Shown piece by piece: positions 1 through 64,000 of a stretch of DNA of 64,000 nucleotides. The number at the start of each line of letters is the position of its first letter. Positions within the stretch are counted from its first letter, which is position 1. The DNA comes from an uncultured delta proteobacterium (GTDB lineage: Bacteria > Myxococcota_A > Polyangia > Polyangiales > Houyiibacteriaceae), in NCBI GenBank assembly GCA_963699755.1, contig CAVOVB010000001.1, forward strand, positions 1,472,001 to 1,536,000. Reading direction: 5' to 3'. The notes beneath the pieces were generated by a model. The model worked only from the letters and a program-made list of their open reading frames with translations. It was not told the origin of the DNA and did no database searches. The position numbers were made by a program, and so were the translations under genes.

Positions 1-2
1 GG

Positions 3-290
3 CGCGCCCTTCGGCTCTGCCCGAAGTTCCACGACATTCGTCTCGAGCTCGCCAGGTTGCTCAGGCTTCGCGGCAACGCACACGGGGCCCGCGAGGAGCT
101 GACGCTCATCCTGCAGCTCGACCCGGAGCACCAGGATGCTCGTACGCTCTTGGGCGTCATCGAAATCGAGACCGGGGACCATGGTCAGGGCGTTCGTCAC
201 CTGCAGGCAGTTGTCGCGCAATGCGCCGACCATCCGGTCGCCCGGGCCTACCTCGAGCAAGCGGCTTCGGACTACCAGCGCGCGTCCTAA
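3..290 (+). CDS. TPR-containing protein, C-terminal fragment (truncated by window edge)
   Basis: Frame is open from position 3. Helical TPR-like pattern (ILQLDPEHQDARTLLG, CADHPVARAYL); stop at 288-290. Confidence 0.6.
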   Translation, partial: RALRLCPKFHDIRLELARLLRLRGNAHGAREELTLILQLDPEHQDARTLLGVIEIETGDHGQGVRHLQAVVAQCADHPVARAYLEQAASDYQRAS

Positions 291-345
291 GCGTCGTATC
301 GGATCGCGTTGTAGACGTTGCAAACGGTGCCACACTACCCCCCAA

Positions 346-2391
346 GTGGCTCCATCAGTCCTTCTCCTCGACGACGACGCTCAGTTTCGCGCGAGCGTCA
401 TCCCGGCGCTCGAAGCGCAGGGTCTGCGGGTTTTGGTCGCGACCAAGGGCAGCGTCGCTCGAGCCTTGATCGCGCAAGAAGCGCCCTCGCTGCTCGTCGT
501 GGACGGCTTGTTGCCGGATACCAACGGAATCACTTGGATTGAAGATCTGCGACGAGAGGGGTTCGAGACGCCGATCATCTTCGTTTCGGCATTTTATCGA
601 GACCTCCCGACCTTCAGGCACCTCACCCACGAGCTCGACGTTGCCAAGGTCTTCCACAAGCCCGTCACGGTCGATCGATTCGCCCGCGCAGTGGCAAACG
701 TCGTGGCGAAGCACCGAAGCGATGCGCCAGTTGCTGCAGCTGCGCCTAGGTCCAACGACGATACCGCCGAAGAAGTGCTCTTCCCCGACGAGGCTTCAGC
801 CGCCAGCGTAGACTCCAACCGCGCCAGGGAGTCGTACCTAAGCCTTCTTCCGATCGCTGCCGACAACCTCTCCGGCGCGATTCGTCGCGTGCATTCGGAG
901 GCCGAGCGAACCAGTGTGGTATCGGACGCGCTTCGTCAGGCACACGAGCTTCAAGGCGCCGCACAGGCGCATGGTCTGAACGAGATCTCCGATGCCGCAG
1001 GTCGCATCGAGCTAGAGCTCCGGCAGCTGCAGGAGTCGGGCCGCCTCGATTGGACGACGATGTTCGAATCGATCGATTCGGTGCGCGCTCACGCCGCCGC
1101 AGCCGTGGGCCGTCCGAACGATACTCCGTCCATGGCCGCCGCCCCGCCTTCGGTCACGCCGGCCGCAAGCTTCTTCCTTCATCGTCCGATTCCCAAGGAT
1201 TTCGTGCCGACGCTGCTCGCGCTCGAGGACGACCCGGCGATGATCGCCTACCTCCGGTCGGCTATCGACGAGGTGCTCGTGCACCTCAGGCCGGTCTCCA
1301 ACGTCGACGAAGCCCTCAAGATTGCGGCGCGAAATGCGCCGACGGCGGTGCTCGTGGGCTGGCCCCTTCAGGACAGAGAGGCGCTCACCCGTTTCCTTCC
1401 CCTCTTCCGCAGCTTGCAGGGGTGCGCCGAAACGCCAGTCATTCTGCTCTCCGTTGACGACGACCCGCACACTCGAGCTCACGCGGCTCAAGTCGGGGTC
1501 GACATCTTCCTACCGCACCCGATCGAGCTCGTACGATTGCACCACGCGCTGAGCACGGCAGTCGAACGCGCGATGACCCCGCGTCCGAAAGTCGCCGTGC
1601 TTCGCGACCCCGACGCTGCGCGGCTCATCGGAGAGTCGGGCATCGAGTGCTTGCTCTACTTCAGCCTCGATGAGCTCTTGCGCGAGATCGACGTGCAGTG
1701 CCCAGACGCAATTCTGTTGGGGTCGAGCGTGACCGGGAAGCAGGTGCCGGCGATCATTCGCATGTCTGCCTGGGATTCGGACTTCGGGCTGCTCTGCTTC
1801 GACGACTCGCCGCTCGCCTACGAGCGCGAGATCAGCGAGTGCTTGATTCGATCATCGGGTTGGTTGGCGCACCTGCACGCTGAAGCCGATCGAATGGCAC
1901 GACTCCGCCGGCAGCAATTGCGTTGTAGCCAGACGGGCTTGCTGACGCGCCCGGCGGCGGTCGCGGCACTCGAATTCGGACTTTCATCCGCTCAGCGTCA
2001 CGGACGCACCTACTCGATTGGTCTCATGCGGACGACCGGCCTAGATGGGCTCGACCACGTCCAGGCACGCCGATTACGGACCTACCTGGGCCGAATGATC
2101 TACGGGCGGTTCCGGCGCGAAGACGTACGAGGGCGCTGGGATGAAGACACCTTCGTCGTTGGCTTCGATGCGCAGAGCGCACGCGCGATCGTGGACGTCA
2201 TCCGCAGGCTTCAGTCCGACCTGGAGGCGCGCCGCATCCGGCAGCCCGAGGAGCTCTCCTTCTTGCACGTGGCGGTCGGCCTCGCCTCCTACCCCCTCGA
2301 TGGCGATACCATTAGGGCCCTCATTCTCGCGGCCCACGAGCGCCTGGAAGCGGCGGTCGCACGCGATCCAGGGGCCCTCGTTTGGCGCTAG
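346..2391 (+). CDS. Multi-domain response regulator: REC - Hpt - atypical REC(s) - degenerate GGDEF
   Basis: REC motifs (LLLDDD, VVDGLLPD, FVSA, FHKP); Hpt motif AHELQGAAQAHG; second REC (LALEDD) lacks the acceptor Asp; C-terminal QTGLLTR...RREDVRGRWDEDTF...VGLASYPLDG. Start moved to GTG 346 because the ORF-track start overlaps the upstream gene. Confidence 0.8.
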   Translation: MAPSVLLLDDDAQFRASVIPALEAQGLRVLVATKGSVARALIAQEAPSLLVVDGLLPDTNGITWIEDLRREGFETPIIFVSAFYRDLPTFRHLTHELDVAKVFHKPVTVDRFARAVANVVAKHRSDAPVAAAAPRSNDDTAEEVLFPDEASAASVDSNRARESYLSLLPIAADNLSGAIRRVHSEAERTSVVSDALRQAHELQGAAQAHGLNEISDAAGRIELELRQLQESGRLDWTTMFESIDSVRAHAAAAVGRPNDTPSMAAAPPSVTPAASFFLHRPIPKDFVPTLLALEDDPAMIAYLRSAIDEVLVHLRPVSNVDEALKIAARNAPTAVLVGWPLQDREALTRFLPLFRSLQGCAETPVILLSVDDDPHTRAHAAQVGVDIFLPHPIELVRLHHALSTAVERAMTPRPKVAVLRDPDAARLIGESGIECLLYFSLDELLREIDVQCPDAILLGSSVTGKQVPAIIRMSAWDSDFGLLCFDDSPLAYEREISECLIRSSGWLAHLHAEADRMARLRRQQLRCSQTGLLTRPAAVAALEFGLSSAQRHGRTYSIGLMRTTGLDGLDHVQARRLRTYLGRMIYGRFRREDVRGRWDEDTFVVGFDAQSARAIVDVIRRLQSDLEARRIRQPEELSFLHVAVGLASYPLDGDTIRALILAAHERLEAAVARDPGALVWR

Positions 2392-2462
2392 CATTGCCGC
2401 TCGCGTCCGCGCGCCGGACGCGCTAACCTTGAGCTATCGAACCGAGAGCGCAGCGCGGCCCC

Positions 2463-3440
2463 GTGGAGACCGATGTAGCCGCCGACATCGAGGTCGCTGA
2501 TCCAAGCTTGATGCTCAGGCTCACGGGCCCAGGAGGATCGAATTTGCGCACGCTCGAAGCCGAGCTCGGTGTTTCGATGGGCCTGCGTGGCGCCACGATT
2601 CACGTTCAGGGACCCAACCGGGACGTCGAGTTGGTCGAGCGTGTGCTCCACGAGCTCATCGATGCGCTTCAGTTTCGAGACCTCAGCGCCGTCGAAATGG
2701 CACGGGCGGCACGCACGCTTCGCGCCCATCCGCAGATGAGGCTGCGTGCGCTTCTGGATGACGTCGTGCTGACGACCTCCAGTCGGCGAATCGTTTCCCC
2801 GAAAGGCGTGACGCAACAAAGTTACATCCAGGCGATCCGCAGCCACGACATCGTCTTCGGGATTGGTCCAGCCGGCACTGGCAAGACCTACCTCGCCATG
2901 GCGATGGCGATTCGTGCGCTGCAGGAGCGGCAGGTCAAGCGAATCGTTCTCACTCGCCCCGCGGTCGAAGCGGGCGAGCGACTCGGTTTTCTACCCGGAG
3001 ACCTTGCCGAAAAGATCAATCCCTACCTTCGACCGCTCTACGATGCCTTGCACGACATGATGGAGCCCGGACGCATCAGCGCGTTGATCGAGCGGGGGAC
3101 CATCGAGGTTGCGCCCCTCGCCTTCATGCGGGGCCGGACCCTCAACGACAGCTTCGTCGTCCTCGACGAGGCCCAGAACACGACGCAGGAGCAGATGAAG
3201 ATGTTCCTGACTCGGCTTGGTTTCGACTCCAAAACGGTCATCACGGGCGACGTGACGCAGGTCGACCTGCCGGGGGGGGCGCGCAGCGGGCTCCGGCACG
3301 CCGAGAAGGTGCTCTCGCAGATCAACGGCATCGAGTTCGTCTACTTCTCCCATGCGGATGTCGTTCGACACCCGCTGGTGCAGCAAATCATCCAGGCCTA
3401 CGATGTGCACGAATCGGATCGTTCCGGCGGTGACATCTAA
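2463..3440 (+). CDS. phoH: PhoH-family ATPase (PhoH/YbeZ-like)
   Basis: GPAGTGKT Walker A, RPAVEAGERLGFLPGDL, APLAFMRGRTL, LDEAQN, DVVRHPLV. Confidence 0.95.
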   Translation: METDVAADIEVADPSLMLRLTGPGGSNLRTLEAELGVSMGLRGATIHVQGPNRDVELVERVLHELIDALQFRDLSAVEMARAARTLRAHPQMRLRALLDDVVLTTSSRRIVSPKGVTQQSYIQAIRSHDIVFGIGPAGTGKTYLAMAMAIRALQERQVKRIVLTRPAVEAGERLGFLPGDLAEKINPYLRPLYDALHDMMEPGRISALIERGTIEVAPLAFMRGRTLNDSFVVLDEAQNTTQEQMKMFLTRLGFDSKTVITGDVTQVDLPGGARSGLRHAEKVLSQINGIEFVYFSHADVVRHPLVQQIIQAYDVHESDRSGGDI

Positions 3441-3466
3441 GCGCCGCCTGTTATGCTAGCCGCCAC

Positions 3467-4375
3467 ATGACCGAGCGAATCTATGACGGCGCGTTAGACC
3501 TGATCGGCCGCACCCCTTTGGTGCGGCTCGCAAGAATCACTGGTGGCAAGGGTGCCGACGTCTGCGGTAAGCTCGAATCGAGCAACGTGGCTGGCTCCGT
3601 CAAAGATCGGCCCGCACTTTCGATGATTCTCGCCGCCGAGAGGTCGGGGGCGCTCGGCGAAGGTTCGACGGTCATCGAAGCGACTAGCGGCAACACGGGG
3701 ATCAGCCTTGCGATGATCTGTGCCGTTCGAGGCTACCGCTGCATCATCGTGATGCCCGAGGACATGAGCGCGGCGCGTCGATACTTGCTCAAGTCTTACG
3801 GCGCCAAAGTGGTATTGACGGCAGCCGAAGACGGCATGGCAGGCGCGGTTGAGCAGGCAGAACGCCTCCTGAAGACGACGCCTGGTGCAATGATGTGCGG
3901 CCAGTTCGAAAACCCGGCCAACCCCGACATCCATGCCAAGACCACGGCGGAAGAGATTTGGGAGGCCACCGGCGGCAAGGTTGATGCGTTCGTGGCGGGC
4001 GTCGGCACCGGGGGCACCATCACCGGAGTCGGCCGCGTGCTGAAGAAGCGCAACCCCGACATTCGAATCGTCGCGGTCGAGCCGCGGGCAAGCGCTGTGC
4101 TGTCCGGTGGCAAGCCCGGCTTGCACGGCATTCAAGGCCTGGGGGCCGGCTTCATTCCTGCGGTGCTCGACACGAAGCTCGTCGACGAGGTGCTTACCGT
4201 CACCGACCTCGCTGCCGAGCGCATGACCCAGCGTCTAGCGCGCGAAGAGGGCTTGCTCCTGGGGCCGTCTTCGGGCGCAAACGTCCATGCGGCGCTCGAG
4301 GTCTCTCGCCGCCTCAAGGCCGAACAACGAGTCGTCACCATTCTCTGCGATGGCGGCGAGCGATATCTCTGCTGA
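3467..4375 (+). CDS. cysK: Cysteine synthase A (O-acetylserine sulfhydrylase)
   Basis: GSVKDR (PLP Lys), EATSGNTG, GVGTGGT, HGIQGLGAGFIP, DGGERYL. Confidence 0.95.
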   Translation: MTERIYDGALDLIGRTPLVRLARITGGKGADVCGKLESSNVAGSVKDRPALSMILAAERSGALGEGSTVIEATSGNTGISLAMICAVRGYRCIIVMPEDMSAARRYLLKSYGAKVVLTAAEDGMAGAVEQAERLLKTTPGAMMCGQFENPANPDIHAKTTAEEIWEATGGKVDAFVAGVGTGGTITGVGRVLKKRNPDIRIVAVEPRASAVLSGGKPGLHGIQGLGAGFIPAVLDTKLVDEVLTVTDLAAERMTQRLAREEGLLLGPSSGANVHAALEVSRRLKAEQRVVTILCDGGERYLC

Positions 4376-4380
4376 TCTGC

Positions 4381-5094
4381 ATGAACGAGCTCGTCAAAGT
4401 CTCGCGCGCGCTGAGCCGCGTGATCTCGCGGCTCGACTTCAGGGAGCCGGTCACGCACGTCTACAATCCCCTCCAATACGCGAAGCGCCCACACGAGCTC
4501 TACCTGAGCCGCTTCGGCGGCGGGCCCAAAGAGGTAGTCATGATCGGGATGAACCCCGGACCATTCGGCATGGGTCAGACTGGTGTTCCGTTTGGCGATG
4601 TGGGCTTTGTTCGCGATTGGCTGGGCATCGAAGGCGCCGTCGATCGTCCCCGGAACGAGCACCCCAAGCGACCCGTCCTCGGTTTCAGCTGCGAGCGCTC
4701 TGAAGTGAGCGGCTCGCGTCTTTGGGGCTGGGCACGGGCGCGCTTTGGCACGCCCGAGCGCTTCTTCTCCAGGTTCTTCGTGCTCAACTACTGTCCCTTG
4801 CTGTTCATGGAATCGACCGGGCGCAATCGTACACCCGACAAGCTGGCCGTCGACGAGCAGGCGGCCCTGCTGCCCGCATGCGACCGGGCCTTGCGCAATG
4901 CCGTCGAGATCCTCTCGCCGACGACCGTCGTCGGGGTGGGGTCCTGGGCGACCAAGCGTGCCCGCACTGCGCTTGGTGAACAGGGGCCCAGAATCGGCAC
5001 GGTGCTGCACCCGAGCCCAGCAAGTCCCAAAGCCAATCGCGGCTGGGCCGCGCAGGCCGAAAGCGACCTCAGGGGCTTGGGCATCGACTTCTAG
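4381..5094 (+). CDS. SMUG1-type (family 3) uracil-DNA glycosylase
   Basis: GMNPGPFGMGQTGVPFGD, SEVSG, NYCPL and LHPSPAS are SMUG1 signatures. Confidence 0.92.
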   Translation: MNELVKVSRALSRVISRLDFREPVTHVYNPLQYAKRPHELYLSRFGGGPKEVVMIGMNPGPFGMGQTGVPFGDVGFVRDWLGIEGAVDRPRNEHPKRPVLGFSCERSEVSGSRLWGWARARFGTPERFFSRFFVLNYCPLLFMESTGRNRTPDKLAVDEQAALLPACDRALRNAVEILSPTTVVGVGSWATKRARTALGEQGPRIGTVLHPSPASPKANRGWAAQAESDLRGLGIDF

Positions 5095-5143
5095 GCGCGC
5101 GCAGCTCACGCTTGCGCTATGCTCCGCCTCAGGGGTCCAAGAG

Positions 5144-5419
5144 ATGCGGAGCAAAGTCGTCCAAGTTGCGGCCATCATGGCGCTCAGTCTGGGGTGCGGG
5201 CACGAGTCCGCCGCCACGCAACAAATCAGGAGTGCGGCGGCGGTCGACCTCGACTGTCATGGGTCCCAGATCGAGTTCGTCGACGATTCGCCGATGGCAA
5301 AGCAGGTGAGCGGATGTGGCCGCACGCTGACTTATATGTACAAGTGCAAGCCAGCAGCGGGTGGTGGCCAGACCTGCAGCTGGAAGCCAGTCCGGGACCC
5401 GGACAACAAGCTCAACTAG
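5144..5419 (+). CDS. Small Cys-rich lipoprotein
   Basis: Signal peptide ending in lipobox SLGC; four further Cys (AAVDLDC, VSGCG, YKC, TCSW). Confidence 0.65.
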   Translation: MRSKVVQVAAIMALSLGCGHESAATQQIRSAAAVDLDCHGSQIEFVDDSPMAKQVSGCGRTLTYMYKCKPAAGGGQTCSWKPVRDPDNKLN

Positions 5420-6630
5420 CCACCATCTGGCTGCGCTCCGAGCAACTGCTCCTGAAGAGCGCCGATGTCCGGGTTGCTCGGGTCGTAGGTACGCGCGCGC
5501 TCGAGGGCCGAGGCAGCCTCCGCGAGATCGCCGCGTTCGATCGCTGCGCGGGCATTCGCTAGCTCGTCTTTCGCCGCTTCCTCCCTCTCGTGCGGGGACA
5601 GTGCGTCGGAGCCGGCGTCGGTGGCCGTGACGGTGCCGGTGTCCGCTCCGGCGTCCATGGACGTGTGCGTATCGGTGATCCTAGGCTTCGGGTTGCAGTC
5701 TTGCACCGCAATCCACAAGGCCAAGAGGACGCCCATGGATAGTGTCATCATCAGCGGGAGGGTATTGCGCTTGCGCCTCGACTTGGCCGGACGGCGTCCG
5801 TCGTACGCTTGCTTGAGCGCGGAGACGAAAGTTCGCGCGCTCGCATAACGGTCGGACGGCTTCTTGCGGAGCGCTCTCAAGATAGCCGCGTCGAGCGCGC
5901 CCGGAATCGCGGCTGCTCGATTCACTTCGCTCGGTGGAACCGGATCGACGCTCATGACTTTGTGCGCGACCTGCAGCGCTTCGGTCCCGGGAAACGCGCG
6001 CTCTCCACAGACGGCTTCATAGATGACAGCGCCAAACGAAAACAAGTCGCTCTGCTCGCTGTACTCGCCGCTTCGCAGCGTCTCGGGCGCCGCATAGCAC
6101 GGGGTCCCAAGAAACTGACCTTCCTTGGTGAGATCTGCGTTCGGGACACGAGCGATTCCGAAATCGGCCAGCTTCACTTGGCCGTTGTCGGTAATCAGCA
6201 GATTCTCGGGCTTGAGGTCGCGATGGATCACGCCAGCGATGTGCGCGGTCGCCAGCGCGTCCGCGACCTGCTGCGCAAGGTCCAGGAGCTCGTCGCGTGA
6301 CAGCGGCCCGCGCTTCTTGAGCGCCTGTTTCAGGGTGTGCCCGTGAACGTATTCGAAGACCAGGTAGGGCCCGACCTTCGGATCGTCTCCCACATCGAAT
6401 ATCTGAACGATGTTCGGGTGTTGGAGGCGAGCGGCGGCGCGCGCCTCGTTCTGGAAGCGGCTGAGGAAGACCTCGCGCATTTCGGCATCGAGCGCCAGGT
6501 CGCGGAGCGTCTTGACCGCCACTGGTCGGTCGAGATCCGCGTCGTGCCCCAGATAGACGTTGCCCATCGACCCCGCCCCGATGAGACGGTCGATGCGATA
6601 GCGGCCGATCTGTTGGGGCAGTTCTTCCAT
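5416..6630 (-). CDS. Hanks-type Ser/Thr protein kinase with TM helix and short TPR-like C-terminus
   Basis: GAGSMG, VAVK, HRDLKPEN, DFG, APE motifs; hydrophobic LSMGVLLALWIAV. Confidence 0.93.
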   Translation of the reverse strand: MEELPQQIGRYRIDRLIGAGSMGNVYLGHDADLDRPVAVKTLRDLALDAEMREVFLSRFQNEARAAARLQHPNIVQIFDVGDDPKVGPYLVFEYVHGHTLKQALKKRGPLSRDELLDLAQQVADALATAHIAGVIHRDLKPENLLITDNGQVKLADFGIARVPNADLTKEGQFLGTPCYAAPETLRSGEYSEQSDLFSFGAVIYEAVCGERAFPGTEALQVAHKVMSVDPVPPSEVNRAAAIPGALDAAILRALRKKPSDRYASARTFVSALKQAYDGRRPAKSRRKRNTLPLMMTLSMGVLLALWIAVQDCNPKPRITDTHTSMDAGADTGTVTATDAGSDALSPHEREEAAKDELANARAAIERGDLAEAASALERARTYDPSNPDIGALQEQLLGAQPDGG

Positions 6631-6662
6631 GGGCGCGATCTAGTGCATGGGGGGGCCCCGGG

Positions 6663-8072
6663 CTAGAGACGGTGGAGCTTCAGAGTATTGGTGCGCCCCG
6701 AAGGGGGCCAACCAACGACCATCGCGAACGCCTCGCCACGCTGGCAAAGGTTCTCTCGCACGAGCAAAGAGGCCGCGATCCGCAGCGTCTCATCGAGCGA
6801 CTCAGGGGGCACTTCGATTCGCGGAATCACGCCCCACTCGAGCGCTAGCCGTCGTGCGACGCGGACGTCACTAGTGATTGCCAAAATCGGCGCGCGTGGG
6901 CGATGCTCCGCTAGTAAGCCCGCGGAGCGACCATCCTGGGTGAACACGACGACCGCTTTGAGAGGCAAATGCGTGGTCAATGCGGCTGCCGCGCGTGCAG
7001 CGGCGTTCGCAAATGACCAATCTTCTTCGTCGGCGCTCTTGAGCTCGCGAAACTCTCGCGAGAGATCTTCGACGTAGTCGGACTCCACCTCGCGAATGAT
7101 CGCGTCCATCATCTGCAGCGACTGCAAGGGGTAGCGGCCCGCCGCCGTCTCCCCGCTGAGCATCACCGCATCCGTCCCGTCCATCACCGCGTTGGCGACG
7201 TCCGCGGCCTCCGCTCGGGTCGGCCGTGGGTTTCGAATCATCGAGTCCAGCATCTGTGTCGCGGTGATCACGATTTTGCCGCGCGCATTCGTTTCCCGGA
7301 TGATCCGTTTCTGAATCATCGGCACCTTCTCGGCGCCTAGCTCGACGCCCAGATCTCCGCGGGCGATCATGATGCCGTCTGCCGCCTCGACGATCTCAGC
7401 AAGGGCGTCGACCGCTTCGGGTCGCTCGATCTTCGCGATGACCGGCACGTCACCGGCCAAGGCTTTGGCTTCTCGCACGTCGTCGGCGGCGCGAACGAAC
7501 GAGAGGGCTACGTAGTCCGCCTCGAGTCTGGACACCGCAAAGGCCAGATCTTCGCGGTCCTTGGCGGTAAGAGCCGGTCCGGTGATCGAGACGCCGGGTA
7601 GGTTGAGCCCCTTGTGGTTGGAAAGCGTGCCACCGTCCTCCACCACCGTGTGTACGGTGTCGCCCTCCACTCGGTCGACCCGGAGTCGAATGAACCCGTC
7701 GTCGAGCGCAATCGCGTCGCCGGACCTGAGGTCGGCGCCCAATGACTCGTGCGTGACCGAAACGATGTCTTGGTTCCCTTCGATCTCATTCGTCGTGAGG
7801 GCGAAGCGATCGCCTTCCTTGAGCTCGATCGAGCCCTGGGCAAACTTCCCGACCCGCATCTTGGGGCCCTGCATGTCGGCGAGGATCGCCATCGGTCGCC
7901 GCGCTGCGGCCGCGGCTGCGCGGATCAGCTTCGCCATCTCTGTATGCGACTCGTGGTCCCCGTGCGAGAAATTGAGCCGTGCGCAATTCATACCCGCTTG
8001 GACCAGCTCCTCGATCTTCGACTTCGTATTGCTGGCGGGCCCGAGCGTGCAGACGATCTTGGTGCGTCTCAC
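6663..8072 (-). CDS. pyk: Pyruvate kinase
   Basis: RRTKIVCTLGPAS, RLNFSHG, AKIE, ARGDLGVE, ATQMLDSM, DAVMLSGETA. Confidence 0.97.
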   Translation of the reverse strand: MRRTKIVCTLGPASNTKSKIEELVQAGMNCARLNFSHGDHESHTEMAKLIRAAAAAARRPMAILADMQGPKMRVGKFAQGSIELKEGDRFALTTNEIEGNQDIVSVTHESLGADLRSGDAIALDDGFIRLRVDRVEGDTVHTVVEDGGTLSNHKGLNLPGVSITGPALTAKDREDLAFAVSRLEADYVALSFVRAADDVREAKALAGDVPVIAKIERPEAVDALAEIVEAADGIMIARGDLGVELGAEKVPMIQKRIIRETNARGKIVITATQMLDSMIRNPRPTRAEAADVANAVMDGTDAVMLSGETAAGRYPLQSLQMMDAIIREVESDYVEDLSREFRELKSADEEDWSFANAAARAAAALTTHLPLKAVVVFTQDGRSAGLLAEHRPRAPILAITSDVRVARRLALEWGVIPRIEVPPESLDETLRIAASLLVRENLCQRGEAFAMVVGWPPSGRTNTLKLHRL

Positions 8073-8108
8073 CAGGCCGTTGTAGCCGGCTTCCTTGCTG
8101 CAGCCAAG

Positions 8109-8768
8109 CTAGCGGCGACGGTAGCGGTCCGGTTCCCAGCCGCTCAGGTTGGCCTTGAAACCCAGGCGCACGACGAAGGTCGTGTAGAGCGTCCATTGCG
8201 TGCGATCACTCGTTGGCTGCGTGTTCCGATAGGATGGGTCGCTGTTCACGTAACGGGCAGCGATCCGAAGCCAAAGTCCGCGCAGCGTGGTGAGGGGCCG
8301 GTAGAGCGGCAGGGAAAATCCAAAGCCGACGCCGAGTCCGGTGCTTCGCTTGCCGTCGAGGAGAAAGGCAGGCCCGATCTCGAAAAAGATTGATTGCAGC
8401 ACGAGGTCGACGAACTCGATCCAGGTTTGCTCATACAGAAAGAAGAGCGCTGGAAAGAGGGGACGGAGGTCCACACCGAGGAACAAGTGCTGGGCGGAGG
8501 CTGGGCCCCAGCGCCCAGAAAGCACGAGGCCCGCTGTGTCGGCGATCAGGAAACGGGCCTCGCCGACCAGATTCGGGTCGGCCTTCCGGTTCAGCCAGGT
8601 GGCGCCAGGCCCGGCGCCGAAGGCGAGGGTCAGGCTGCGATCCCAGCGGCCATAGAGCCCGTCCCCCATGCGTTGCGCGCTCGAAGGTGCGGCAAATGAG
8701 GAAAGGACGAGGATCGAACCGACGATCACCCCAAGACGGGCGCCCCGTGTCATGATCTCCCCATGCAC
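8109..8768 (-). CDS. Hypothetical exported protein, possibly an outer-membrane beta-strand protein
   Basis: Signal-like N-terminus (SSFAAPSSA) and alternating hydrophobic/aromatic strands. Start may be ATG 8753. Confidence 0.5.
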   Translation of the reverse strand: MHGEIMTRGARLGVIVGSILVLSSFAAPSSAQRMGDGLYGRWDRSLTLAFGAGPGATWLNRKADPNLVGEARFLIADTAGLVLSGRWGPASAQHLFLGVDLRPLFPALFFLYEQTWIEFVDLVLQSIFFEIGPAFLLDGKRSTGLGVGFGFSLPLYRPLTTLRGLWLRIAARYVNSDPSYRNTQPTSDRTQWTLYTTFVVRLGFKANLSGWEPDRYRRR

Positions 8769-8813
8769 TGGGCTGCATGGCGGGTCAAGAGATTGAGGCT
8801 GTAGACTCTAGGA

Positions 8814-10184
8814 ATGGGGCGCTCGTTCGGCTTGGGGCTTCGAAGCCAGCTCATGCTCGCGCTGATCGTCGCGTTCAGCGCGGCGTTCGTGTTGCTGAGC
8901 TTGGTCACCGCAAGACTCGACGAGAGCGAAAGCGCAGAAGAGCAGCGGACGCGGGCCTTCGGGCTCGCCCAGGCGTTCGTTGCAGGGGCAGGCTCCGAGG
9001 GTGAGGGGCTGAGCGAAGAAGTGATGGGCCGGATGCTCTCCGAGGGGCTGGCTCGACGCGTCGAGGTCCACACTTTGGACGGCTTGTCGAAAAGCTGGGG
9101 GGTTCTCGAAGGCGAGCCCGACGCGATCGTCACCACTGCGGAAGGCTTGGAGCTGCGAGTTTGGGTGCCGGCGAGTTATCGCGGCGATGCGGCGCGGCGA
9201 AGCTTGTTTCTATTCTACCTCGGCCTCACGGCAGCGACGGTGCTGCTGCTGACTTACGTGCTACTGACCTATTTCATCGTGCGGCCGATCGACCGATTGA
9301 GATTGGCTTCCGAGCGCCTCGCTGCGGGGCGGCTGCGCACCAGCGTTCCGGTGCAAGGCGCCGCCGAGGTTGCACGTCTCGCGGCAACCTTCAACGACAT
9401 GGCCGCGCAGCTTCGAGAAGATCGGGCATCGCTTCAGCAACGCCTCGAAGAGCTCGAGCGCACGACCGCTGAGCTGACGACCGCGCAAGAACAGTTGATT
9501 CGAAGCGCGCGCTTGGCTGCAGTCGGTCGCTTGTCCGCGGGCGTCGCGCACGAGATCGGAAATCCGCTGGCGGCGATCCGCGGCCTGCTCGATCTGATGC
9601 AATCGGGAGACCTCGACCCTCACGAGGAAAAGGAGTTCGTGGCTCGGATCCAGCGGGAGAGCGAACGGATCCATCACACAATCCGGGACTTGCTGGACTT
9701 CTCGAGAAACGAGCCAGCTCGAGAGGGACGAATCGAAAGCTCCGCTGACCTTGCGGAGGTTGTGTCCGACACCGTCAAACTGCTCGACCGACAGAGCCGC
9801 TTCCACGATGTCGAGCTCTCCCTCGCGCTCGACGAGGGCCTTCCCCGGGTGCGCGGCGACCACGAGCGACTTCGGCAGTTACTTCTGAACTTGCTCTTCA
9901 ACGCGGCGGACGCTCTCGGGGGCGAGGGCCGCATCGAGGTGCGTGCCCGCAATGACGACGGCACAGTGGAGCTCATCGTCGAGGACGATGGGCCCGGAAT
10001 CGATGCAGAGATCATCGATCAGGTCTTCGACCCCTTCGTCACGACGAAGGCAGCGGGACAGGGAACCGGCCTCGGGCTGGCGGTCTGCTACACCATCGTC
10101 GAGCGGCTCGGCGGGGCGATCGAGGCCGGGAATCTCCAGCAGGGCGGGGCCCGGTTCGGGGTGAGGTTGCCGGCGGCGCGCTAG
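8814..10184 (+). CDS. Membrane sensor histidine kinase (2 TM, HAMP, HisKA, HATPase_c)
   Basis: AGVAHEIGNPL H-box, NLLFNA N-box, DDGPGI, FDPFVTTK, GTGLGL. Confidence 0.95.
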   Translation: MGRSFGLGLRSQLMLALIVAFSAAFVLLSLVTARLDESESAEEQRTRAFGLAQAFVAGAGSEGEGLSEEVMGRMLSEGLARRVEVHTLDGLSKSWGVLEGEPDAIVTTAEGLELRVWVPASYRGDAARRSLFLFYLGLTAATVLLLTYVLLTYFIVRPIDRLRLASERLAAGRLRTSVPVQGAAEVARLAATFNDMAAQLREDRASLQQRLEELERTTAELTTAQEQLIRSARLAAVGRLSAGVAHEIGNPLAAIRGLLDLMQSGDLDPHEEKEFVARIQRESERIHHTIRDLLDFSRNEPAREGRIESSADLAEVVSDTVKLLDRQSRFHDVELSLALDEGLPRVRGDHERLRQLLLNLLFNAADALGGEGRIEVRARNDDGTVELIVEDDGPGIDAEIIDQVFDPFVTTKAAGQGTGLGLAVCYTIVERLGGAIEAGNLQQGGARFGVRLPAAR

Positions 10185-10213
10185 GCGGGTGCATGCCAGG
10201 GTTAGCGCCAGCG

Positions 10214-12112
10214 TCAGTCCGGCTGGAACGCGTTTTCGATTGCCGTTTCCTCTGCGGCCTCGGTCTCCGGTGCGACTTTCGGGTGGTCTCCGAGCATCTC
10301 CTTGATCGCGAGCGCTTGCCTTTGCGTCGCCCCGGCTTCGATCAACTGCTCCTGCGTCGCGGCCAAAACTTCCCGCAGCGAGCCCAAGTTTCTCAAGAGC
10401 TTCCGGCGCGTCTTTGGTCCGACCCCCGGGACCCCGTCGAGCTCGCTTCGCAATCGCCTCTTGCGGCCCACCTTTTTTCGCAGGCTGTTCGAGGCTCGGT
10501 GGGTTTCGTCGCGCGCCAAGAGCAGCAAGGAGAGTGCGGAGCTCGCCCGGACGGGGATGGGGTTCTTCTGGCCAGGGAGGAAGACGCGGTCGCCTTCCTC
10601 TTCGCCGGCCACCGTGATACGGGGCTTCGCGACGGAGGCGAGCTCCAGGTCAGGGAGTCCGATGTCTTCGCGGGCACGGACCGCGACTCCCAGCTGACCT
10701 TTGCCACCGTCGACGACCAAGAGATCGGGCAGCTCCCAGCCTTCCTCGTCGTCCTTGCCGCGCCGGAAGCGTCGCATCAGCACTTCGTACATCGCGCCGT
10801 AGTCGTCCCCGCCGCCGACGCCTTTGACGCGAAAGCTCCGGTAGCGTTCCTTGGCGAGCATCCCGTCTTGCAACGCAACGAAGACAGCCACTGTCTCCTC
10901 GCCTCCGGTGTGCGAAATGTCGACGCACTCGATGCGATGCGGAAGGAGCTTCAGGCGAAGCTGTTTCTGCAGATCGGTCAGTCGAGCCTCCACGTCCTCG
11001 CGTGCGCGCTCCTTCTCGTTGAACGCATGCTCGGCGTTTTCGCGTGCAAGCTCCAGGAGCTTGGCCTTCGCCCCACGCTTCGGCACCACGATTCGGACGC
11101 GGCGCTTTTGTTGCTCGCTTAGTAGCTCTTCGAGCGCCTCACTCATCTCGATCTGCACCGACACCAGAATCTCGTCCGGAAGCAAGGGGCGCTCCGCATA
11201 GTGTTGCCTCAGGAATGCGCCCAGCATCTCGTCGTTTGGCACCGCGACACGTCGCAGCGCAAAGGTTCTCATCGAGAAGATGCGACCGCCGCGCATGCTG
11301 AGCACGGTAACTTCGACCTGGTCGCCCTCACGGTGAAATCCGATCACATCCTGGTCCGACTTCTGCACCCCGGCGACGCGTTGCTCCTCTTGGGCGCGTT
11401 TGACGGCGCGGATCTGATCTCGATAGATCGCGGCACGCTCGTATTCCAGCGCGCCCGAGGCTCCGTGCATTCGTTCATCGAGGTCGAGCACCAGCTCGTC
11501 GTGCCGGCCATCCAGAAACCGGGCGACGTTGGTGACCTGCGCGTGGTACTCCGCCTGATCGACATCGAGGACGCAGGGAGCCGGACAGCGCTTGATCTGG
11601 TGCTGGAGACAAGGCCTCGACCGCATGCGGAATTCGGTATCGGTGCAAGTCCGCAGCTGAAAATAGCGATTCACGAGGCGGAGCGTCTGCCGCGCCGCAG
11701 TCGCCGAATGGTAGGGTCCGAAATATTGCGCACCGTCGGGCTTCGGCCGACGAACGACCTCGAGCCGCGGCCAGGGGCGCTTCGCGTCGAGCCGCAACGA
11801 AAGGTACTCCTTGTCGTCCCGAAGCTTGACGTTGTACTTCGGCTGATGCGATTTGATTAGCTGGTTTTCCAGTAGCGCGGCTTCTTTGTCGGTGTGCGTG
11901 ACGAAGGTTTCGATGTCGGTCAGCTCACGTTCGAGCCGGCTCACGAATGCGCGCAAGTCGCTCGAACCGGCTTGGAAGTAGGTTCGGACCCGATTCCTCA
12001 AGCTTCTCGCCTTGCCGACGTAGAGAACCTTTCCATCCGCGCCGTGGAACACGTACACTCCGGGCGAGGCCGGAAGCGTGTCGAGCTTTCGTTGTGCTAC
12101 CTTCGCGACCAC
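10214..12112 (-). CDS. uvrC: Excinuclease ABC subunit C
   Basis: GIY-YIG (PGVY...LYVGKA), CVDISH, DDYGAM, VDGGKGQ, RDETHR, C-terminal HhH GVGPK. Confidence 0.97.
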   Translation of the reverse strand: MVAKVAQRKLDTLPASPGVYVFHGADGKVLYVGKARSLRNRVRTYFQAGSSDLRAFVSRLERELTDIETFVTHTDKEAALLENQLIKSHQPKYNVKLRDDKEYLSLRLDAKRPWPRLEVVRRPKPDGAQYFGPYHSATAARQTLRLVNRYFQLRTCTDTEFRMRSRPCLQHQIKRCPAPCVLDVDQAEYHAQVTNVARFLDGRHDELVLDLDERMHGASGALEYERAAIYRDQIRAVKRAQEEQRVAGVQKSDQDVIGFHREGDQVEVTVLSMRGGRIFSMRTFALRRVAVPNDEMLGAFLRQHYAERPLLPDEILVSVQIEMSEALEELLSEQQKRRVRIVVPKRGAKAKLLELARENAEHAFNEKERAREDVEARLTDLQKQLRLKLLPHRIECVDISHTGGEETVAVFVALQDGMLAKERYRSFRVKGVGGGDDYGAMYEVLMRRFRRGKDDEEGWELPDLLVVDGGKGQLGVAVRAREDIGLPDLELASVAKPRITVAGEEEGDRVFLPGQKNPIPVRASSALSLLLLARDETHRASNSLRKKVGRKRRLRSELDGVPGVGPKTRRKLLRNLGSLREVLAATQEQLIEAGATQRQALAIKEMLGDHPKVAPETEAAEETAIENAFQPD

Positions 12113-12154
12113 CGCGGAGCTATACCACTGACTCCGCCGTCGATCGCCCCGGAT

Positions 12155-12757
12155 TCATGGGCTGCGAATCACTCGCTCGTCGGTCACGATCAGGTCGACC
12201 GCGACATCGAAGGGCAACTCGGGCACCTCTGAGATCAGCTGGAAATCATAAGCCAGCGCGCAAGTGCAGGCCTTTGTGAGGCGAGGGAGCAGCCTGTCGT
12301 AGTAGCCGCCGCCATAGCCGATCCGGTAGCCACGCGGATCGACCGCCAACGCGGGCACGAGCGCGAAGTCGATCTCGTCTGGCTCGATTCGCAGTGCGTC
12401 CTCCGATGGCTCAGGGACGGAAAAGGATCCATCGACGATCGGGGTTTCGGAATCGATCAGGTGCAAGCACAGCTCGTCGCCGAGCACCCTCGGTAGCACG
12501 ACTCGTTTTCCTGCAGACCAAGCAGCTTCGATGCTACGCCGTGTACGCACCTCGTTGCGAATCGATGCAAAGGCGAGAACGGTCTGCGCACGATCGAGCT
12601 CTGCAAGCTCAAAGAGGCGTCTGTGAATCTCGATCGAACGAGCATCGCACGCCGACTCGGGAAGTGAGCCGCGAAGGGTTCGCATTTGATTTCGTAGCGC
12701 CTGCTTGGCGCGTCGACGGAGCTCGTTCTCGGCGTGCCCCGTCTCGTCTCGGCTCAC
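12155..12757 (-). CDS. 5-formyltetrahydrofolate cyclo-ligase (YgfA/Fau family)
   Basis: VPALAVDPRGYRIGYGGGYYDRLL and DVAVDLIVTD. Confidence 0.93.
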   Translation of the reverse strand: MSRDETGHAENELRRRAKQALRNQMRTLRGSLPESACDARSIEIHRRLFELAELDRAQTVLAFASIRNEVRTRRSIEAAWSAGKRVVLPRVLGDELCLHLIDSETPIVDGSFSVPEPSEDALRIEPDEIDFALVPALAVDPRGYRIGYGGGYYDRLLPRLTKACTCALAYDFQLISEVPELPFDVAVDLIVTDERVIRSP

Positions 12758-13071
12758 GGCTCGATCTGTTGGGCGAGCTCAGCGTCCGCTTGGAGGCGCT
12801 GATCGATTCGCCGAATCGCCGTCCCGACGATCTGGCGCGTCTTCGCTTCGAGCTGATCGCGTCGCCGTTCGGAGGCTTCGAGATCCTCAGCGAGGCCGAG
12901 CGCCACGACGGCGAGCAGCTGTGCTGGCGTGGCCGCGCGAGCGGCCTTCGGCCCCAGCGCCTGCACTCGTTGATTCACGATATCGGCCAGGCGCTGCAGG
13001 TAGGTTTCGTCGGCGTCCGCAGACATGCGATACCGGGCGCCGGCAATTTCGATCTGGACGGTTCGCTTCAC
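12754..13071 (-). CDS. zapA: Cell division protein ZapA
   Basis: VQIEIAGARYRM...ETYLQRLADIVN...LAVVALGLAEDL then coiled coil; usual position upstream of ygfA. Confidence 0.88.
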   Translation of the reverse strand: MKRTVQIEIAGARYRMSADADETYLQRLADIVNQRVQALGPKAARAATPAQLLAVVALGLAEDLEASERRRDQLEAKTRQIVGTAIRRIDQRLQADAELAQQIEP

Positions 13072-13227
13072 GATTGACCGGAAGGTAGTCCCGCATCTCC
13101 TTTGGCGTCAAGGTAGGACATCCACATCCATGGCCTCGGTGTTCCGCTGCGATCGGAATCCGACTCCCAGGTTTATGAGACAGGGAGCAGCCGTGTTATG
13201 TTTGATCCCTGGGGGATAGTAGGGGTC

Positions 13228-16200
13228 ATGATCAAGGTTAGTTGCCCGTCGTGTAATGCGTCTTACGACGTGGACGAGCACCGCTTGCCCGAGAGCGGGC
13301 TTCGGATGCGTTGCCCGAAATGCAGCGAAAGCTTTCAGGTTCATCGCGACGGTTCGACCGCGAAGGCGGGAGGCGGAGCTGCGCCAGGCGCCTCCTTGCC
13401 CTCGCGCGCGAAGCGGACGGAGGTCGGTATCGGCCCAAAGGTGCCGCCGCCCGCGCCTGCAGCCGCCATCAAGAAGCAGCCGCTACCCTCGGGCGAAGTC
13501 GATCTGCCCGCGCCTTTGGTTGGCTCTGATTTAGCGGACCTCCCCACGCCGGCCATGCGTGGCTTTGAGGACCTACCAGCGCCGAAGACCGGCGCTCACG
13601 CGCTCGACTTGGAGCCATTCGCCGATCACGACTCCGCGGATTTGCCGACCCCAAAGCGCGACGCCCGTCCCTCGGGATTCGATCCCTTCGCGGACATCGA
13701 CTTGCCGGCACTTCGGGACGCGGCGGGCGGAACCGATCTTCCGGCTCCTCTTGGGCGATCGCTCGGCCCCGAGTTCGACCTGCCAGCGCTCAAGGGCAGT
13801 CCAGCCGGGCTTGATTTGGACTCGCCCGGCGATGAGATCGATCTTCCCATGGCGCTCACCGACGCCGAGCTACCGACGCCGCGTGACGCATCCAAGGTTC
13901 CGGCGCCGATTTCGCTCGACTCCGACCTGCCCATGTCGAGCGAACAAAAAGACCTGCCGGTTGCCCGTCCGGACTTCATGGATCGCGAGCTCGAGGGCCC
14001 CGCTCGGATACACGGCGGAGGTCCGATCGAGCTGGACCTCCCGGATGGAGAAGAGCTCGCTCTCGAAATGGAGCTCGACGGGCCCCCGCGACCCCCCGGG
14101 CCGCTGCCCCCCCTCGGCCAGCCTGCGGCGCGGCCTCTAGGCGCGGTGCCGGGATCAGGGGAAATGGAAAGCGATTCCGATGAGCTAGAGCTCTCAGGCT
14201 TCCCCGAGGAAGGAGAGGGCGCCGTCTACCGTATGCCCCGCGTCGGTGCGGACAGGCCCGAATTCGACATCGCGCCCACGCGCGTCAAGAAGAAAATCAA
14301 GATCGAACGGCCGCCTTGGTTGATGAAAGTTCTGGCTGCGTTCGCCGCCATCGCGATCATCGTCGGGTCGGGCTTTTACCTTGGCACCACGGAGTACGGC
14401 CTCTTTGGGATCCATCTCATTGAGCCCATGCTTTCCGCCTCTGGCGATCCCGCACTGGTCGCACGGGCGATCGAGGAAGCCGAGCTCGTCGCGGCGGACG
14501 ATACCTACATCGCCGAGCAACAGGCGCTCGCCAAGCTCCAAGAGGCACGGGCCGTTGCGAGCCTCAATCGCGAGCTCGTTGCGAGGACGCTCTTACACCA
14601 GTCCTACAATCTGGTCCGATTCGGACCGGACAGCGAAAGCGCCAACGTAGCCGATGCGTTGCGGGTGCACCTGAAACGCAGAGGTGATGAGGCCCCGCGG
14701 GTTCACGTTGCGCTCGCGGCTGATGCGTTGCGTAACGCCGATGGCGAGGGCGCCCAATCGGAAATCGCATTGGCGTCTGAGGACGACCCCGCCGACGCGT
14801 ACGTCGATTTCGTTGCCGGTGAGATTGCGCTCAAGGCAGGCGACGGCCAGAGCGCCGTCGACGCGTTCGGACGAGGGCTGAAAAAGCACGAGAGCGCGCG
14901 AGCGCAATGGGGGCTCGCGCGTGGCTATCAGCTGCTCGGCGAAGAGGATGAGATGGCAGCAGCGGCCAAGGCGGCGCAGAGGCTCAGCCCGAACCATGCT
15001 GGGGCCCGCGTTGTCGTGGCGAGGCTGCTGATCGCCGATGGTGAGATCGACCAGGCCTACGAGCTGCTTCAGATCCCGGCGGGTCTTGCCCCGGTCGAAG
15101 GCGCCACTCTGCCGGTCGCAAGAGCGGACAGGTCCGCCGCGCTCGCGCTCATCGCGCGCATCGAAGAACAGCGAGGCCGCCAGGGTGCCGCCCGCGAGAT
15201 CTACGAGAAGGCGATCGCGCTCGACACCAGCAATTCGGACGCCACGCTCGGGGCGGCGCGAATGGTTCTCCTCGAAGGCGCATATCGCGACGCGCTCGCC
15301 CGATTTCAAACCGTGCTGGATTCGACGCTACAACCGGGTGCCGAGTTGGACGTGAGCGGAAAGCCCAAAGCGGAGGTGCAGGCCAAGCTCGGTGCCGCCG
15401 AAGCGCTCCTGGCCATGGGCAAGCCAGAGGAAGCAAGGCAGATGCTAGCCGATCTCCTGAGCGAGGAGCCGGTCAGCGCCGATGTCGAGCTATGGCAAGG
15501 CAAAGTTGCCGAGGGCCTCGGCAAGAGCCAAGACGCGGTCAAGCATTTTCGCAATGCGATCAAGCTCGAGCCGACATCCGTCCGCGGATACATGGCGCTG
15601 GCCCAGCACTACTCGTCGACGAAGCGCCCCGGCGAGGCCGTTGCAATCCTTGGCGAAGCGGAGAAGAACGTCGAGATCACCGCCGAGGTGCGCCGCCTCG
15701 TGGGTTGGGCGGAGCTTCAGCGCAATCACATCGACGACGCGATTGAGGAGTTCACGCGGGCGCTCGAGATGGAGCCCAGAGATTCTTCCGCACAGTTCGG
15801 GCTCGCCATCTCTTTCCGTCGCAAGTGGAGGCTCGAAGACGCTGCCGCGGCGCTTGCGAAGGTCGAGGCGCTCGACGCGAAATTCCCCGGCCTTGCTCTG
15901 GAGAAGGGCCGACTAGCGGAGGCAAGCGGCGACATGGAGGCCGCAACGGCCAGTTACCGACAAGCGCTTGCGGATTCCCCTGACGACGCTCCACTGAAAT
16001 CACGGATGGGCGCCGTCTTGGTGCTGACGGGCAAGTACGAAGAGGCGGAAAAGCTCCTGCAAGAGGTGCTGGACGTGCAGCCGTACTCGGCCGAAGCGGA
16101 GCACTATTTGGGTCGGATCGAGCTCGAGCGCGGCCAGGTCGAGTCCGCGCGGCAGCGATTCCTCCGCGCCGCCCGTCTCGATCCCCAGAGTGGCCTGTAT

Positions 16201-16782
16201 CGGATGTACATCGCTTGGGCAGCGCTCGAGTCGAACGAGATGAGCGCCGCGCTTCGCGATCTCGACGCCGCCTTGAAGCTCGATCCAACGCTTGGCGACG
16301 CGTTCTGGTTACGTGCGCGGATTCGAATTCGCGCGGGCGCCGTCCGTGATGCGCTCACCGATTTGAAAGAGGCGATCGAGCTCAACCCGAAACGAATCGA
16401 AGCTTGGGCCGCCATGGGCGAGAGCCACTACCAGCTCGGCCAGATGAAAGAAGCCATTGCGGACTTCGAGAAAGCCGTCGCGGGCGCGCCTGAGCAGGGA
16501 TACTGGTGGTACCGCCTGGGGCGCTTGCAGCTCGACGAGGGCCAACGGGTACCGGCGCTCGCTTCGTTGCAGAAGGCGACCTCCATCGGGGACGAAGAGC
16601 CCGGCGGCAAGGCATGGGTGGCCGACTCCCACCGGCTCATCGGAGACATCTACTACGCGCAGAACACGCGTCAAGAAGCCATCGTCGAGTACGGGCTTTA
16701 CCTGGACCTCGCTGATCGCGAGGCGCTCGACAGGGCCGACGTCGAGATGAAGCTTCGCCGGATCAGCGAAGGCATTCGCTAG
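13228..16782 (+). CDS. Zinc-ribbon (MJ0042-type) / Pro-Asp-rich linker / TM / multi-TPR protein
   Basis: CPSC...CPKC at the N-terminus, repeated DLPxP motifs, one TM (LAAFAAIAIIVGSGFYL), then many TPR-like helical pairs. Start set at ATG 13228. Confidence 0.85.
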   Translation: MIKVSCPSCNASYDVDEHRLPESGLRMRCPKCSESFQVHRDGSTAKAGGGAAPGASLPSRAKRTEVGIGPKVPPPAPAAAIKKQPLPSGEVDLPAPLVGSDLADLPTPAMRGFEDLPAPKTGAHALDLEPFADHDSADLPTPKRDARPSGFDPFADIDLPALRDAAGGTDLPAPLGRSLGPEFDLPALKGSPAGLDLDSPGDEIDLPMALTDAELPTPRDASKVPAPISLDSDLPMSSEQKDLPVARPDFMDRELEGPARIHGGGPIELDLPDGEELALEMELDGPPRPPGPLPPLGQPAARPLGAVPGSGEMESDSDELELSGFPEEGEGAVYRMPRVGADRPEFDIAPTRVKKKIKIERPPWLMKVLAAFAAIAIIVGSGFYLGTTEYGLFGIHLIEPMLSASGDPALVARAIEEAELVAADDTYIAEQQALAKLQEARAVASLNRELVARTLLHQSYNLVRFGPDSESANVADALRVHLKRRGDEAPRVHVALAADALRNADGEGAQSEIALASEDDPADAYVDFVAGEIALKAGDGQSAVDAFGRGLKKHESARAQWGLARGYQLLGEEDEMAAAAKAAQRLSPNHAGARVVVARLLIADGEIDQAYELLQIPAGLAPVEGATLPVARADRSAALALIARIEEQRGRQGAAREIYEKAIALDTSNSDATLGAARMVLLEGAYRDALARFQTVLDSTLQPGAELDVSGKPKAEVQAKLGAAEALLAMGKPEEARQMLADLLSEEPVSADVELWQGKVAEGLGKSQDAVKHFRNAIKLEPTSVRGYMALAQHYSSTKRPGEAVAILGEAEKNVEITAEVRRLVGWAELQRNHIDDAIEEFTRALEMEPRDSSAQFGLAISFRRKWRLEDAAAALAKVEALDAKFPGLALEKGRLAEASGDMEAATASYRQALADSPDDAPLKSRMGAVLVLTGKYEEAEKLLQEVLDVQPYSAEAEHYLGRIELERGQVESARQRFLRAARLDPQSGLYRMYIAWAALESNEMSAALRDLDAALKLDPTLGDAFWLRARIRIRAGAVRDALTDLKEAIELNPKRIEAWAAMGESHYQLGQMKEAIADFEKAVAGAPEQGYWWYRLGRLQLDEGQRVPALASLQKATSIGDEEPGGKAWVADSHRLIGDIYYAQNTRQEAIVEYGLYLDLADREALDRADVEMKLRRISEGIR
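13498..13970 (+). repeat. Dispersed (D/E)LPxP/L peptide repeats in the linker
   Basis: About 11 copies in the translation: DLPAP, DLPTP, DLPAP, DLPTP, DLPAL, DLPAP, DLPAL, DLPMA, ELPTP, DLPMS, DLPVA. Confidence 0.75.
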
Positions 16783-16788
16783 GGGGCC

Positions 16789-17187
16789 TCAGTCCAGCTG
16801 GTCGCGATCGAAGGCTTCCGGAAACAGGGTAGCGAGCTCGTAGTCGGTCTGCCCCCGGCTGCTGTAGCTCCGGATCGAAAGGCTCGGCCCGAGCTCGGCG
16901 AGGCATTGCCTGCAGATGCCGCAAGGGGGCGTGGGGCTCTGGGCTCCCGAGCTGATGACCAGTGCTCGGAGCTCACGCTCTCCGGCGGCAACTGCCGCTG
17001 CCAAGGCCGCCCGCTCCGCGCAAATCGTCGCGCCATAGCTCGCGTTCTCGACGTTGCAGCCTTTGAAGACCGCACCGCTTTCGGTCAGCAACGCCGCCCC
17101 GACGGCGAAGCCGGAGTAAGGGGCGTAGGCGTTCGCCCGCGCCTCCGTCGCTGCACGCTTCAAGCTCTCCCAGGCGCTCTCGTCCAT
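16789..17187 (-). CDS. cdd: Cytidine deaminase (homotetrameric type)
   Basis: AYAPYSGFAVGAAL, GCNVENASYG, CAER, PCGICRQ. ATG at 17187 overlaps the stop of the upstream gene. Confidence 0.95.
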   Translation of the reverse strand: MDESAWESLKRAATEARANAYAPYSGFAVGAALLTESGAVFKGCNVENASYGATICAERAALAAAVAAGERELRALVISSGAQSPTPPCGICRQCLAELGPSLSIRSYSSRGQTDYELATLFPEAFDRDQLD

Positions 17188-17996
17188 CAGATCGCCTCTA
17201 GCACACCGCAGAGCATCGCTTCGAAGCGCGGCCGCACTCGGCCGGCGATCTTTTGCACTTCCTCGTGACGCAGTGGGTCTTTGGAGATCCCGGCGGCGAG
17301 ATTGGTGATGCACGAGATGCCTAGGACGCGAAGCCCCATGTGGCGAGCGGCCAGTACCTCGAGCACCGTGCTCATCCCCACCGCATCGGCACCGAGCGTT
17401 CGAAGCATTCGCACTTCGGCAGGAGTCTCGTAGGACGGCCCGAGAAGGCCGGCATACACGCCGCGTCGCAGCTCGAAGCCTAGCCCCGTCGCAATGCCGC
17501 TCGCGGTCTCGATCAGCTCGGGATCGAAGGCAGCGCTCATGTCGAGGAATCTCGGGCCCTGGCGTTCGTCGTTGGGACCGATCAGGCTGTTCGTTCCCGT
17601 GAGATTGAGCTGATCGCTGATCGCCATCAGATCCCCGGGCACGAGGCCGGGGGCGATCCCGCCTGCAGCGTTGGTGACGATCACTGTCTGCGCGCCGAGA
17701 ATGGCCATCAAACGCACACCAAAGGCCACTTCAGCAGGAGAATTGCCTTCATAGAGGTGCGCGCGCCCTTGCATCGCAACGATGCGCTTGCCCGCTCTGC
17801 GGCCCACGACCAGGTTGCCCGCATGTCCGGCGACGCTCGACAGAGGCATGTGCGGGATCTCGCCGTAGGGGATCGCACGCGCGTCCTCCAAGCTGTTTGC
17901 GTAGTCGCCGAGGCCCGATCCCAGAACCAGCGCCACGTCGGCCTTGCCGGTGCGAGCGCTAATCGCAGCCTCGGCTTGCTCGAGTGCCACCATCAT
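17187..17996 (-). CDS. Purine nucleoside phosphorylase (trimeric PNP-I / PunA type)
   Basis: VLGSGLG, VAGHAG, QGRAHLYEG, TNAAGG, GPSYETPAE, DAVGMSTV, TNLAAG. The longer 5' extension in the ORF track is antisense to the next gene. Confidence 0.94.
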   Translation of the reverse strand: MMVALEQAEAAISARTGKADVALVLGSGLGDYANSLEDARAIPYGEIPHMPLSSVAGHAGNLVVGRRAGKRIVAMQGRAHLYEGNSPAEVAFGVRLMAILGAQTVIVTNAAGGIAPGLVPGDLMAISDQLNLTGTNSLIGPNDERQGPRFLDMSAAFDPELIETASGIATGLGFELRRGVYAGLLGPSYETPAEVRMLRTLGADAVGMSTVLEVLAARHMGLRVLGISCITNLAAGISKDPLRHEEVQKIAGRVRPRFEAMLCGVLEAI

Positions 17997-18038
17997 CTCG
18001 CCCGCATTGTACCCTACCTCGGCTATAGTGCCCGCCGG

Positions 18039-18677
18039 ATGATGAAGTGGGTCGCCACCGCCGGCTTGATGCTGTCGCTTGCATGCGCGGGTAGAGCCGT
18101 CGATGGACCCGGGAGCGAGACCGCCGGCGAGGTTTCCGAAAGCGTCGATTCGCCTCAGCTCGTCGAGCCGCCGGACCTCGTCTCGATCGTTCCCATCCCC
18201 ACGGCCGTGGAGATCCCGCGGGATTGCTCGAAGCCCGTAGAGGAGTCCTGCAATGCGATCGACGACGATTGCGACGGTGTGATCGACGACGGCTGTGGGT
18301 ACGGCGCGGGCCTGATGCAAGTCACCGCATCCTGGGACACTGGCGCGGACATCGATCTCTACGTCACTGGGCCGCTCGGCGACACCCTCAGCTTCCAGCG
18401 CCCCTCGACCCCTTCGGGGGCGCGCGTCGATCACTCCGGTCGCGGGGACTGCAGCGAGATGCCCAACCCGCAGATCGAAAACATTCGCTGGGTCGGCTCG
18501 CGACCGCTGGACGGCATCTATGAAGTCGAGATCCACTATTGGGGCGAGTGTGGTAGCAGTGGCGGGCCGACGACAGTGACGATCTCCGTCGCGGTGGGCC
18601 GTCGGATCGCTGGCCAGTACCGCCAGACCCTGCTCCCCGGCGAGCGGATTCGAGTCCTGCGATTCGTCGTCCAATGA
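18039..18677 (+). CDS. Lipoprotein with putative metal-binding motif and YfaP/DUF2135-like domain
   Basis: Lipobox SLAC; EESCNAIDDDCDGVIDDGC; WDTGADIDLYVTGP...ENIRW...GIYEVEIHYW. Confidence 0.72.
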   Translation: MMKWVATAGLMLSLACAGRAVDGPGSETAGEVSESVDSPQLVEPPDLVSIVPIPTAVEIPRDCSKPVEESCNAIDDDCDGVIDDGCGYGAGLMQVTASWDTGADIDLYVTGPLGDTLSFQRPSTPSGARVDHSGRGDCSEMPNPQIENIRWVGSRPLDGIYEVEIHYWGECGSSGGPTTVTISVAVGRRIAGQYRQTLLPGERIRVLRFVVQ

Positions 18678-19978
18678 AAGTCCTCCCGGAGCGGGCGCTA
18701 TTTGCGCTCTTCCTGCTGTTGCAGGGCTGCATCCTCCTGGGGCTAGCGCTCGCCGCGCGGTCGGGATCTCTGCCGTCCACCGTCGTCCTCGGTTTGGCGA
18801 TGTCGTTCATTCCGTATGCGGGCGTGCTCGTGTTTTCTCGCTCGCTCGACGGCCAGGGTGCGCCGGGTCTGATCGCAGTCCCCATCACGCTGCTGCTTGG
18901 TGCCGTGCTCGTGCTTGCACCGCCCCTCTTGTCCGATGATATCTACCGCTACCTCTGGGAGGGACGACTCTGGCTCGAAGGGTTCAACCCGTATCGCCTC
19001 GCCCCCGAGGACCTCGCCCTCGGACCGCTCCGCGACGATGTCTGGCTCAAGATCAACAACAAGGACATCGGGAGCATCTATCCGCCGCTTTCCCAGCTCT
19101 TGTTCGCTGCTGCCGCCTGGCTCGGGGGAAAGGTCTGGACGGTCAAGCTCTTGGCGCTCCTCGGGCAGGGATGCGCCGTTGCGCTGCTCGCCGGGATCAC
19201 CAAGTCCATCAAAGCACCCTTGGCGCTCGGCCTCAACCCACTATTGCTCAGCGAAACCGCGCTCAACGGTCATCTCGACATCCTCTGCGGCCTCGCATTG
19301 CTCCTCGCAGCCTGCGCGCTCCCGCAGCACCGCTTCGTTCGCGCCGGCACCGCCACCTGCGCGGCCGTCGGGCTCAAGGTGGTCGGTCTGATCCTCCTGC
19401 CGCTCTTTGCGCGTCGACCCAAGGTCTTGATCGCGACCGCGGCGGCATCGGGCGCGCTGCTCGCGCCGCTCGTCGTTTGGCGCGGGCCTGTCGATCCGGT
19501 CTCGGGCGCGGGGCAGTTCGCAACCCGTTGGCGCGGCAACGAAAGTCTGTTCGCTCTCGCCGACTGGCTGAGTCGACAGATCCTTGCAGACGGCTCCGCG
19601 GAGCTCGCTGCTCGTTGGATGGTGATGCTTGCCTTTGTGCTGCTTTGCGTTCTGGTCGTACGCCGTCGTGCGCCGGCCCTGTCCTCCGCACGCGCGCTGG
19701 TTTGGGGGGTTCTGCTTCTCTCCCCGCAGGTCCACCCCTGGTACCTCGCCTGGCTTCTGCCACTGGAGGTCGCGGCCGGCGGGTCGGCCGGCCTGGTCTG
19801 GAGCGCGGCGGTCCTGTGCGCCTACGCGCCCCTCGACCTCTGGGTCAACCAAGGCGTCTGGCGAATGCCCCTCTGGCTCCAGTTCTTCGAGTACTTCTTG
19901 CTCGCCCTCGCGCTCTTGCTGGATCCGCGCCGTCCGACCCTGCGACGGGGAGCCTCTCAAGCGCAATTTACCCCGTGA
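18674..19978 (+). CDS. GT-C superfamily integral membrane glycosyltransferase (GT87/DUF2029-like)
   Basis: LSDDIYRYLWEG, FNPY, SIYPP, NGHLD, SPQVHPWY; many TM segments. Confidence 0.8.
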   Translation: MKVLPERALFALFLLLQGCILLGLALAARSGSLPSTVVLGLAMSFIPYAGVLVFSRSLDGQGAPGLIAVPITLLLGAVLVLAPPLLSDDIYRYLWEGRLWLEGFNPYRLAPEDLALGPLRDDVWLKINNKDIGSIYPPLSQLLFAAAAWLGGKVWTVKLLALLGQGCAVALLAGITKSIKAPLALGLNPLLLSETALNGHLDILCGLALLLAACALPQHRFVRAGTATCAAVGLKVVGLILLPLFARRPKVLIATAAASGALLAPLVVWRGPVDPVSGAGQFATRWRGNESLFALADWLSRQILADGSAELAARWMVMLAFVLLCVLVVRRRAPALSSARALVWGVLLLSPQVHPWYLAWLLPLEVAAGGSAGLVWSAAVLCAYAPLDLWVNQGVWRMPLWLQFFEYFLLALALLLDPRRPTLRRGASQAQFTP

Positions 19979-20033
19979 TTCGAGGGACTTGGCCTGGGAG
20001 GGCGTCGCGCACCCAGATCTGCTCGGTTTTGGC

Positions 20034-20061
20034 TTGCAGGGTGGGCCGCAACACTTAGACT
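20034..20061 (+). promoter_or_regulatory. Putative sigma70 promoter of rplU-rpmA
   Basis: TTGCAG (20034-39), 16-nt spacer, TAGACT (20056-61), about 37 nt upstream of the rplU ATG. Confidence 0.4.
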
Positions 20062-20098
20062 ACCCGCCCCTGAAACCCAGGGATTGACGGATTCATCT

Positions 20099-20407
20099 AT
20101 GTACGCGGTCATTCAAACAGGCGGAAAACAGTATCGAGTTGCCGAAGGCGACACGATTCGCGTCGAAAAACTTGCCGGCGATGTCGGCTCCAAGGTGCAG
20201 TTCACCGACATCCTCATGCTCGGAGGCGAGAAGGTCGAAGTAGGCAAGCCGCATGTCAGTGGAGCCTCGGTCACCGCCGAGATCGTCGCACAAGACCTCG
20301 CCAAGAAAATCATCGTCTTCAAGATGAAGCGCCGTAAGGGCTATCGAAACCGTCGCGGTCACCGTCAGCCGTACACCGAGCTCCGCATCGAGAGCGTGAA
20401 AGGCTAA
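20099..20407 (+). CDS. rplU: 50S ribosomal protein L21
   Basis: [14 protein letters not shown]...[17 protein letters not shown]. Confidence 0.98.
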
Positions 20408-20416
20408 GGAAGCGCC

Positions 20417-20677
20417 ATGGCACATAAGAAGGGTCAGGGCTCGTCCCGTAACGGACGCGATTCCAAGCCACAGTACCGTGGCGTCAAAGTCTTCGGCGGC
20501 CAGAAGGTCCCCGCAGGCAGCATTCTGGTTCGCCAGGTCGGGCAGACCTTCCATCCCGGCGCAAACGTAGGCGTTGGCAAAGACTACACGCTTTGGGCCA
20601 AGGTCGACGGCGTGGTGACGTTCGAGCGTCGTGGCCGCACCGGCAAACGCGTCGCCGTCTATCCCGCCGACAGCTGA
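20417..20677 (+). CDS. rpmA: 50S ribosomal protein L27
   Basis: [16 protein letters not shown]...GSILVRQ...GKDYTL. Confidence 0.98.
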
Positions 20678-20685
20678 GCGACTCC

Positions 20686-22161
20686 TTGCAGGAGCGTTTC
20701 CCGGCGCCCGAATTCGACTCCCCTGCAGGGAGCGTCTTTCCTCCGCCTGCCGGACGTAGGGTCTATTGCAACCGGAACATACGGCTCGATCAAGTCAAAG
20801 CTGTCGGCTTCGACATGGACTACACACTGGCAATCTATCGCCAGGCAGAGATGGATCGCCTCAGCATCGAGGCGACGGTCAGCAAACTGATCGACCGCGG
20901 GTACCCCGAAGAGCTCCGTGCGATGAAATACCGTACGGAGTTTCCGATCCGAGGCCTGCTGATTGACCGAAAGCTCGGCAATGTGCTCAAGATGGACCGC
21001 TTCCGGTATGTGAAGACGGCGTACCACGGTTTTCGAAAGCTCAGCCGCGAAGAGCGTCGGCACGCCTACCACACCCGGCGCCTCCGACCGGGCACCGGGC
21101 GTTATCACTGGGTCGACACCCTCTATTCCCTGTCTGAAGTGGCGGTCTATGCCGCCGTAGTCGAGCACCTCGAGCCGCGCAGCGAAGCCATCGACTACGG
21201 CCAGCTCTTTGCCGACATCCGGGAATGCGCCGACTTATCTCACCAGGACGGTTCCATCCTCGACGTGGTCTTGAAAGACCTGCCCCGGTTCATCGACCGC
21301 GATCTGGAGCTTGGCCATCTCCTGCACAAGCTCCGAAGCGCGGGCAAGCGCCTGTTCTTGCTGACGAACTCGGGCCCCGGATACACCGATGCGATGATGT
21401 CTTATCTGCTGGGCGACGCGCTCGCCGAGTATCCGAGCTGGGAGAACTACTTCGACTACATCTGCACCTTCTCGAGGAAGCCGGGCTTCTTCACTGGCAA
21501 AGCCGCTTTCCTCGACGTCGAAACCGGGGAGGAGATCCGGGAGCCAAGCCGCGGCAGGGTCTACACCGGGGGGAACATGGCCCGCCTTCAGCGGGCACTT
21601 GGTTTTGCTGGCGACGAGGTGCTCTACGTGGGTGACCACATCTACGGTGACGTCCTCCGCGCCAAGAAGGAATCCACCTGGCGCACCGCGATGATCATCC
21701 AGGAGATGGACGACGAGCTTCGGGTGCTCCGGGAGCACGCGACGAGCTTCGACCGCGCCGACTCCCTCGAGCAGACGCGCGACGCCGTTCAGGATGAGCT
21801 TCGCGAGCATCAGGCCCGTCTCAAGCGGGCCGAGCGGAAGCTGAACGAGCACGAATCAGGCCCAGAACGCGCGAAATGGGAAGCAAGACGGGTGCGCCAC
21901 AGGCGGTCGATCGACCGGCTCCGCGCCCAGATCAAGGACCTGGATGCAGAGCGGGCCGCGCTCCACGACGTCCTGGACGAAGCATTTCACCCCTTTTGGG
22001 GCTCGATCTTCAAAGCGGGCAATGAGGTATCGAGCTTCGGCAATCAGATTGAACAGTACGCCGAGCTCTACACCTCTCGCGCCACCAACCTCAGCCAGTA
22101 TTCCCCGATGCACTACTTCCAGAGCCCGCGTCATCGAATGCCGCACGAGAACGGTTTCTAG
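20686..22161 (+). CDS. HAD-superfamily (IG) 5'-nucleotidase, cytosolic IMP-GMP (cN-II) type
   Basis: GFDMDYTLAIY, LFLLTNS, KPGFF, LYVGDHIYGDV, WRT, LYTSRATN. Start uncertain (TTG 20686 or CTG 20674). Confidence 0.9.
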   Translation: MQERFPAPEFDSPAGSVFPPPAGRRVYCNRNIRLDQVKAVGFDMDYTLAIYRQAEMDRLSIEATVSKLIDRGYPEELRAMKYRTEFPIRGLLIDRKLGNVLKMDRFRYVKTAYHGFRKLSREERRHAYHTRRLRPGTGRYHWVDTLYSLSEVAVYAAVVEHLEPRSEAIDYGQLFADIRECADLSHQDGSILDVVLKDLPRFIDRDLELGHLLHKLRSAGKRLFLLTNSGPGYTDAMMSYLLGDALAEYPSWENYFDYICTFSRKPGFFTGKAAFLDVETGEEIREPSRGRVYTGGNMARLQRALGFAGDEVLYVGDHIYGDVLRAKKESTWRTAMIIQEMDDELRVLREHATSFDRADSLEQTRDAVQDELREHQARLKRAERKLNEHESGPERAKWEARRVRHRRSIDRLRAQIKDLDAERAALHDVLDEAFHPFWGSIFKAGNEVSSFGNQIEQYAELYTSRATNLSQYSPMHYFQSPRHRMPHENGF

Positions 22162-22275
22162 CCAAGCGCTAGCGCGGTCCGGCGCTTGACCTGAGATCGC
22201 GCCAGCGTGAAGATTTTTTGTCCCTAAGTGCTCGCGCTTGTTTATACTGCGTGCTCACTCACAACGGAGCGTGAC

Positions 22276-22608
22276 ATGGCGAAAGCGGCTACCAAAAAAG
22301 CCACCAAGAAGCGGGCGACCAAAAAGTCGGCGTCCAAAAAGGCAGTCAAGAAGGCGGCGCCGAAGAAGGCGGCCAAGAAGAAGACCGTGAAGTCCGAAGC
22401 GGCTGCACTGAAGAAGATGGCCAAGAAAGAAACGGCTGTTCTGAAGCGCAAGGCAAAGAAGACCAGCGCAAACATCAAGAAGAAGCTCACCAAGGCGAAG
22501 AAGGCCGCGAGCAAGAAGATTGCGGAGCTCGAGAAGAAGGGCGAGCAGGCCGTCAGTGAGCTCAAGGCCTCCACGAGCAAGAAGAAGCCGCCCAAAAAGA
22601 AGAAATAA
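22276..22608 (+). CDS. Lys/Ala-rich histone H1-like nucleoid protein
   Basis: MAKAATKKATKKRATKK...KKKK low-complexity basic protein; GGAG ribosome-binding site upstream; AAG-rich codons support real coding. Confidence 0.75.
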   Translation: MAKAATKKATKKRATKKSASKKAVKKAAPKKAAKKKTVKSEAAALKKMAKKETAVLKRKAKKTSANIKKKLTKAKKAASKKIAELEKKGEQAVSELKASTSKKKPPKKKK

Positions 22609-22657
22609 GCGCGAGACCCTCGACGATGCATGGCCCCGTCCATGCGCGAGCCTTCAG

Positions 22658-22706
22658 GAGAGATGAAGGGCCCCGATCATCTGCGATCGCGGGCCCGTCA
22701 TCTCTC
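22658..22706. terminator. Long hairpin between the convergent histone-like gene and tRNA-Ala
   Basis: GAGAGATGA-A-GGGCCC-CGATC pairs with GATCG-C-GGGCCC-G-TCATCTCTC. No adjacent U-tract, so the terminator role is inferred. Confidence 0.5.
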
Positions 22707-22724
22707 GTGCAAGTAAAAAAGGGG

Positions 22725-22797
22725 TGGAGCGACGGGGGATCGAACCCCGGACCCCCACACTGCCAGTGTGGTGCTCTCCCAGCTGAGCTACCGCCCC
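22725..22797 (-). tRNA. tRNA-Ala (anticodon GGC), 3' CCA not fully encoded
   Basis: Reverse complement GGGGCGGTAGCTCAGCTGGGAGAGCACCACACTGGCAGTGTGGGGGTCCGGGGTTCGATCCCCCGTCGCTCCA: cloverleaf, G3-U70 Ala determinant, TTCGA T-loop. Confidence 0.97.
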
Positions 22798-22931
22798 GAA
22801 GAAGCGCAGGTGTTAGCAGCCCTCTTGCAGGCACGCCAGGCGCAGCGGGCTTGGTTTCTCGTTTTTCAGCCGGCCGTCTGCAACTCCGGAAATCTTGACC
22901 TTTTGGCGCACCCCGGCGAAAGAAAAGGGCG

Positions 22932-24428
22932 ATGCGAGCGGTCGCTTTTTTCGTCATCTTGCTCAGCGCCTGCAGCGGGTACGACGACCTCGCCTTGCTC
23001 GACGTGGAGCGCATCGAGCCACCAGAGATCGAAGTCGGCGGGACGCTTCGGATCCACGGCCGCGGTTTCCCCTTAGGGCGTGCGCCCGAGATCGTGCTCC
23101 GCGGCTCGGTCTACCGCCCCGGGATGCGTGCGAGCACCGTAGACGCGCGCCTCACTGGTGAGGTTCGTTCCGAGTCGCTGATCGAAGTCCCGGTCGTCGA
23201 TGAGCTCATCGATGCGCTCGGCGGTCGCGCCACCGTGGACGGGGAGCTGAGGGTGGGGTTTCGAACCGCCGACGAGCAGCGTGACGTCTTCTCTGCGGAG
23301 CGCATCCGGGTCGACTTCCTTCCCGACACCTCGGCGCAGTTGCACGCTCAGGGCGCGCGCGAGGGTCAGCAATCGGCCCATCTTGGCGCAGAGAGCTTCG
23401 GGCTCGAGCTGTCTCCCGAAGAGCTCGGTACCGTGGGCGTTCGGGTGGTCTCGGTGGACCCGGACGGCCTTGCGGCCATCCAGGGCGTGAAGCCGGGCGA
23501 TACCATCATGGGGCTCGACGACATGAGTCTCTATAGCCGGCGCGACTTCCTTGCTGACCCAAGCCAGAGCGAATCGACCGTTCTGGTGGCTCGGAAGGGG
23601 CTTCGCGGGGTTTACACGCTTCGTTGGCCCCATGAAGTGACTGAGCATTCCGCCGACGCGATTGCGATCGGATCGTTCGTTCTGCTCGGGCTGTTGCTCG
23701 CCTGGCTTTCTCCGGCGACGCTTTGCCTACGTGCCCGGCCTTCGAAGGTGTCGCTTTCTGTCTGGCTGACGCGTTCGAGCCTCGTGCTGGTCTTCGCGGC
23801 GCTCTTGCTCTTGGTGTCCGCGTTCCAGTGGACGACGATGTGGATCTTGGGCTTGGGCACACTTGCAGCGCTCTTCACCCTCGCCACCAGGCATCGCGCC
23901 GGCACGTCCAGCTTTGCGCTCGCCGTGATCGCAACGCTGACCGTCATGCTGCTCGCGCGTACGGCAAGCATTCCTGCCATCGTCGCCGCGCAGAGCCCAA
24001 CGGTCCTTCACTGGTATCTTTTCCAGTCCCCTGCTTCCTTCCTTGCGTTCGCCGCGTATCTCCACGCGCTCGGAGCCGTGGGCTCGCGGGCCGACTTCTC
24101 TGCGTCCCTCTACTCGGCGGCGGCGGCGGTCCTCGGCGCCGCTCTGTTCTTGGGTGGGTGGCCTCTGGCCGGGTCTGTCGCTGGCCTCGCCGCGCTCGTC
24201 GGGAAGGCCGCCTCGCTCATCGTCGCGACTCGAGCTGTCGAGATGAGCCCCAAGACGGCTGCGAGCTGCGCCGGCTTGGGACTCGGACTTGCGTTGCTTG
24301 GCTTCTTCGTCGACTTGGCTGCGCTCTTTCCGCAGTGGTGCGCCTTGGCAGTGGGCTGCGTATGCACGCTTGCGGTGCGTGCCCTGGTGCCGTCGCTACG
24401 TACCGAGTCGGCTCCTGCTATGGTCTGA
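22932..24428 (+). CDS. Lipoprotein-signal / Ig-like / PDZ / polytopic membrane protein with degenerate NuoH-like segment
   Basis: Lipobox LSAC; IEPPEIEVGGTLRIHGRGFP; PDZ-like VRVVSVDPDGLAAIQGVKPGDTI; about 9 TM helices including SIPAIVAAQ...WYLFQSPASFLAF and LFLGGWP. Confidence 0.6.
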   Translation: MRAVAFFVILLSACSGYDDLALLDVERIEPPEIEVGGTLRIHGRGFPLGRAPEIVLRGSVYRPGMRASTVDARLTGEVRSESLIEVPVVDELIDALGGRATVDGELRVGFRTADEQRDVFSAERIRVDFLPDTSAQLHAQGAREGQQSAHLGAESFGLELSPEELGTVGVRVVSVDPDGLAAIQGVKPGDTIMGLDDMSLYSRRDFLADPSQSESTVLVARKGLRGVYTLRWPHEVTEHSADAIAIGSFVLLGLLLAWLSPATLCLRARPSKVSLSVWLTRSSLVLVFAALLLLVSAFQWTTMWILGLGTLAALFTLATRHRAGTSSFALAVIATLTVMLLARTASIPAIVAAQSPTVLHWYLFQSPASFLAFAAYLHALGAVGSRADFSASLYSAAAAVLGAALFLGGWPLAGSVAGLAALVGKAASLIVATRAVEMSPKTAASCAGLGLGLALLGFFVDLAALFPQWCALAVGCVCTLAVRALVPSLRTESAPAMV

Positions 24429-24432
24429 TCGC

Positions 24433-24780
24433 CTAGCCGGCTCGCCGCAGGAATTCGCCTAGCAACTCGCGCTGCTCGAGAGATGGCGACAGAAACTGCA
24501 ACCCGGCCTCGAAGCCCCGGGCACCAACGGGCTTGGTCCAGCGAACGGACGCGGCACATTCGAACGGCGCACGATCCGGGTCTTCGATCCCATCCTGGGT
24601 CAGGAAGAAGCTCACGGTAAGCACCTCTCCGGTCGTGAGGGGATGCGAGAACACGATTGCCGCGCCACCGCCGCTGATGTTCTTCATCTCCGCGTGGCGC
24701 GTCTGCCCGGAAATGGTGAGCTCGCAAGAAATACGGACCTCATAGCGGCTGTGCTGGCGCTTCTGAATGCTCGTCATCAC
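24433..24780 (-). CDS. Single-domain PilZ protein (putative c-di-GMP receptor)
   Basis: RQHSR (RxxxR) and NISGGG (D/NxSxxG) motifs; GLQF near the C-terminus. Confidence 0.88.
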   Translation of the reverse strand: MMTSIQKRQHSRYEVRISCELTISGQTRHAEMKNISGGGAAIVFSHPLTTGEVLTVSFFLTQDGIEDPDRAPFECAASVRWTKPVGARGFEAGLQFLSPSLEQRELLGEFLRRAG

Positions 24781-24825
24781 AGCTTCATGATGCGAAAGAA
24801 ATCGTGCAGAGCAAAATTGTCCGCG

Positions 24826-25530
24826 TCAGAGAATCTCAGAGCGGCGCGCTCGTGACTGCGCACGCACCTCGTCGGCTTCGGCGCTGAGCTCGCGGTTCTC
24901 CGGTTCATCACGCTGCAATGTTGCGTAGATCGCAAGCGAGCGCTTGAAGTGCCCCTGCTCTGCGAGGATGCGTGCCATTGTCAGGGTGGGAAAAGGCTCT
25001 TCGAAGATGCTCGCGGTTTTCGAAAAGACGCCAACCGGCGGCCGGCTGGGTGGCCCCGCGGCGGGCTCGGACGGGGGTGCGGGCTCGTCGTCGGACCCGA
25101 TCGGGTGTGCGGTCCCGTTCTCGGACTCAGGCACGTTCTCGGGCTCCCCCAGGCCGGCGGACGCCGCTGCACGCCCAGACGCTTGCCCTGGGACTGACGC
25201 GGACCGGGTCGTCGAACCCACCCCGACCGACGGCATCGGGGCCTCCGCCGGCCGCCCGAATCGCTTCGCCTCCCTCACCGGGGCCTCGCCCCCTGGAGGC
25301 TGTCCAACAGCCTCTTTTCGGGGTTCTTCCTGCGCGGCCTGGATGGCCCATCTGGCAAAGCCCAGCACCTTGCCGAAGAAACCCTCCGACTGCTGCCCGC
25401 CGCTAGCCCGATCGCGGATCGCGTGAATCAGCTGTCCTCGGCTCATCGCGTAGGTGTCGGATACACCCAGGCGCTCAGCTTCCTGGCGAAGCTCCGGCGT
25501 CGTCAGATTGTAGAGTCGCGTCAGATCCAT
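24826..25530 (-). CDS. Protein with Rho N-terminal-like helical domain, disordered linker and C-terminal TPR-like motif
   Basis: LTTPELRQEAERLGVSDTYAMSRGQLIHAI; TLTMARILAEQGHFKRSLAIY. Confidence 0.6.
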   Translation of the reverse strand: MDLTRLYNLTTPELRQEAERLGVSDTYAMSRGQLIHAIRDRASGGQQSEGFFGKVLGFARWAIQAAQEEPRKEAVGQPPGGEAPVREAKRFGRPAEAPMPSVGVGSTTRSASVPGQASGRAAASAGLGEPENVPESENGTAHPIGSDDEPAPPSEPAAGPPSRPPVGVFSKTASIFEEPFPTLTMARILAEQGHFKRSLAIYATLQRDEPENRELSAEADEVRAQSRARRSEIL

Positions 25531-26450
25531 CGAAGCAGCTCCGGGCTCGCCTGTTGTAGCGCGTTCTTGGCCTGCTCGCAGTCTCGTTCGATCTGCGCGC
25601 GCAGGGCGTCCAGCCCATCGAACTTCGTCTCTCCGCGAATGCGGGCCACGAAACCCACACGCATGCGCCTTCCGTAGAGATCACCGTCGAAATCAAGCAG
25701 GTGCACTTCGACCGAACGCCCCGCTTCGAAGGTTGGTCGGTTGCCGAGATTGGCGACACCCTGGAGCAAAGGGCCTTCCGGCTCGTCCAGCACGCGGGCG
25801 ACCACGGCGTACACACCGTCCTTCGGGAGTTGCAGGGGCTCAACCTCGAGATTGGCCGTCGGAAAGCCCAGCGCCCGCCCGCGCCGGTCGCCCCAAGTGA
25901 TGAGCCCCGTGGTTTCATGTACCCGCGTCATCATGAGCGCAGCATCCTCTACATTGCCATCCTCGCCGAGGATTCGACGAAGCCGCGTCGAGGACACGGC
26001 CTCGCCCCCGAACATGACCGGCTGCACCAGCTCAACCGAGAACCCTTCACGTTCGCTCAAGTCTCGCAGGGTGCCGATATTACCCGCGCGTTTGTAGCCG
26101 AAATGGAAATCCGGGCCCACCACGACACCCTTGGCCCGACAGAGGTCGAGCAGGACTCGCTCGACGAATCGCTCTGGCGTCATCTTCGAGAACTCGCTGT
26201 CGAACGGCAGGACCACCACCTCGTCGCAGCCGGCCCCCTTTAGGATCTCGACGCGGCGTGCCATGCTGGTGATGAGGATGGGCGCGCGCTCGGGTGCCAA
26301 GACAGCCGTGGGATGGGGCTCGAAGCACATCGCCAGCGTCTGCCAGCCCCGTGAATCTGCGGTTCGTTTGGCGGCGTCGATCAGCGCCCGGTGACCCAGA
26401 TGAACGCCATCATGGTTGCCAGGGGTGACGACGGAATCGGTGCGGCGCAT
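25521..26450 (-). CDS. ribF: Bifunctional riboflavin kinase / FAD synthetase
   Basis: GNHDGVHLGH, FEPHP, VSSTR, GRALGFPTANL, GNRPTF, EVHLLDF, RGETKF. Start set at ATG 26450. Confidence 0.95.
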   Translation of the reverse strand: MRRTDSVVTPGNHDGVHLGHRALIDAAKRTADSRGWQTLAMCFEPHPTAVLAPERAPILITSMARRVEILKGAGCDEVVVLPFDSEFSKMTPERFVERVLLDLCRAKGVVVGPDFHFGYKRAGNIGTLRDLSEREGFSVELVQPVMFGGEAVSSTRLRRILGEDGNVEDAALMMTRVHETTGLITWGDRRGRALGFPTANLEVEPLQLPKDGVYAVVARVLDEPEGPLLQGVANLGNRPTFEAGRSVEVHLLDFDGDLYGRRMRVGFVARIRGETKFDGLDALRAQIERDCEQAKNALQQASPELLRWI

Positions 26451-26584
26451 CAGCAGAAAGGCCCGGGAGCGGTGAACGTGCCCCTCCTTCACTCACCTAC
26501 AGCGCCGTCGCGGACACTTCAACTCGAATGCGGCCGATATCGACGTTGGTGACGCAAGGCTTTGGGTGCTGTATGGTTGAAAAC

Positions 26585-26851
26585 ATGGGGAAATCAAAGG
26601 GAAGGGTCGGTTCCACAGAGGAGGCTCCTTTCGAGGAGGTCATGGACCGCCTCCAAACCGTCGTGGCACAATTAGAAGAAGGAGATTTGCCTCTCGAGCA
26701 GTCTCTGGCGATGTTTGAAGAGGGTGTCCGCCTATCGCGGGCCGGAGCGAAACGACTGGATGAAGCTGAGCGTAGGGTAGAGGAGCTCCTTGCAGCCGGA
26801 GACGAGCTGCAAACGAGTCCTCTCGAAGACAGCGAAGCGGGGGAACAATGA
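26585..26851 (+). CDS. xseB: Exodeoxyribonuclease VII small subunit
   Basis: FEEVMDRLQTVVAQLEEGDLPLEQSLAMFEEGVRL...LDEAERRV. Confidence 0.95.
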   Translation: MGKSKGRVGSTEEAPFEEVMDRLQTVVAQLEEGDLPLEQSLAMFEEGVRLSRAGAKRLDEAERRVEELLAAGDELQTSPLEDSEAGEQ

Positions 26852-28089
26852 GCCAAGTCCTCACGGTACCAACACACTTCAACGACATTGGAGAGCTCTC
26901 CGAGGGCTTCCTCGATCGCGTCGAACGAGACACCCTGATCCTTTATGGGCCGGTGGCCTACGAAGACGGATCCGAGATCGAGTTCGCCGTGCTGCTCGCC
27001 GATGGCAGTGCTGCGCTCGAAGGAAAAGGCTTCGTCCGTGCCGCGGTGGATGGCGGCGCCGACCGCGTGCCCGAAACACGCTACGATGTCGTCGTCGAAG
27101 CCCTCGAGCTGGATGGCCGCTATGAAGTGGTGTTCGAACGCCTGGTGCTTGCGCGCCAGGCGGTTTCGGAGCCTCCTTTCACCGAGCCCGAAGAAGAAAA
27201 AACGACCGGCGAGATCGAGGCCGCAACCGAGGCCGACGGCGCAGCGGAGGAGCCCAGAGGCGATCATCCGATCGACCTGAAAGCGAATGCTGACGTGAAC
27301 GACATCGAGCTCCGCGCAGATGAGGTGTTCTCGCTCGCGCCCGATGAGGTTCTCTCGGCCTCTCCTCAGGAATCCGATTCCGACTTGCCCGATGAAGACT
27401 CTGCGGTCGATACCGAGCCACCCGAGCTAAGCATCCAAGAGCCGAACACTAGCGTCGAAGAAGTCGATGTCGACGTCGAAGACGAGCTGGCCACGGTCGT
27501 GGCTGCCGTCGACCCCGAAGCAATGATGGCCGACGCCGAAGTCGCATCCCGGGAGGAGGACGAGGTTTGTTCCGATGAACAGGCGACGTTCGAGGCCCGT
27601 GCCGACGTAAGCGATCGGCGCGCACCGGCCGAAGAGGCCTACGAGCAGGCCATCGCCAACGAGGCGGGCCAGCGCGATGCGGACTATGCCTTCGAACATG
27701 GCATTGCCATGGAGCCGCGAGTCGGCATGCCGGTGCCCATTCCTTCGATGGCCGCCCCGCCCGCGACACCTCCTGCTCCGCCCCGACTTCGGCTCGCCGA
27801 GCCCCCTCAGGGCCTGACGCGGCCTTCGCTGGCACAGGCCGAGGCGCCGCGGTTCATGACCGACGGAGAGGTAAGCGATGTCCATACCACGGGTCTTTTC
27901 GCCTACGAAGATGGCCTCCCGATTCCGTCTCGGCCACCGCTCCCCGACCCCAATGGGGCCCGTTCGGCGACCGCCAATGAAGCTCAGGGCCACTACGACG
28001 TCGAAGAGTCGGATCGACCAGCAGCCAATGACGACGAATACGAAGAAATACGCCTCAGCGATTTCGCGGGCGCAGTCGAAGAGGGGTGA
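26848..28089 (+). CDS. Hypothetical protein: N-terminal PilZ-like fold, long acidic/Pro-rich disordered tail
   Basis: First ~105 aa show the pattern GSEIEFAVLLADG...EGKGFVR...LELDG of myxobacterial PilZ-like domains, without RxxxR; the rest is D/E/P-rich. ATGA overlap with xseB. Confidence 0.55.
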   Translation: MSQVLTVPTHFNDIGELSEGFLDRVERDTLILYGPVAYEDGSEIEFAVLLADGSAALEGKGFVRAAVDGGADRVPETRYDVVVEALELDGRYEVVFERLVLARQAVSEPPFTEPEEEKTTGEIEAATEADGAAEEPRGDHPIDLKANADVNDIELRADEVFSLAPDEVLSASPQESDSDLPDEDSAVDTEPPELSIQEPNTSVEEVDVDVEDELATVVAAVDPEAMMADAEVASREEDEVCSDEQATFEARADVSDRRAPAEEAYEQAIANEAGQRDADYAFEHGIAMEPRVGMPVPIPSMAAPPATPPAPPRLRLAEPPQGLTRPSLAQAEAPRFMTDGEVSDVHTTGLFAYEDGLPIPSRPPLPDPNGARSATANEAQGHYDVEESDRPAANDDEYEEIRLSDFAGAVEEG

Positions 28090-28095
28090 CCTGCC

Positions 28096-28404
28096 GTGAG
28101 CCGAGCCGTCGCCATCCTAGTCTGCGTCCTCAGCTTCGTGTTCACGACGGAGGTCAAGGCCGATGCCGTCGTTCACGTGAAGGTGCGCAGCGCCGACAAT
28201 AAACCAGTCGACGGGCGGGTTGAGCTCAGTGGCACCGGAGGTACGTTCACCTGTACAACCAGTCAGGGCAGTTGCACCTTGAGGTCGGTCCCGGGCGGTC
28301 GCTACGTTGCCGTGTTCAAGCCTGCGAGCGGAAGCGCCACCGCCCCGAAAAAGGTCATGATCCCGCCCGACGGCCAGGCGGATCTCCACATCGCCGCGAA
28401 ATAG
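28096..28404 (+). CDS. Small secreted protein, carboxypeptidase-regulatory-like beta-sandwich
   Basis: Signal peptide ending VKA; VRSADNKPVDGRVEL...VPGGRY. Confidence 0.6.
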   Translation: MSRAVAILVCVLSFVFTTEVKADAVVHVKVRSADNKPVDGRVELSGTGGTFTCTTSQGSCTLRSVPGGRYVAVFKPASGSATAPKKVMIPPDGQADLHIAAK

Positions 28405-28470
28405 CCCGTTCGAGTTGGCACGGGACACCCCCGAACTGTCATCATTTTGGGTGGGGAACAGGCGAGGGGA

Positions 28471-30516
28471 ATGCGCAGGAGCTGGAAATTGTCCTGTTTG
28501 GGGGGCGTTGTCGCATTGGCATGCGCCGCACCGGTTCGCGCGCAGGGCGGTGCCGAGGTCGACTCCGCGAGCGAGGCACGCGCAGCTCGTCTTACCGAGG
28601 TCCAGAACAGCTTCAGCGGACCGACCGGTGGCATTCGCATCATCGACGCTGGCTCGGGCCCTAAGGGAACGTTCCGTCTGGCGCTGAACACCGAGCTCTT
28701 CGTCATTCGCGACTACTTCGTCCCGACCGACCAGGCGCAGCACTTCGCTGCAAATCTCTCGCTGAGCATCACGCCGACGGAGTACCTCGAGGTGTTCGTC
28801 GCCGCAGAGGCGACCTCGGCCTGGGATGACTCGAACGACCCGTTGTTGATCCAGCGCGTCGCGGACGTCCTCATCGGCCTCAAGGGTTTCTATCGGGCCA
28901 AGCCCTGGCTTTCGGTGGGGGGCGACGCGAGCGTTGCCTTTCTCGGCGGGGTGGGCGACGCCAAAGCCTCGCTGCGCTCCACGAGCTTTGGCGTGCGGGG
29001 GAACCTGACGTTCGATTTCCAAGAGCACGCGCGTCGCGACGCGCCGATGATCTTGCGGGTCAACGCCCAGTATTGGTTCGACAACTCGGCAAAGCTCACC
29101 GAAGACATCGAACGGCAGAGGTACGCCGCGCTCTGGGGTGTCGCGTCCCACCCAGAGGAAACCCGCCACCTGCTCACTGCGTTCGAACGCTATGCCTACG
29201 GGGTCAACCGAAGGGACTTCGTGCGCATCGCGACGGGCTTCGAAGCCCCGCTCAAGGTCCGCAAGGTCGGGCTCCATCCCTTGCTCGAGTGGCAGTGGGG
29301 CATCCCCGTCAAGCGCCAGGGGTTCGAGTGCGCAGCGAGCACGGGTCGGAACGGCGATGGCTGCCTGGCGGACGAAGGCGTCAAAGCCTTTCCGATGGAG
29401 CTCAGCCTTGGGTTGCGCATTCTTCCTCCACCCAGGGGGCTGGCCTTCACCGTCGCAGCGGATGTCGGCCTCACCGGAACCCGCAACTTCGTCCGGGAGC
29501 TGGCGCCCACCGCCCCGTACAACATCGTTTTGGGGGTTGCCTATGCGTTCGACCCACGCCCCGCGACCCTCCGCGCCTCCGAAGTCCCCATCCCAATCGA
29601 GTCGCCGGTCGAGCCGGAACGGACCGGCCAGCTCCAGGGGCAGGTCCTCGAGGAGGGTAGCGGGCGGCCGGTCTCCGATGCCCTGGTCGCCGTGATCGGC
29701 CAGGATGGCTCTCCGCTGCTCACCGACGCCGCTGGACGGTTCGTCACCTACGGTTTGCCCGAGGGAGAGCTCCTGCTCGAGGTGTCGCATCGTGACTACG
29801 TGACCGCGCAGTGCAGGGCCCTGGTTCCATCGGAGGTCCAGTGCACGCTCCTGCCTTCGAGCCGCGACGGGCAACTTCGGGTGGTCGCGGTCGATCGCGA
29901 CGGCGATCCGGTTCCCCAGCTGGCGATCACGGTCCGCGGACCTTCCGAGCACGTGCTGATTTCCGATCAGTCGGGCATTGTCATGCTCGAAGCGCTGAAG
30001 GCCGGGTCGTACACCGTCTACGTCGATGATCCGGTGTTCCTGATCACGGTCGCCGATGTGGAGATCTACGAGCGCCGCGAAACCGAGTTGCAGCTTCGGG
30101 TCCTTCGCAAGCCTTCACGATCCAGTGTCGTGGTGAAGCAGAAGCAGATCGCCCTGCGCCGGCAGGTCAGCTTCGCAACCGGCAGCGACGAAATCTTGCC
30201 GAACAGCGAGCCGCTCTTGTTGGAAGTCGTCGATGCGCTTCTTCGCAACCCAGATATCGAGCTCGTCGAGATTCAAGGGCACACCGACAATCGCGGAGGC
30301 TATGAGGTCAACATGCGAATCTCGCAAGAACGCGCCGATGCGGTGAAGCGATGGTTGACCGAGCATGGCGTGGAGCCGGCGCGCTTGACGACGAAGGGCT
30401 ACGGCCCGACGCGTCCGCTTGCGCCGAACATCACTCAGCAAAACCGAGCTCGCAATCGGCGCGTTCAGTTTACGATTCTGCGTCGCGTCCGGCTGAACGT
30501 CGCCGCATCACCATGA
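28471..30516 (+). CDS. OmpA-family outer-membrane protein (beta-barrel, carboxypeptidase-regulatory-like domains, OmpA C-terminal domain)
   Basis: Signal peptide; C-terminal FATGSDEI...EIQGHTDN...SQERADAV...GYGPTRP...NRRVQF. Confidence 0.88.
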   Translation: MRRSWKLSCLGGVVALACAAPVRAQGGAEVDSASEARAARLTEVQNSFSGPTGGIRIIDAGSGPKGTFRLALNTELFVIRDYFVPTDQAQHFAANLSLSITPTEYLEVFVAAEATSAWDDSNDPLLIQRVADVLIGLKGFYRAKPWLSVGGDASVAFLGGVGDAKASLRSTSFGVRGNLTFDFQEHARRDAPMILRVNAQYWFDNSAKLTEDIERQRYAALWGVASHPEETRHLLTAFERYAYGVNRRDFVRIATGFEAPLKVRKVGLHPLLEWQWGIPVKRQGFECAASTGRNGDGCLADEGVKAFPMELSLGLRILPPPRGLAFTVAADVGLTGTRNFVRELAPTAPYNIVLGVAYAFDPRPATLRASEVPIPIESPVEPERTGQLQGQVLEEGSGRPVSDALVAVIGQDGSPLLTDAAGRFVTYGLPEGELLLEVSHRDYVTAQCRALVPSEVQCTLLPSSRDGQLRVVAVDRDGDPVPQLAITVRGPSEHVLISDQSGIVMLEALKAGSYTVYVDDPVFLITVADVEIYERRETELQLRVLRKPSRSSVVVKQKQIALRRQVSFATGSDEILPNSEPLLLEVVDALLRNPDIELVEIQGHTDNRGGYEVNMRISQERADAVKRWLTEHGVEPARLTTKGYGPTRPLAPNITQQNRARNRRVQFTILRRVRLNVAASP

Positions 30517-31489
30517 GCCCGATCAGGGCAAGGATGGTCGCCCAGAGCGCACCTGCTGGGTTCTGGGCGGTGCTGCAGCCGCTGCTGCTCCCCGTGGAGC
30601 CCGGCGCGTCGCAGGCGATCTTGTTCCCGTTCGCGTCGGTTTCGCAGTTGAGCTGGAGCCCACCAAATGGAATGGCGATACACGAGTCGTCGAGGTTTCG
30701 GGGCCCGTAGATGTCGCAGACCGCGTTGATGTCGTCCGGCGCTAGACTCCGCTTCTCGACCGCGTTTCGTTCCGCCGAGGCGAACATCGTGGCCACGACG
30801 CAGGGGTCATCGGGATCGTTGATGTTGTCGGGATTGCAGTGACCGATTCCGATGAAGTGCCCGGCCTCATGGGTGACGATGCCGCGCAAGTCCGCGTCGG
30901 GGGCCTCGCAGCCGCCCTCGGGGCAGTCCGCGTAGGGACCGCCGGCGCCGCGTCCTGGGACGAATTGCTGATCGTTGATCATCATGTCGGCGTCGAGGAT
31001 CTCGCCGTTGCTGGTGTTGTACCAGACCTTCGTCACGGCGAATGCACGTGAGTCGTAGGGAAGGTCGCCCTCGCCGTCACAGGGATCCTGCCAAGGGTCG
31101 AGGAAGGCGATGGTGTTCACGTTCCCGACGGTGTTGAACTCGGCTCGTTTGCAGGTTGAGGGCACCACCGAAGGCTGGAAGACCAAGTTCGGACTGAAGC
31201 CGCCCGCGCATTCGGCGGTTTCCCAAGTTGCGAATGCCGCGTTGACCGCATTCTCGATCTCGCTGTACTCCATCCAGAACGAGGCACGGCCATCGATCGC
31301 GTAGGAGAGGCAGGGGTTGGTCCAAACCAGGGGCGCCCCCTTTTCGACGCAGGGCTGCTCGCCGACCTGGGCCCCGCCGCCGGTCGTCATGCGGCAGTAG
31401 GCCGACGCGTCGTTTGCCCCGAAGGAAGCCAAGAGCGCCAGCCCGAAAGAGGTGACTAGCGACAGAGAGTGGAGGCTGCGCTGAATCAT
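30470..31489 (-). CDS. Matrixin-like (metzincin) zinc metalloprotease with MYXO-CTERM sorting signal
   Basis: HEAGHFIGIGH, Met-turn ATMFA, C-terminal SSGCS...LALIGLMVMRRR. Confidence 0.9.
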   Translation of the reverse strand: MIQRSLHSLSLVTSFGLALLASFGANDASAYCRMTTGGGAQVGEQPCVEKGAPLVWTNPCLSYAIDGRASFWMEYSEIENAVNAAFATWETAECAGGFSPNLVFQPSVVPSTCKRAEFNTVGNVNTIAFLDPWQDPCDGEGDLPYDSRAFAVTKVWYNTSNGEILDADMMINDQQFVPGRGAGGPYADCPEGGCEAPDADLRGIVTHEAGHFIGIGHCNPDNINDPDDPCVVATMFASAERNAVEKRSLAPDDINAVCDIYGPRNLDDSCIAIPFGGLQLNCETDANGNKIACDAPGSTGSSSGCSTAQNPAGALWATILALIGLMVMRRRSAGRDAES

Positions 31490-32073
31490 CGACGTCCCTC
31501 CTGCTCTTGGGCGAGGTTACGCAGCTTGATCAAGAAGGCATCGAGGCGCTCGGGCTCTGGCACCGCGCCGAAGCTCCGCTTCAGGCGGCCTTCCGCATCT
31601 CGGCGGACCAGCATCAAACCCTCGCGGCTCTGACGGACGGTGTCGACGCCTTGCTCTCGGCGCACACGCATCACGCCCTGGCCCATACCCACAGGGCGAA
31701 ACGCGGAGTACGGCCCGCCGCCATGGGCGAAGACGAGGACGCGCTCGCCCACCTCGAAAGACGCTTCGCCCTCGACGCGCATCCCGATGTCGCCGATCTG
31801 GCCACCCAGGGTTTCGATGATCAGCTCCGATTCGTCGGGCGCCTGGCCTCGAATCTCCCGCTCGACCTCGATCCGATGCCAGGTCGAGATCTGGCCGTCC
31901 GGGCGGACGAAGGACTCGGAGAACAACACTCGGCCGAGGACGATACAGTCGGCTTCGGCGGTCAGTTCTTCGAGCTCGAGCCCTTGGACGATGGAGGCAT
32001 CGGCGGGGCTGGTGAGGAAGAGAGCGGCCAGCAAGGGGCCCAGGAGAGCAGCGACGAACCCGAATCTAAGCAT
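31486..32073 (-). CDS. Secreted partner of the metalloprotease (stand-alone prodomain-like protein)
   Basis: Signal peptide ending ADA; LEELTAEADCIVLGRV...TLGGQIGDIGMRVEG...GERVLVF; 4-nt overlap with the protease gene. Confidence 0.65.
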   Translation of the reverse strand: MLRFGFVAALLGPLLAALFLTSPADASIVQGLELEELTAEADCIVLGRVLFSESFVRPDGQISTWHRIEVEREIRGQAPDESELIIETLGGQIGDIGMRVEGEASFEVGERVLVFAHGGGPYSAFRPVGMGQGVMRVRREQGVDTVRQSREGLMLVRRDAEGRLKRSFGAVPEPERLDAFLIKLRNLAQEQEGRR

Positions 32074-32132
32074 TTCCCAATGCTGGGGGCCGTCGCCCCC
32101 TCCGTCAAGCAATCTGCCCCACACGATCTCGA

Positions 32133-32162
32133 TTGACAGTTTCCCCTAGATTTTCGTACACC
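32133..32162 (+). promoter_or_regulatory. Possible sigma70 promoter of the TRAP/TatT locus
   Basis: Perfect TTGACA at 32133-38; weak -10 (TACACC) 18 nt downstream. Confidence 0.3.
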
Positions 32163-32169
32163 TCGCTCC

Positions 32170-33096
32170 ATGTACCAAGCTCTCCTGTCTCGCCATCTGC
32201 GATCGGCGATCGGCGCGATTTGCATTGTCGTGCTCGGCGGCTGCGACGTCGCCAAGTTCACCGCTGACTCGACGGCGGGCCTGTTCACCCGCGCGGCTCC
32301 GGCGTTCGAATCGTACTGGGACTACGATCTGGCAGGCGAGGCGCTTCCGGCGACGGTCGTGCAGTTCGAAGGGATCCTCCGAGTCGTCCCCGACAACGAG
32401 GCCATCTTGGCGCAGTTGGCGCAGGCCTATGTCGCCTATGCGTACGGCTGGGTCGAGGCCGAGGTCGAGGAGCTCGAGTTCGAAAGCGAGTACGAAGAAG
32501 CCGATGTTCAACGCCGGCGGGCGCGCACGATGTATCTGCGCGCGCTCGACCTCACCCGGCACTGGGTCCGGCTGCACAACCCCGACGTCGACCTTGCCGT
32601 CAAGGGAAGTGTCGACGACCTCGAGGCCTGGTTGGAGACGGCGTTCACAGAGAAGGGCGACGCCGAGATGTTGCTCTGGCATGGATACGCCTGGGGTTCG
32701 TACATCAATGCGGCCAAGGACGACATGGAGGCCATCGCAGACCTCGAGTACGCAAAGGCCTTCGTCGCCCGCTCCATCGAGCTCGACCCGGACTACTATA
32801 ATGCGGCTGGCTACACGTTCATGGGCGTGGCCACCGCGTCCGAGATGGCCGGCGACATGGAACAGGCGAAGGCTTACTTCGAGAAGGCGCTGGCGCGTAC
32901 CGAACGGCGTGCGTTGCAGATCCAGCTCAACATGGCTCGCTACTACGCAGTCAAGGAAGGCGACAGAGAGCTGTTCGACAAGCTCCTCTCCGAGGTGATG
33001 GACGCGCAAGACCCGCTTCCCGAAGCGCGACTGGCCAATCGGATGGCCCGCGTGCGCGCTGCCATGTACATCGAGAACGCAGACCAACTTTTTTAG
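32170..33096 (+). CDS. TRAP transporter TatT (T component) family lipoprotein
   Basis: Lipobox LGGC; DYDLAGEALPA...YAYGWV...ELDPDYYN...AKAYFEKAL...RLANRMA; directly upstream of the TRAP Q and M genes. Confidence 0.8.
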   Translation: MYQALLSRHLRSAIGAICIVVLGGCDVAKFTADSTAGLFTRAAPAFESYWDYDLAGEALPATVVQFEGILRVVPDNEAILAQLAQAYVAYAYGWVEAEVEELEFESEYEEADVQRRRARTMYLRALDLTRHWVRLHNPDVDLAVKGSVDDLEAWLETAFTEKGDAEMLLWHGYAWGSYINAAKDDMEAIADLEYAKAFVARSIELDPDYYNAAGYTFMGVATASEMAGDMEQAKAYFEKALARTERRALQIQLNMARYYAVKEGDRELFDKLLSEVMDAQDPLPEARLANRMARVRAAMYIENADQLF

Positions 33097-33169
33097 TGAT
33101 TTCGGAGAGTACCGAAGTTATTGTGCGTAGCTCCAGCGTTCCGAACCAAGCGGTTGCGGAGAGGCGAAC

Positions 33170-33847
33170 GTGAAGTACATCCGGCATCTAGACAGAGGGC
33201 TCGCACGCGGCGAGGCGGCGATTGCCGCCGCGGTCCTTCTGCTCATGATCGCGGTTGCGGCTACGCAAGCGGCGCTCCGCAATCTCACAAACCTCGATTT
33301 CGATTGGGCGAACCTCGTGCTCGAGCGCATGGACTGGGCCGACTCTTTCCTGCAGAAGGGGACGCTCTGGCTGGCCTTCTTCGGGGCTTCTCTTTCGACG
33401 TTTGACGAGAAGCACATCGCCATCGACGTGGTTCCGCGGATCTCTCCGCCCCGTGCCAAGCAATTGTTTCGAGCCATCGTTTGCACCTTCTCAGCGGTGA
33501 CGTGTTTCTACCTCGGCCGTGTCTTCTGGCTGTCGGTTCTCAACAATGCGCAGGAGATTCCGCTCGAGTATTCGGTGCTCGGACCCAGCGACGAAATGAT
33601 CCACATCTGCTCGGCGCCTCTTCAGATCTTGGCCGATGCAGGGCTCTCGAGGCCAAATCTGTTCTGCGCCGTAAGGCGCGTGCTCGACGTATTCGGCGTC
33701 GAGATGTCGACGCCGGACGTTGCCCTACAGCTCATCGTTCCCTCGATGTTCATTTTCATGGCCGTGCGATTCTTGAGTCGTGCCATTGCGGCGAGCGTGT
33801 CGTTCATCAGCAATCGCCCACCCGAAGACCGCGAAGGGGAGGGCTGA
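33170..33847 (+). CDS. TRAP transporter small permease (DctQ-like)
   Basis: Four TM segments; LWLAFFGASL...KHIAIDV. Confidence 0.85.
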   Translation: MKYIRHLDRGLARGEAAIAAAVLLLMIAVAATQAALRNLTNLDFDWANLVLERMDWADSFLQKGTLWLAFFGASLSTFDEKHIAIDVVPRISPPRAKQLFRAIVCTFSAVTCFYLGRVFWLSVLNNAQEIPLEYSVLGPSDEMIHICSAPLQILADAGLSRPNLFCAVRRVLDVFGVEMSTPDVALQLIVPSMFIFMAVRFLSRAIAASVSFISNRPPEDREGEG

Positions 33848-33850
33848 GCG

Positions 33851-35329
33851 ATGGACGGGCTTTGGATCATCCTCCTCATCGCGCTGGCCGTTCTCGGCGC
33901 GCCGCTGTTCGCCATCTTTGGTGCGGCCGCGATGCTGCTCTTCGGAGGCCTCGCCGACACGAGCATCACGGGCACGGCCAACGACGTTTTCAGCGAGAAG
34001 TTCGCTGACTCCCCACTTCTGGTGACGATTCCCTTGTTCACTTTCGCGGGCTATCTGCTGGCGGAGAGCGGCACGCCGCATCGTTTGGTCAAGGTCTCTC
34101 GTGCTTGGCTTGGCTGGATGCCTGGTGGCTTGGCGATTGTCTGCCTCGTCGCCTCGGCCTTCTTCACGACTTTCACCGGCGGCAGCGGCATCACGATCGT
34201 CGCCATCGGCGGCCTTCTTTACCCGGCCCTCGTGGCGGACAAGTACGAAGAAAATTTCTCCCTGGGCCTGGTGACGACGGGTGGCTCGCTCGGCCTATTG
34301 TTCCCGCCGAGCGTGCCGATGATCATCTACGGTGTCGTCGCCGGCATCATGATCGAGAAGCTGTTTTTGGCGGGCTTGATCCCCGGCATCATCACCGTCA
34401 TCACGCTCGCGGCGTACAGCTCGGCCGCTGGCATCAAGAAGAAGATGCCACGCACCGGGTTTGATGTTCGGGAGGCGTTCAAGGCTCTCTGGGAGGCCAA
34501 ATGGGAAGCGCTGCTGCCGATTGCGCTGCTCGGCGGCATGTACAGCGGCCTCCTTCGAATCCACGAGGCGGCAGCGTTCACGGCGATTTACACCCTCGTC
34601 ATCGAGGTCTGGATCTACCGCGACGTAAGCTTTCGGGGCGACCTCCCGCGGATCATTCGCGAATCGATGACGCTGGTCGGCGCGATTCTCGCGATCTTGG
34701 CCACGGCGATCGGCTTCACCGCGTTCCTCATTCAGGCGCGCGTCCCGATGGCGATTCTCGACTCGATGGAGGGCTTCATCACCTCCCAGGTGATGTTCCT
34801 GATCGCGTTGAACTTCTTCCTCATCGGCGTCGGCATGTTGATGGATATCTTCTCTGCGATCGTCGTCGTGGTGCCGCTCATCGTGCCGATCGCGCTGAAG
34901 TTCGGCGTCGACCCGTACCACCTCGGCATCGTCTTTCTGCTCAACCTCGAGATCGGCTACATGACGCCGCCCGTGGGCCTGAACCTCTTCATCTCGAGCT
35001 TCCGTTTCAACAAGCCGATTACCCAGCTTTATCGAGCCGTCTTGCCGTTTATCGGGCTCTTGGGCCTCGCTCTGATCATCGTGACCTATGTCCCGTCCCT
35101 ATCGACCTGGCTGCCGAGCTTGGTCGAGACCAACGCGGTGAATCTCCACTCTCGGGACGATGAGATGGGCGACGGTGATGCGTACGATCTGGACTCGCTC
35201 GAAGGCGATGAGGAAGAGTTGAATCTGGACTCGCTCGAAGGCGATGAGGAGGAGCTGGATCTGGACTCGCTCGAAGACGATGAGGAGGAGCTCGACCTCG
35301 ACGCGATCGAGGCAGAGTCTCCTCAGTAG
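33851..35329 (+). CDS. TRAP transporter large permease (DctM-like) with acidic repeat tail
   Basis: IPLFTFAG, GSLGLLFPPSVP, LFLAGLIPG, EIGYMTPPVGLNLF. Confidence 0.93.
   Translation: MDGLWIILLIALAVLGAPLFAIFGAAAMLLFGGLADTSITGTANDVFSEKFADSPLLVTIPLFTFAGYLLAESGTPHRLVKVSRAWLGWMPGGLAIVCLVASAFFTTFTGGSGITIVAIGGLLYPALVADKYEENFSLGLVTTGGSLGLLFPPSVPMIIYGVVAGIMIEKLFLAGLIPGIITVITLAAYSSAAGIKKKMPRTGFDVREAFKALWEAKWEALLPIALLGGMYSGLLRIHEAAAFTAIYTLVIEVWIYRDVSFRGDLPRIIRESMTLVGAILAILATAIGFTAFLIQARVPMAILDSMEGFITSQVMFLIALNFFLIGVGMLMDIFSAIVVVVPLIVPIALKFGVDPYHLGIVFLLNLEIGYMTPPVGLNLFISSFRFNKPITQLYRAVLPFIGLLGLALIIVTYVPSLSTWLPSLVETNAVNLHSRDDEMGDGDAYDLDSLEGDEEELNLDSLEGDEEELDLDSLEDDEEELDLDAIEAESPQ
35186..35311 (+). repeat. 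36-bp tandem repeat (3 full copies plus a partial copy) encoding (D/N)LDSLE(G/D)DEEEL
   Basis: Unit gatctggactcgctcgaaggcgatgaggaagagttg at 35186, 35222 and 35258; diverged partial copy at 35294. Confidence 0.9.
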
Positions 35330-35469
35330 ACGCGGAACCATCAACCGCATCATCGGAGAACGGCTCGCGACGTCCGTGCTCGCGATTGGGCACCCCGCCC
35401 TCCCCACACGAGCGCCTGAGCCGAGCCGTTCGACGCAGGCCCGTGTCGCACTTTTTCCGCGCCCCGATG

Positions 35470-36615
35470 CTACGCGTGGGCGAGCGTAGTGGATGCTTCT
35501 TGGAGCATCGCGAGGCGGTACGCGATGTCGCCGCTGATTTGGCCAGGGGCGCTGGCCAGCGAGTTGACTCGCTCGAGCAATCGGCCGAGGCGGCGTTCCA
35601 AGTCGTCCCGGGTGAGCTCGAGCTTGGTTCGCATCGGCGCGAGCTTTTTGCGGCGCGCGTCGAGGTAGTCATGCTCGCCCGCGGCGCGCCGTTCGCGTTC
35701 GTGCTTGCTGAGCACAGTCGCCGAGTGGACCTCGAGGAGTGGAGAGTCAGCCGAGACGATGGCCGGAAAGGGAGTCGGGCTGTTGATGTCTACGACGCGG
35801 GTGAAGTGCTGAGCCCAGCAGTGGTCTTCGCCGCGGCTGGTGTCGCTGATGCCCACGATCTCGACCTCGGGGTTGCCTAGCTCGCCGCAGAGCTCTTGGA
35901 GGCGCTGAACTTTCACCTCACCGCTGTTGATGCGGTCGAGGGTCGAGTAGTGGACATGGTCGACGCCAAGCGCTTCGCCTGCGACTTCGACCGTCGGTTT
36001 TGGAGAAGCGCTACTCAGGACGATCTCGATGTGAGGGCACTGCGCACGAACCCAGGCGAGGTCCTCGCGATCGATTACCTGATCAGGCTCGTGCCGGTCC
36101 CAGATGCGCCGCGCGAGCTTGCGCAGCACGTCCTCGGAGGTCGTCTGTAGGTGGCGGAGCAGCGTCAGTTGAGGAACGCGCTGGGCCGCGCGAATCGGAT
36201 CAGCGACGAAGTGCCGAAAGCCGCGCTTGCGCAACCAATCAAGCCGCGCCGCGGCCTTGCCCCAGAAGCCGTAGTAGACGCCGGGATAGGCCCAGATCTT
36301 GGCGCTTCGCGCCAAATAGCGCGCTGTGCTTTGTGGATCATCCCAGTCGAAAACGAACTTGCCGCTTTGTCGCCGGCCCTCCATCCGCTCGAAGTGCTCG
36401 GGTCCGTAACCTTGATAGGCGCAAAGCTCCCAGCCCAGAGTCTCACCCAAGTCGCAGCCCAGATGAGTGGTCCTGTCGAGGTCGAGAACCAGGTAGCGGG
36501 TCTGCGGAGTGAGAACCCGCGCGCAGAGCTCGCGAAACGTCGCAACCTCGCCGTGCCGAACCAGACGGTTCACCAGGCGGTTTGGAGATTTCGCGGATGC
36601 AGAGCTCGCTTGCAC
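35470..36615 (-). CDS. HAD-superfamily hydrolase-like protein
   Basis: Motif I VLDLDRT, motif II LSSAS, motif III Lys (GEVK), motif IV GISD...ED. Confidence 0.6.
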   Translation of the reverse strand: MQASSASAKSPNRLVNRLVRHGEVATFRELCARVLTPQTRYLVLDLDRTTHLGCDLGETLGWELCAYQGYGPEHFERMEGRRQSGKFVFDWDDPQSTARYLARSAKIWAYPGVYYGFWGKAAARLDWLRKRGFRHFVADPIRAAQRVPQLTLLRHLQTTSEDVLRKLARRIWDRHEPDQVIDREDLAWVRAQCPHIEIVLSSASPKPTVEVAGEALGVDHVHYSTLDRINSGEVKVQRLQELCGELGNPEVEIVGISDTSRGEDHCWAQHFTRVVDINSPTPFPAIVSADSPLLEVHSATVLSKHERERRAAGEHDYLDARRKKLAPMRTKLELTRDDLERRLGRLLERVNSLASAPGQISGDIAYRLAMLQEASTTLAHA

Positions 36616-36755
36616 GCCATCAATCTAGGACCTCGATCGCCATCCGTTTGTAAAACTTAGGTCACATCGGCTAGATCTCCGGCAGGTCTCAGACGTCCAT
36701 CCATGTGTGACCGTTCGAACAACCAGCTTCTGCGCATCGATGATCGGAGCTCTTC

Positions 36756-37358
36756 ATGAGCGCCTCGTCGGACGAGGAGCTTCTGTGCGCGTATCGGGAC
36801 GGTGATATGGAGGCGTTCAAGACGCTCTTTGGCCGGTATCGAGGACCGCTCTTCAACTTCCTCCTGCGCCGCGTCCGCGATCGCGGACGAGCCGAGGAGA
36901 TTTACCAGGACACATGGTCCAAGGTGATCGAGCGCTGCGCGGAGTTTCGCGGCGACGCGAAGTTCTCGACCTGGCTGTACACGATTGCTCGGAACGCCTG
37001 CGTCGACCATCAGCGGAAGATGAAATTCCGCCGGCACGCGTCGCTAGACGAAGCCCAGGGGAGCGCGAGTCGGCCAATGGTCGAGCGCCTGGCCAATCCG
37101 GGGCTTGCGCCGGACCAGCTTGCGCTTGGCGAGGCGCTCAGGGAACGAATCGCACGCGCGGTGGAGGAGCTGCCGGAGGAGCAACGCGAGGTATTCTTGC
37201 TGCGGCAGCTACAGGGCCTCGGCTTCAAGGAGGTGGCCGAGGTGCTCGGTGTGCCGGTGAACACGGTGAAGAGCCGAATGCGTTACGCTCTGGAGCGACT
37301 TCAGCTGGGGCTCGGTGATTTGCGCGAGCGGCCCGCGAAGGGAGCCGAACAGGCATGA
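36756..37358 (+). CDS. ECF-family RNA polymerase sigma factor
   Basis: AEEIYQDTW, FSTWLYTIARNACVD, LPEEQREVFLL, EVAEVLGVPVNTVKSRMRYA. Confidence 0.95.
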   Translation: MSASSDEELLCAYRDGDMEAFKTLFGRYRGPLFNFLLRRVRDRGRAEEIYQDTWSKVIERCAEFRGDAKFSTWLYTIARNACVDHQRKMKFRRHASLDEAQGSASRPMVERLANPGLAPDQLALGEALRERIARAVEELPEEQREVFLLRQLQGLGFKEVAEVLGVPVNTVKSRMRYALERLQLGLGDLRERPAKGAEQA

Positions 37359-38365
37359 GCTGTAAGGACTGCAAGGAACGGGTTTTTGAGCTAATCGAGC
37401 GCGAGGCGGACGATCCCGAAGGCGTGCGTGCAATCCTTGCGGACTGCCCCGACTGTCGCGCCGAGTTCGAACAGATGAAGGCTGCTTTGGCGCTCGCCGA
37501 ACAGTTGCCGATCGAGGAGCCCGGAGCGGAGATCGATGCGGCGATTCTCAGCGAGGCAGAGCTGCGCATCGGGACCGCCGCCCCCGCCTCGGCGCCTGGG
37601 GCTGGGCGGGACGCCAAGGTGATTCCCTTCCGCAAGAGAATCCTCAAGGCCCCGCCATGGGCGATGGCTGCCGTGGCCTTGCTTGCCGTTGGCGTGGGCG
37701 TCTGGTCGATCCCGCGAGCGGTCCGGCTCGAGTCCGATGCGGATCGGCCGATGGTCGAGGCCAAGGGGAGCAGTCAGATCGCCGAGGCCGCTCGCGATGA
37801 GCATCTGGCTGAATCAGCGGCGCCCGAAGAGATCAACGTCGCTGCGATGGATGACATCTCCGAGGCCGGGCCGGCTGTGACCCTGGAAGCGGCCAGGGGT
37901 GCGAGTAGGCCGTCACCGCGCGCGAAGAAACAACGCGCCGCCCTGGCAAAACGATCTGCCGCTGAGGCGGACGCGGAGGATCTAGCGATGCCGCGCTCGG
38001 CGGCTCCGGTCGTCGACAGGGCTCCGGCCGTGGCCAAAGAGGAGGGGCCGGCCGCGCGCTCGGCCGAGGGGGGGGCGGCGGTCGCTGCGGATGCAGAAGC
38101 TGCCTTTGGTGCCTTAGAGCCCGAAGACAGGGATTCAAAGAGCGAAGAGGCTTCGAGCTGCATGGCCAAGGTCACTGCGTTCGAGCGGCGGCTCCGCGAT
38201 GAAAAAGACTACGCGCCCGAGCCGGAGGAAGAGCTCGCGATCGGGCGGTGCTATCGGATCCTCGGCGACACGGGCCAAGCGCGCAGCTGGCTGAAGCGCG
38301 CGGCCGGCCACCCGGAAACCAGGCGCCGCGCTCGAGAGGCGCTTCGAAGCTTGCCTCCGAAGTAG
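37355..38365 (+). CDS. Putative anti-sigma factor (Cys-rich zinc-binding N-terminus, TM, C-terminal TPR-like helix pair)
   Basis: CKDC...CPDC, TM WAMAAVALLAVGVGVW, ATGA overlap with the sigma factor. Confidence 0.78.
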   Translation: MSCKDCKERVFELIEREADDPEGVRAILADCPDCRAEFEQMKAALALAEQLPIEEPGAEIDAAILSEAELRIGTAAPASAPGAGRDAKVIPFRKRILKAPPWAMAAVALLAVGVGVWSIPRAVRLESDADRPMVEAKGSSQIAEAARDEHLAESAAPEEINVAAMDDISEAGPAVTLEAARGASRPSPRAKKQRAALAKRSAAEADAEDLAMPRSAAPVVDRAPAVAKEEGPAARSAEGGAAVAADAEAAFGALEPEDRDSKSEEASSCMAKVTAFERRLRDEKDYAPEPEEELAIGRCYRILGDTGQARSWLKRAAGHPETRRRAREALRSLPPK

Positions 38366-38394
38366 AGGCGGGTGGTTTCTTTGCCCATGGCGAA

Positions 38395-39042
38395 CTAGGG
38401 AGCGAGGCGCTGGATTCGCCAGCCTTCGCCGTCCCGATCGTATTGAAAGCGATCGTGAAGCCGATCGGGCTGACCCTGCCAGAACTCGATCGAGCTCGGC
38501 ACCACGCGGAATCCCCCCCAAAAGGATGGCAGTGGGACTTCTCCATCGGCGAACTTGCGCTTCATTTCATCGAGCTTCATTTCGAGCGCCTTGCGTGAGG
38601 TCAGCACCTGTGATTGCTTCGACACCCAGGCCCCAAGCTGGCTACCTCGGGGACGGCTGATGAAATACTTCGCTGTTTCGGCGCTGGAGACGCGCTCCGC
38701 GATGCCGTTGATCTCGATCTGCCTTCCGAGCTCCCGCCAGAAGAACAGGAGCGCCACTTTGCGATTGTCTTGGATCTCGCTCGCCTTGCGGCTTCCGAGA
38801 TTGGTGAAAAACACGAAACCGTCGCGATCGAAGAACTTCAGGAGGACCGTCCGAGCGCTAGGCGCACCTTTGGCATCGACGGTGGCCAGGGCCATGGCGT
38901 TGGGCTCCACATCGACGTGTTGGATCGCTTCGTCGAGCCATCGTTCGAACTGAACGAAGGGATCGGCGTCGAGATGCTCCCTCTTCAGAGGGCCGCGAAC
39001 ATAGTGGTGTCTCGATTGATGGAGGGAGTCGCGGTCAGTCAC
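38395..39042 (-). CDS. pdxH: Pyridoxine/pyridoxamine 5'-phosphate oxidase
   Basis: PNAMALAT, RTVLLK, FFTN..SRK, SRPRGSQLGAW, EFWQGQPDRLHDR, RLAP. Start set at GTG 39042. Confidence 0.95.
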   Translation of the reverse strand: MTDRDSLHQSRHHYVRGPLKREHLDADPFVQFERWLDEAIQHVDVEPNAMALATVDAKGAPSARTVLLKFFDRDGFVFFTNLGSRKASEIQDNRKVALLFFWRELGRQIEINGIAERVSSAETAKYFISRPRGSQLGAWVSKQSQVLTSRKALEMKLDEMKRKFADGEVPLPSFWGGFRVVPSSIEFWQGQPDRLHDRFQYDRDGEGWRIQRLAP

Positions 39043-40627
39043 GTCGGGTGGCCTCAAAGACGTAGCGTGCCACGTCGTCGATCTGTTCGGGGGTGAGCGT
39101 TTCGCCGAATGGGGGCATGGCACCGACGCCGTTGGTCACAGCCGCTTCGACTTGCTGGACGCTGCGCGCGAGCTCGTCGAGGTTCGGGCCGACAGCACCG
39201 GTCGCTTCGGCGTCGGCGAGCGTGTGGCAGGTTGCACAAGGGGGTGGTGCGGCTTCGGTGAAGACCTTGCGACCTCGCTTGCCCGAGTCGGACAATTGCA
39301 CGGGCTTGCGGGGCCCCTGTGGCGCCTGATCATGCTCGGGGGGCGGCGTGAGGCAGAGCTCGTCGTCGGAGCTGCATACCTGCACCGTGACGCCCATGTC
39401 CCGCCAGCTGTTGTTGCCGTAGCCCCGCTCGTTCTCGTTGCGGAGCTCGGGCTGCACGTCCCCGTCGACGTTCGTTGCGCGGCTGTAGAGCTTGACTGGA
39501 CCGGGGGCCTTCTCGAGCTCGAGCGCGAACAAGCGCCAGGCGTAGCGTCCGAGCTCGGGGCCGACGAAGCGTGCCCGCTGCCAGTGTTTGCCATCGGTCG
39601 ACACCTCGACCTTGGAAACCGCCTTTGTGCCTCCGAAGGCGACACCGGTGACGCGGAGCTTGCCCGCCAACACGGGGGTCTGGTCGGTTGGCATGGTAAT
39701 GAACGACTTGACCGGCATCTCCCACATGGCGGGCTGGTCGGGCGTGCCCTTCTCGCCGATGGGGCGCATTCGGTAGCCGGTCTGTTGGATTTTGGCTGGG
39801 CCTTGCTCTGCGGTGAAGGCGAGGTTCTTCACGAACTTGATCTGGTTGCAGCCAAAATAGCCAGGGACGATCAGTCTCAGAGGTCCCCCGTGGGAGCGCG
39901 GAATCGGCTCGCCGTTCATCTCCCAGGCGAGGAGACAGTCGTCCAGTGCCTTCGCGATTGGAATGGAGCGTTCGACGATCACCTGATTGCGATCGAGGCC
40001 AGCCGGGATGGGCTCGCCACCGGTCGTCGTGAGGTAGCGCATGCCCTTCACTACGCCGCCGAACTGCTCGACGACGGCGCGCAAGGGGACGCCACTCCAG
40101 ATCACACAGCCGGCGGCGCCCACCCCCCAGCGCGAGCCACTCGGGCCGTGCTTGTAGTATTTGCGGCCGTTGCCCGAGCATTGGAGCACGGTGGCAATGG
40201 TCGCGAGTCCGATGCGCTTGAGCGCGTCGACACGAATCTCGCCGGGCTGCTTCACGCCCTCGATGCGCGTGGTCCAGCCGTCGCGGTCGGCGACGAATTC
40301 AGGCGGCGGCAGCGGAAGATTCTGGCGAACGAACAAGACGCTGCTGGCCGTGAGCACGCTGGTGCCAAGCTTCTCGCGTCGGGTTTCGAGCGTGAGCGGG
40401 TTGTCGCCGTGCTTGATGAAGTTCGCCGGGTCTTTGTTGTCGGGGAGCGCTGGTGCCGCGGGCGCCGGCTCAGAAGACGCGTCAGGTGCCGAGGGCTCTT
40501 GTGGCGCCGTCGCCTCGCGGCAAGCGGCCACGGACGTCAGCAAGGCGCTACCGCCAAGGCCCAGTGTGCCGAGGACGAACTGGCGGCGTCCTTCTCGTGG
40601 GGAGTGTTCGTCGTGCGTGCTGGTCAT
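39035..40627 (-). CDS. Tat-exported sulfite oxidase-family molybdoenzyme (SorT-like) fused to C-terminal cytochrome c (SorU-like)
   Basis: RRQF twin-arginine signal then VAAC; LFVRQN, LQCSGNGR (Mo-ligand Cys), HGGPLRLIVPGY, dimerisation domain; C-terminal CATCH...GPNLD...MPPF. Start set at ATG 40627. Confidence 0.9.
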   Translation of the reverse strand: MTSTHDEHSPREGRRQFVLGTLGLGGSALLTSVAACREATAPQEPSAPDASSEPAPAAPALPDNKDPANFIKHGDNPLTLETRREKLGTSVLTASSVLFVRQNLPLPPPEFVADRDGWTTRIEGVKQPGEIRVDALKRIGLATIATVLQCSGNGRKYYKHGPSGSRWGVGAAGCVIWSGVPLRAVVEQFGGVVKGMRYLTTTGGEPIPAGLDRNQVIVERSIPIAKALDDCLLAWEMNGEPIPRSHGGPLRLIVPGYFGCNQIKFVKNLAFTAEQGPAKIQQTGYRMRPIGEKGTPDQPAMWEMPVKSFITMPTDQTPVLAGKLRVTGVAFGGTKAVSKVEVSTDGKHWQRARFVGPELGRYAWRLFALELEKAPGPVKLYSRATNVDGDVQPELRNENERGYGNNSWRDMGVTVQVCSSDDELCLTPPPEHDQAPQGPRKPVQLSDSGKRGRKVFTEAAPPPCATCHTLADAEATGAVGPNLDELARSVQQVEAAVTNGVGAMPPFGETLTPEQIDDVARYVFEATRRD

Positions 40628-41688
40628 GATCCATTCTCTGCCCGTGTCGTCGCCGGCCAGGCGCGTTCGAAGCAGCTGGCGAGCTCCTGTGCGGCGGGCT
40701 TGCCGCGTGGGGTGAAGCCGAGGTCGCGCGGTCCGCCGAAGCCAAACCAATTCCAAACATAGAACCCCGAGATGCTCGGGGTCTGCGCGAAGGCGTCGCA
40801 GAAGCTTCGGTAGAGGCGCTGCTGGAGGCGAGCATCGGGTCGCGCGTGAGACCGATCGTCCCATGGCTGGTCGGCCGCGCTGCTTTGGCTGGGGTAGCCG
40901 ATTTCGGTGACTAGGACGGGCTTTCCGACACGCTGTCGAAGCGCATCGATTTTGGCGCGCGGGGCCCCCCATGCGCGGGTCAGCGCCTGATCGGAGGGCG
41001 TCCGGTTCTCGCTCGTGAGCGGGAAGTAGGCGGTCAGGCCGACCTCGTCGAGGGCGTCCCAGAACTCGATGGCCTGGGTTCGGTCCCAGTTGGCCGAATA
41101 GCTGAGCGCTCCCAAAAAATCGCCGCGCAACTCGGAGATCAGGGCGCGCCACTGGTCTTGGTAGGGTTCGAGGGACCCGAGCTCGGAGCCGACGATGAAA
41201 CGCCTGGCGCCGGCGCTTTGCGCGAGGCGGGCGAGCGGCAGAATGAAGCGCCGGTACGATGCGAACCAGGCATCGAGCCCGTCCGCTGGCGCGATGACCC
41301 CGCGCCAATCATACGGGCCTCGCCTCAGCAGGCGGACCACCGGCATCAACGCTGCGCGCATGCCGGCCTGCTGCACCTGGATGAGGGTGCGCGCCACGGT
41401 CGCGTGGCTTGGCGAGCGACCGGGGCTCAGCGCGATGTCCGAGGCAAAGCGGTCCGTCTGGTAGGCGTTGACCACCACGAGCACGTCGGTCGCGCCTCGT
41501 GCGCGAATCTCTTCGATGAGCGGCCCATAGTCCCAGTCTGGATCGGTCGCGAACAAGCCGAGGGCAACGCCACGCACATAAGAGCGATCATCGACGCTCT
41601 GCCTCGATCTGGACGTGCCACGAGCAGCGCCGAACGCGCTTCCCAGAAGCAGGGCGAACGCCAGTGCTGCAAGTGCCGCCCCACGCAC
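40624..41688 (-). CDS. Secreted glycoside hydrolase family 113-like TIM-barrel protein
   Basis: Signal peptide; WRGVIAP, WFASY, IVGSEL (acid/base Glu), YSANWD, AYFPL, VTEIGY (nucleophile Glu), FTPRGKPA. Start set at GTG 41688, 1 nt after the upstream stop. Confidence 0.8.
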   Translation of the reverse strand: MRGAALAALAFALLLGSAFGAARGTSRSRQSVDDRSYVRGVALGLFATDPDWDYGPLIEEIRARGATDVLVVVNAYQTDRFASDIALSPGRSPSHATVARTLIQVQQAGMRAALMPVVRLLRRGPYDWRGVIAPADGLDAWFASYRRFILPLARLAQSAGARRFIVGSELGSLEPYQDQWRALISELRGDFLGALSYSANWDRTQAIEFWDALDEVGLTAYFPLTSENRTPSDQALTRAWGAPRAKIDALRQRVGKPVLVTEIGYPSQSSAADQPWDDRSHARPDARLQQRLYRSFCDAFAQTPSISGFYVWNWFGFGGPRDLGFTPRGKPAAQELASCFERAWPATTRAENGS

Positions 41689-41689
41689 T

Positions 41690-43546
41690 TTAGGGCTCCA
41701 CCGGAAGGTCGAGGCGGCTGTACTCCGCCCAGGAGCCGTCATAGTTGAGCATTTGATCTGGGCGGAAACCAAGCTGCGCAAGGGCGAAGTAGACCGCGGC
41801 CGAGCGCGTACCTGATTGGCAGTAGGTCACCACGGGCGTCTCGCTTCCTACGCCGTGGCCTGCCAAGAGCACTCGGAGCGCGTCGGGCGAGCTCAGACGA
41901 TGATCGCCAGCTTTGTCGCGCAACACCTCAGCCCAGTCGAGGTGCACTGCGCCAGGAATGTGGCCTGCGCGGGCGGCTTTGGGATGCTTCTCGCTGCCGT
42001 CGAACTCGATCGCGCTCCGCGTATCGATCAGCTGCACGCGGGGGTGCTCGGCGATGAAGGCCGAGGTTTCGGGCCAGTGTTGGGAGGGGGGCGATGCTGG
42101 TGCACGCAGGGCGACGTCACCGGTTTCCACTTGTAGGCCGTCGCCACCAGCGACGTAGTGGCCCGCCGCCTTCCAAGCTTGCAGCCCTCCATCGAGCACC
42201 CGTGTTTCGAACCCCGCGACTGCCTTCAGAGTCCACCAGAGTCGGTAGGGTTCGGGTCCGCCGTCGCCATAGAGCACCACGGTGCTGTCTCGATCCACGC
42301 CTCGATCGCGAAGCATTCGTTCGAGCTCGCCCGCAGAACGGGAGAGGCCTGGGATCTCTTCGCTGCTCGAGTAGTCACCGCGGTACACGCGTCGCGCGCC
42401 GGGAATGTGTCCCAGCGCGAAGCGGTCTTCCGGCCGCACGTCGATCACGACCAAGCTGTATGCGCCCAAGGCCTTGGCGAGCTCCGGCACGCTGACCATG
42501 CTGTCGGGGTCCAGGTAGCCGTCCGCACGGGCCCGACTTCCGAAATGTGCAATGGCGTTCTCCGCTTCCTGGGGGCTTGGTGAGTACGCATTCATCGCCG
42601 GGAACACTCCGGTCGGCTGCGACGCCGCGGCGACCTCACCCAGCATTGGGGTCTCGGGCCGAAGCTTGTGCGGCTCGCGCAGATACCAGGCTCCGGCCAT
42701 GACTAGGGCGCCGATGACGGACCAGACGATGGTGCTCTGCTTGGCGGGCGCCAGCCGTTGCAGCGGCCAGACCTCCTGGCTGAAGAAGTTATCGGGAAAA
42801 GTCTCCACGCCCTTGAAGCCCAGATGCGCAGGGGGTTCCGGCGGCATCTTCGCTGTGCCGAAGATCCAATCCCAGCAACTGAAGATGATCCCGTAGTTGA
42901 CCGTGGTCTTGGCAGTGCCCTCGTAGTCATGATGCCAGATGTGCATCCGCGGACTGTTGAGGACGTAGCGCCAAGGCCCATGGCCGAGGTCCAAGTTCGA
43001 GTGGTTGAGATGGCCGATCAAGGTGCCGAAGATCGCGTGAAACATCAGCGCCTCCCAGCGGAAGCCGAGGAAGACCAATGGGAGGTAGAGCACCGACTTG
43101 TAGACGATCACCTCGAGCCACGAAAAACGGAAGGAGACGATCCAGTCCATCTCGCCGTCCTTCACGCTGTGGTGCGCCTTGTGTAGCTCCCAGAGGAATG
43201 GAACTCGGTGAAGCGCGTTGTGGACACACCACTGAATGAAGTCGATGACGACGAGAGCCACGATGATCTGCGCCCAGAGCGGCCAATCCGCCGCGGCGTT
43301 GCGATACACTGCGTCGGTTAGCCCCTTGGCGCTGAGCCAGCGGTCGATGTAGGGCAGTATCCAGGTGCTGGCCAAGCCCGCGAGGAGAAGCCCGAGGAAG
43401 TGCCCGTTGAAGACGAGATGAATCAGGTCCGACCAGAGCTTGGGGCGCAGCTGTTTTTGTTCGGGTCGCCATGGGAAGAAGCGCTCGAGAAGAAATACCA
43501 GCCCGGACAGCGCCGCCAGGCTAATCGGGTACAGATAGGCCGTCAT
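41690..43546 (-). CDS. Fusion of sterol desaturase / fatty acid hydroxylase-family membrane enzyme with a tandem-domain rhodanese (sulfurtransferase)
   Basis: His boxes HNALH, HKAHH, HLNH, HIWHH; extra TM helix; two rhodanese repeats (GHIPGA twice), active loop YCQSGTR, terminal YDGSWAEY. Confidence 0.88.
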   Translation of the reverse strand: MTAYLYPISLAALSGLVFLLERFFPWRPEQKQLRPKLWSDLIHLVFNGHFLGLLLAGLASTWILPYIDRWLSAKGLTDAVYRNAAADWPLWAQIIVALVVIDFIQWCVHNALHRVPFLWELHKAHHSVKDGEMDWIVSFRFSWLEVIVYKSVLYLPLVFLGFRWEALMFHAIFGTLIGHLNHSNLDLGHGPWRYVLNSPRMHIWHHDYEGTAKTTVNYGIIFSCWDWIFGTAKMPPEPPAHLGFKGVETFPDNFFSQEVWPLQRLAPAKQSTIVWSVIGALVMAGAWYLREPHKLRPETPMLGEVAAASQPTGVFPAMNAYSPSPQEAENAIAHFGSRARADGYLDPDSMVSVPELAKALGAYSLVVIDVRPEDRFALGHIPGARRVYRGDYSSSEEIPGLSRSAGELERMLRDRGVDRDSTVVLYGDGGPEPYRLWWTLKAVAGFETRVLDGGLQAWKAAGHYVAGGDGLQVETGDVALRAPASPPSQHWPETSAFIAEHPRVQLIDTRSAIEFDGSEKHPKAARAGHIPGAVHLDWAEVLRDKAGDHRLSSPDALRVLLAGHGVGSETPVVTYCQSGTRSAAVYFALAQLGFRPDQMLNYDGSWAEYSRLDLPVEP

Positions 43547-43602
43547 TCAGGTTAGGGATAGCACGTCTTTTGCAAGTGATCGCGCCGTGGTATCACCCGG
43601 GG

Positions 43603-45300
43603 ATGACAGTCCTCCTCAATCCCAAAAAGCACAGCCGACCCTACCCGGACGAGCGCTCCCGTGAAGTGATGCTCAAGACGATCGAGTTCTTCGAGCGGAA
43701 AGGAAAGGCGCGCGTCAAAGACGACTATCACGCGCGGGTTTGGTACGCAGACTTCCTCGATTTCGTCAAAGAGGAGAGGATCTTTGCGACCATGTGCACG
43801 CCAGCGGGGCAGGGTGCTCCGGATTCGCGATGGGACACCTGGCGGATTTGCGAGTTCGCGGAAATCCTCGGTTTCTACGGCCTGCAGTACTGGTACACCT
43901 ATCAGGTCACCGTGCTCGGCCTCGGGCCGATCTGGATGAGCGACAACGAGGCGATCAAGGTTCGGGCAGCGCGCGCCCTCGAGCAGGGCGGGATCTTTGC
44001 ATTCGGCTTGTCGGAGAAAGAGCACGGCGCCGATGTCTACTCGACCGACATGATCCTGAGCCCGCAGGGCGACGGCAGGTATCGCGCAAACGGTAGCAAG
44101 TACTACATCGGCAACGGCAACGAGGCCGCAATCGTATCGACTTTTGGAAAGTTTGCCGATTCCGGTGACTACGTGTTCTTCGGCGTGGATTCTCAGCACG
44201 AAGACTATCACCTGATCAAGAACGTCGTCGCCAGTCAGAACTACGTGTCGGAGTTTGCCCTGGAGGACTACCCGATCGAGGAGAGCGACATCATCGCTAG
44301 GGGGGAGCACGCGTGGAACAGCGCCCTCAACACGGTCAACATCGGGAAGTACAACCTCGGCTGGGCCTCGATCGGCATGTGCACCCATGCACTTTACGAA
44401 GCGATTCATCACGCGTCGCATCGGCGCCTCTACAACATGTCTGTCACCGACTTTCCACATGTCAGGCAACTGTTCACCGACGCCTACGCGCGCCTGACGG
44501 CCATGAAGCTCTTTGCGCTTCGAGCCGCGGACTACATGCGCGTCGCCTCCCCCGAAGACCGCCGCTACCTACTCTATAACCCCATGGTGAAGATGAAAGT
44601 GACGACCCAGGGCGAGGATGTGATGAACCTCATGTGGGACGTGATCGCAGCGAAGGGCTTCGAGAAAGACATGTTCTTCGAGCAGGCCGCCGTGGACATC
44701 CGCGCCTTGCCGAAGCTCGAAGGCACCGTGCACGTGAATATCGCGCTGATCGTGAAGTTCATGGCGAACTACTTCTTTGCGCCCGCTGATTACACGGAGG
44801 TGGCGCAGCAGAGTCAGGCCGCCAACGACGACTTTCTCTTCGCCCAGGGCCCCACCAAAGGGCTTGGGAAGATTCGATTCCACGACTACAACATCGCCTA
44901 TGCGAGCCGAGACACCCCGAACCTCGCGGTCTTTCGGGAGCAAATCGCCGCCTTCAAGGAGATGCTGTTCGCGGCGCCGCCCGACGAAGGACAGAGAAAA
45001 GACATCGACTTCCTGCTTGCTGGTGGTGAGATCTTCGCGTTGGTCGTGTACGGCCAGCTGATCTTGGAGAATGCGAAGACCCACGACATCTCCGATGATC
45101 TGATCGACCAGATCTTCGACTTCATGGTCCGCGACTTCTCGCGCCATGCCCTGAGCCTCTACTCGAAGCCGTCGAGCAACGCGACCCAGATGGCGGCTTG
45201 TCAGAAGATGATCCGCAAGCCCGTGTTCGACGCAGAACGCTACCAGCGTGTCTGGCAGCAGGTACACGAACTTCGCGACGAATACGAAATGAACCCGTGA
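43603..45300 (+). CDS. Acyl-CoA dehydrogenase family protein
   Basis: AFGLSEKEHGADVY, NGSKYYIGN, LNTVNIGKYN, LPKLEGT. Confidence 0.9.
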   Translation: MTVLLNPKKHSRPYPDERSREVMLKTIEFFERKGKARVKDDYHARVWYADFLDFVKEERIFATMCTPAGQGAPDSRWDTWRICEFAEILGFYGLQYWYTYQVTVLGLGPIWMSDNEAIKVRAARALEQGGIFAFGLSEKEHGADVYSTDMILSPQGDGRYRANGSKYYIGNGNEAAIVSTFGKFADSGDYVFFGVDSQHEDYHLIKNVVASQNYVSEFALEDYPIEESDIIARGEHAWNSALNTVNIGKYNLGWASIGMCTHALYEAIHHASHRRLYNMSVTDFPHVRQLFTDAYARLTAMKLFALRAADYMRVASPEDRRYLLYNPMVKMKVTTQGEDVMNLMWDVIAAKGFEKDMFFEQAAVDIRALPKLEGTVHVNIALIVKFMANYFFAPADYTEVAQQSQAANDDFLFAQGPTKGLGKIRFHDYNIAYASRDTPNLAVFREQIAAFKEMLFAAPPDEGQRKDIDFLLAGGEIFALVVYGQLILENAKTHDISDDLIDQIFDFMVRDFSRHALSLYSKPSSNATQMAACQKMIRKPVFDAERYQRVWQQVHELRDEYEMNP

Positions 45301-45336
45301 CGGGTTCGGCCAGCCGCCGCTCGACTGCCGAAGCGA

Positions 45337-46359
45337 TCACTTCGCTGGCGAGAAGATGCCGGCGAGCTCGTCCTTGGCGTCTCGGCTCATCAGCCGCGTC
45401 GCCTCTTCGGGAAGGGACGCACCCTGGTGGCAGACCCTGTAGACCGCCTCAGAGATCGGCATGTCCACGCCTTCGCGATGCGCGAGCTGGTGAACCGCAA
45501 CCGAGGTGCGATAGCCCTCCGCGACGGCCTTCTGGGAGGTCACGATCTCCTGTGCGGTCTTGCCTGTGGCCAGCTGCTGGCCGAGTTGACGGTTGCGAGA
45601 CAGCTCGCCGTTGCAGGTGAGGCTCAGGTCGCCCACGCCGGCAAGGCCCAGAAAAGTGAGGGGGTTCGCGCCGAGCGCGACGCCAAGGCGCGTCATCTCG
45701 GCGAGGCCGCGGGTCATCAGCGAGGCCACGGTGGAAGCTCCGAGTCCGAGTCCGTAGGCGGCTCCGCAAGCCACGGCGATGACGTTCTTCAGCGCACCTC
45801 CGAGCTGTACCCCGACGATGTCATCGCTGGCGTAGACTCGAAGGAGCGGAGAATGGAGGATCTCTTGGACCCGGCGGGCCGTGTCGATGTCGGCGGCAGC
45901 GAGGCTCACATCTGCGGGGAGCTGCGACGCGATGTCTTTCGCGAAGCTCGGGCCGGAAAGGTAGGTCGCGCTTGCGACGTGCTCTGGCAATGTTTCTGCG
46001 AGCACCTCGCTCATGAGCGCCAGGCTCTCCTGTTCGATACCCTTCGCCGTGGAAGTGACCAGGGCGCCAGGCGGGATCAGTGGTGCGGCCTGCGACGAGA
46101 CCGCGCGCATGAAGCTCGACGGCACGACGAGCAGGACCAAGTCGGCTCCGTGCAGGGCCGCTGCCATGTCGTTTGTGAAGAGCAGATCCGTCGGTACGGG
46201 GAAGCCCGGAAGGTAGACGGCATTCTCGCCTTCGGAGGCGACCCGCTCCGGCAGTCCGTCGTCGTAGGCCCAGACGCGCGTGCGATGCCCCAGGTTGGAA
46301 GCGTAGAGGGCAAGGGAAGTGCCGAAGGCTCCGGCACCGAGGACGCATACGTTATTCAT
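45337..46359 (-). CDS. gpsA: NAD(P)H-dependent glycerol-3-phosphate dehydrogenase
   Basis: [41 protein letters not shown]. Start set at ATG 46359. Confidence 0.95.
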
Positions 46360-46563
46360 GGAGCTCGCTCGTTCATGGGCGCGAGGAAGGTAACGCCCCG
46401 GCCGCGCACCCGTCAATCGCTCCGCGAACCGCGTTCGAGTGCGCTATCAGCCGAGCCGCGCAGGATCCCAGGCTCAAGCCCCAAGACCGGGACGTGGCCC
46501 TTGGCCTCTGCGGAGGCCGGGACTAGACTACGCACCGGATGCCATGACGTAGAGGAGGTCCGG

Positions 46564-48777
46564 ATGCAACGCTGTCTGGTCATACACCTCGGCGACGAGA
46601 ACGAGGACTTGATCGCCACGCTGGGCGAGCGTCGTGCGAAGGTGCTGTGGCGCGGCTGCCGGCGTGAGCTCGATCGCGCTCGGGCTCTGGTGCGCGAGCA
46701 CGATGGCAAAGTCGATGCGATCGGTTTGGATGGGATCCCGATCAATCTGGAGCTTGGCGACGCCCATCGGCGCTACCAGGCAGGGCGGGAGCTTGCTGCC
46801 AGCGCCACGCGAACGCTCGTCGTGGATGGGAGCGGCGTACGCCCGGGGCTCGAGCGTTGGAGCATCGTGCTGGCCAACCGAGCAGAACCGGGAATCTTCA
46901 GTCAGAAGCACGTTCTCATGGTGCCAGGCGTCAATCACGTCGGGCTTGCACGCGCGCTCGGGCGATTGACGCCCCATGTCGACTACTACGATCCCGAGAT
47001 CTTCTTCGGCCTTCCCGACATGCCCGGTGTGGGCAGCCCGCAAACGCTCGGAACCGCCGACGCGCCCACGCTCGAGGCGCTCAAGGAAGCGCCGCTCGAC
47101 AGGCTCTCGCCAGCGCCAGACGGGAGAACGCGCCGTGCCACGACCCATTTTCGCTGGGCCGACGTCATCGCTGGCGATGCCGGGATGATTCGCCACTTCG
47201 CGCCTACCGACTTGCGCAGGAAGACAGTCGTGGTGCCATGCGCGACTGAGGTGGACATCGCCGACTTCCGAGCTCGCGGGGCGTCGATCCTGGTGACCCT
47301 GATGCCATCGCTCGAGGAAGGCGTGCCGATCGCCCGGCACTCGGTGGCATTGATCGAGGCAGTGCTGGTGGCGCTCCGCGAGGACCAGACCGCGCCGCTG
47401 ACCGAGGATGCGTACCTCAACTTCATGGCAGAAATTTCTTGGCGTCCGTCCATTCGCTACCTTCAAGAGGACGAGCAAGACATCAACCGGTTCGCTTTCG
47501 TCATCCACCCGCTCGACATCGGGTTCGTGCACAAGCATCCCGACTTCAAATGGACCAAGTACCTCCCTGACCGCGCTGTCGAAGAGGTGGCGGCGTACCT
47601 CAAACCGATGTACGTCGGGCGAATCGCCGGCGGCCGTTCGCCCACCACCGGCCAGCGCATCGAGGGCCACCTCTTCGCCCTCGGCTCCACGCCGCGCCAG
47701 ATGATGCGCCACCGCCCTCGGTTCACCTACGATCGGCTCCATGAGGCCGCCAAGATGGCCGAACGCCGAGGCTGTCGACTGATGGGCCTGGGCGCGTTCA
47801 CCAGCGTCGTCGGTGATGCCGGAAAGACGGTTGCCCACGAGGCTGCCATAGCGATCACGAGCGGCAACAGCCTCACCGTTGCGGCCACGCTCGAGGCAGC
47901 CAAGCAGGCCGTGGTCAAGATGGGCGCGACCCAACTGACCAAGGGCCGAGCGATGATCATCGGTGCGACTGGATCGATCGGCGCGGTGTGCTCACGGCTC
48001 CTGGCTCAAGCCATCAATGACGTGGTGTTGGTGTCGATCGAGCCGGAGAAGCTCATCGACCTCAAGCGTACGATGGAGAAGGAGACGCCGGGCACCAGGG
48101 TGACCATCGCATTGCGGCCGGGCGACCTCGCTGCGGACTGCGACCTGGTCGTCACTGCGACCTCCGCGTTCGGCCAGCGCATCCTAGACATCAGCACCTG
48201 CAAGCCTGGCGCGGTGATCTGCGATGTCGCTCGTCCGCCGGACATTGGCGAGAAAGAAGCTGCGCTGCGACCGGACGTGGCGGTCATCGAGAGCGGCGAG
48301 GTACTGATACCAGGCGATATCGACATCGGCTACGACATTGGCCTGCCGAAGGGCACCGCCTACGCCTGTCTCGCCGAAACCGCCCTGCTAGCCATGGAAG
48401 GCAAGTTCGAGAGCTACACACTGGGCCGCGATATCGACATGGACCGCGTCAAGGAGATCTACCGGCTCTTCAAGAAGCACGAGTTCCAGATCGCGGGACT
48501 GCGCTCTTTTGGCAAGGTGCTTACCGATGAGGACTTCGCCGAAAAACGCAGACTCGCCGCCGCGCTCACCGCCGACCCAGAACGGCTCGCCAAGACTCGC
48601 GCTGAAGTCAGCGCGCGTATCGCCGAGATGCCTGTCGAGGCCAAAGGGGTCCGCAGTGGCAGCGGCGCCATCACACGATTGGCCAACTTGGCCGGGCGCA
48701 TCCCTATCCTGTCGAATGCCGTCGAGCAGCTCCGCGTGTTCCGGAGCGAGGACGAGTCCGAGACCCTGGCGGAGTAG
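46564..48777 (+). CDS. Two-module oxidoreductase-like protein with C-terminal acyl-ACP-reductase-like (COG5322-type) domain
   Basis: C-half: [50 protein letters not shown]...KHEF. N-half: [17 protein letters not shown]. The ORF-track extension from 45427 is antisense to gpsA. Confidence 0.75.
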
Positions 48778-48785
48778 CCTACCAC

Positions 48786-49880
48786 ATGTCCCCTCATGTC
48801 TTTTTTACAGGATTCCCCGGATTCATCGGCAAGCAGCTGATCGAGCGGCTGATCCACGATGAGCCAGAGGCGAGCTTCACGTTCTTGATACAGGACGAGA
48901 TGCGCCCTGCTGCCGAGGCGTCGATTGTAGCTCTCGATGCGAAGAGCCGGGGGTTCGCCGCGCGCTCGCGCCTCGTCGCGGGGGACATCACGCAGCGGTG
49001 GCTCGGCATGAGTCAGGAGCTCTACCAGGAGGAGGCCGCGCGCACGTCCCATGTCTGGCATCTGGCAGCGGTCTACGACTTGTCGGTCCCTGAACCCATC
49101 GCCTATCGGGTGAACGTCATCGGCACGGCCAACCTGCTCGACTACTGCGAGGCCTGCCCGGGTCTCGTCCGGCTCGACTACGTCTCGACCTGCTACGTGA
49201 GCGGCGACCGGACCGGCTTGGTACGCGAGAACGAGCTCGACGAAGGCCAGGCCTTCAAGAACCACTACGAGTCGACCAAGGCCTGGGCTGAGATGGAAGT
49301 GCGACGGCGCATACACAAGCTGCCCGTGTGCATCCACAGGCCGGGCATCGTGGTCGGAGACTCGCGCACCGGCGAGACCGACAAGTACGACGGCCCATAC
49401 TTCATCATCAAGCTCCTGATGCGGCTGCCCAAATGGGTGCCGATGGTCAACCTCGGTGAGGGCGGCTCGCGCGTGAATCTGGTCCCGGTCGACTTCCTCT
49501 GCGACGGCGTGGCTTCGGTCTGGAACGAGCCCGCGGCGCTCGGGCAAACCATCCACTGGGCAGATCCGAACCCGTACCCAGCCAAGGAGATTGTTCGCGA
49601 GCTCCTCAGGATCCTAGGTCGTCCGCGCAGCCTGGGCACGGTGCCTCCGGACACCGTCGAACGAGCGCTGGCGATCAAGCGCGTCCGCGAGCTGACCCAG
49701 GTGCCTCAGCAGGCGGTCATCTATTTCAACCACGATGTCATCTACGACACCGAGAACCAGCATCGCTTCCTCGAGGGCACGGACCTGCGCTGCCCCGACT
49801 TCCTGAGTTACCTGCCGACCCTCGTCCAATACGTGAAGGCCAACCCCCGAAAGGAATTCCTCGACGGCCGCGAGGCCTGA
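48786..49880 (+). CDS. Extended SDR (NAD_binding_4 / fatty-acyl- or thioester-reductase-like)
   Basis: FTGFPGFIG, HLAAVYDL, NVIGT, YVSTCYVSG, NHYESTK (YxxxK), RPGIVVGDS, VPVDF. Confidence 0.85.
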   Translation: MSPHVFFTGFPGFIGKQLIERLIHDEPEASFTFLIQDEMRPAAEASIVALDAKSRGFAARSRLVAGDITQRWLGMSQELYQEEAARTSHVWHLAAVYDLSVPEPIAYRVNVIGTANLLDYCEACPGLVRLDYVSTCYVSGDRTGLVRENELDEGQAFKNHYESTKAWAEMEVRRRIHKLPVCIHRPGIVVGDSRTGETDKYDGPYFIIKLLMRLPKWVPMVNLGEGGSRVNLVPVDFLCDGVASVWNEPAALGQTIHWADPNPYPAKEIVRELLRILGRPRSLGTVPPDTVERALAIKRVRELTQVPQQAVIYFNHDVIYDTENQHRFLEGTDLRCPDFLSYLPTLVQYVKANPRKEFLDGREA

Positions 49881-50073
49881 GGCCGGCTCTTCGGGCCGGC
49901 GCGGCCTAGGGCGTGGCGCGCTCGCGTTCCTCGCCTCACTGCCCCCGCAAGCCTGGTCCTTCACGGGCGTATCTGTTATTGGCATTTGTCCGAATTCGAA
50001 GGGCGCCTCCAGCTATCGAGGCGGGTCGGTGGATGCTTCCCAGGTTTGCACACGGAGATTGGTGATCAGATCG

Positions 50074-52881
50074 ATGACTGCAACGGTACTCCCAGCAATC
50101 TTCTTCCTCTCCGGTTGCGGCGCCCTGATCTTCGAAAACCTCTGGTTCTACCAGGCGGGCATCACGTTCGGTAACTCGGTTTGGGCATCGAGCCTGGTGC
50201 TGGCGGGATTCATGGGTGGGCTCGCATTGGGCAATGCGCTTGCAGCACGCCTCCGGCCTCGCCAGTTCCGCGCCATTCGGACCTACGCCATGCTCGAGCT
50301 CGCCATCGGGATCTCGGGCTTCGCGCTGGTCGTGGGCCTGCCATGGTTGACCACGCTGCTTGCCAGCGTCTTTGGGCCGTTGCTTTCGTCGCCGTGGATT
50401 GCGAACCCTCTAAGACTCGGGGTTGCATTCCTCTTGCTGTTGATTCCATCGACTGCGATGGGCGCCACCTTGCCGGTGATGGTCTCCGCGCTCTATCAAC
50501 GAGACCCCCGGTTTGGCAGCGTTCTCGGCCGGCTTTATGGCTGGAACACGCTTGGCGCCGTGGTAGGAGCGCTCGCAGGCCATCTGATCTTGATCGAAGC
50601 GCTCGGAGTGCGCGGGACCGGCTTGGCTGCCGCAGGAATTTCGCTCTCGGCGGCCGGACTCGCGTTCGTCTTCTCCAAGCGGTTCGAGCGCCCCGTCGAG
50701 GAGGATGCGCGACCACCGGCGGAGCCGACCGCTCGCCTTTCGGCGAGCGCACGATGGCTTCTCCTCGCAGCGGGCATCGCCGGCTTCACGCTCTTAGGGC
50801 TCGAGGTCGTGTGGTTTCGCTTCCTGCTTCACTTCATGCACGGCAGCAGCCAAACGTTTTCGGTCCTCTTGGCTATCGTGCTTGCGGGCATCGGACTTGG
50901 CGGGCTCTCAGGCGGGTATCTAGCTAGCTCGGAGGATCGGGCCCAGCATCTGCTCCCCGCTGCCGCGACGCTCACCGGGCTCGTCTGCATCGTTCTCTAC
51001 TGGTTCTTCCCGGCAGGGCCACGCGACTACGACTGGGGCCCTACATTCGTCCGCGGGCTGTCGCTCATGTTTCCCGTTGCCTTCCTCTCTGGCGTGCTGT
51101 TCACCATGCTCGGTACCGCTCTGAAACGCGAAATCGACAGTGAGACGCGCGCCGCGGGGGTCCTGACCTTGGCGAACACGATCGGCGCGACGATGGGACC
51201 TTTGGCGGTTGGATTCTTTCTCTTGCCGACGTTCGGGGTCGACCGCGCGGTGCAGGTGCTCAGTGGCCTTTACCTCCTGATGGGGCTGGCAATCCTCGCT
51301 GCTGGGGCGTTTCCGCGTCGATTGCCCATGCGGATTCTCACCGGTGGTGCCGCCGCTTCTTTGGTCTTGATGCTCCTCGTCTTTCCTGCGGGTGCCACGC
51401 TCGAGCGCCACCTCGAACCTGTGGTCGATCCCTTCACGCGCGGTCTCGGTGCCGAGGTGGTTGCGATGCGCGAAGGGGTTACCGAGACGATCATCTACAC
51501 CGGGCTCAAAGCCTTCGGAGAGCCGGTTTGGTATACGATGCTCACGAACGGCTACTCGATGTCCGGTACGAGCATCGAGGGCCAGCGCTACATGAAGCTC
51601 TTCGTGTACCTGCCGATGGCGCTGAACCCCGATGCCAAAAAAGCCCTGCTGATCAGTTATGGCGTTGGCAGCACAGCCAAAGCCCTCACCAATACCGCCG
51701 GCCTCGAGTCGATCGACGTCGTAGACATCTCACGGGACGTGCTCGAGATGAACGAGATCGTATACCCGGGCGAAGGCGAGCTTCCACTTGATGATCCCCG
51801 CGTAGAGGTCCATGTCGAAGATGGTCGGTACTTCCTGCAGACCACGGAGAAGCGTTTCGATCTGATCACCGGCGAGCCTCCGCCACCAAAGATGGCCGGG
51901 ATCGTCACCCTCTATACCCGCGAGTACTTCTCGTTGGCCTACGATCGCCTCAACGAGGGAGGAATTGTCAGCTATTGGCTTCCCGTTCACAGCCTCTCTC
52001 CAGGTGACAGCAAATCGATCATCCGCGCTTTTTGCGACGTCTTCGAGGACTGCACGCTCTGGGGGGGCTCGGCCTTCGATTGGATCCTACTCGGCACGCG
52101 CAACGCAACGGCCCCGAGGAGCGCCAAGCGATTCGTCCAGCAGTGGGAGGATCCCGTGGTCGGCCCGGACCTCGCAGCCATCGGCGTCGAGCGGCCCGAG
52201 CAGCTCGGCGCATTGTTCATGGCCGGACCGGATGACCTAGAGGAGATCGCAGGCGACGCCCTGCCCTTAACAGACGATCACCCGAAGCGGCTTTCCGATG
52301 AAACCTTCGATTTGGCAGCGGGGGTACAGAGCTATGTTCCCTGGATGGACAAGACCAATACGCGTCTTCGCTTTGAACAGAGCCCCTGGATTCGAGAGTT
52401 TTGGCCGCAGGAGCTTCGAAGCGCGACCCCTGTCTATTTTCTCGCGCAATACGAGTTCAATCGGACTGTGATCGAAAAGCCAGTCGACATGCAGGTCGTG
52501 CTCCCGAGGCTCCACGTGTTCCTCACGCGGACGCCGCTCGAGACACTGCCACTATGGATGCTGCAGAGTCACGAGCTTCGTCAGCACGCGGCCCGGACTG
52601 CCCTTGCGAAAGGCAATGCGGACGCGAGCACCTATTTTGAGCTCGGTCTGGGCGAGCTGGCGAAAAGAAACTACGCCCGAGCCGAGGAGCTGTTCGCACA
52701 GGCCCTGCAGGCAGGCGCAAGCGGCCCGCGCCTGCAGACGCTCGGGCTCTACTCGCACTTCATGGCGAGGGACCCCGAAGGACAGCGTGCCCTGGTTCAG
52801 GAGCTCAAGGACAAGGCTGCGGCCGCGCAGGAACAACCGTGGATCTTGCCTTTGCTCGAGCAGTGGATCGCGCCCGAATAG
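50074..52881 (+). CDS. Fused MFS-like membrane domain / spermidine synthase-like SAM-dependent transferase with C-terminal TPR
   Basis: Two blocks of TM helices (YGWNTLG, ANTIG), then SYGVGSTA, VVDIS, EDGRYFL, FDLITGEPPPP, LYTREYF. Confidence 0.85.
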   Translation: MTATVLPAIFFLSGCGALIFENLWFYQAGITFGNSVWASSLVLAGFMGGLALGNALAARLRPRQFRAIRTYAMLELAIGISGFALVVGLPWLTTLLASVFGPLLSSPWIANPLRLGVAFLLLLIPSTAMGATLPVMVSALYQRDPRFGSVLGRLYGWNTLGAVVGALAGHLILIEALGVRGTGLAAAGISLSAAGLAFVFSKRFERPVEEDARPPAEPTARLSASARWLLLAAGIAGFTLLGLEVVWFRFLLHFMHGSSQTFSVLLAIVLAGIGLGGLSGGYLASSEDRAQHLLPAAATLTGLVCIVLYWFFPAGPRDYDWGPTFVRGLSLMFPVAFLSGVLFTMLGTALKREIDSETRAAGVLTLANTIGATMGPLAVGFFLLPTFGVDRAVQVLSGLYLLMGLAILAAGAFPRRLPMRILTGGAAASLVLMLLVFPAGATLERHLEPVVDPFTRGLGAEVVAMREGVTETIIYTGLKAFGEPVWYTMLTNGYSMSGTSIEGQRYMKLFVYLPMALNPDAKKALLISYGVGSTAKALTNTAGLESIDVVDISRDVLEMNEIVYPGEGELPLDDPRVEVHVEDGRYFLQTTEKRFDLITGEPPPPKMAGIVTLYTREYFSLAYDRLNEGGIVSYWLPVHSLSPGDSKSIIRAFCDVFEDCTLWGGSAFDWILLGTRNATAPRSAKRFVQQWEDPVVGPDLAAIGVERPEQLGALFMAGPDDLEEIAGDALPLTDDHPKRLSDETFDLAAGVQSYVPWMDKTNTRLRFEQSPWIREFWPQELRSATPVYFLAQYEFNRTVIEKPVDMQVVLPRLHVFLTRTPLETLPLWMLQSHELRQHAARTALAKGNADASTYFELGLGELAKRNYARAEELFAQALQAGASGPRLQTLGLYSHFMARDPEGQRALVQELKDKAAAAQEQPWILPLLEQWIAPE

Positions 52882-52905
52882 GGTGATAGCGGTTTCAAGA
52901 GCGAC

Positions 52906-53832
52906 CTAGCGGCTGTGCTGCAAGAGCCAGTCGGTCGCCAATTCGGCGAAGGAAGTCTGTCCGGCGAGAGGAGGGTAGAAGATCGGAATGTGCGGCCCGT
53001 CTTGAATCGTCCAAAGCCCCGCTTCGACGCCGTCCTCGCAGCCCGCCGTATACGCCACTTGCTCGGTCTCCTCACCCGCGATCGTAGTAACCAGGTCAAC
53101 GCTACCGAGTAGGGTGGGCGAGCCAGTATCGCAGCCCGCCGCGGCGGCAAAGTACTCGGCCGTCTCGACCGCGCTCGGGTAAACGCCCGTAACGCCGTCA
53201 TAGAGGATCGTCGTGTCTGCAGTCCCGTGGACTTGGAGCACACTCACCGGGCGTGTTGCGGGCTTACAGTCGGCGCCCTCGGCAAAGGTCGAGCCCGCCA
53301 GGCTGACGATCGCCGTGATGAGCTCCGACGCTTCGCATGCCATTCGATAAGACATGAAGCCCCCGTTGGAATGCCCCAGCAGATACACGCGGTTGCCGTC
53401 GATGTTGTAGGTCTGCTTGGCTTCTTCGATCAGTGCGCTCAAGTAGCCCACGTCATCGACGGCCTTGTCGGGGTCACAGCAGAACGAAGCCCCGTTCCAG
53501 AAACGATCACCGTCCTCGTTCAAGGTGCCATCAGGCATCAGCAGGACGAGGTCTTTCTCGTCGACCAGATCGAGAATCCCCAAGAACCCAGCTTGAACCT
53601 CGCCCGTGAACGGCCCGAAACCGTGAAGGACGATCAGCAGCGGATGCTGAACGCTGGGGTCGTAGCTCTCGGGGATGGCCACCAGCGCGGGACGATCGCT
53701 GCCGATCATCAGCGGAGGGTCCGCGGAAAAGCCCTGGCCGCCGGTGCCTCCGGTCCCCGGACTGCTGTTGCCGTTGGAGCTGCCACAGCCGAAGGCGATC
53801 GCGAAGAGGAGAAGTGAAGATATGTTTTTCAT
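52906..53832 (-). CDS. Lipoprotein alpha/beta-hydrolase (PHB-depolymerase/LpqC-like esterase)
   Basis: Lipobox AFGC; LHG, GHSNGG nucleophile elbow, HGTADTTI, catalytic His near GPH. Confidence 0.85.
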   Translation of the reverse strand: MKNISSLLLFAIAFGCGSSNGNSSPGTGGTGGQGFSADPPLMIGSDRPALVAIPESYDPSVQHPLLIVLHGFGPFTGEVQAGFLGILDLVDEKDLVLLMPDGTLNEDGDRFWNGASFCCDPDKAVDDVGYLSALIEEAKQTYNIDGNRVYLLGHSNGGFMSYRMACEASELITAIVSLAGSTFAEGADCKPATRPVSVLQVHGTADTTILYDGVTGVYPSAVETAEYFAAAAGCDTGSPTLLGSVDLVTTIAGEETEQVAYTAGCEDGVEAGLWTIQDGPHIPIFYPPLAGQTSFAELATDWLLQHSR

Positions 53833-53876
53833 CCGGCGAATGATACAAGCGGGGCGTCTCCGAACCTAGCCCCTTT

Positions 53877-55181
53877 TCATTCGACGATGCGGATGAGGTG
53901 CGTCGGTGCCGTCGTGAGATGCGTGGCGTCGATCGCGTTGAGCGCAGCCCGAACCATTCCTTCGCGCGCGTGGTGCGTCAGGATGGCGATTGTCGCGGTG
54001 CCTGCCTCGCCGGCATCTGCGTCCTGAACCATCTGCTCGATCGAGATGCCGGAGTCGCTCAGCTTCCCCGAGAGCGCGGCGAGCACTCCTGGCTCGTCTC
54101 TGACGGTAAATCGAAGGTAGTAGCGCGACGACAAGTCGGCACTTGCTTGAAGCTTCTGCTCTCGCTCGGACGGGAGGTGCCACCGCCGGACGGGCGCGCC
54201 GGCGAGTGCGTTCTTCGCGATGTCGATGATATCGCCGGCAACACTGACGGCCGTGGGACCGGCGCCCGCTCCGAGGCCGGAGAGAAAGCTGGGGCCGACC
54301 ATCTCGCCCTTGATCGCTACGGCGTTGAGCGCCCCGTCGACGTGAGCCAGCGGGTCGCTCTTGGGAACCAAGGCGGGATGGACGCGGAGATCCAGCTCCC
54401 CGGTCGCCAGACGTTCGGCGACGGCGAGAGGCCGAATCACGTAGCCAAAGTTTCGCGCGTACTGGATGTCGCGTGGATCGACCTGCTCGATGCCTTCAGT
54501 CATGATTTCGCTCGGCAGCACGCGAGCCCCAAACGCAAGGCCGGCGATGAGCGCTAGCTTGTGGCCCGCATCTCCGCCGCTGATGTCGAGCGTTGGATCG
54601 GCTTCAGCGAAGCCTGCCTCTTGCGCGGCCCTGAGCGCATCTGCGAACGCAGCTCCTTCGTTGGCCATCCTCGACAAGATGTAGTTGCTAGTCCCGTTGA
54701 TGATGCCCCTCACGGAAACGATGTGATCGGACGCCAGTGACTCCCGAATGACGCGAATCACGGGGATGGCGCCGGCCACGGCGGCCTCGAAGTACAAGTC
54801 GCAGCCATTGGCCTCCGCGAGCTCGAACAAAGCTGCCCCGCGTTCGGCGAGTAGCGCTTTGTTCGCCGTGACGACGTGCTTCTTCGCGTCTAACGCGGTG
54901 CGCACCAGGCGCTCGGCAACCGCGATGCCGCCGATGAGCTCGACGACGATGTCGACGTCGTCCCGTTGCGCGAGCTCAAACGCGTCGTCGAGCAAGGTGA
55001 CGCTCGGATCCTGCGCACGAACGATCTCGAGCCGGGCCGGATCCTTGTCGGCCACTGCGGCAAGCCTGATGGGCGCGCCCGCTCGCGCCCCGATGACGTC
55101 CGCGTGCTGAAGCAAGACCCTGGTCAGGCCCTCGCCGATCACGCCGCATCCACATAGTCCAACCCGAATTTCGCGTCCCAA
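53877..55181 (-). CDS. hom: Homoserine dehydrogenase with ACT domain
   Basis: GCGVIG, VVTANKA, FEAAVAGAIP, INGTSNYIL, AEADP, GAGAGPTA, ACT motif DEPGVL; GGAGG upstream of TTG start. Confidence 0.96.
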   Translation of the reverse strand: MGREIRVGLCGCGVIGEGLTRVLLQHADVIGARAGAPIRLAAVADKDPARLEIVRAQDPSVTLLDDAFELAQRDDVDIVVELIGGIAVAERLVRTALDAKKHVVTANKALLAERGAALFELAEANGCDLYFEAAVAGAIPVIRVIRESLASDHIVSVRGIINGTSNYILSRMANEGAAFADALRAAQEAGFAEADPTLDISGGDAGHKLALIAGLAFGARVLPSEIMTEGIEQVDPRDIQYARNFGYVIRPLAVAERLATGELDLRVHPALVPKSDPLAHVDGALNAVAIKGEMVGPSFLSGLGAGAGPTAVSVAGDIIDIAKNALAGAPVRRWHLPSEREQKLQASADLSSRYYLRFTVRDEPGVLAALSGKLSDSGISIEQMVQDADAGEAGTATIAILTHHAREGMVRAALNAIDATHLTTAPTHLIRIVE

Positions 55182-55389
55182 ACCAGTTCCTCCGAGAAGC
55201 GCTCACGGTAGCAGACCCCACCATGATGTCACTAGTGGGGGATGCTCGTCGAACGCGATGAGGCACGACACCGCCTATGGCCTCGTTCGAGCTTGCGAGC
55301 GCTCGCAGTGTTCGGAGTGGATCGCCAGCGGAGATTCCGGGCTGCGTTTTTCGGGTGCTTCGTTTTGGACCATCTCCGCCAGCGGAACG

Positions 55390-56601
55390 CTACTGGCAGG
55401 AGCCCTCGATCAAGAACTTCGAGCGTACCGCGTTGTTCTGGATGCTTTCAGGATCGGTGACCGCGACTTCCAGACCCCAACGCTCCAAGGTGTCGAAGGA
55501 GAGCGTTCCCGTCATGTCGAACTCCCAGCAATCGCTGTTCCACCAGCTGTCCGCGCTATCGTCTCCCCAGGACCAGGCGAGCCAGCCAATGTCCCTTGCA
55601 TTCGCCTCTGCGATGATCCCGCGATAGTCGATATCGGGGCCGCAGGTTCCGTTCGGGGCCCTGTTGGCAAACTCACCGATGATGAAGGGGAGGTCCATGT
55701 CGACAGCGGTCTGCAAGACATTCGCGATCTGTGAGCGATTCAACGGGTCATAGAGGTGAGCAGAAAACACCAGGTTGTGCTCCGGATCGGACTCGATCAG
55801 CGCAGCCCCCTTGTCGAACACGACTTGGGAATCTCGGCCCCAGCCGCTCGCATCGATGACGAGCGGCACGCGAATTCCCGCGTTCCGCATTCTCGTGATG
55901 GCGTTTCGGTAGACGTTCTCGAAGTCGTCGTAGCCTTGTCCCTGAGAGGGTCCCGCCTCGTTGGCGATGTTCACCATCAGATACTGCTGGTGCCTTGCGA
56001 TGAAGGACACCGCTTCGGGGCTCGTCCAGTAATCGACGATCGCGTCCATGTTTCCCCAGCTGCCTGGGCCCGTCGCGTCGTGCATCTCGAGCATGGGGAA
56101 CATGCCGTTGGCGATTGCCGCTGCGACTGCGTCTTGTGCTTCTGTGATCGCCACTCCGTTCTGCGCCCACCAGAAGAGTCTCACGGCGTTTGCTTCGGTC
56201 CGCGCGATCTCGCTCATGGCCGCGCCCGCGCGGTCGACGTAGAGGGTAGGATGATTGACCCCCATCAGGACGACCCGCTCACCGCAGGCGTCGTAGAGGT
56301 GACGTCCCGAAGTGTGCATGGTCGGGCCCGCGGGTCCTCCATCGCCTGGAGGCTCGGGTTGCGGCGGCAACGGCGTAGGTGGCATCGGTTGCGGCGGCTC
56401 GGGCTGCGGTGGCGCTGGTTGCGGGGCTTCCGGTTGCGGGGACTCAGGCTCGCATGGGTCGCAGCTCGAACTGGGAGCGGGGCCTTCGGCCCCAGCGTCG
56501 CCTGTCCCTTCACCCCCTGGACTCGCTATGTCGCCGCATGCGCCGGCCGTGACTCCCGCGGCCAGCAGAGCGGCAAGCAACACACCCTTTGTCTTGACCA
56601 T
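55390..56601 (-). CDS. Lipoprotein GH5 glycoside hydrolase (beta-mannanase-like)
   Basis: Lipobox AGAC, Pro-rich linker, GVNH, EMHDATG, NIANE (acid/base), FSAHLY, IGEF (nucleophile), WLAWSW. Confidence 0.88.
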   Translation of the reverse strand: MVKTKGVLLAALLAAGVTAGACGDIASPGGEGTGDAGAEGPAPSSSCDPCEPESPQPEAPQPAPPQPEPPQPMPPTPLPPQPEPPGDGGPAGPTMHTSGRHLYDACGERVVLMGVNHPTLYVDRAGAAMSEIARTEANAVRLFWWAQNGVAITEAQDAVAAAIANGMFPMLEMHDATGPGSWGNMDAIVDYWTSPEAVSFIARHQQYLMVNIANEAGPSQGQGYDDFENVYRNAITRMRNAGIRVPLVIDASGWGRDSQVVFDKGAALIESDPEHNLVFSAHLYDPLNRSQIANVLQTAVDMDLPFIIGEFANRAPNGTCGPDIDYRGIIAEANARDIGWLAWSWGDDSADSWWNSDCWEFDMTGTLSFDTLERWGLEVAVTDPESIQNNAVRSKFLIEGSCQ

Positions 56602-56695
56602 CTAACCAGCCCCCCAATCAAAATATTACCCCTTAAGGGTGCTATCAGGTAGCTGGATCGGAGGTTCGTTACAAAGAAATACGCCTTTGGGCGGT

Positions 56696-57456
56696 CTAAT
56701 CGGCACAGCGCGTCGATGGAGCGCCGTGTCGTTTGGGGCCCGAGTCTGACGGCCACAATCGCGGGATGACCTTTGGTACGTTCTGGCGGTAGGTAAGGTA
56801 GCGCTGGCCGAAGCGGCGAACGAGGTCGCGTTCTTCGAAGAAGAGACCGACGAACATATACGCCGTCATGCCCGTCGCGAAGACGCAATGCCCGGTCGTC
56901 ATGACTGGTGTTGCCCAGATGCCTACGAGGATGCCCAGCTGGATCGGGTGCCGAACCAGCCGGTACATCCACGGCGTGCGGAACTCGAGATCGGGCACGG
57001 GCCGGCTCCGAAACGCACTCCACGCCTGCGTCAGGCCAAATAGGTGAAAGTGGTCGAGCGCGAACGTGGCAGCCACGAGGAGGAACCAGCCAGCGGCTTG
57101 GATACCGAAGATGGCAAAGACGGCTGCAGAGCGGTCAACGCGCCAGATCTCCGTCGTCATCGGCGACCAGAACACATAGGCGGCAATCAGGCAGCCAACG
57201 GTCGCTAGCACATAGGTGGCGCGCTCCACGGGCTCTGGAATGATCTTCCTCGAGGCTTGCTTGAACGACCAGCGTGCCATGACGCTATGTTGCAAGCCAA
57301 AGAGCAACACGAGTCCGAGATTGATCGCGACTGCGACCGCCCATGGCCGCGAAGCACCGGGTAGCAGACGACCCCGTAGATCAAAGTAGCCCAGCGCGCT
57401 GGGGCTGACAGGGTGGCGGTACCGAGGGAGTGGTCTTGTGGATCGAGATGAGTCAT
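56696..57456 (-). pseudogene. Methanethiol S-methyltransferase (MddA-like, ICMT family) disrupted by deletion and frameshift
   Basis: One frame gives LIYGVVCY; near 57360 it shifts to GASRPWAVAVAINL..LFGLQHSVMAR..ERATYV..DHFHLFGL..VRHP..EERDL. Confidence 0.75.
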
Positions 57457-57527
57457 TGCGCTCTCCTTTGTCAGTCTTGGAGGCGCTAGAGCGCGTCGCG
57501 CACCCTGCTAGGAGGCGCCTGGCGGGA

Positions 57528-58774
57528 TCAAAGTCGCCAGCTCATTCCGCTTTTCGGCTCGTAGCTGCAGAAGGCGCCAGTATGTACGGCGTCGCCGAAA
57601 TGCACTCCTGCGGCGGGATGGGCCTCGGCGATGCGCTGGATGCTTTCGCGAATTCGTGCGCTGACCGCTTTGCGCGCTCGGCCGCTTGGGTCCTCGAGCT
57701 TTCGACTTCGGCCGCCGAGCCCAGTCGCCACGCGCAGCTCCCCGAGGATCGCATCGCGCTCTTGCTCGAGGCGCCCGATCCTGCCGAGGTCGTTGAAGGA
57801 GCAAGCTTCTTTCGAATCTTCTTCGATCGCCAGCACCCGCGCCCGGAACTCGCGTCGCGCGCGATCGTCGAGCATGTCATCGCTGCCAAGAACCGGCGCG
57901 GCGGATTCTGCTCCTGCATGAGCGCCGCAGCGGCGATTTCTCGACCGGGATTCGCCGGGAGTGTGGCCAGGTCGTCGAGCCCCTTGCTGTGCTTGAGTAG
58001 CGCTGCCCTCTCTCCTTCCCACGGTGGATGTGCCCTCCCGTCGAGCGGCACAAAGGAGGCATCGGGGAGACTCGCGGCGAGCTCGCGCCCTGACTCGAAT
58101 GGGATCACACCATCTTGGTGCCGATGCGTCACCAAACACGGGACCGTCACCGCGGGCGCTATCGCCGTGACGTCGGCAGAATACGTCAGCATCAAGAGCT
58201 GTGCTGCCGTTTCGCTGTTCGCCGATTCGCGCTGCATGGCGGTGATCCGTCGCACCTCCTCGGGCGAATGGTCCGGCGTGAAGATCGAAGCCAAGGTCTT
58301 GGAACCGACGCCCCAGCTCGCGCGAACGAGGGCAAGCAAGGCCTCCTGGACTTCGGGTTCAGAGATGGTGCAACCGCGAAGATAAGTGCCGTGCAAAATG
58401 AGGCTGCGTACCCTGGACGGCTCCCTCTCCGCGTAGGAAATCGCAGTTGGACCACCGCACGACACACCAAAGAGCGTGAACTTGTCGAGCCCAAGATGGT
58501 CGATGAGGGATCCCATGAGTTCGACTTCGCGGTCAACCGTGATGTCTTTCGGATCGCGATCCCGATCACTGAGGCCCACGCCAATGCGATCGTAGCGAAC
58601 TACGAGGTGATGCTGCGCGAGAGCTCCGAAGAATTCCCGAAAGGCGTTGTGCTCCCAGTCCTTTTCGACGTGGCTGATCCACCAAGCCGGAAAGACGATG
58701 GCGGGACCGTCACCGTCGAGGGCGTATGCGAGTCGCTTTCCATCTCGAGTGCTGCAAAATCGGATACTGGGCAC
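57528..58774 (-). pseudogene. Alpha/beta-hydrolase-domain transcriptional regulator-like gene, frameshifted
   Basis: Hydrolase part (RYDRIGVGLSDR, GVSCGG) runs into KHSKGL..PGREI; near 57917 the conserved tail (LDDRARREFRAR..GLGGRSR..RARKAVSARIR..TGAFCSY) continues in another frame. Confidence 0.7.
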
Positions 58775-58906
58775 GCGGCAAGCCTAGCTTTCATCCCCGC
58801 CGCACACAATCCTCGGCCCTCTATGCGTGAGCTGGCGGTCGCTCGATCGGTTCTAGTGCCACTTGGGTAGGGCATTGCTCGAGGCACTACAACCAAAGGA
58901 TGAACC

Positions 58907-59180
58907 GTGAAACCCGCACTCTGGCTTGCCGAGCTGACGCTGAATGAGCTGCGTGCGGAGGGCAGTGCCCTTCGGCAACGGGTTTCGAAGGGGGAGAGGC
59001 TCGACCAATGGCCTCGGCTTCCACCCGCGGTGAAGCAGGAACCGGTCGTGCGCGTTCCCGAACACTTCGTGATGATCCGCCGGGCGTTCGCCGCACTCGG
59101 TGGGCTGACCGTGCAGTCGCCACCGACGATAGAGATCCTGCGGTTCACGCTGCCGATAGTCATGGTGTCGCTCTCCTGCG
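58907..59180 (+). pseudogene. Possible remnant of the C-terminus of an ABC1/UbiB atypical kinase
   Basis: EPVVRVPEHFVMIRRAFAALGGL resembles the ABC1-family C-terminal helix; no kinase core upstream. Confidence 0.35.
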
Positions 59181-59268
59181 CCAAGCGGCATCGCGCAAGG
59201 CAGCGCGGCTGCTTTCGCGCAACCCCGAGAAGGATCTTTGTGTTATGGGTGCGGCTCGAGGAGCAGTC

Positions 59269-60024
59269 ATGGCTGATGAACCTCTCATAGCGGTCTTCGT
59301 CGATTTCGAGAACTTGGCGATCGGGGCCCAGGTGACGGATTCGGGGCGGTTTCAGATCGAGCTTGTGTTGAAGCGATTGCTGGAGAAGGGGCGCATCGTG
59401 TACAAGCGGGCGTACTGTGACTGGAGTCGCTACCAGGGCGCCGTGCGCGAGTTTCACACACAGGGCATCGGCCTGGTCGACATACCGCAGAGCCGGATGA
59501 GTGGGAAGAACAGCGCGGACATCCACATGGTCGTGGATGCGCTCGACCTCTGTTACTCGAAACAGCACATCGACACCTTCGCGCTGCTCTCCGGTGACAG
59601 CGATTTCTCCCCGCTGGTCAACAAGCTCAAGGAGAACGACAAGCGCGTGATCGGAGTCGGGGTCAAGAAGTCCACTTCCGACTTGTTGATCGCAGGCTGT
59701 GACGAGTTCATCTACTACGACGACTTGGTGCGGGCGGCGAAGCCAAAGGCCCCTAAGCCGCGGGGCGCCAAGAAGACGACCAACAAGAAGGACGAGGCGG
59801 TGGACGTGTTCGTGGAGATCGTCGAGTCGTTGCATCAAGACTATGACACCCTATGGGGCTCGATGATCAAGCAAGCTCTGAAACGCGTGCATCCGGGCTT
59901 CAACGAGAGCTACTATGGATACCGTGGCTTCTCGGACCTGATGAAAGACGTCGAAAGCCGCGGGTTGATCACGCTCGAGTACGACCCCGACCGCGGGAAT
60001 TATAAGGTCGAACCCAAGCGCTAG
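59269..60024 (+). CDS. NYN-domain (LabA/DUF88) protein with C-terminal OST-HTH/LOTUS
   Basis: FVDFENL, AYCDW, GKNSADI, SGDSDFSPL, CDEFIYYDDL; PGFNESYYGYRGFSDL. Confidence 0.92.
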   Translation: MADEPLIAVFVDFENLAIGAQVTDSGRFQIELVLKRLLEKGRIVYKRAYCDWSRYQGAVREFHTQGIGLVDIPQSRMSGKNSADIHMVVDALDLCYSKQHIDTFALLSGDSDFSPLVNKLKENDKRVIGVGVKKSTSDLLIAGCDEFIYYDDLVRAAKPKAPKPRGAKKTTNKKDEAVDVFVEIVESLHQDYDTLWGSMIKQALKRVHPGFNESYYGYRGFSDLMKDVESRGLITLEYDPDRGNYKVEPKR

Positions 60025-60391
60025 CCGATGCCGACGGCTCGGCGTGAACGTTGCCGCGCAAGTCGGCCGCCATCTTCTAATAGCGCCACGGACTTGCGCA
60101 TCTAGTCGGGTCCAGCCATCGGATTGGCGCCACCAGAGGGCGCCCTCATGGCGACGCCGACATCCGAGGCTATGAAGCCGGCGAGCGGTGCTTTCCATTC
60201 TCTCCGAGGGTGCTCGGAGCCAATCGCAGGCCGTAGCGGTCCATTTCCAATTTGCCTGGGATGCGGGACGGTTCCTGAGTCTGCGCCACACGCCGTTTCA
60301 GGGCGAAAAGCGACGAATCGTGGAGGGTTGGGGGTTTCGTTAATCCAAAGCTCCGCCGGCGGCGTAGCAGCAGGAGAAGGAGAAATTCGTC

Positions 60392-62545
60392 ATGTTTTCG
60401 ACTGTTGCATCATCCGCCCTGAACGACCGACTTCTGGCGGAGGTCGCGAGCTCCGCTGCCCTCCGGGACCCGACCCCATTGATCTACGGCACACTGGCCG
60501 CGCTCACGTTCGTCTGTCTCGTTGCCGCACAGCTAGCCACCAAGACCTCCGTGCGAGCCTTCGCGCTGCCATTGCTGTTTGGCATGCTGGTAATCGGCTG
60601 TGCCGGCGACGGCAGCGCCCTGATCGCCAACAGCGAGGAGTACCTCGACAGCCTACCGGACTACCCGGAGCCCGAACCCGCCTACGACCGCGCGCTGGAC
60701 GGCGCGGAGTTCGAGTACGGCAGCGACCAGGTTTGCAGCAGCACGACCTACGAGATCAATGACGCTCCGGCAGAGGTCGTGATGTTCAACACGGATCCTC
60801 AGGTGTTCTGGCCCGGTGCTCTGATCCAGGGAGACAGCTACGAATCCGGCAGCCCGCTTCTGCTTCCTCTCGCGAACAGGGCGCCGCTCGACCTTTCCAT
60901 TCAGGGCCTCTACGCTGACCAGAGCGCCGCGTTCGACGTTCGTCCCACGCAGAGCGAGGTGAACCAAGCCGTGCAGGCGCTTCTCGCCGAAGCGGTGCAT
61001 AGCGGGACGCCGAGCACGCAGGGCGTCTTCTTCAATCAGAAAGAGGCATACAGCTTCGAACAGGCGGCCCTCAAGCTCGGGTTCTCGGCCCGCTATCTGG
61101 GTGCGCGAGTCAAGGGCTCGCTGAGCTACAAGACCAACAGCGAACAGAACACGATCGTGGCCAACGCGACGATTCGAACGTTCACGGTGTCGGTCGACCA
61201 GCCGCCCAGTCCGAGCGCGTTTTTCGAAGGCTTGAGCGCCGAGGAGCTCGACGAGCAGGTGGAGCTCGGCCGCCTCAGCGAGGAAAATCTGCCCGTCTAC
61301 GTGGCAAGCGTGACCTACGGGCAAATCATGATGTTCTCGGCCAGTTCGAGCTCGTCGATGCGCGACTTGCGAGGTGCCCTCGCGGCCAGCTTCAGCAGCT
61401 TCGCGGGCGGCGCCGCGGCCAGCCTGAGCGAGGCTCAGCAGAAGCTCTTGCAAGAATCCGAGATCACGGTCGTCACCCTCGGCGGCAGCGAGCAAGGCGT
61501 CGCGAACCTGATTCGTGAAGGCAAGCCAGCCGAGTTCTTCACCGGCACGACGGTCGTCACGTCCTCGGTTCCGATCGGCTACACGCTCAAGGACCTCCAC
61601 GGCAACGTAGTGAAGGTGGGTGAGAGCAGCCAATACGACCTCACGACCTGTCAGCCGAATGGCTTCGCAAACTTCTACGTGACGAATGAGGGCGGCCGGC
61701 AAGGCGACGGCTCGGTGACCGCGTACTACGTGGATGGAAGCGAATCAGAGCTCGCCGAGCCGATCGAGGCGCTCCATGCGCCACAGAGCATTGCCTACGA
61801 CAGCCTCAACGACTCGATACAGGTGCTTTCCTCCCATGATGGCGTGCCTCATGTGGGCATCTACGAGGCCAACGGCGTTCCGTCAGAGGAGCCGCGCTAC
61901 CGAGTGAACGGCGGCACACGCGGGATCGCCTATGACTCGAACCACGCGCGCATCTATGCCGTGGGCAACCTCAGCAGCGAGCTCATCGGTCGCGTCATGG
62001 AAGCCTATAACCCGAACGGAGAGCCTCTCCGGATTCAGTTCTGGACCGAAGCGGGCTCGCCTGGATACCCGGTTGCCTACGCCGCCGCCTACGACACGAA
62101 GCGAAACCGGATCTACGTGACCATCGAGCCCATCGTGAGCTGTGCACCGCCAGGTCCCGACTGTGGTGCGCCGAGCGAGGTCGTGGCCTTTGATTTCCAA
62201 GGCGCCGAAATCGAGCTCGAGGGTAGCTTCGAGGGGCTCGGCTCACCGCGTGGCATCGCCTACGACCCGCATCTCGACCGCATCTACGTGAGCGACCGGT
62301 CGACCGACGAGGTCAAGGTCTTCGATGCGGAAGGCAACTCCATCGAGCTGCCCACCCCCATCGAGAACCTGTCGGGACCTCAGGGCCTGCACTTCGACAC
62401 CACCCACAACCGCCTGTACGTGGTGAACCATGATAGCAGCGTGATCACCGCGTACGAGCCCGATGGAACCCCGGCACAAGGACTGGCGCTGCCAGCCTTC
62501 CCGAACCTCAATCGCCCGACATCGATCGCATATCGACCGTTCTGA
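60392..62545 (+). CDS. Thiol-activated cytolysin-like (CDC-like) membrane-anchored protein with C-terminal beta-propeller
   Basis: FWPGALIQG, RAPLDLSI, PSAFF, PVYVASVTYGQ, VTLGGS, VPIGYTLKDL; then about 6-7 repeats of P.GIAYD...RIYV. AGGAG 9 nt before the ATG; lipobox-like VIGC. Confidence 0.85.
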   Translation: MFSTVASSALNDRLLAEVASSAALRDPTPLIYGTLAALTFVCLVAAQLATKTSVRAFALPLLFGMLVIGCAGDGSALIANSEEYLDSLPDYPEPEPAYDRALDGAEFEYGSDQVCSSTTYEINDAPAEVVMFNTDPQVFWPGALIQGDSYESGSPLLLPLANRAPLDLSIQGLYADQSAAFDVRPTQSEVNQAVQALLAEAVHSGTPSTQGVFFNQKEAYSFEQAALKLGFSARYLGARVKGSLSYKTNSEQNTIVANATIRTFTVSVDQPPSPSAFFEGLSAEELDEQVELGRLSEENLPVYVASVTYGQIMMFSASSSSSMRDLRGALAASFSSFAGGAAASLSEAQQKLLQESEITVVTLGGSEQGVANLIREGKPAEFFTGTTVVTSSVPIGYTLKDLHGNVVKVGESSQYDLTTCQPNGFANFYVTNEGGRQGDGSVTAYYVDGSESELAEPIEALHAPQSIAYDSLNDSIQVLSSHDGVPHVGIYEANGVPSEEPRYRVNGGTRGIAYDSNHARIYAVGNLSSELIGRVMEAYNPNGEPLRIQFWTEAGSPGYPVAYAAAYDTKRNRIYVTIEPIVSCAPPGPDCGAPSEVVAFDFQGAEIELEGSFEGLGSPRGIAYDPHLDRIYVSDRSTDEVKVFDAEGNSIELPTPIENLSGPQGLHFDTTHNRLYVVNHDSSVITAYEPDGTPAQGLALPAFPNLNRPTSIAYRPF

Positions 62546-62820
62546 AGGAGGAAGAAACCCTCCAGCGCACCGGCCCCGATGCGCCAAGAGGCAGATTCGG
62601 TGCCCCGCTGCCAGCACCGACATCAAGATGAACGATATGCGCAGTTTTTACGCCGAGCTCGCGGCACGCGCATGGCCTGCGCTCCCTTTACTCTGGAATT
62701 CCCAGGGAATCTAGCCCCGAGGCAGGCACGCGAATTGCAAATCCCAATCCGCTATGAGCGCTCCACTCTCTGCTTGGGCATGCGGTCGTCGACCCGAGCT
62801 TCTCGCCGGGGCACAGGCCC

Positions 62821-63532
62821 GAGCGCGGCGCGGCAAGGCTTACGCTTGCGGGAAATGTCCTAAGCTACGCGATCGAGGTCGAGAACCTTACGTCCGGCGA
62901 CACGATCAAGTCCGGACACGTCTACACGGGCGGGGCCTCGGATGACGGGGCGCTGACGGGAGCAGGGAGTGTGACCTACCTGCAGGTCACTTCCGAACAA
63001 GCGACAAGAGGGCTCTTGCGCGGGCAAATTGGGTCGGTGTCCGTGGGGCCGGAGGGCGGGGTCGTAACCTTTCCAAACGGTGTGACCCTGGACATTCCCG
63101 CCGGCGCGCTTGCGGAGAGCGTCGAGATCAATGTGAGCGACGTCCCGATCGACGAAGTCGACGCGATGATCGCCGCGCGGCGCCTCGACGTCGACGCTCG
63201 CCACGGTCTGGGGCTGGCTCGGCGCGGAGATCATCGAGGACGACAGCGGCGTGCCCCCGCACGCCGAGGTGGCGATGGATCCCAACGGCAACGCCATGGC
63301 GGTGTGGCGGCAAACGACTGACACCATCCCGTACATCGACGACATCTGGTCCAGCCACTACGACGCCGCCACCGGGCAATGGGCCGAGCCCGAGCTCGTG
63401 GATACCAACGACGGCGCCGCTGCTGCCCCCCGAGGGACCATGGACGAAGATGGCAATGCCATCGCGGTCTGGCGGCAGCGGGACGACGCCCGCGAGCACT
63501 ACGACATCTGGGCAAACCGCTGGGCACGGTGA
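62821..63532 (+). pseudogene. Mosaic of secreted-protein fragments (CHRD-like, ZU5-like, beta-propeller repeats)
   Basis: Start-less frame GAARLTLAGNVLSYAIEVENL..SGHVYTG, then VGPEGGVVTFPNGVTLDIPAGAL; after a frameshift near 63200, two (V/T)xMDxxGNAxAVWRQ repeats and an early stop. Confidence 0.55.
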
Positions 63533-63665
63533 CCGATCCTTCGAGCCTTCACCTGCGTTGGTGACGGCAAAAGAGGCACAAGCCAGGCAAGGCTTCGGCC
63601 TGCGCCGCGCGCAGTGCGTGCAGCTCAAGCTCAGGCCCGACGCTATGTGGGACTGAGACCCTCAC

Positions 63666-63892
63666 TCAGGTTGCATGTCGCGTGTAGCGATGATGCAGCC
63701 CGCCCACCATCGGGATGGCGATGACCTGGTCGAGGCATCCCCGCCGAAGGTCCCGATCACGCGCTCGCAGAAGGCATTCTGCCGCGGGGACCGGGGAGCG
63801 GTCACGACCTCTTCGATTCCCATCGCAGGCACGCAACTAACGAAGGTCGCGCCCTAGCTCTTGTCTCGGGCCCGAATGAGATGCTTTGCGGT
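63666..63892 (-). mobile_element. Degraded integrase-core (rve-type DDE) transposase, 3' remnant
   Basis: Minus strand reads KHLIRARDKS*GATF..MGIEEVVTAPRSPRQNAFCERVIGT, frameshift, RRGCLDQVIAIPMVGGLHHRYTRHAT*. Confidence 0.85.
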
Positions 63893-64000
63893 CCGCGTTG
63901 GCCCGCAAGGTTCTTTCGAGCTCCCGGCCCTTTCCTTGGGCACCCGACGCGAGATACGAACTAGATAGGCTGAGATCCCTCGACTTCGGCCTGATCGCGA

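Follow-up and report, generated by a model that had tools for sequence, protein, structure and literature searches.

In sediment metagenomes, most sulfur oxidisers are heterotrophs that lack Sox. The described systems closest to the locus reported here are the SorT/SorU sulfite dehydrogenase of Sinorhizobium meliloti and the SQR-PDO-rhodanese pathway. For S. meliloti SorT, the part of the published account available to us names Arg78 as the active-site arginine and organosulfonates such as taurine as the source of sulfite, taurine degradation inducing the enzyme (PMC4760952). The periplasmic rhodanese PspE converts thiosulfate to sulfane sulfur, which enters the cytoplasm by a route that the consulted portion of the source states to be unknown (PMC10215317). 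In the accessible sections of one survey, SorA-type genes occurred solely in Myxococcota MAGs (37 of the 37 assigned), and thiosulfate oxidation was slow and left unexplained (PMC12345210).

We analysed four genes in a 64,000-nt stretch of DNA from an uncultured delta proteobacterium (the window; Table 1). The conserved unit consists of three of them, encoding a desaturase-rhodanese fusion, a GH113-like hydrolase, and a fusion of SorT and SorU (SorTU). The preliminary description had proposed a single operon of four tightly packed minus-strand genes, and the ORF coordinates bear out this spacing, with a 1-nt gap (position 41689) between the fusion and GH113 genes, a 4-nt overlap (ATGA) between the GH113 and SorTU genes, and an 8-nt overlap between the latter and pdxH. 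The presumed conservation of adjacency holds for the first three genes, whose order is kept in distant Myxococcota, and therefore their arrangement is not due to chance; it fails for the fourth. The operon had no match in the literature searched. A scan for promoters found none against 0.4 expected, and terminator counts were at chance level. One metatranscriptome run held 0.06 of the words; its contigs, mostly less than 90% alike, thinly cover nearly the whole stretch, and one of 173 nt crosses the fusion/GH113 junction, which does not establish co-transcription.

Table 1. Genes of the locus (positions within the window)
Feature	Position	Strand	Basis	Product	Start
Desaturase-rhodanese fusion gene	41690..43546	minus	ORF	618 aa	
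GH113-like gene	40624..41688	minus	ORF	354 aa	GTG
SorT-SorU fusion gene	39035..40627	minus	ORF	530 aa	
pdxH	38395..39042	minus	ORF	215 aa	GTG

The last gene encodes PdxH (pyridoxamine 5'-phosphate oxidase), which scores above the NCBIfam cut-off. A four-gene system with PdxH as a functional member, supplying for example PLP or flavin chemistry, would agree with the overlap with SorTU and with this being the only copy of pdxH found in the genome. However, pdxH adjoins SorU in only 3 of 23 loci and in none of the 7 outside the genus, and its close orthologues map to different contigs in other genomes that carry the module. On these grounds membership was rejected, the survey having largely refuted a reading that is now very improbable; pdxH is a passenger overlapping the operon end.

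The product of the third gene combines Oxidored_molyb, Mo-co_dimer, and cytochrome c domains behind an N-terminus bearing a twin-Arg signal and a lipobox-like Cys36, and is a predicted Tat-exported SorT-SorU sulfite dehydrogenase fusion. Its SUOX-fold Mo domain (residues 64-415) matches SorT with an E-value of 5e-123, the best PDB match being 4pw3, and scores 535.2 bits with SorT versus 183 with SorA, 154 with SoxC, and 26 with MsrP; the equivalog cut-off for SorT (NCBIfam NF052247, 570 bits) is narrowly missed. The cytochrome domain (residues 450-524) matches SorU (E 8e-21; 101.7 bits with the SorU model, cut-off 100), and the protein carries a heme motif at 464-468 and Met504. The Mo ligand Cys150, Arg101, and Tyr285, which we take to be an active-site position of SorT-type enzymes, all align with their SorT counterparts. 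In three genomes of the genus that lack the module, a SorTU of 52% identity is present. Being a natural fusion, SorT-SorU lends itself directly to the study of tethered electron transfer.

In the first protein, residues 1 to about 265 form a di-iron membrane domain of the FA_hydroxylase/sterol-desaturase family (Pfam PF04116 at 95-231, 97.9 bits, cut-off 31). All four His motifs of the di-iron site are kept (109-113, 122-126, 179-182, and 202-206), and the domain is an intact predicted oxygenase; assignment to the ornithine lipid hydroxylase OlsE (NF052566) was rejected at 91.5 bits against a cut-off of 475. A sixth membrane helix (268-290) is followed by a tandem rhodanese (about 330-618) of two Rhodanese domains with the active-site loop CQSGTRS, in which Cys576 of the C-terminal domain is invariant in 46 of 46 sequences. 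Fold search matched this part to 8k55 (Z 31.0, rmsd 2.1, 274 residues aligned), and it resembles, among other rhodaneses, the C-S bond-forming enzyme EanB. Identity with 3-mercaptopyruvate sulfurtransferase (SseA) was discarded, the score being 98.5 bits against a cut-off of 250 and the loop being unlike that of SseA. In the fold searches the matches fell to the rhodanese part, a single-sequence fold model of a split desaturase had a pLDDT of 48, and an atlas search gave generic sterol-desaturase clusters only. Judged by eye from the helices, the charge bias, and the split forms, the rhodanese probably lies outside the inner membrane and the di-iron site faces the cytoplasm; split rhodanese forms bear export signals (L122, L204, and L287). 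Direct coupling of the rhodanese to the di-iron domain, as suggested previously, is unlikely because the two would occupy opposite membrane faces.

The second protein matches GH113 (PF22612, 143.5 bits, cut-off 27) and is a TIM-barrel with an N-terminal signal peptide, predicted to be exported. All 31 module copies examined keep its Glu169 and Glu262, which we presume to be the catalytic positions of GH113. No other partner accompanies the fusion as constantly; the hydrolase is adjacent in 25 of 35 distant rhodanese-bearing loci, and its gene directly follows all 10 full-length fusions versus none of the 12 distant rhodanese-less desaturases. As controls, 22 other GH113-like loci contained no desaturase, rhodanese, or SOE match, and six further ones contained no match to any sulfur-gene query. 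The earlier suggestion that the hydrolase might be a passenger is thus unlikely, and a merely local one is ruled out by these counts.

Of 36 genomes of the genus, the same 16 carry the rhodanese, GH113, and SorTU together as one block, with a patchy distribution on a marker tree (8 changes). The desaturase stands alone in 7-8 of the 36 and in 12 of 47 distant loci, and because these solo copies keep intact His motifs, it is presumably useful without the other module parts. The survey of desaturase-rhodanese neighbourhoods found the anticipated co-occurrence with sulfite-oxidase-family enzymes, SQR, PDO, and YeeE, as well as DsrE and ArsR-rhodanese genes, with at least one sulfur gene in 29 of the 35 distant rhodanese-bearing loci. 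A sulfite-oxidase-family enzyme is present in 21 of them, 10 of SorTU type and 11 of other types (32-37% identity; located upstream, downstream, or divergently), two unrelated types substituting for each other beside the fusion; it is absent from the other 14, some of which are short contigs. Two loci, L283 and L284, show the co-directional run fusion-GH113-SorTU-PDO/rhodanese-YeeE-like-DUF6691-SulP, preceded in L284 by an SQR-like match. Recurrent genes for sugar transporters, sulfonates, or sulfatases were absent from the neighbour clusters, FGE-sulfatase domains being found in only 2 scanned neighbours.

In the Bacteroidota-type homologues, the desaturase is paired with exported rhodaneses in similar clusters; L204, for instance, has the order SOE-cytochrome-tandem rhodanese-desaturase. 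A sulfur-cluster gene lies within three genes in 40 of 73 scorable loci of this type, a count driven largely by single-domain rhodaneses, which are common genes, and GH113 is present in only 3 of 80. Among plasmid homologues of the desaturase, the best (Pontibacter, 40%) sits in a cluster with rhodanese, TauE, MBL, YeeE, DoxX, and DsrE genes. The desaturase-rhodanese pairing occurs in fused, split, and order-swapped forms across three desaturase subtypes. These data place in sulfur gene neighbourhoods a GH113 subclade and a 'sterol desaturase' subfamily that is large, with 378 matching GTDB loci, of which the best 80 were surveyed; annotation would not have led one to expect either there.

In the genome of the window (100% complete, 9% contaminated), soxY, soxB, and soxA/TsdA domains were not found, PF13501, TIGR04486, and PF21342 gave no Sox match and the controls matched, and a search for DsrA found none. 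SQR, PDO, and YeeE genes are present in this genome away from the operon; in some relatives they belong to the same gene run. By a modest balance of probability, we favour Sox-independent periplasmic cleavage of thiosulfate/polysulfide with sulfite oxidation, feeding cytoplasmic PDO. The desaturase-family domain would hold the tandem rhodanese at the periplasmic side of the inner membrane, where, by family chemistry and with PspE as a precedent, sulfane sulfur of thiosulfate or polysulfide would pass to Cys576 with release of sulfite. By close homology to SorT/SorU, lipid-anchored SorTU would oxidise this sulfite, together with that exported after PDO turnover, to sulfate, and its own heme would relay the electrons to the respiratory chain; the sulfane sulfur would go to the cytoplasmic SQR/PDO/YeeE system. 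For the di-iron domain, our leading but speculative idea is a substrate within the membrane, either a lipid-soluble sulfane or a sulfur-lipid, in preference to the rhodanese persulfide itself, and the GH113-like hydrolase would be a coupled periplasmic partner whose substrate is some glycoside. The catalytic motifs are intact in all three proteins. Of the module proposed in the preliminary description, the membrane-tethered rhodanese with an exported sulfite dehydrogenase is supported, given the sulfur-gene-rich neighbourhoods and interchangeable SOE types; pdxH is not, and the direct di-iron coupling is unlikely. Against the model, GH113 accompanies the fusion more constantly (25 of 35) than the sulfite enzyme does (21 of 35), and thiosulfate chemistry leaves the hydrolase without a function. 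The solo desaturases, the SorTU copies in genomes lacking the module, the 14 distant rhodanese loci with no sulfite enzyme, and the organosulfonate origin of sulfite in S. meliloti weigh on the same side.

Breakdown of organosulfur compounds would give all three proteins a job. The hydrolase would cleave S-linked or sulfurised glycosides or glycans, or free a sulfo-sugar, the di-iron enzyme would hydroxylate a thioether or sulfonate lipid at the carbon beside its sulfur, the rhodanese would strip sulfane sulfur, and SorTU would remove sulfite. Alkylglycerol monooxygenase performs a comparable hydroxylation on ethers. The invariant glutamate pair and the strict succession of fusion and GH113 genes fit this scheme, as does the induction of S. 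meliloti SorT by taurine degradation, noted above; we nevertheless hold it unlikely, since the recurrent neighbours are inorganic sulfane-sulfur genes and not those of sugar transport, sulfonates, or sulfatases, and GH113 is rare in Bacteroidota-type loci. Incorporation of sulfur in biosynthesis is quite unlikely. Here the rhodanese would give thiosulfate sulfane sulfur to a periplasmic glycoconjugate or lipid (e.g. a thio-arsenosugar or thio-glycolipid), tailored by GH113 and the desaturase, and SorTU would only clear sulfite. The Bacteroidota-type desaturase indeed lies in an ArsM/ArsS/TIGR04282 arsenosugar cluster at L169, L181, and L207, with GH113 two genes off in the former two, the genome of the window has ArsS and TIGR04282 above cut-off with homologues of several other cluster genes, and the likeness to EanB is compatible with such a role. 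However, in Myxococcota loci Ars genes do not recur beside the fusion, oxidation of sulfane sulfur is what the PDO/SQR/YeeE neighbours suggest, and ArsS is present in 34 and another cluster gene in 33 of the 36 genomes of the genus, ArsS irrespective of the module, so that no co-variation is seen and the comparison is uninformative.

Co-regulation without chemical coupling, with the rhodanese and SorTU detoxifying sulfur, the desaturase and GH113 responding to the same stress by remodelling envelope lipid and glycan, and fusion serving only to anchor the rhodanese, appears improbable to a similar degree. It would account for the retention of the desaturase alone after repeated loss of the other parts and for two active sites on opposite membrane sides, if the topology is right; moreover, other Myxococcota GH113-like genes adjoin putative mglBA/ftsEX-like genes, which suggests a possible envelope role for the family. 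On the other hand, the recurrent pairing of desaturase and rhodanese exceeds anchoring needs because lipoprotein signals already anchor the split-form rhodaneses. It is also conceivable, though rather unlikely, that the desaturase subfamily is a new membrane di-iron sulfur enzyme, which, acting alongside an exported rhodanese and a thioglycosidase of GH113-like type, strips and oxidises the sulfur of polysulfides or of sulfurised organics in sediment (S-linked sugars, lipids), tethered SorTU conserving the electrons. If true, heterotrophic Myxococcota and Bacteroidota would have a Sox-independent path, missing so far, by which thiosulfate or organic sulfur becomes sulfate. The operon is a concrete, expressible three-gene candidate for the gap in how sulfane sulfur made by a periplasmic rhodanese crosses the membrane.

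Compared with SorT/SorU of S. meliloti (PDB 4pw3, 4pw9; PMC4760952), SorTU shares the active-site Arg, the Mo-ligand Cys, the heme motif, and export, but is one polypeptide with a lipobox-like anchor; its partners are the rhodanese fusion and GH113, whereas SorT, in the available part of that source, is induced with taurine genes. The hydrolase is distantly homologous to GH113 beta-mannanases (PDB 3civ, 4cd6; E 5e-25), both glutamates aligning with their conserved Glu positions, but its subclade is tied to the fusion, and adjoining mannan-use genes are not recurrent. With the FA hydroxylase/sterol desaturase superfamily, the membrane domain has in common the PF04116 match and all four His motifs; it differs from OlsE in score and is a distinct subfamily with an NGHFLG-type motif, found beside sulfur genes. 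Finally, the outline chemistry is that of the SQR-PDO-rhodanese pathway (PMC9774590, PMC12345210) and PspE (PMC10215317), where, in the portions of these sources consulted, a rhodanese shuttles sulfane sulfur between thiosulfate or polysulfide and thiols, PDO yields sulfite, and SOE yields sulfate, and the genome of the window has both SQR and PDOs. In contrast to the rhodaneses described there, the one found here has two domains and is anchored through a di-iron membrane enzyme, its gene standing with those of a sulfite dehydrogenase and a glycoside hydrolase.

The four minus-strand ORFs lie as the preliminary description had them, with a 1-nt gap, a 4-nt overlap and an 8-nt overlap in the re-read sequence, and their GC content is similar to that of the remainder of the window. 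They encode P0001, a fusion of a di-iron desaturase-family membrane domain with tandem rhodanese; P0002, a GH113-like protein with a signal peptide; P0003, a sulfite-oxidase-family enzyme; and P0004, an ordinary PdxH according to the family model search. A divergent acyl-CoA dehydrogenase gene lies less than 60 nt from the operon start, and no sigma-70-like promoter was found at window positions 43547-43602. In the TRAP-T transporter cluster of the window, the C-terminal end of DctM consists of repeated acidic units.

Coordinates of the operon and of features mentioned in the text (G000, host genome; C1, C3, C7, its contigs; L, surveyed loci)
Feature	Sequence	Coordinates	Other copy
Window	G000 C1	1472001-1536000	
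P0001 (minus strand)	window	41690..43546	
P0002 (minus strand)	window	40624..41688	
P0003 (minus strand)	window	39035..40627	
P0004 (minus strand)	window	38395..39042	
Upstream of operon start	window	43547-43602	
TRAP-T genes TAtT, DctQ, DctM	window	32170-35329	
DUF1641-SQR-Blh-like PDO run	G000 C1	816091-819863	L126:6092-9864
PDO-rhodanese, YeeE-like, DUF6691, SulP cluster	G000 C1	1820646-1824422	C7:179464-183240
ArsM/ArsS-cluster homologues	G000 C3	777636-778538	
ArsM/ArsS-cluster homologues	G000 C1	958447-959702	
ArsM/ArsS-cluster homologues	G000 C3	538293-540726	
Frameshift in fusion	L078	8879-8902	
Frameshift in fusion	L107	2773-2816	
Type III SQR-TusE-DsrE2-like cluster	L263	5163-7214	
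Tll0287-like heme protein	L071	12378-13070	

The domain search assigned one PF04116 and two rhodanese domains to the 618-aa P0001. A protein search returned 241 proteins past E 1e-20 from 7999 candidates; among the 120 of these 241 matches listed, nearly all are the same fusion (55-91% identity), and their source names point to Myxococcota, Bradymonadia and similar MAGs. Cys576 and all His motifs are invariant in 46/46 aligned homologues. The structure model (pLDDT 88.8) and hydropathy place membrane helices at residues 2-23, 48-73, 90-114, 143-159, 164-182, and 268-290. Loop 22-40 is rich in Lys/Arg (mean 4.9), loop 158-168 is nearly devoid of them (0.07), and a net acidic linker lies C-terminal to helix 6. 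In solved desaturases the His motifs are on the cytoplasmic side; helix 6 would thus run outward, and we infer that the rhodanese part is periplasmic. This location is supported by the split forms, since separate rhodaneses adjoining the desaturase (L122, L204, and L287) start with lipoprotein- or Sec-type signals, as read by eye, and the L122 desaturase, paired with a separate rhodanese, lacks helix 6. At two loci (L078 and L107) a frameshift between desaturase and rhodanese splits the fusion, being either a real split or a sequencing error.

Judged by its sequence, P0003 is a SorT-SorU fusion (SorTU): it scores 101.7 bits against the SorU model, above the cut-off of 100, and 535 bits against the SorT model, below the cut-off of 570. 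Its best solved-structure match is 4pw3 (E 5e-123), and it retains the twin-Arg signal, a lipobox-like Cys36, Arg101, Cys150, Tyr285, and the heme motif. Glu169/Glu262 of P0002 are invariant in 31/31 copies, and twin-Arg signals occur in some P0002-type copies. A more widespread GH113-like paralogue of Myxococcota adjoins other genes (L214, L216, L220, L222, L224, L226, and L227), which we take to be ftsEX/envC-like and mglBA-like; these neighbours hint at a cell-envelope glycan role of the GH113-like family.

In the genus set of 36 genomes, close orthologues of the rhodanese half, GH113, SorTU, and the desaturase half were found in 17, 16, 16, and 23 genomes, respectively, with SorTU matches at 52% in a further 3, in different contexts. 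All three of rhodanese, GH113 and SorTU occur in the same 16 genomes; wherever they share a contig, they are neighbours in the order of the window, and a 17th genome of this block type is interrupted by a contig end. A 290-330-aa desaturase stands alone in 7 genomes and in an 8th interrupted by a contig end, often at the same chromosomal site. On the tree of the marker persulfide dioxygenase (PDO; 34 rows, 3 genomes lacking the marker), block and desaturase-only states change 8 times, no fewer than in shuffles. Since the short desaturases are nested among the fusions on the desaturase tree and some keep linker remnants, we offer the reading that the three periplasmic parts were lost repeatedly, the desaturase being kept intact. 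SQR-like matches occur in 19/25 genomes with any part versus 0/11 without, as raw counts with kinship ignored. Many genus relatives (L263, L264, and L265) have a Type III SQR-TusE-DsrE2-like cluster, for which tblastn gave no match in G000.

Beyond the genus, GTDB contains 378 loci that encode a relative. The best 80 of these were surveyed, using gene calls by a custom codon-score script; 47 lie outside the genus clade, their rows including several near-duplicates and short contigs. Among these best 80 of 378, rhodanese is present in 35 of the 47 distant loci, followed directly by GH113 in 25/35 and accompanied by a sulfite-oxidase-family enzyme in 21/35. Ten of the latter are SorTU-type, one of them truncated at a contig end; the remaining 11 belong to other types (32-37% identity, separate cytochrome), encoded before, after or divergently to the fusion. 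A sulfite-oxidase-family enzyme of either kind, DsrE, ArsR-rhodanese, YeeE/SulP or TauE marks 29/35 loci (one DsrE match being below cut-off), and PDO-like, SQR, DUF1641, Tll0287-like, and HiPIP genes are also found nearby. The 12 distant desaturase loci without rhodanese have GH113 in 0/12 and a sulfite-oxidase-family enzyme in 2/12. The co-occurrence with sulfite-oxidase-family, PDO, SQR or YeeE genes, for which the preliminary description proposed such a survey, was seen within this sample; the adjacency of pdxH is not kept. Tll0287-like heme proteins, some with a fused cytochrome domain, are encoded downstream of the sulfite-oxidase-family gene in L071, L072, L088, and L096.

In a check anchored on GH113, a profile at E 1e-75 matched 43/301 genomes of the phylum, and 39 genomes were searched (37 of the 43 not previously examined, and 2 others). 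Ten of the 39, from 7 families, contain the full fusion, directly before the GH113 gene in 10/10; the set of 80 loci had already included 6 of the 10 contigs, leaving 4 new ones, with SorTU next in 3. In L283 and L284 the run continues after SorTU with PDO-rhodanese, YeeE-like, DUF6691, and SulP. As a control, no neighbours of desaturase, rhodanese or sulfite-oxidase type were found in 22 other GH113-like loci.

The best of 136 plasmid records matching the desaturase, a Pontibacter protein (40%), is encoded within a rhodanese/TauE/MBL/YeeE/DoxX/DsrE cluster, and beside the second-best, a Haliscomenobacter protein, are just one MBL and one MFS gene. The 80 loci in metagenomes that are closest to the Pontibacter protein carry no taxonomy and are called Bacteroidota-type; their genes were called with the same codon-score script. 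Among these 80, 29 have a single-domain rhodanese, in many cases with a signal peptide and directly upstream; TauE (13), PDO-rhodanese (12), YeeE (8), and SoxB-like (7) genes occur after subtraction of the plasmid locus. Sulfur-cluster genes of these kinds lie within three genes in 40 of the 73 loci with at least three called genes, and L204 and L131 additionally have a sulfite-oxidase-family enzyme with cytochrome. GH113 is near the desaturase in L169, L181, and L194, in the first two within an ArsM/ArsS cluster. The ArsM/ArsS/TIGR04282/DUF547 cluster occurs with desaturase and GH113 in L169, L181, and L207; homologues of most of its genes are scattered in G000, and ArsS is present in 34/36 genus genomes.

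The genome search of G000 found no SoxY, SoxB, SoxA/TsdA domain or DsrA, and P0003 is its sole sulfite-oxidase-family match. Its DUF1641-SQR-PDO run precedes another desaturase-family gene, only distantly similar to P0001 (27%); this gene also follows the run in relative L266, not in L267. The C7 copy of the PDO-rhodanese cluster may belong to a second strain, since the assembly has 9% contamination.

Composition, motifs, conservation, partner swaps, and sulfur neighbourhood of the unit are matters of observation; its function can be proposed from them. Thiosulfate or polysulfide would be split at Cys576 of the periplasmic rhodanese with release of sulfite, a cleavage with precedent in the periplasmic rhodanese PspE (PMC10215317). 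SorTU would oxidise the sulfite and pass electrons to respiration (compare PMC4760952 and PMC3561395), and the sulfane sulfur may be handed over to PDO (compare PMC9774590). For Sox-free Ruegeria, bioRxiv 10.1101/2024.06.14.599071 proposes a rhodanese entry route, and the knockout was without effect. Any substrates proposed for the di-iron site and for GH113, the two tightly kept enzymes, would be speculative. Organosulfur degradation is an unlikely alternative function; sulfur-incorporating biosynthesis seems less probable still, and a mere co-regulation of the genes equally so. A four-gene system with PdxH is highly improbable: pdxH directly follows SorU in 3/23 loci with sequence past SorU and in none outside the genus, so that the operon claimed for sulfur oxidation survives as a conserved unit of three genes, pdxH being no part of it.

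The literature search found no paper that describes a fusion of desaturase and rhodanese, GH113 within sulfur clusters or, in a search short of subscription reviews on sulfite-oxidising enzymes, a SorT-SorU fusion; a SorT-cytochrome fusion may already be on record. PMC12345210 reports SorA genes from Myxococcota MAGs alone, and its supplements, including Table S7, might list these proteins. The three-gene unit is real, conserved and apparently undescribed, and would represent a variant of heterotrophic sulfane-sulfur/sulfite oxidation.
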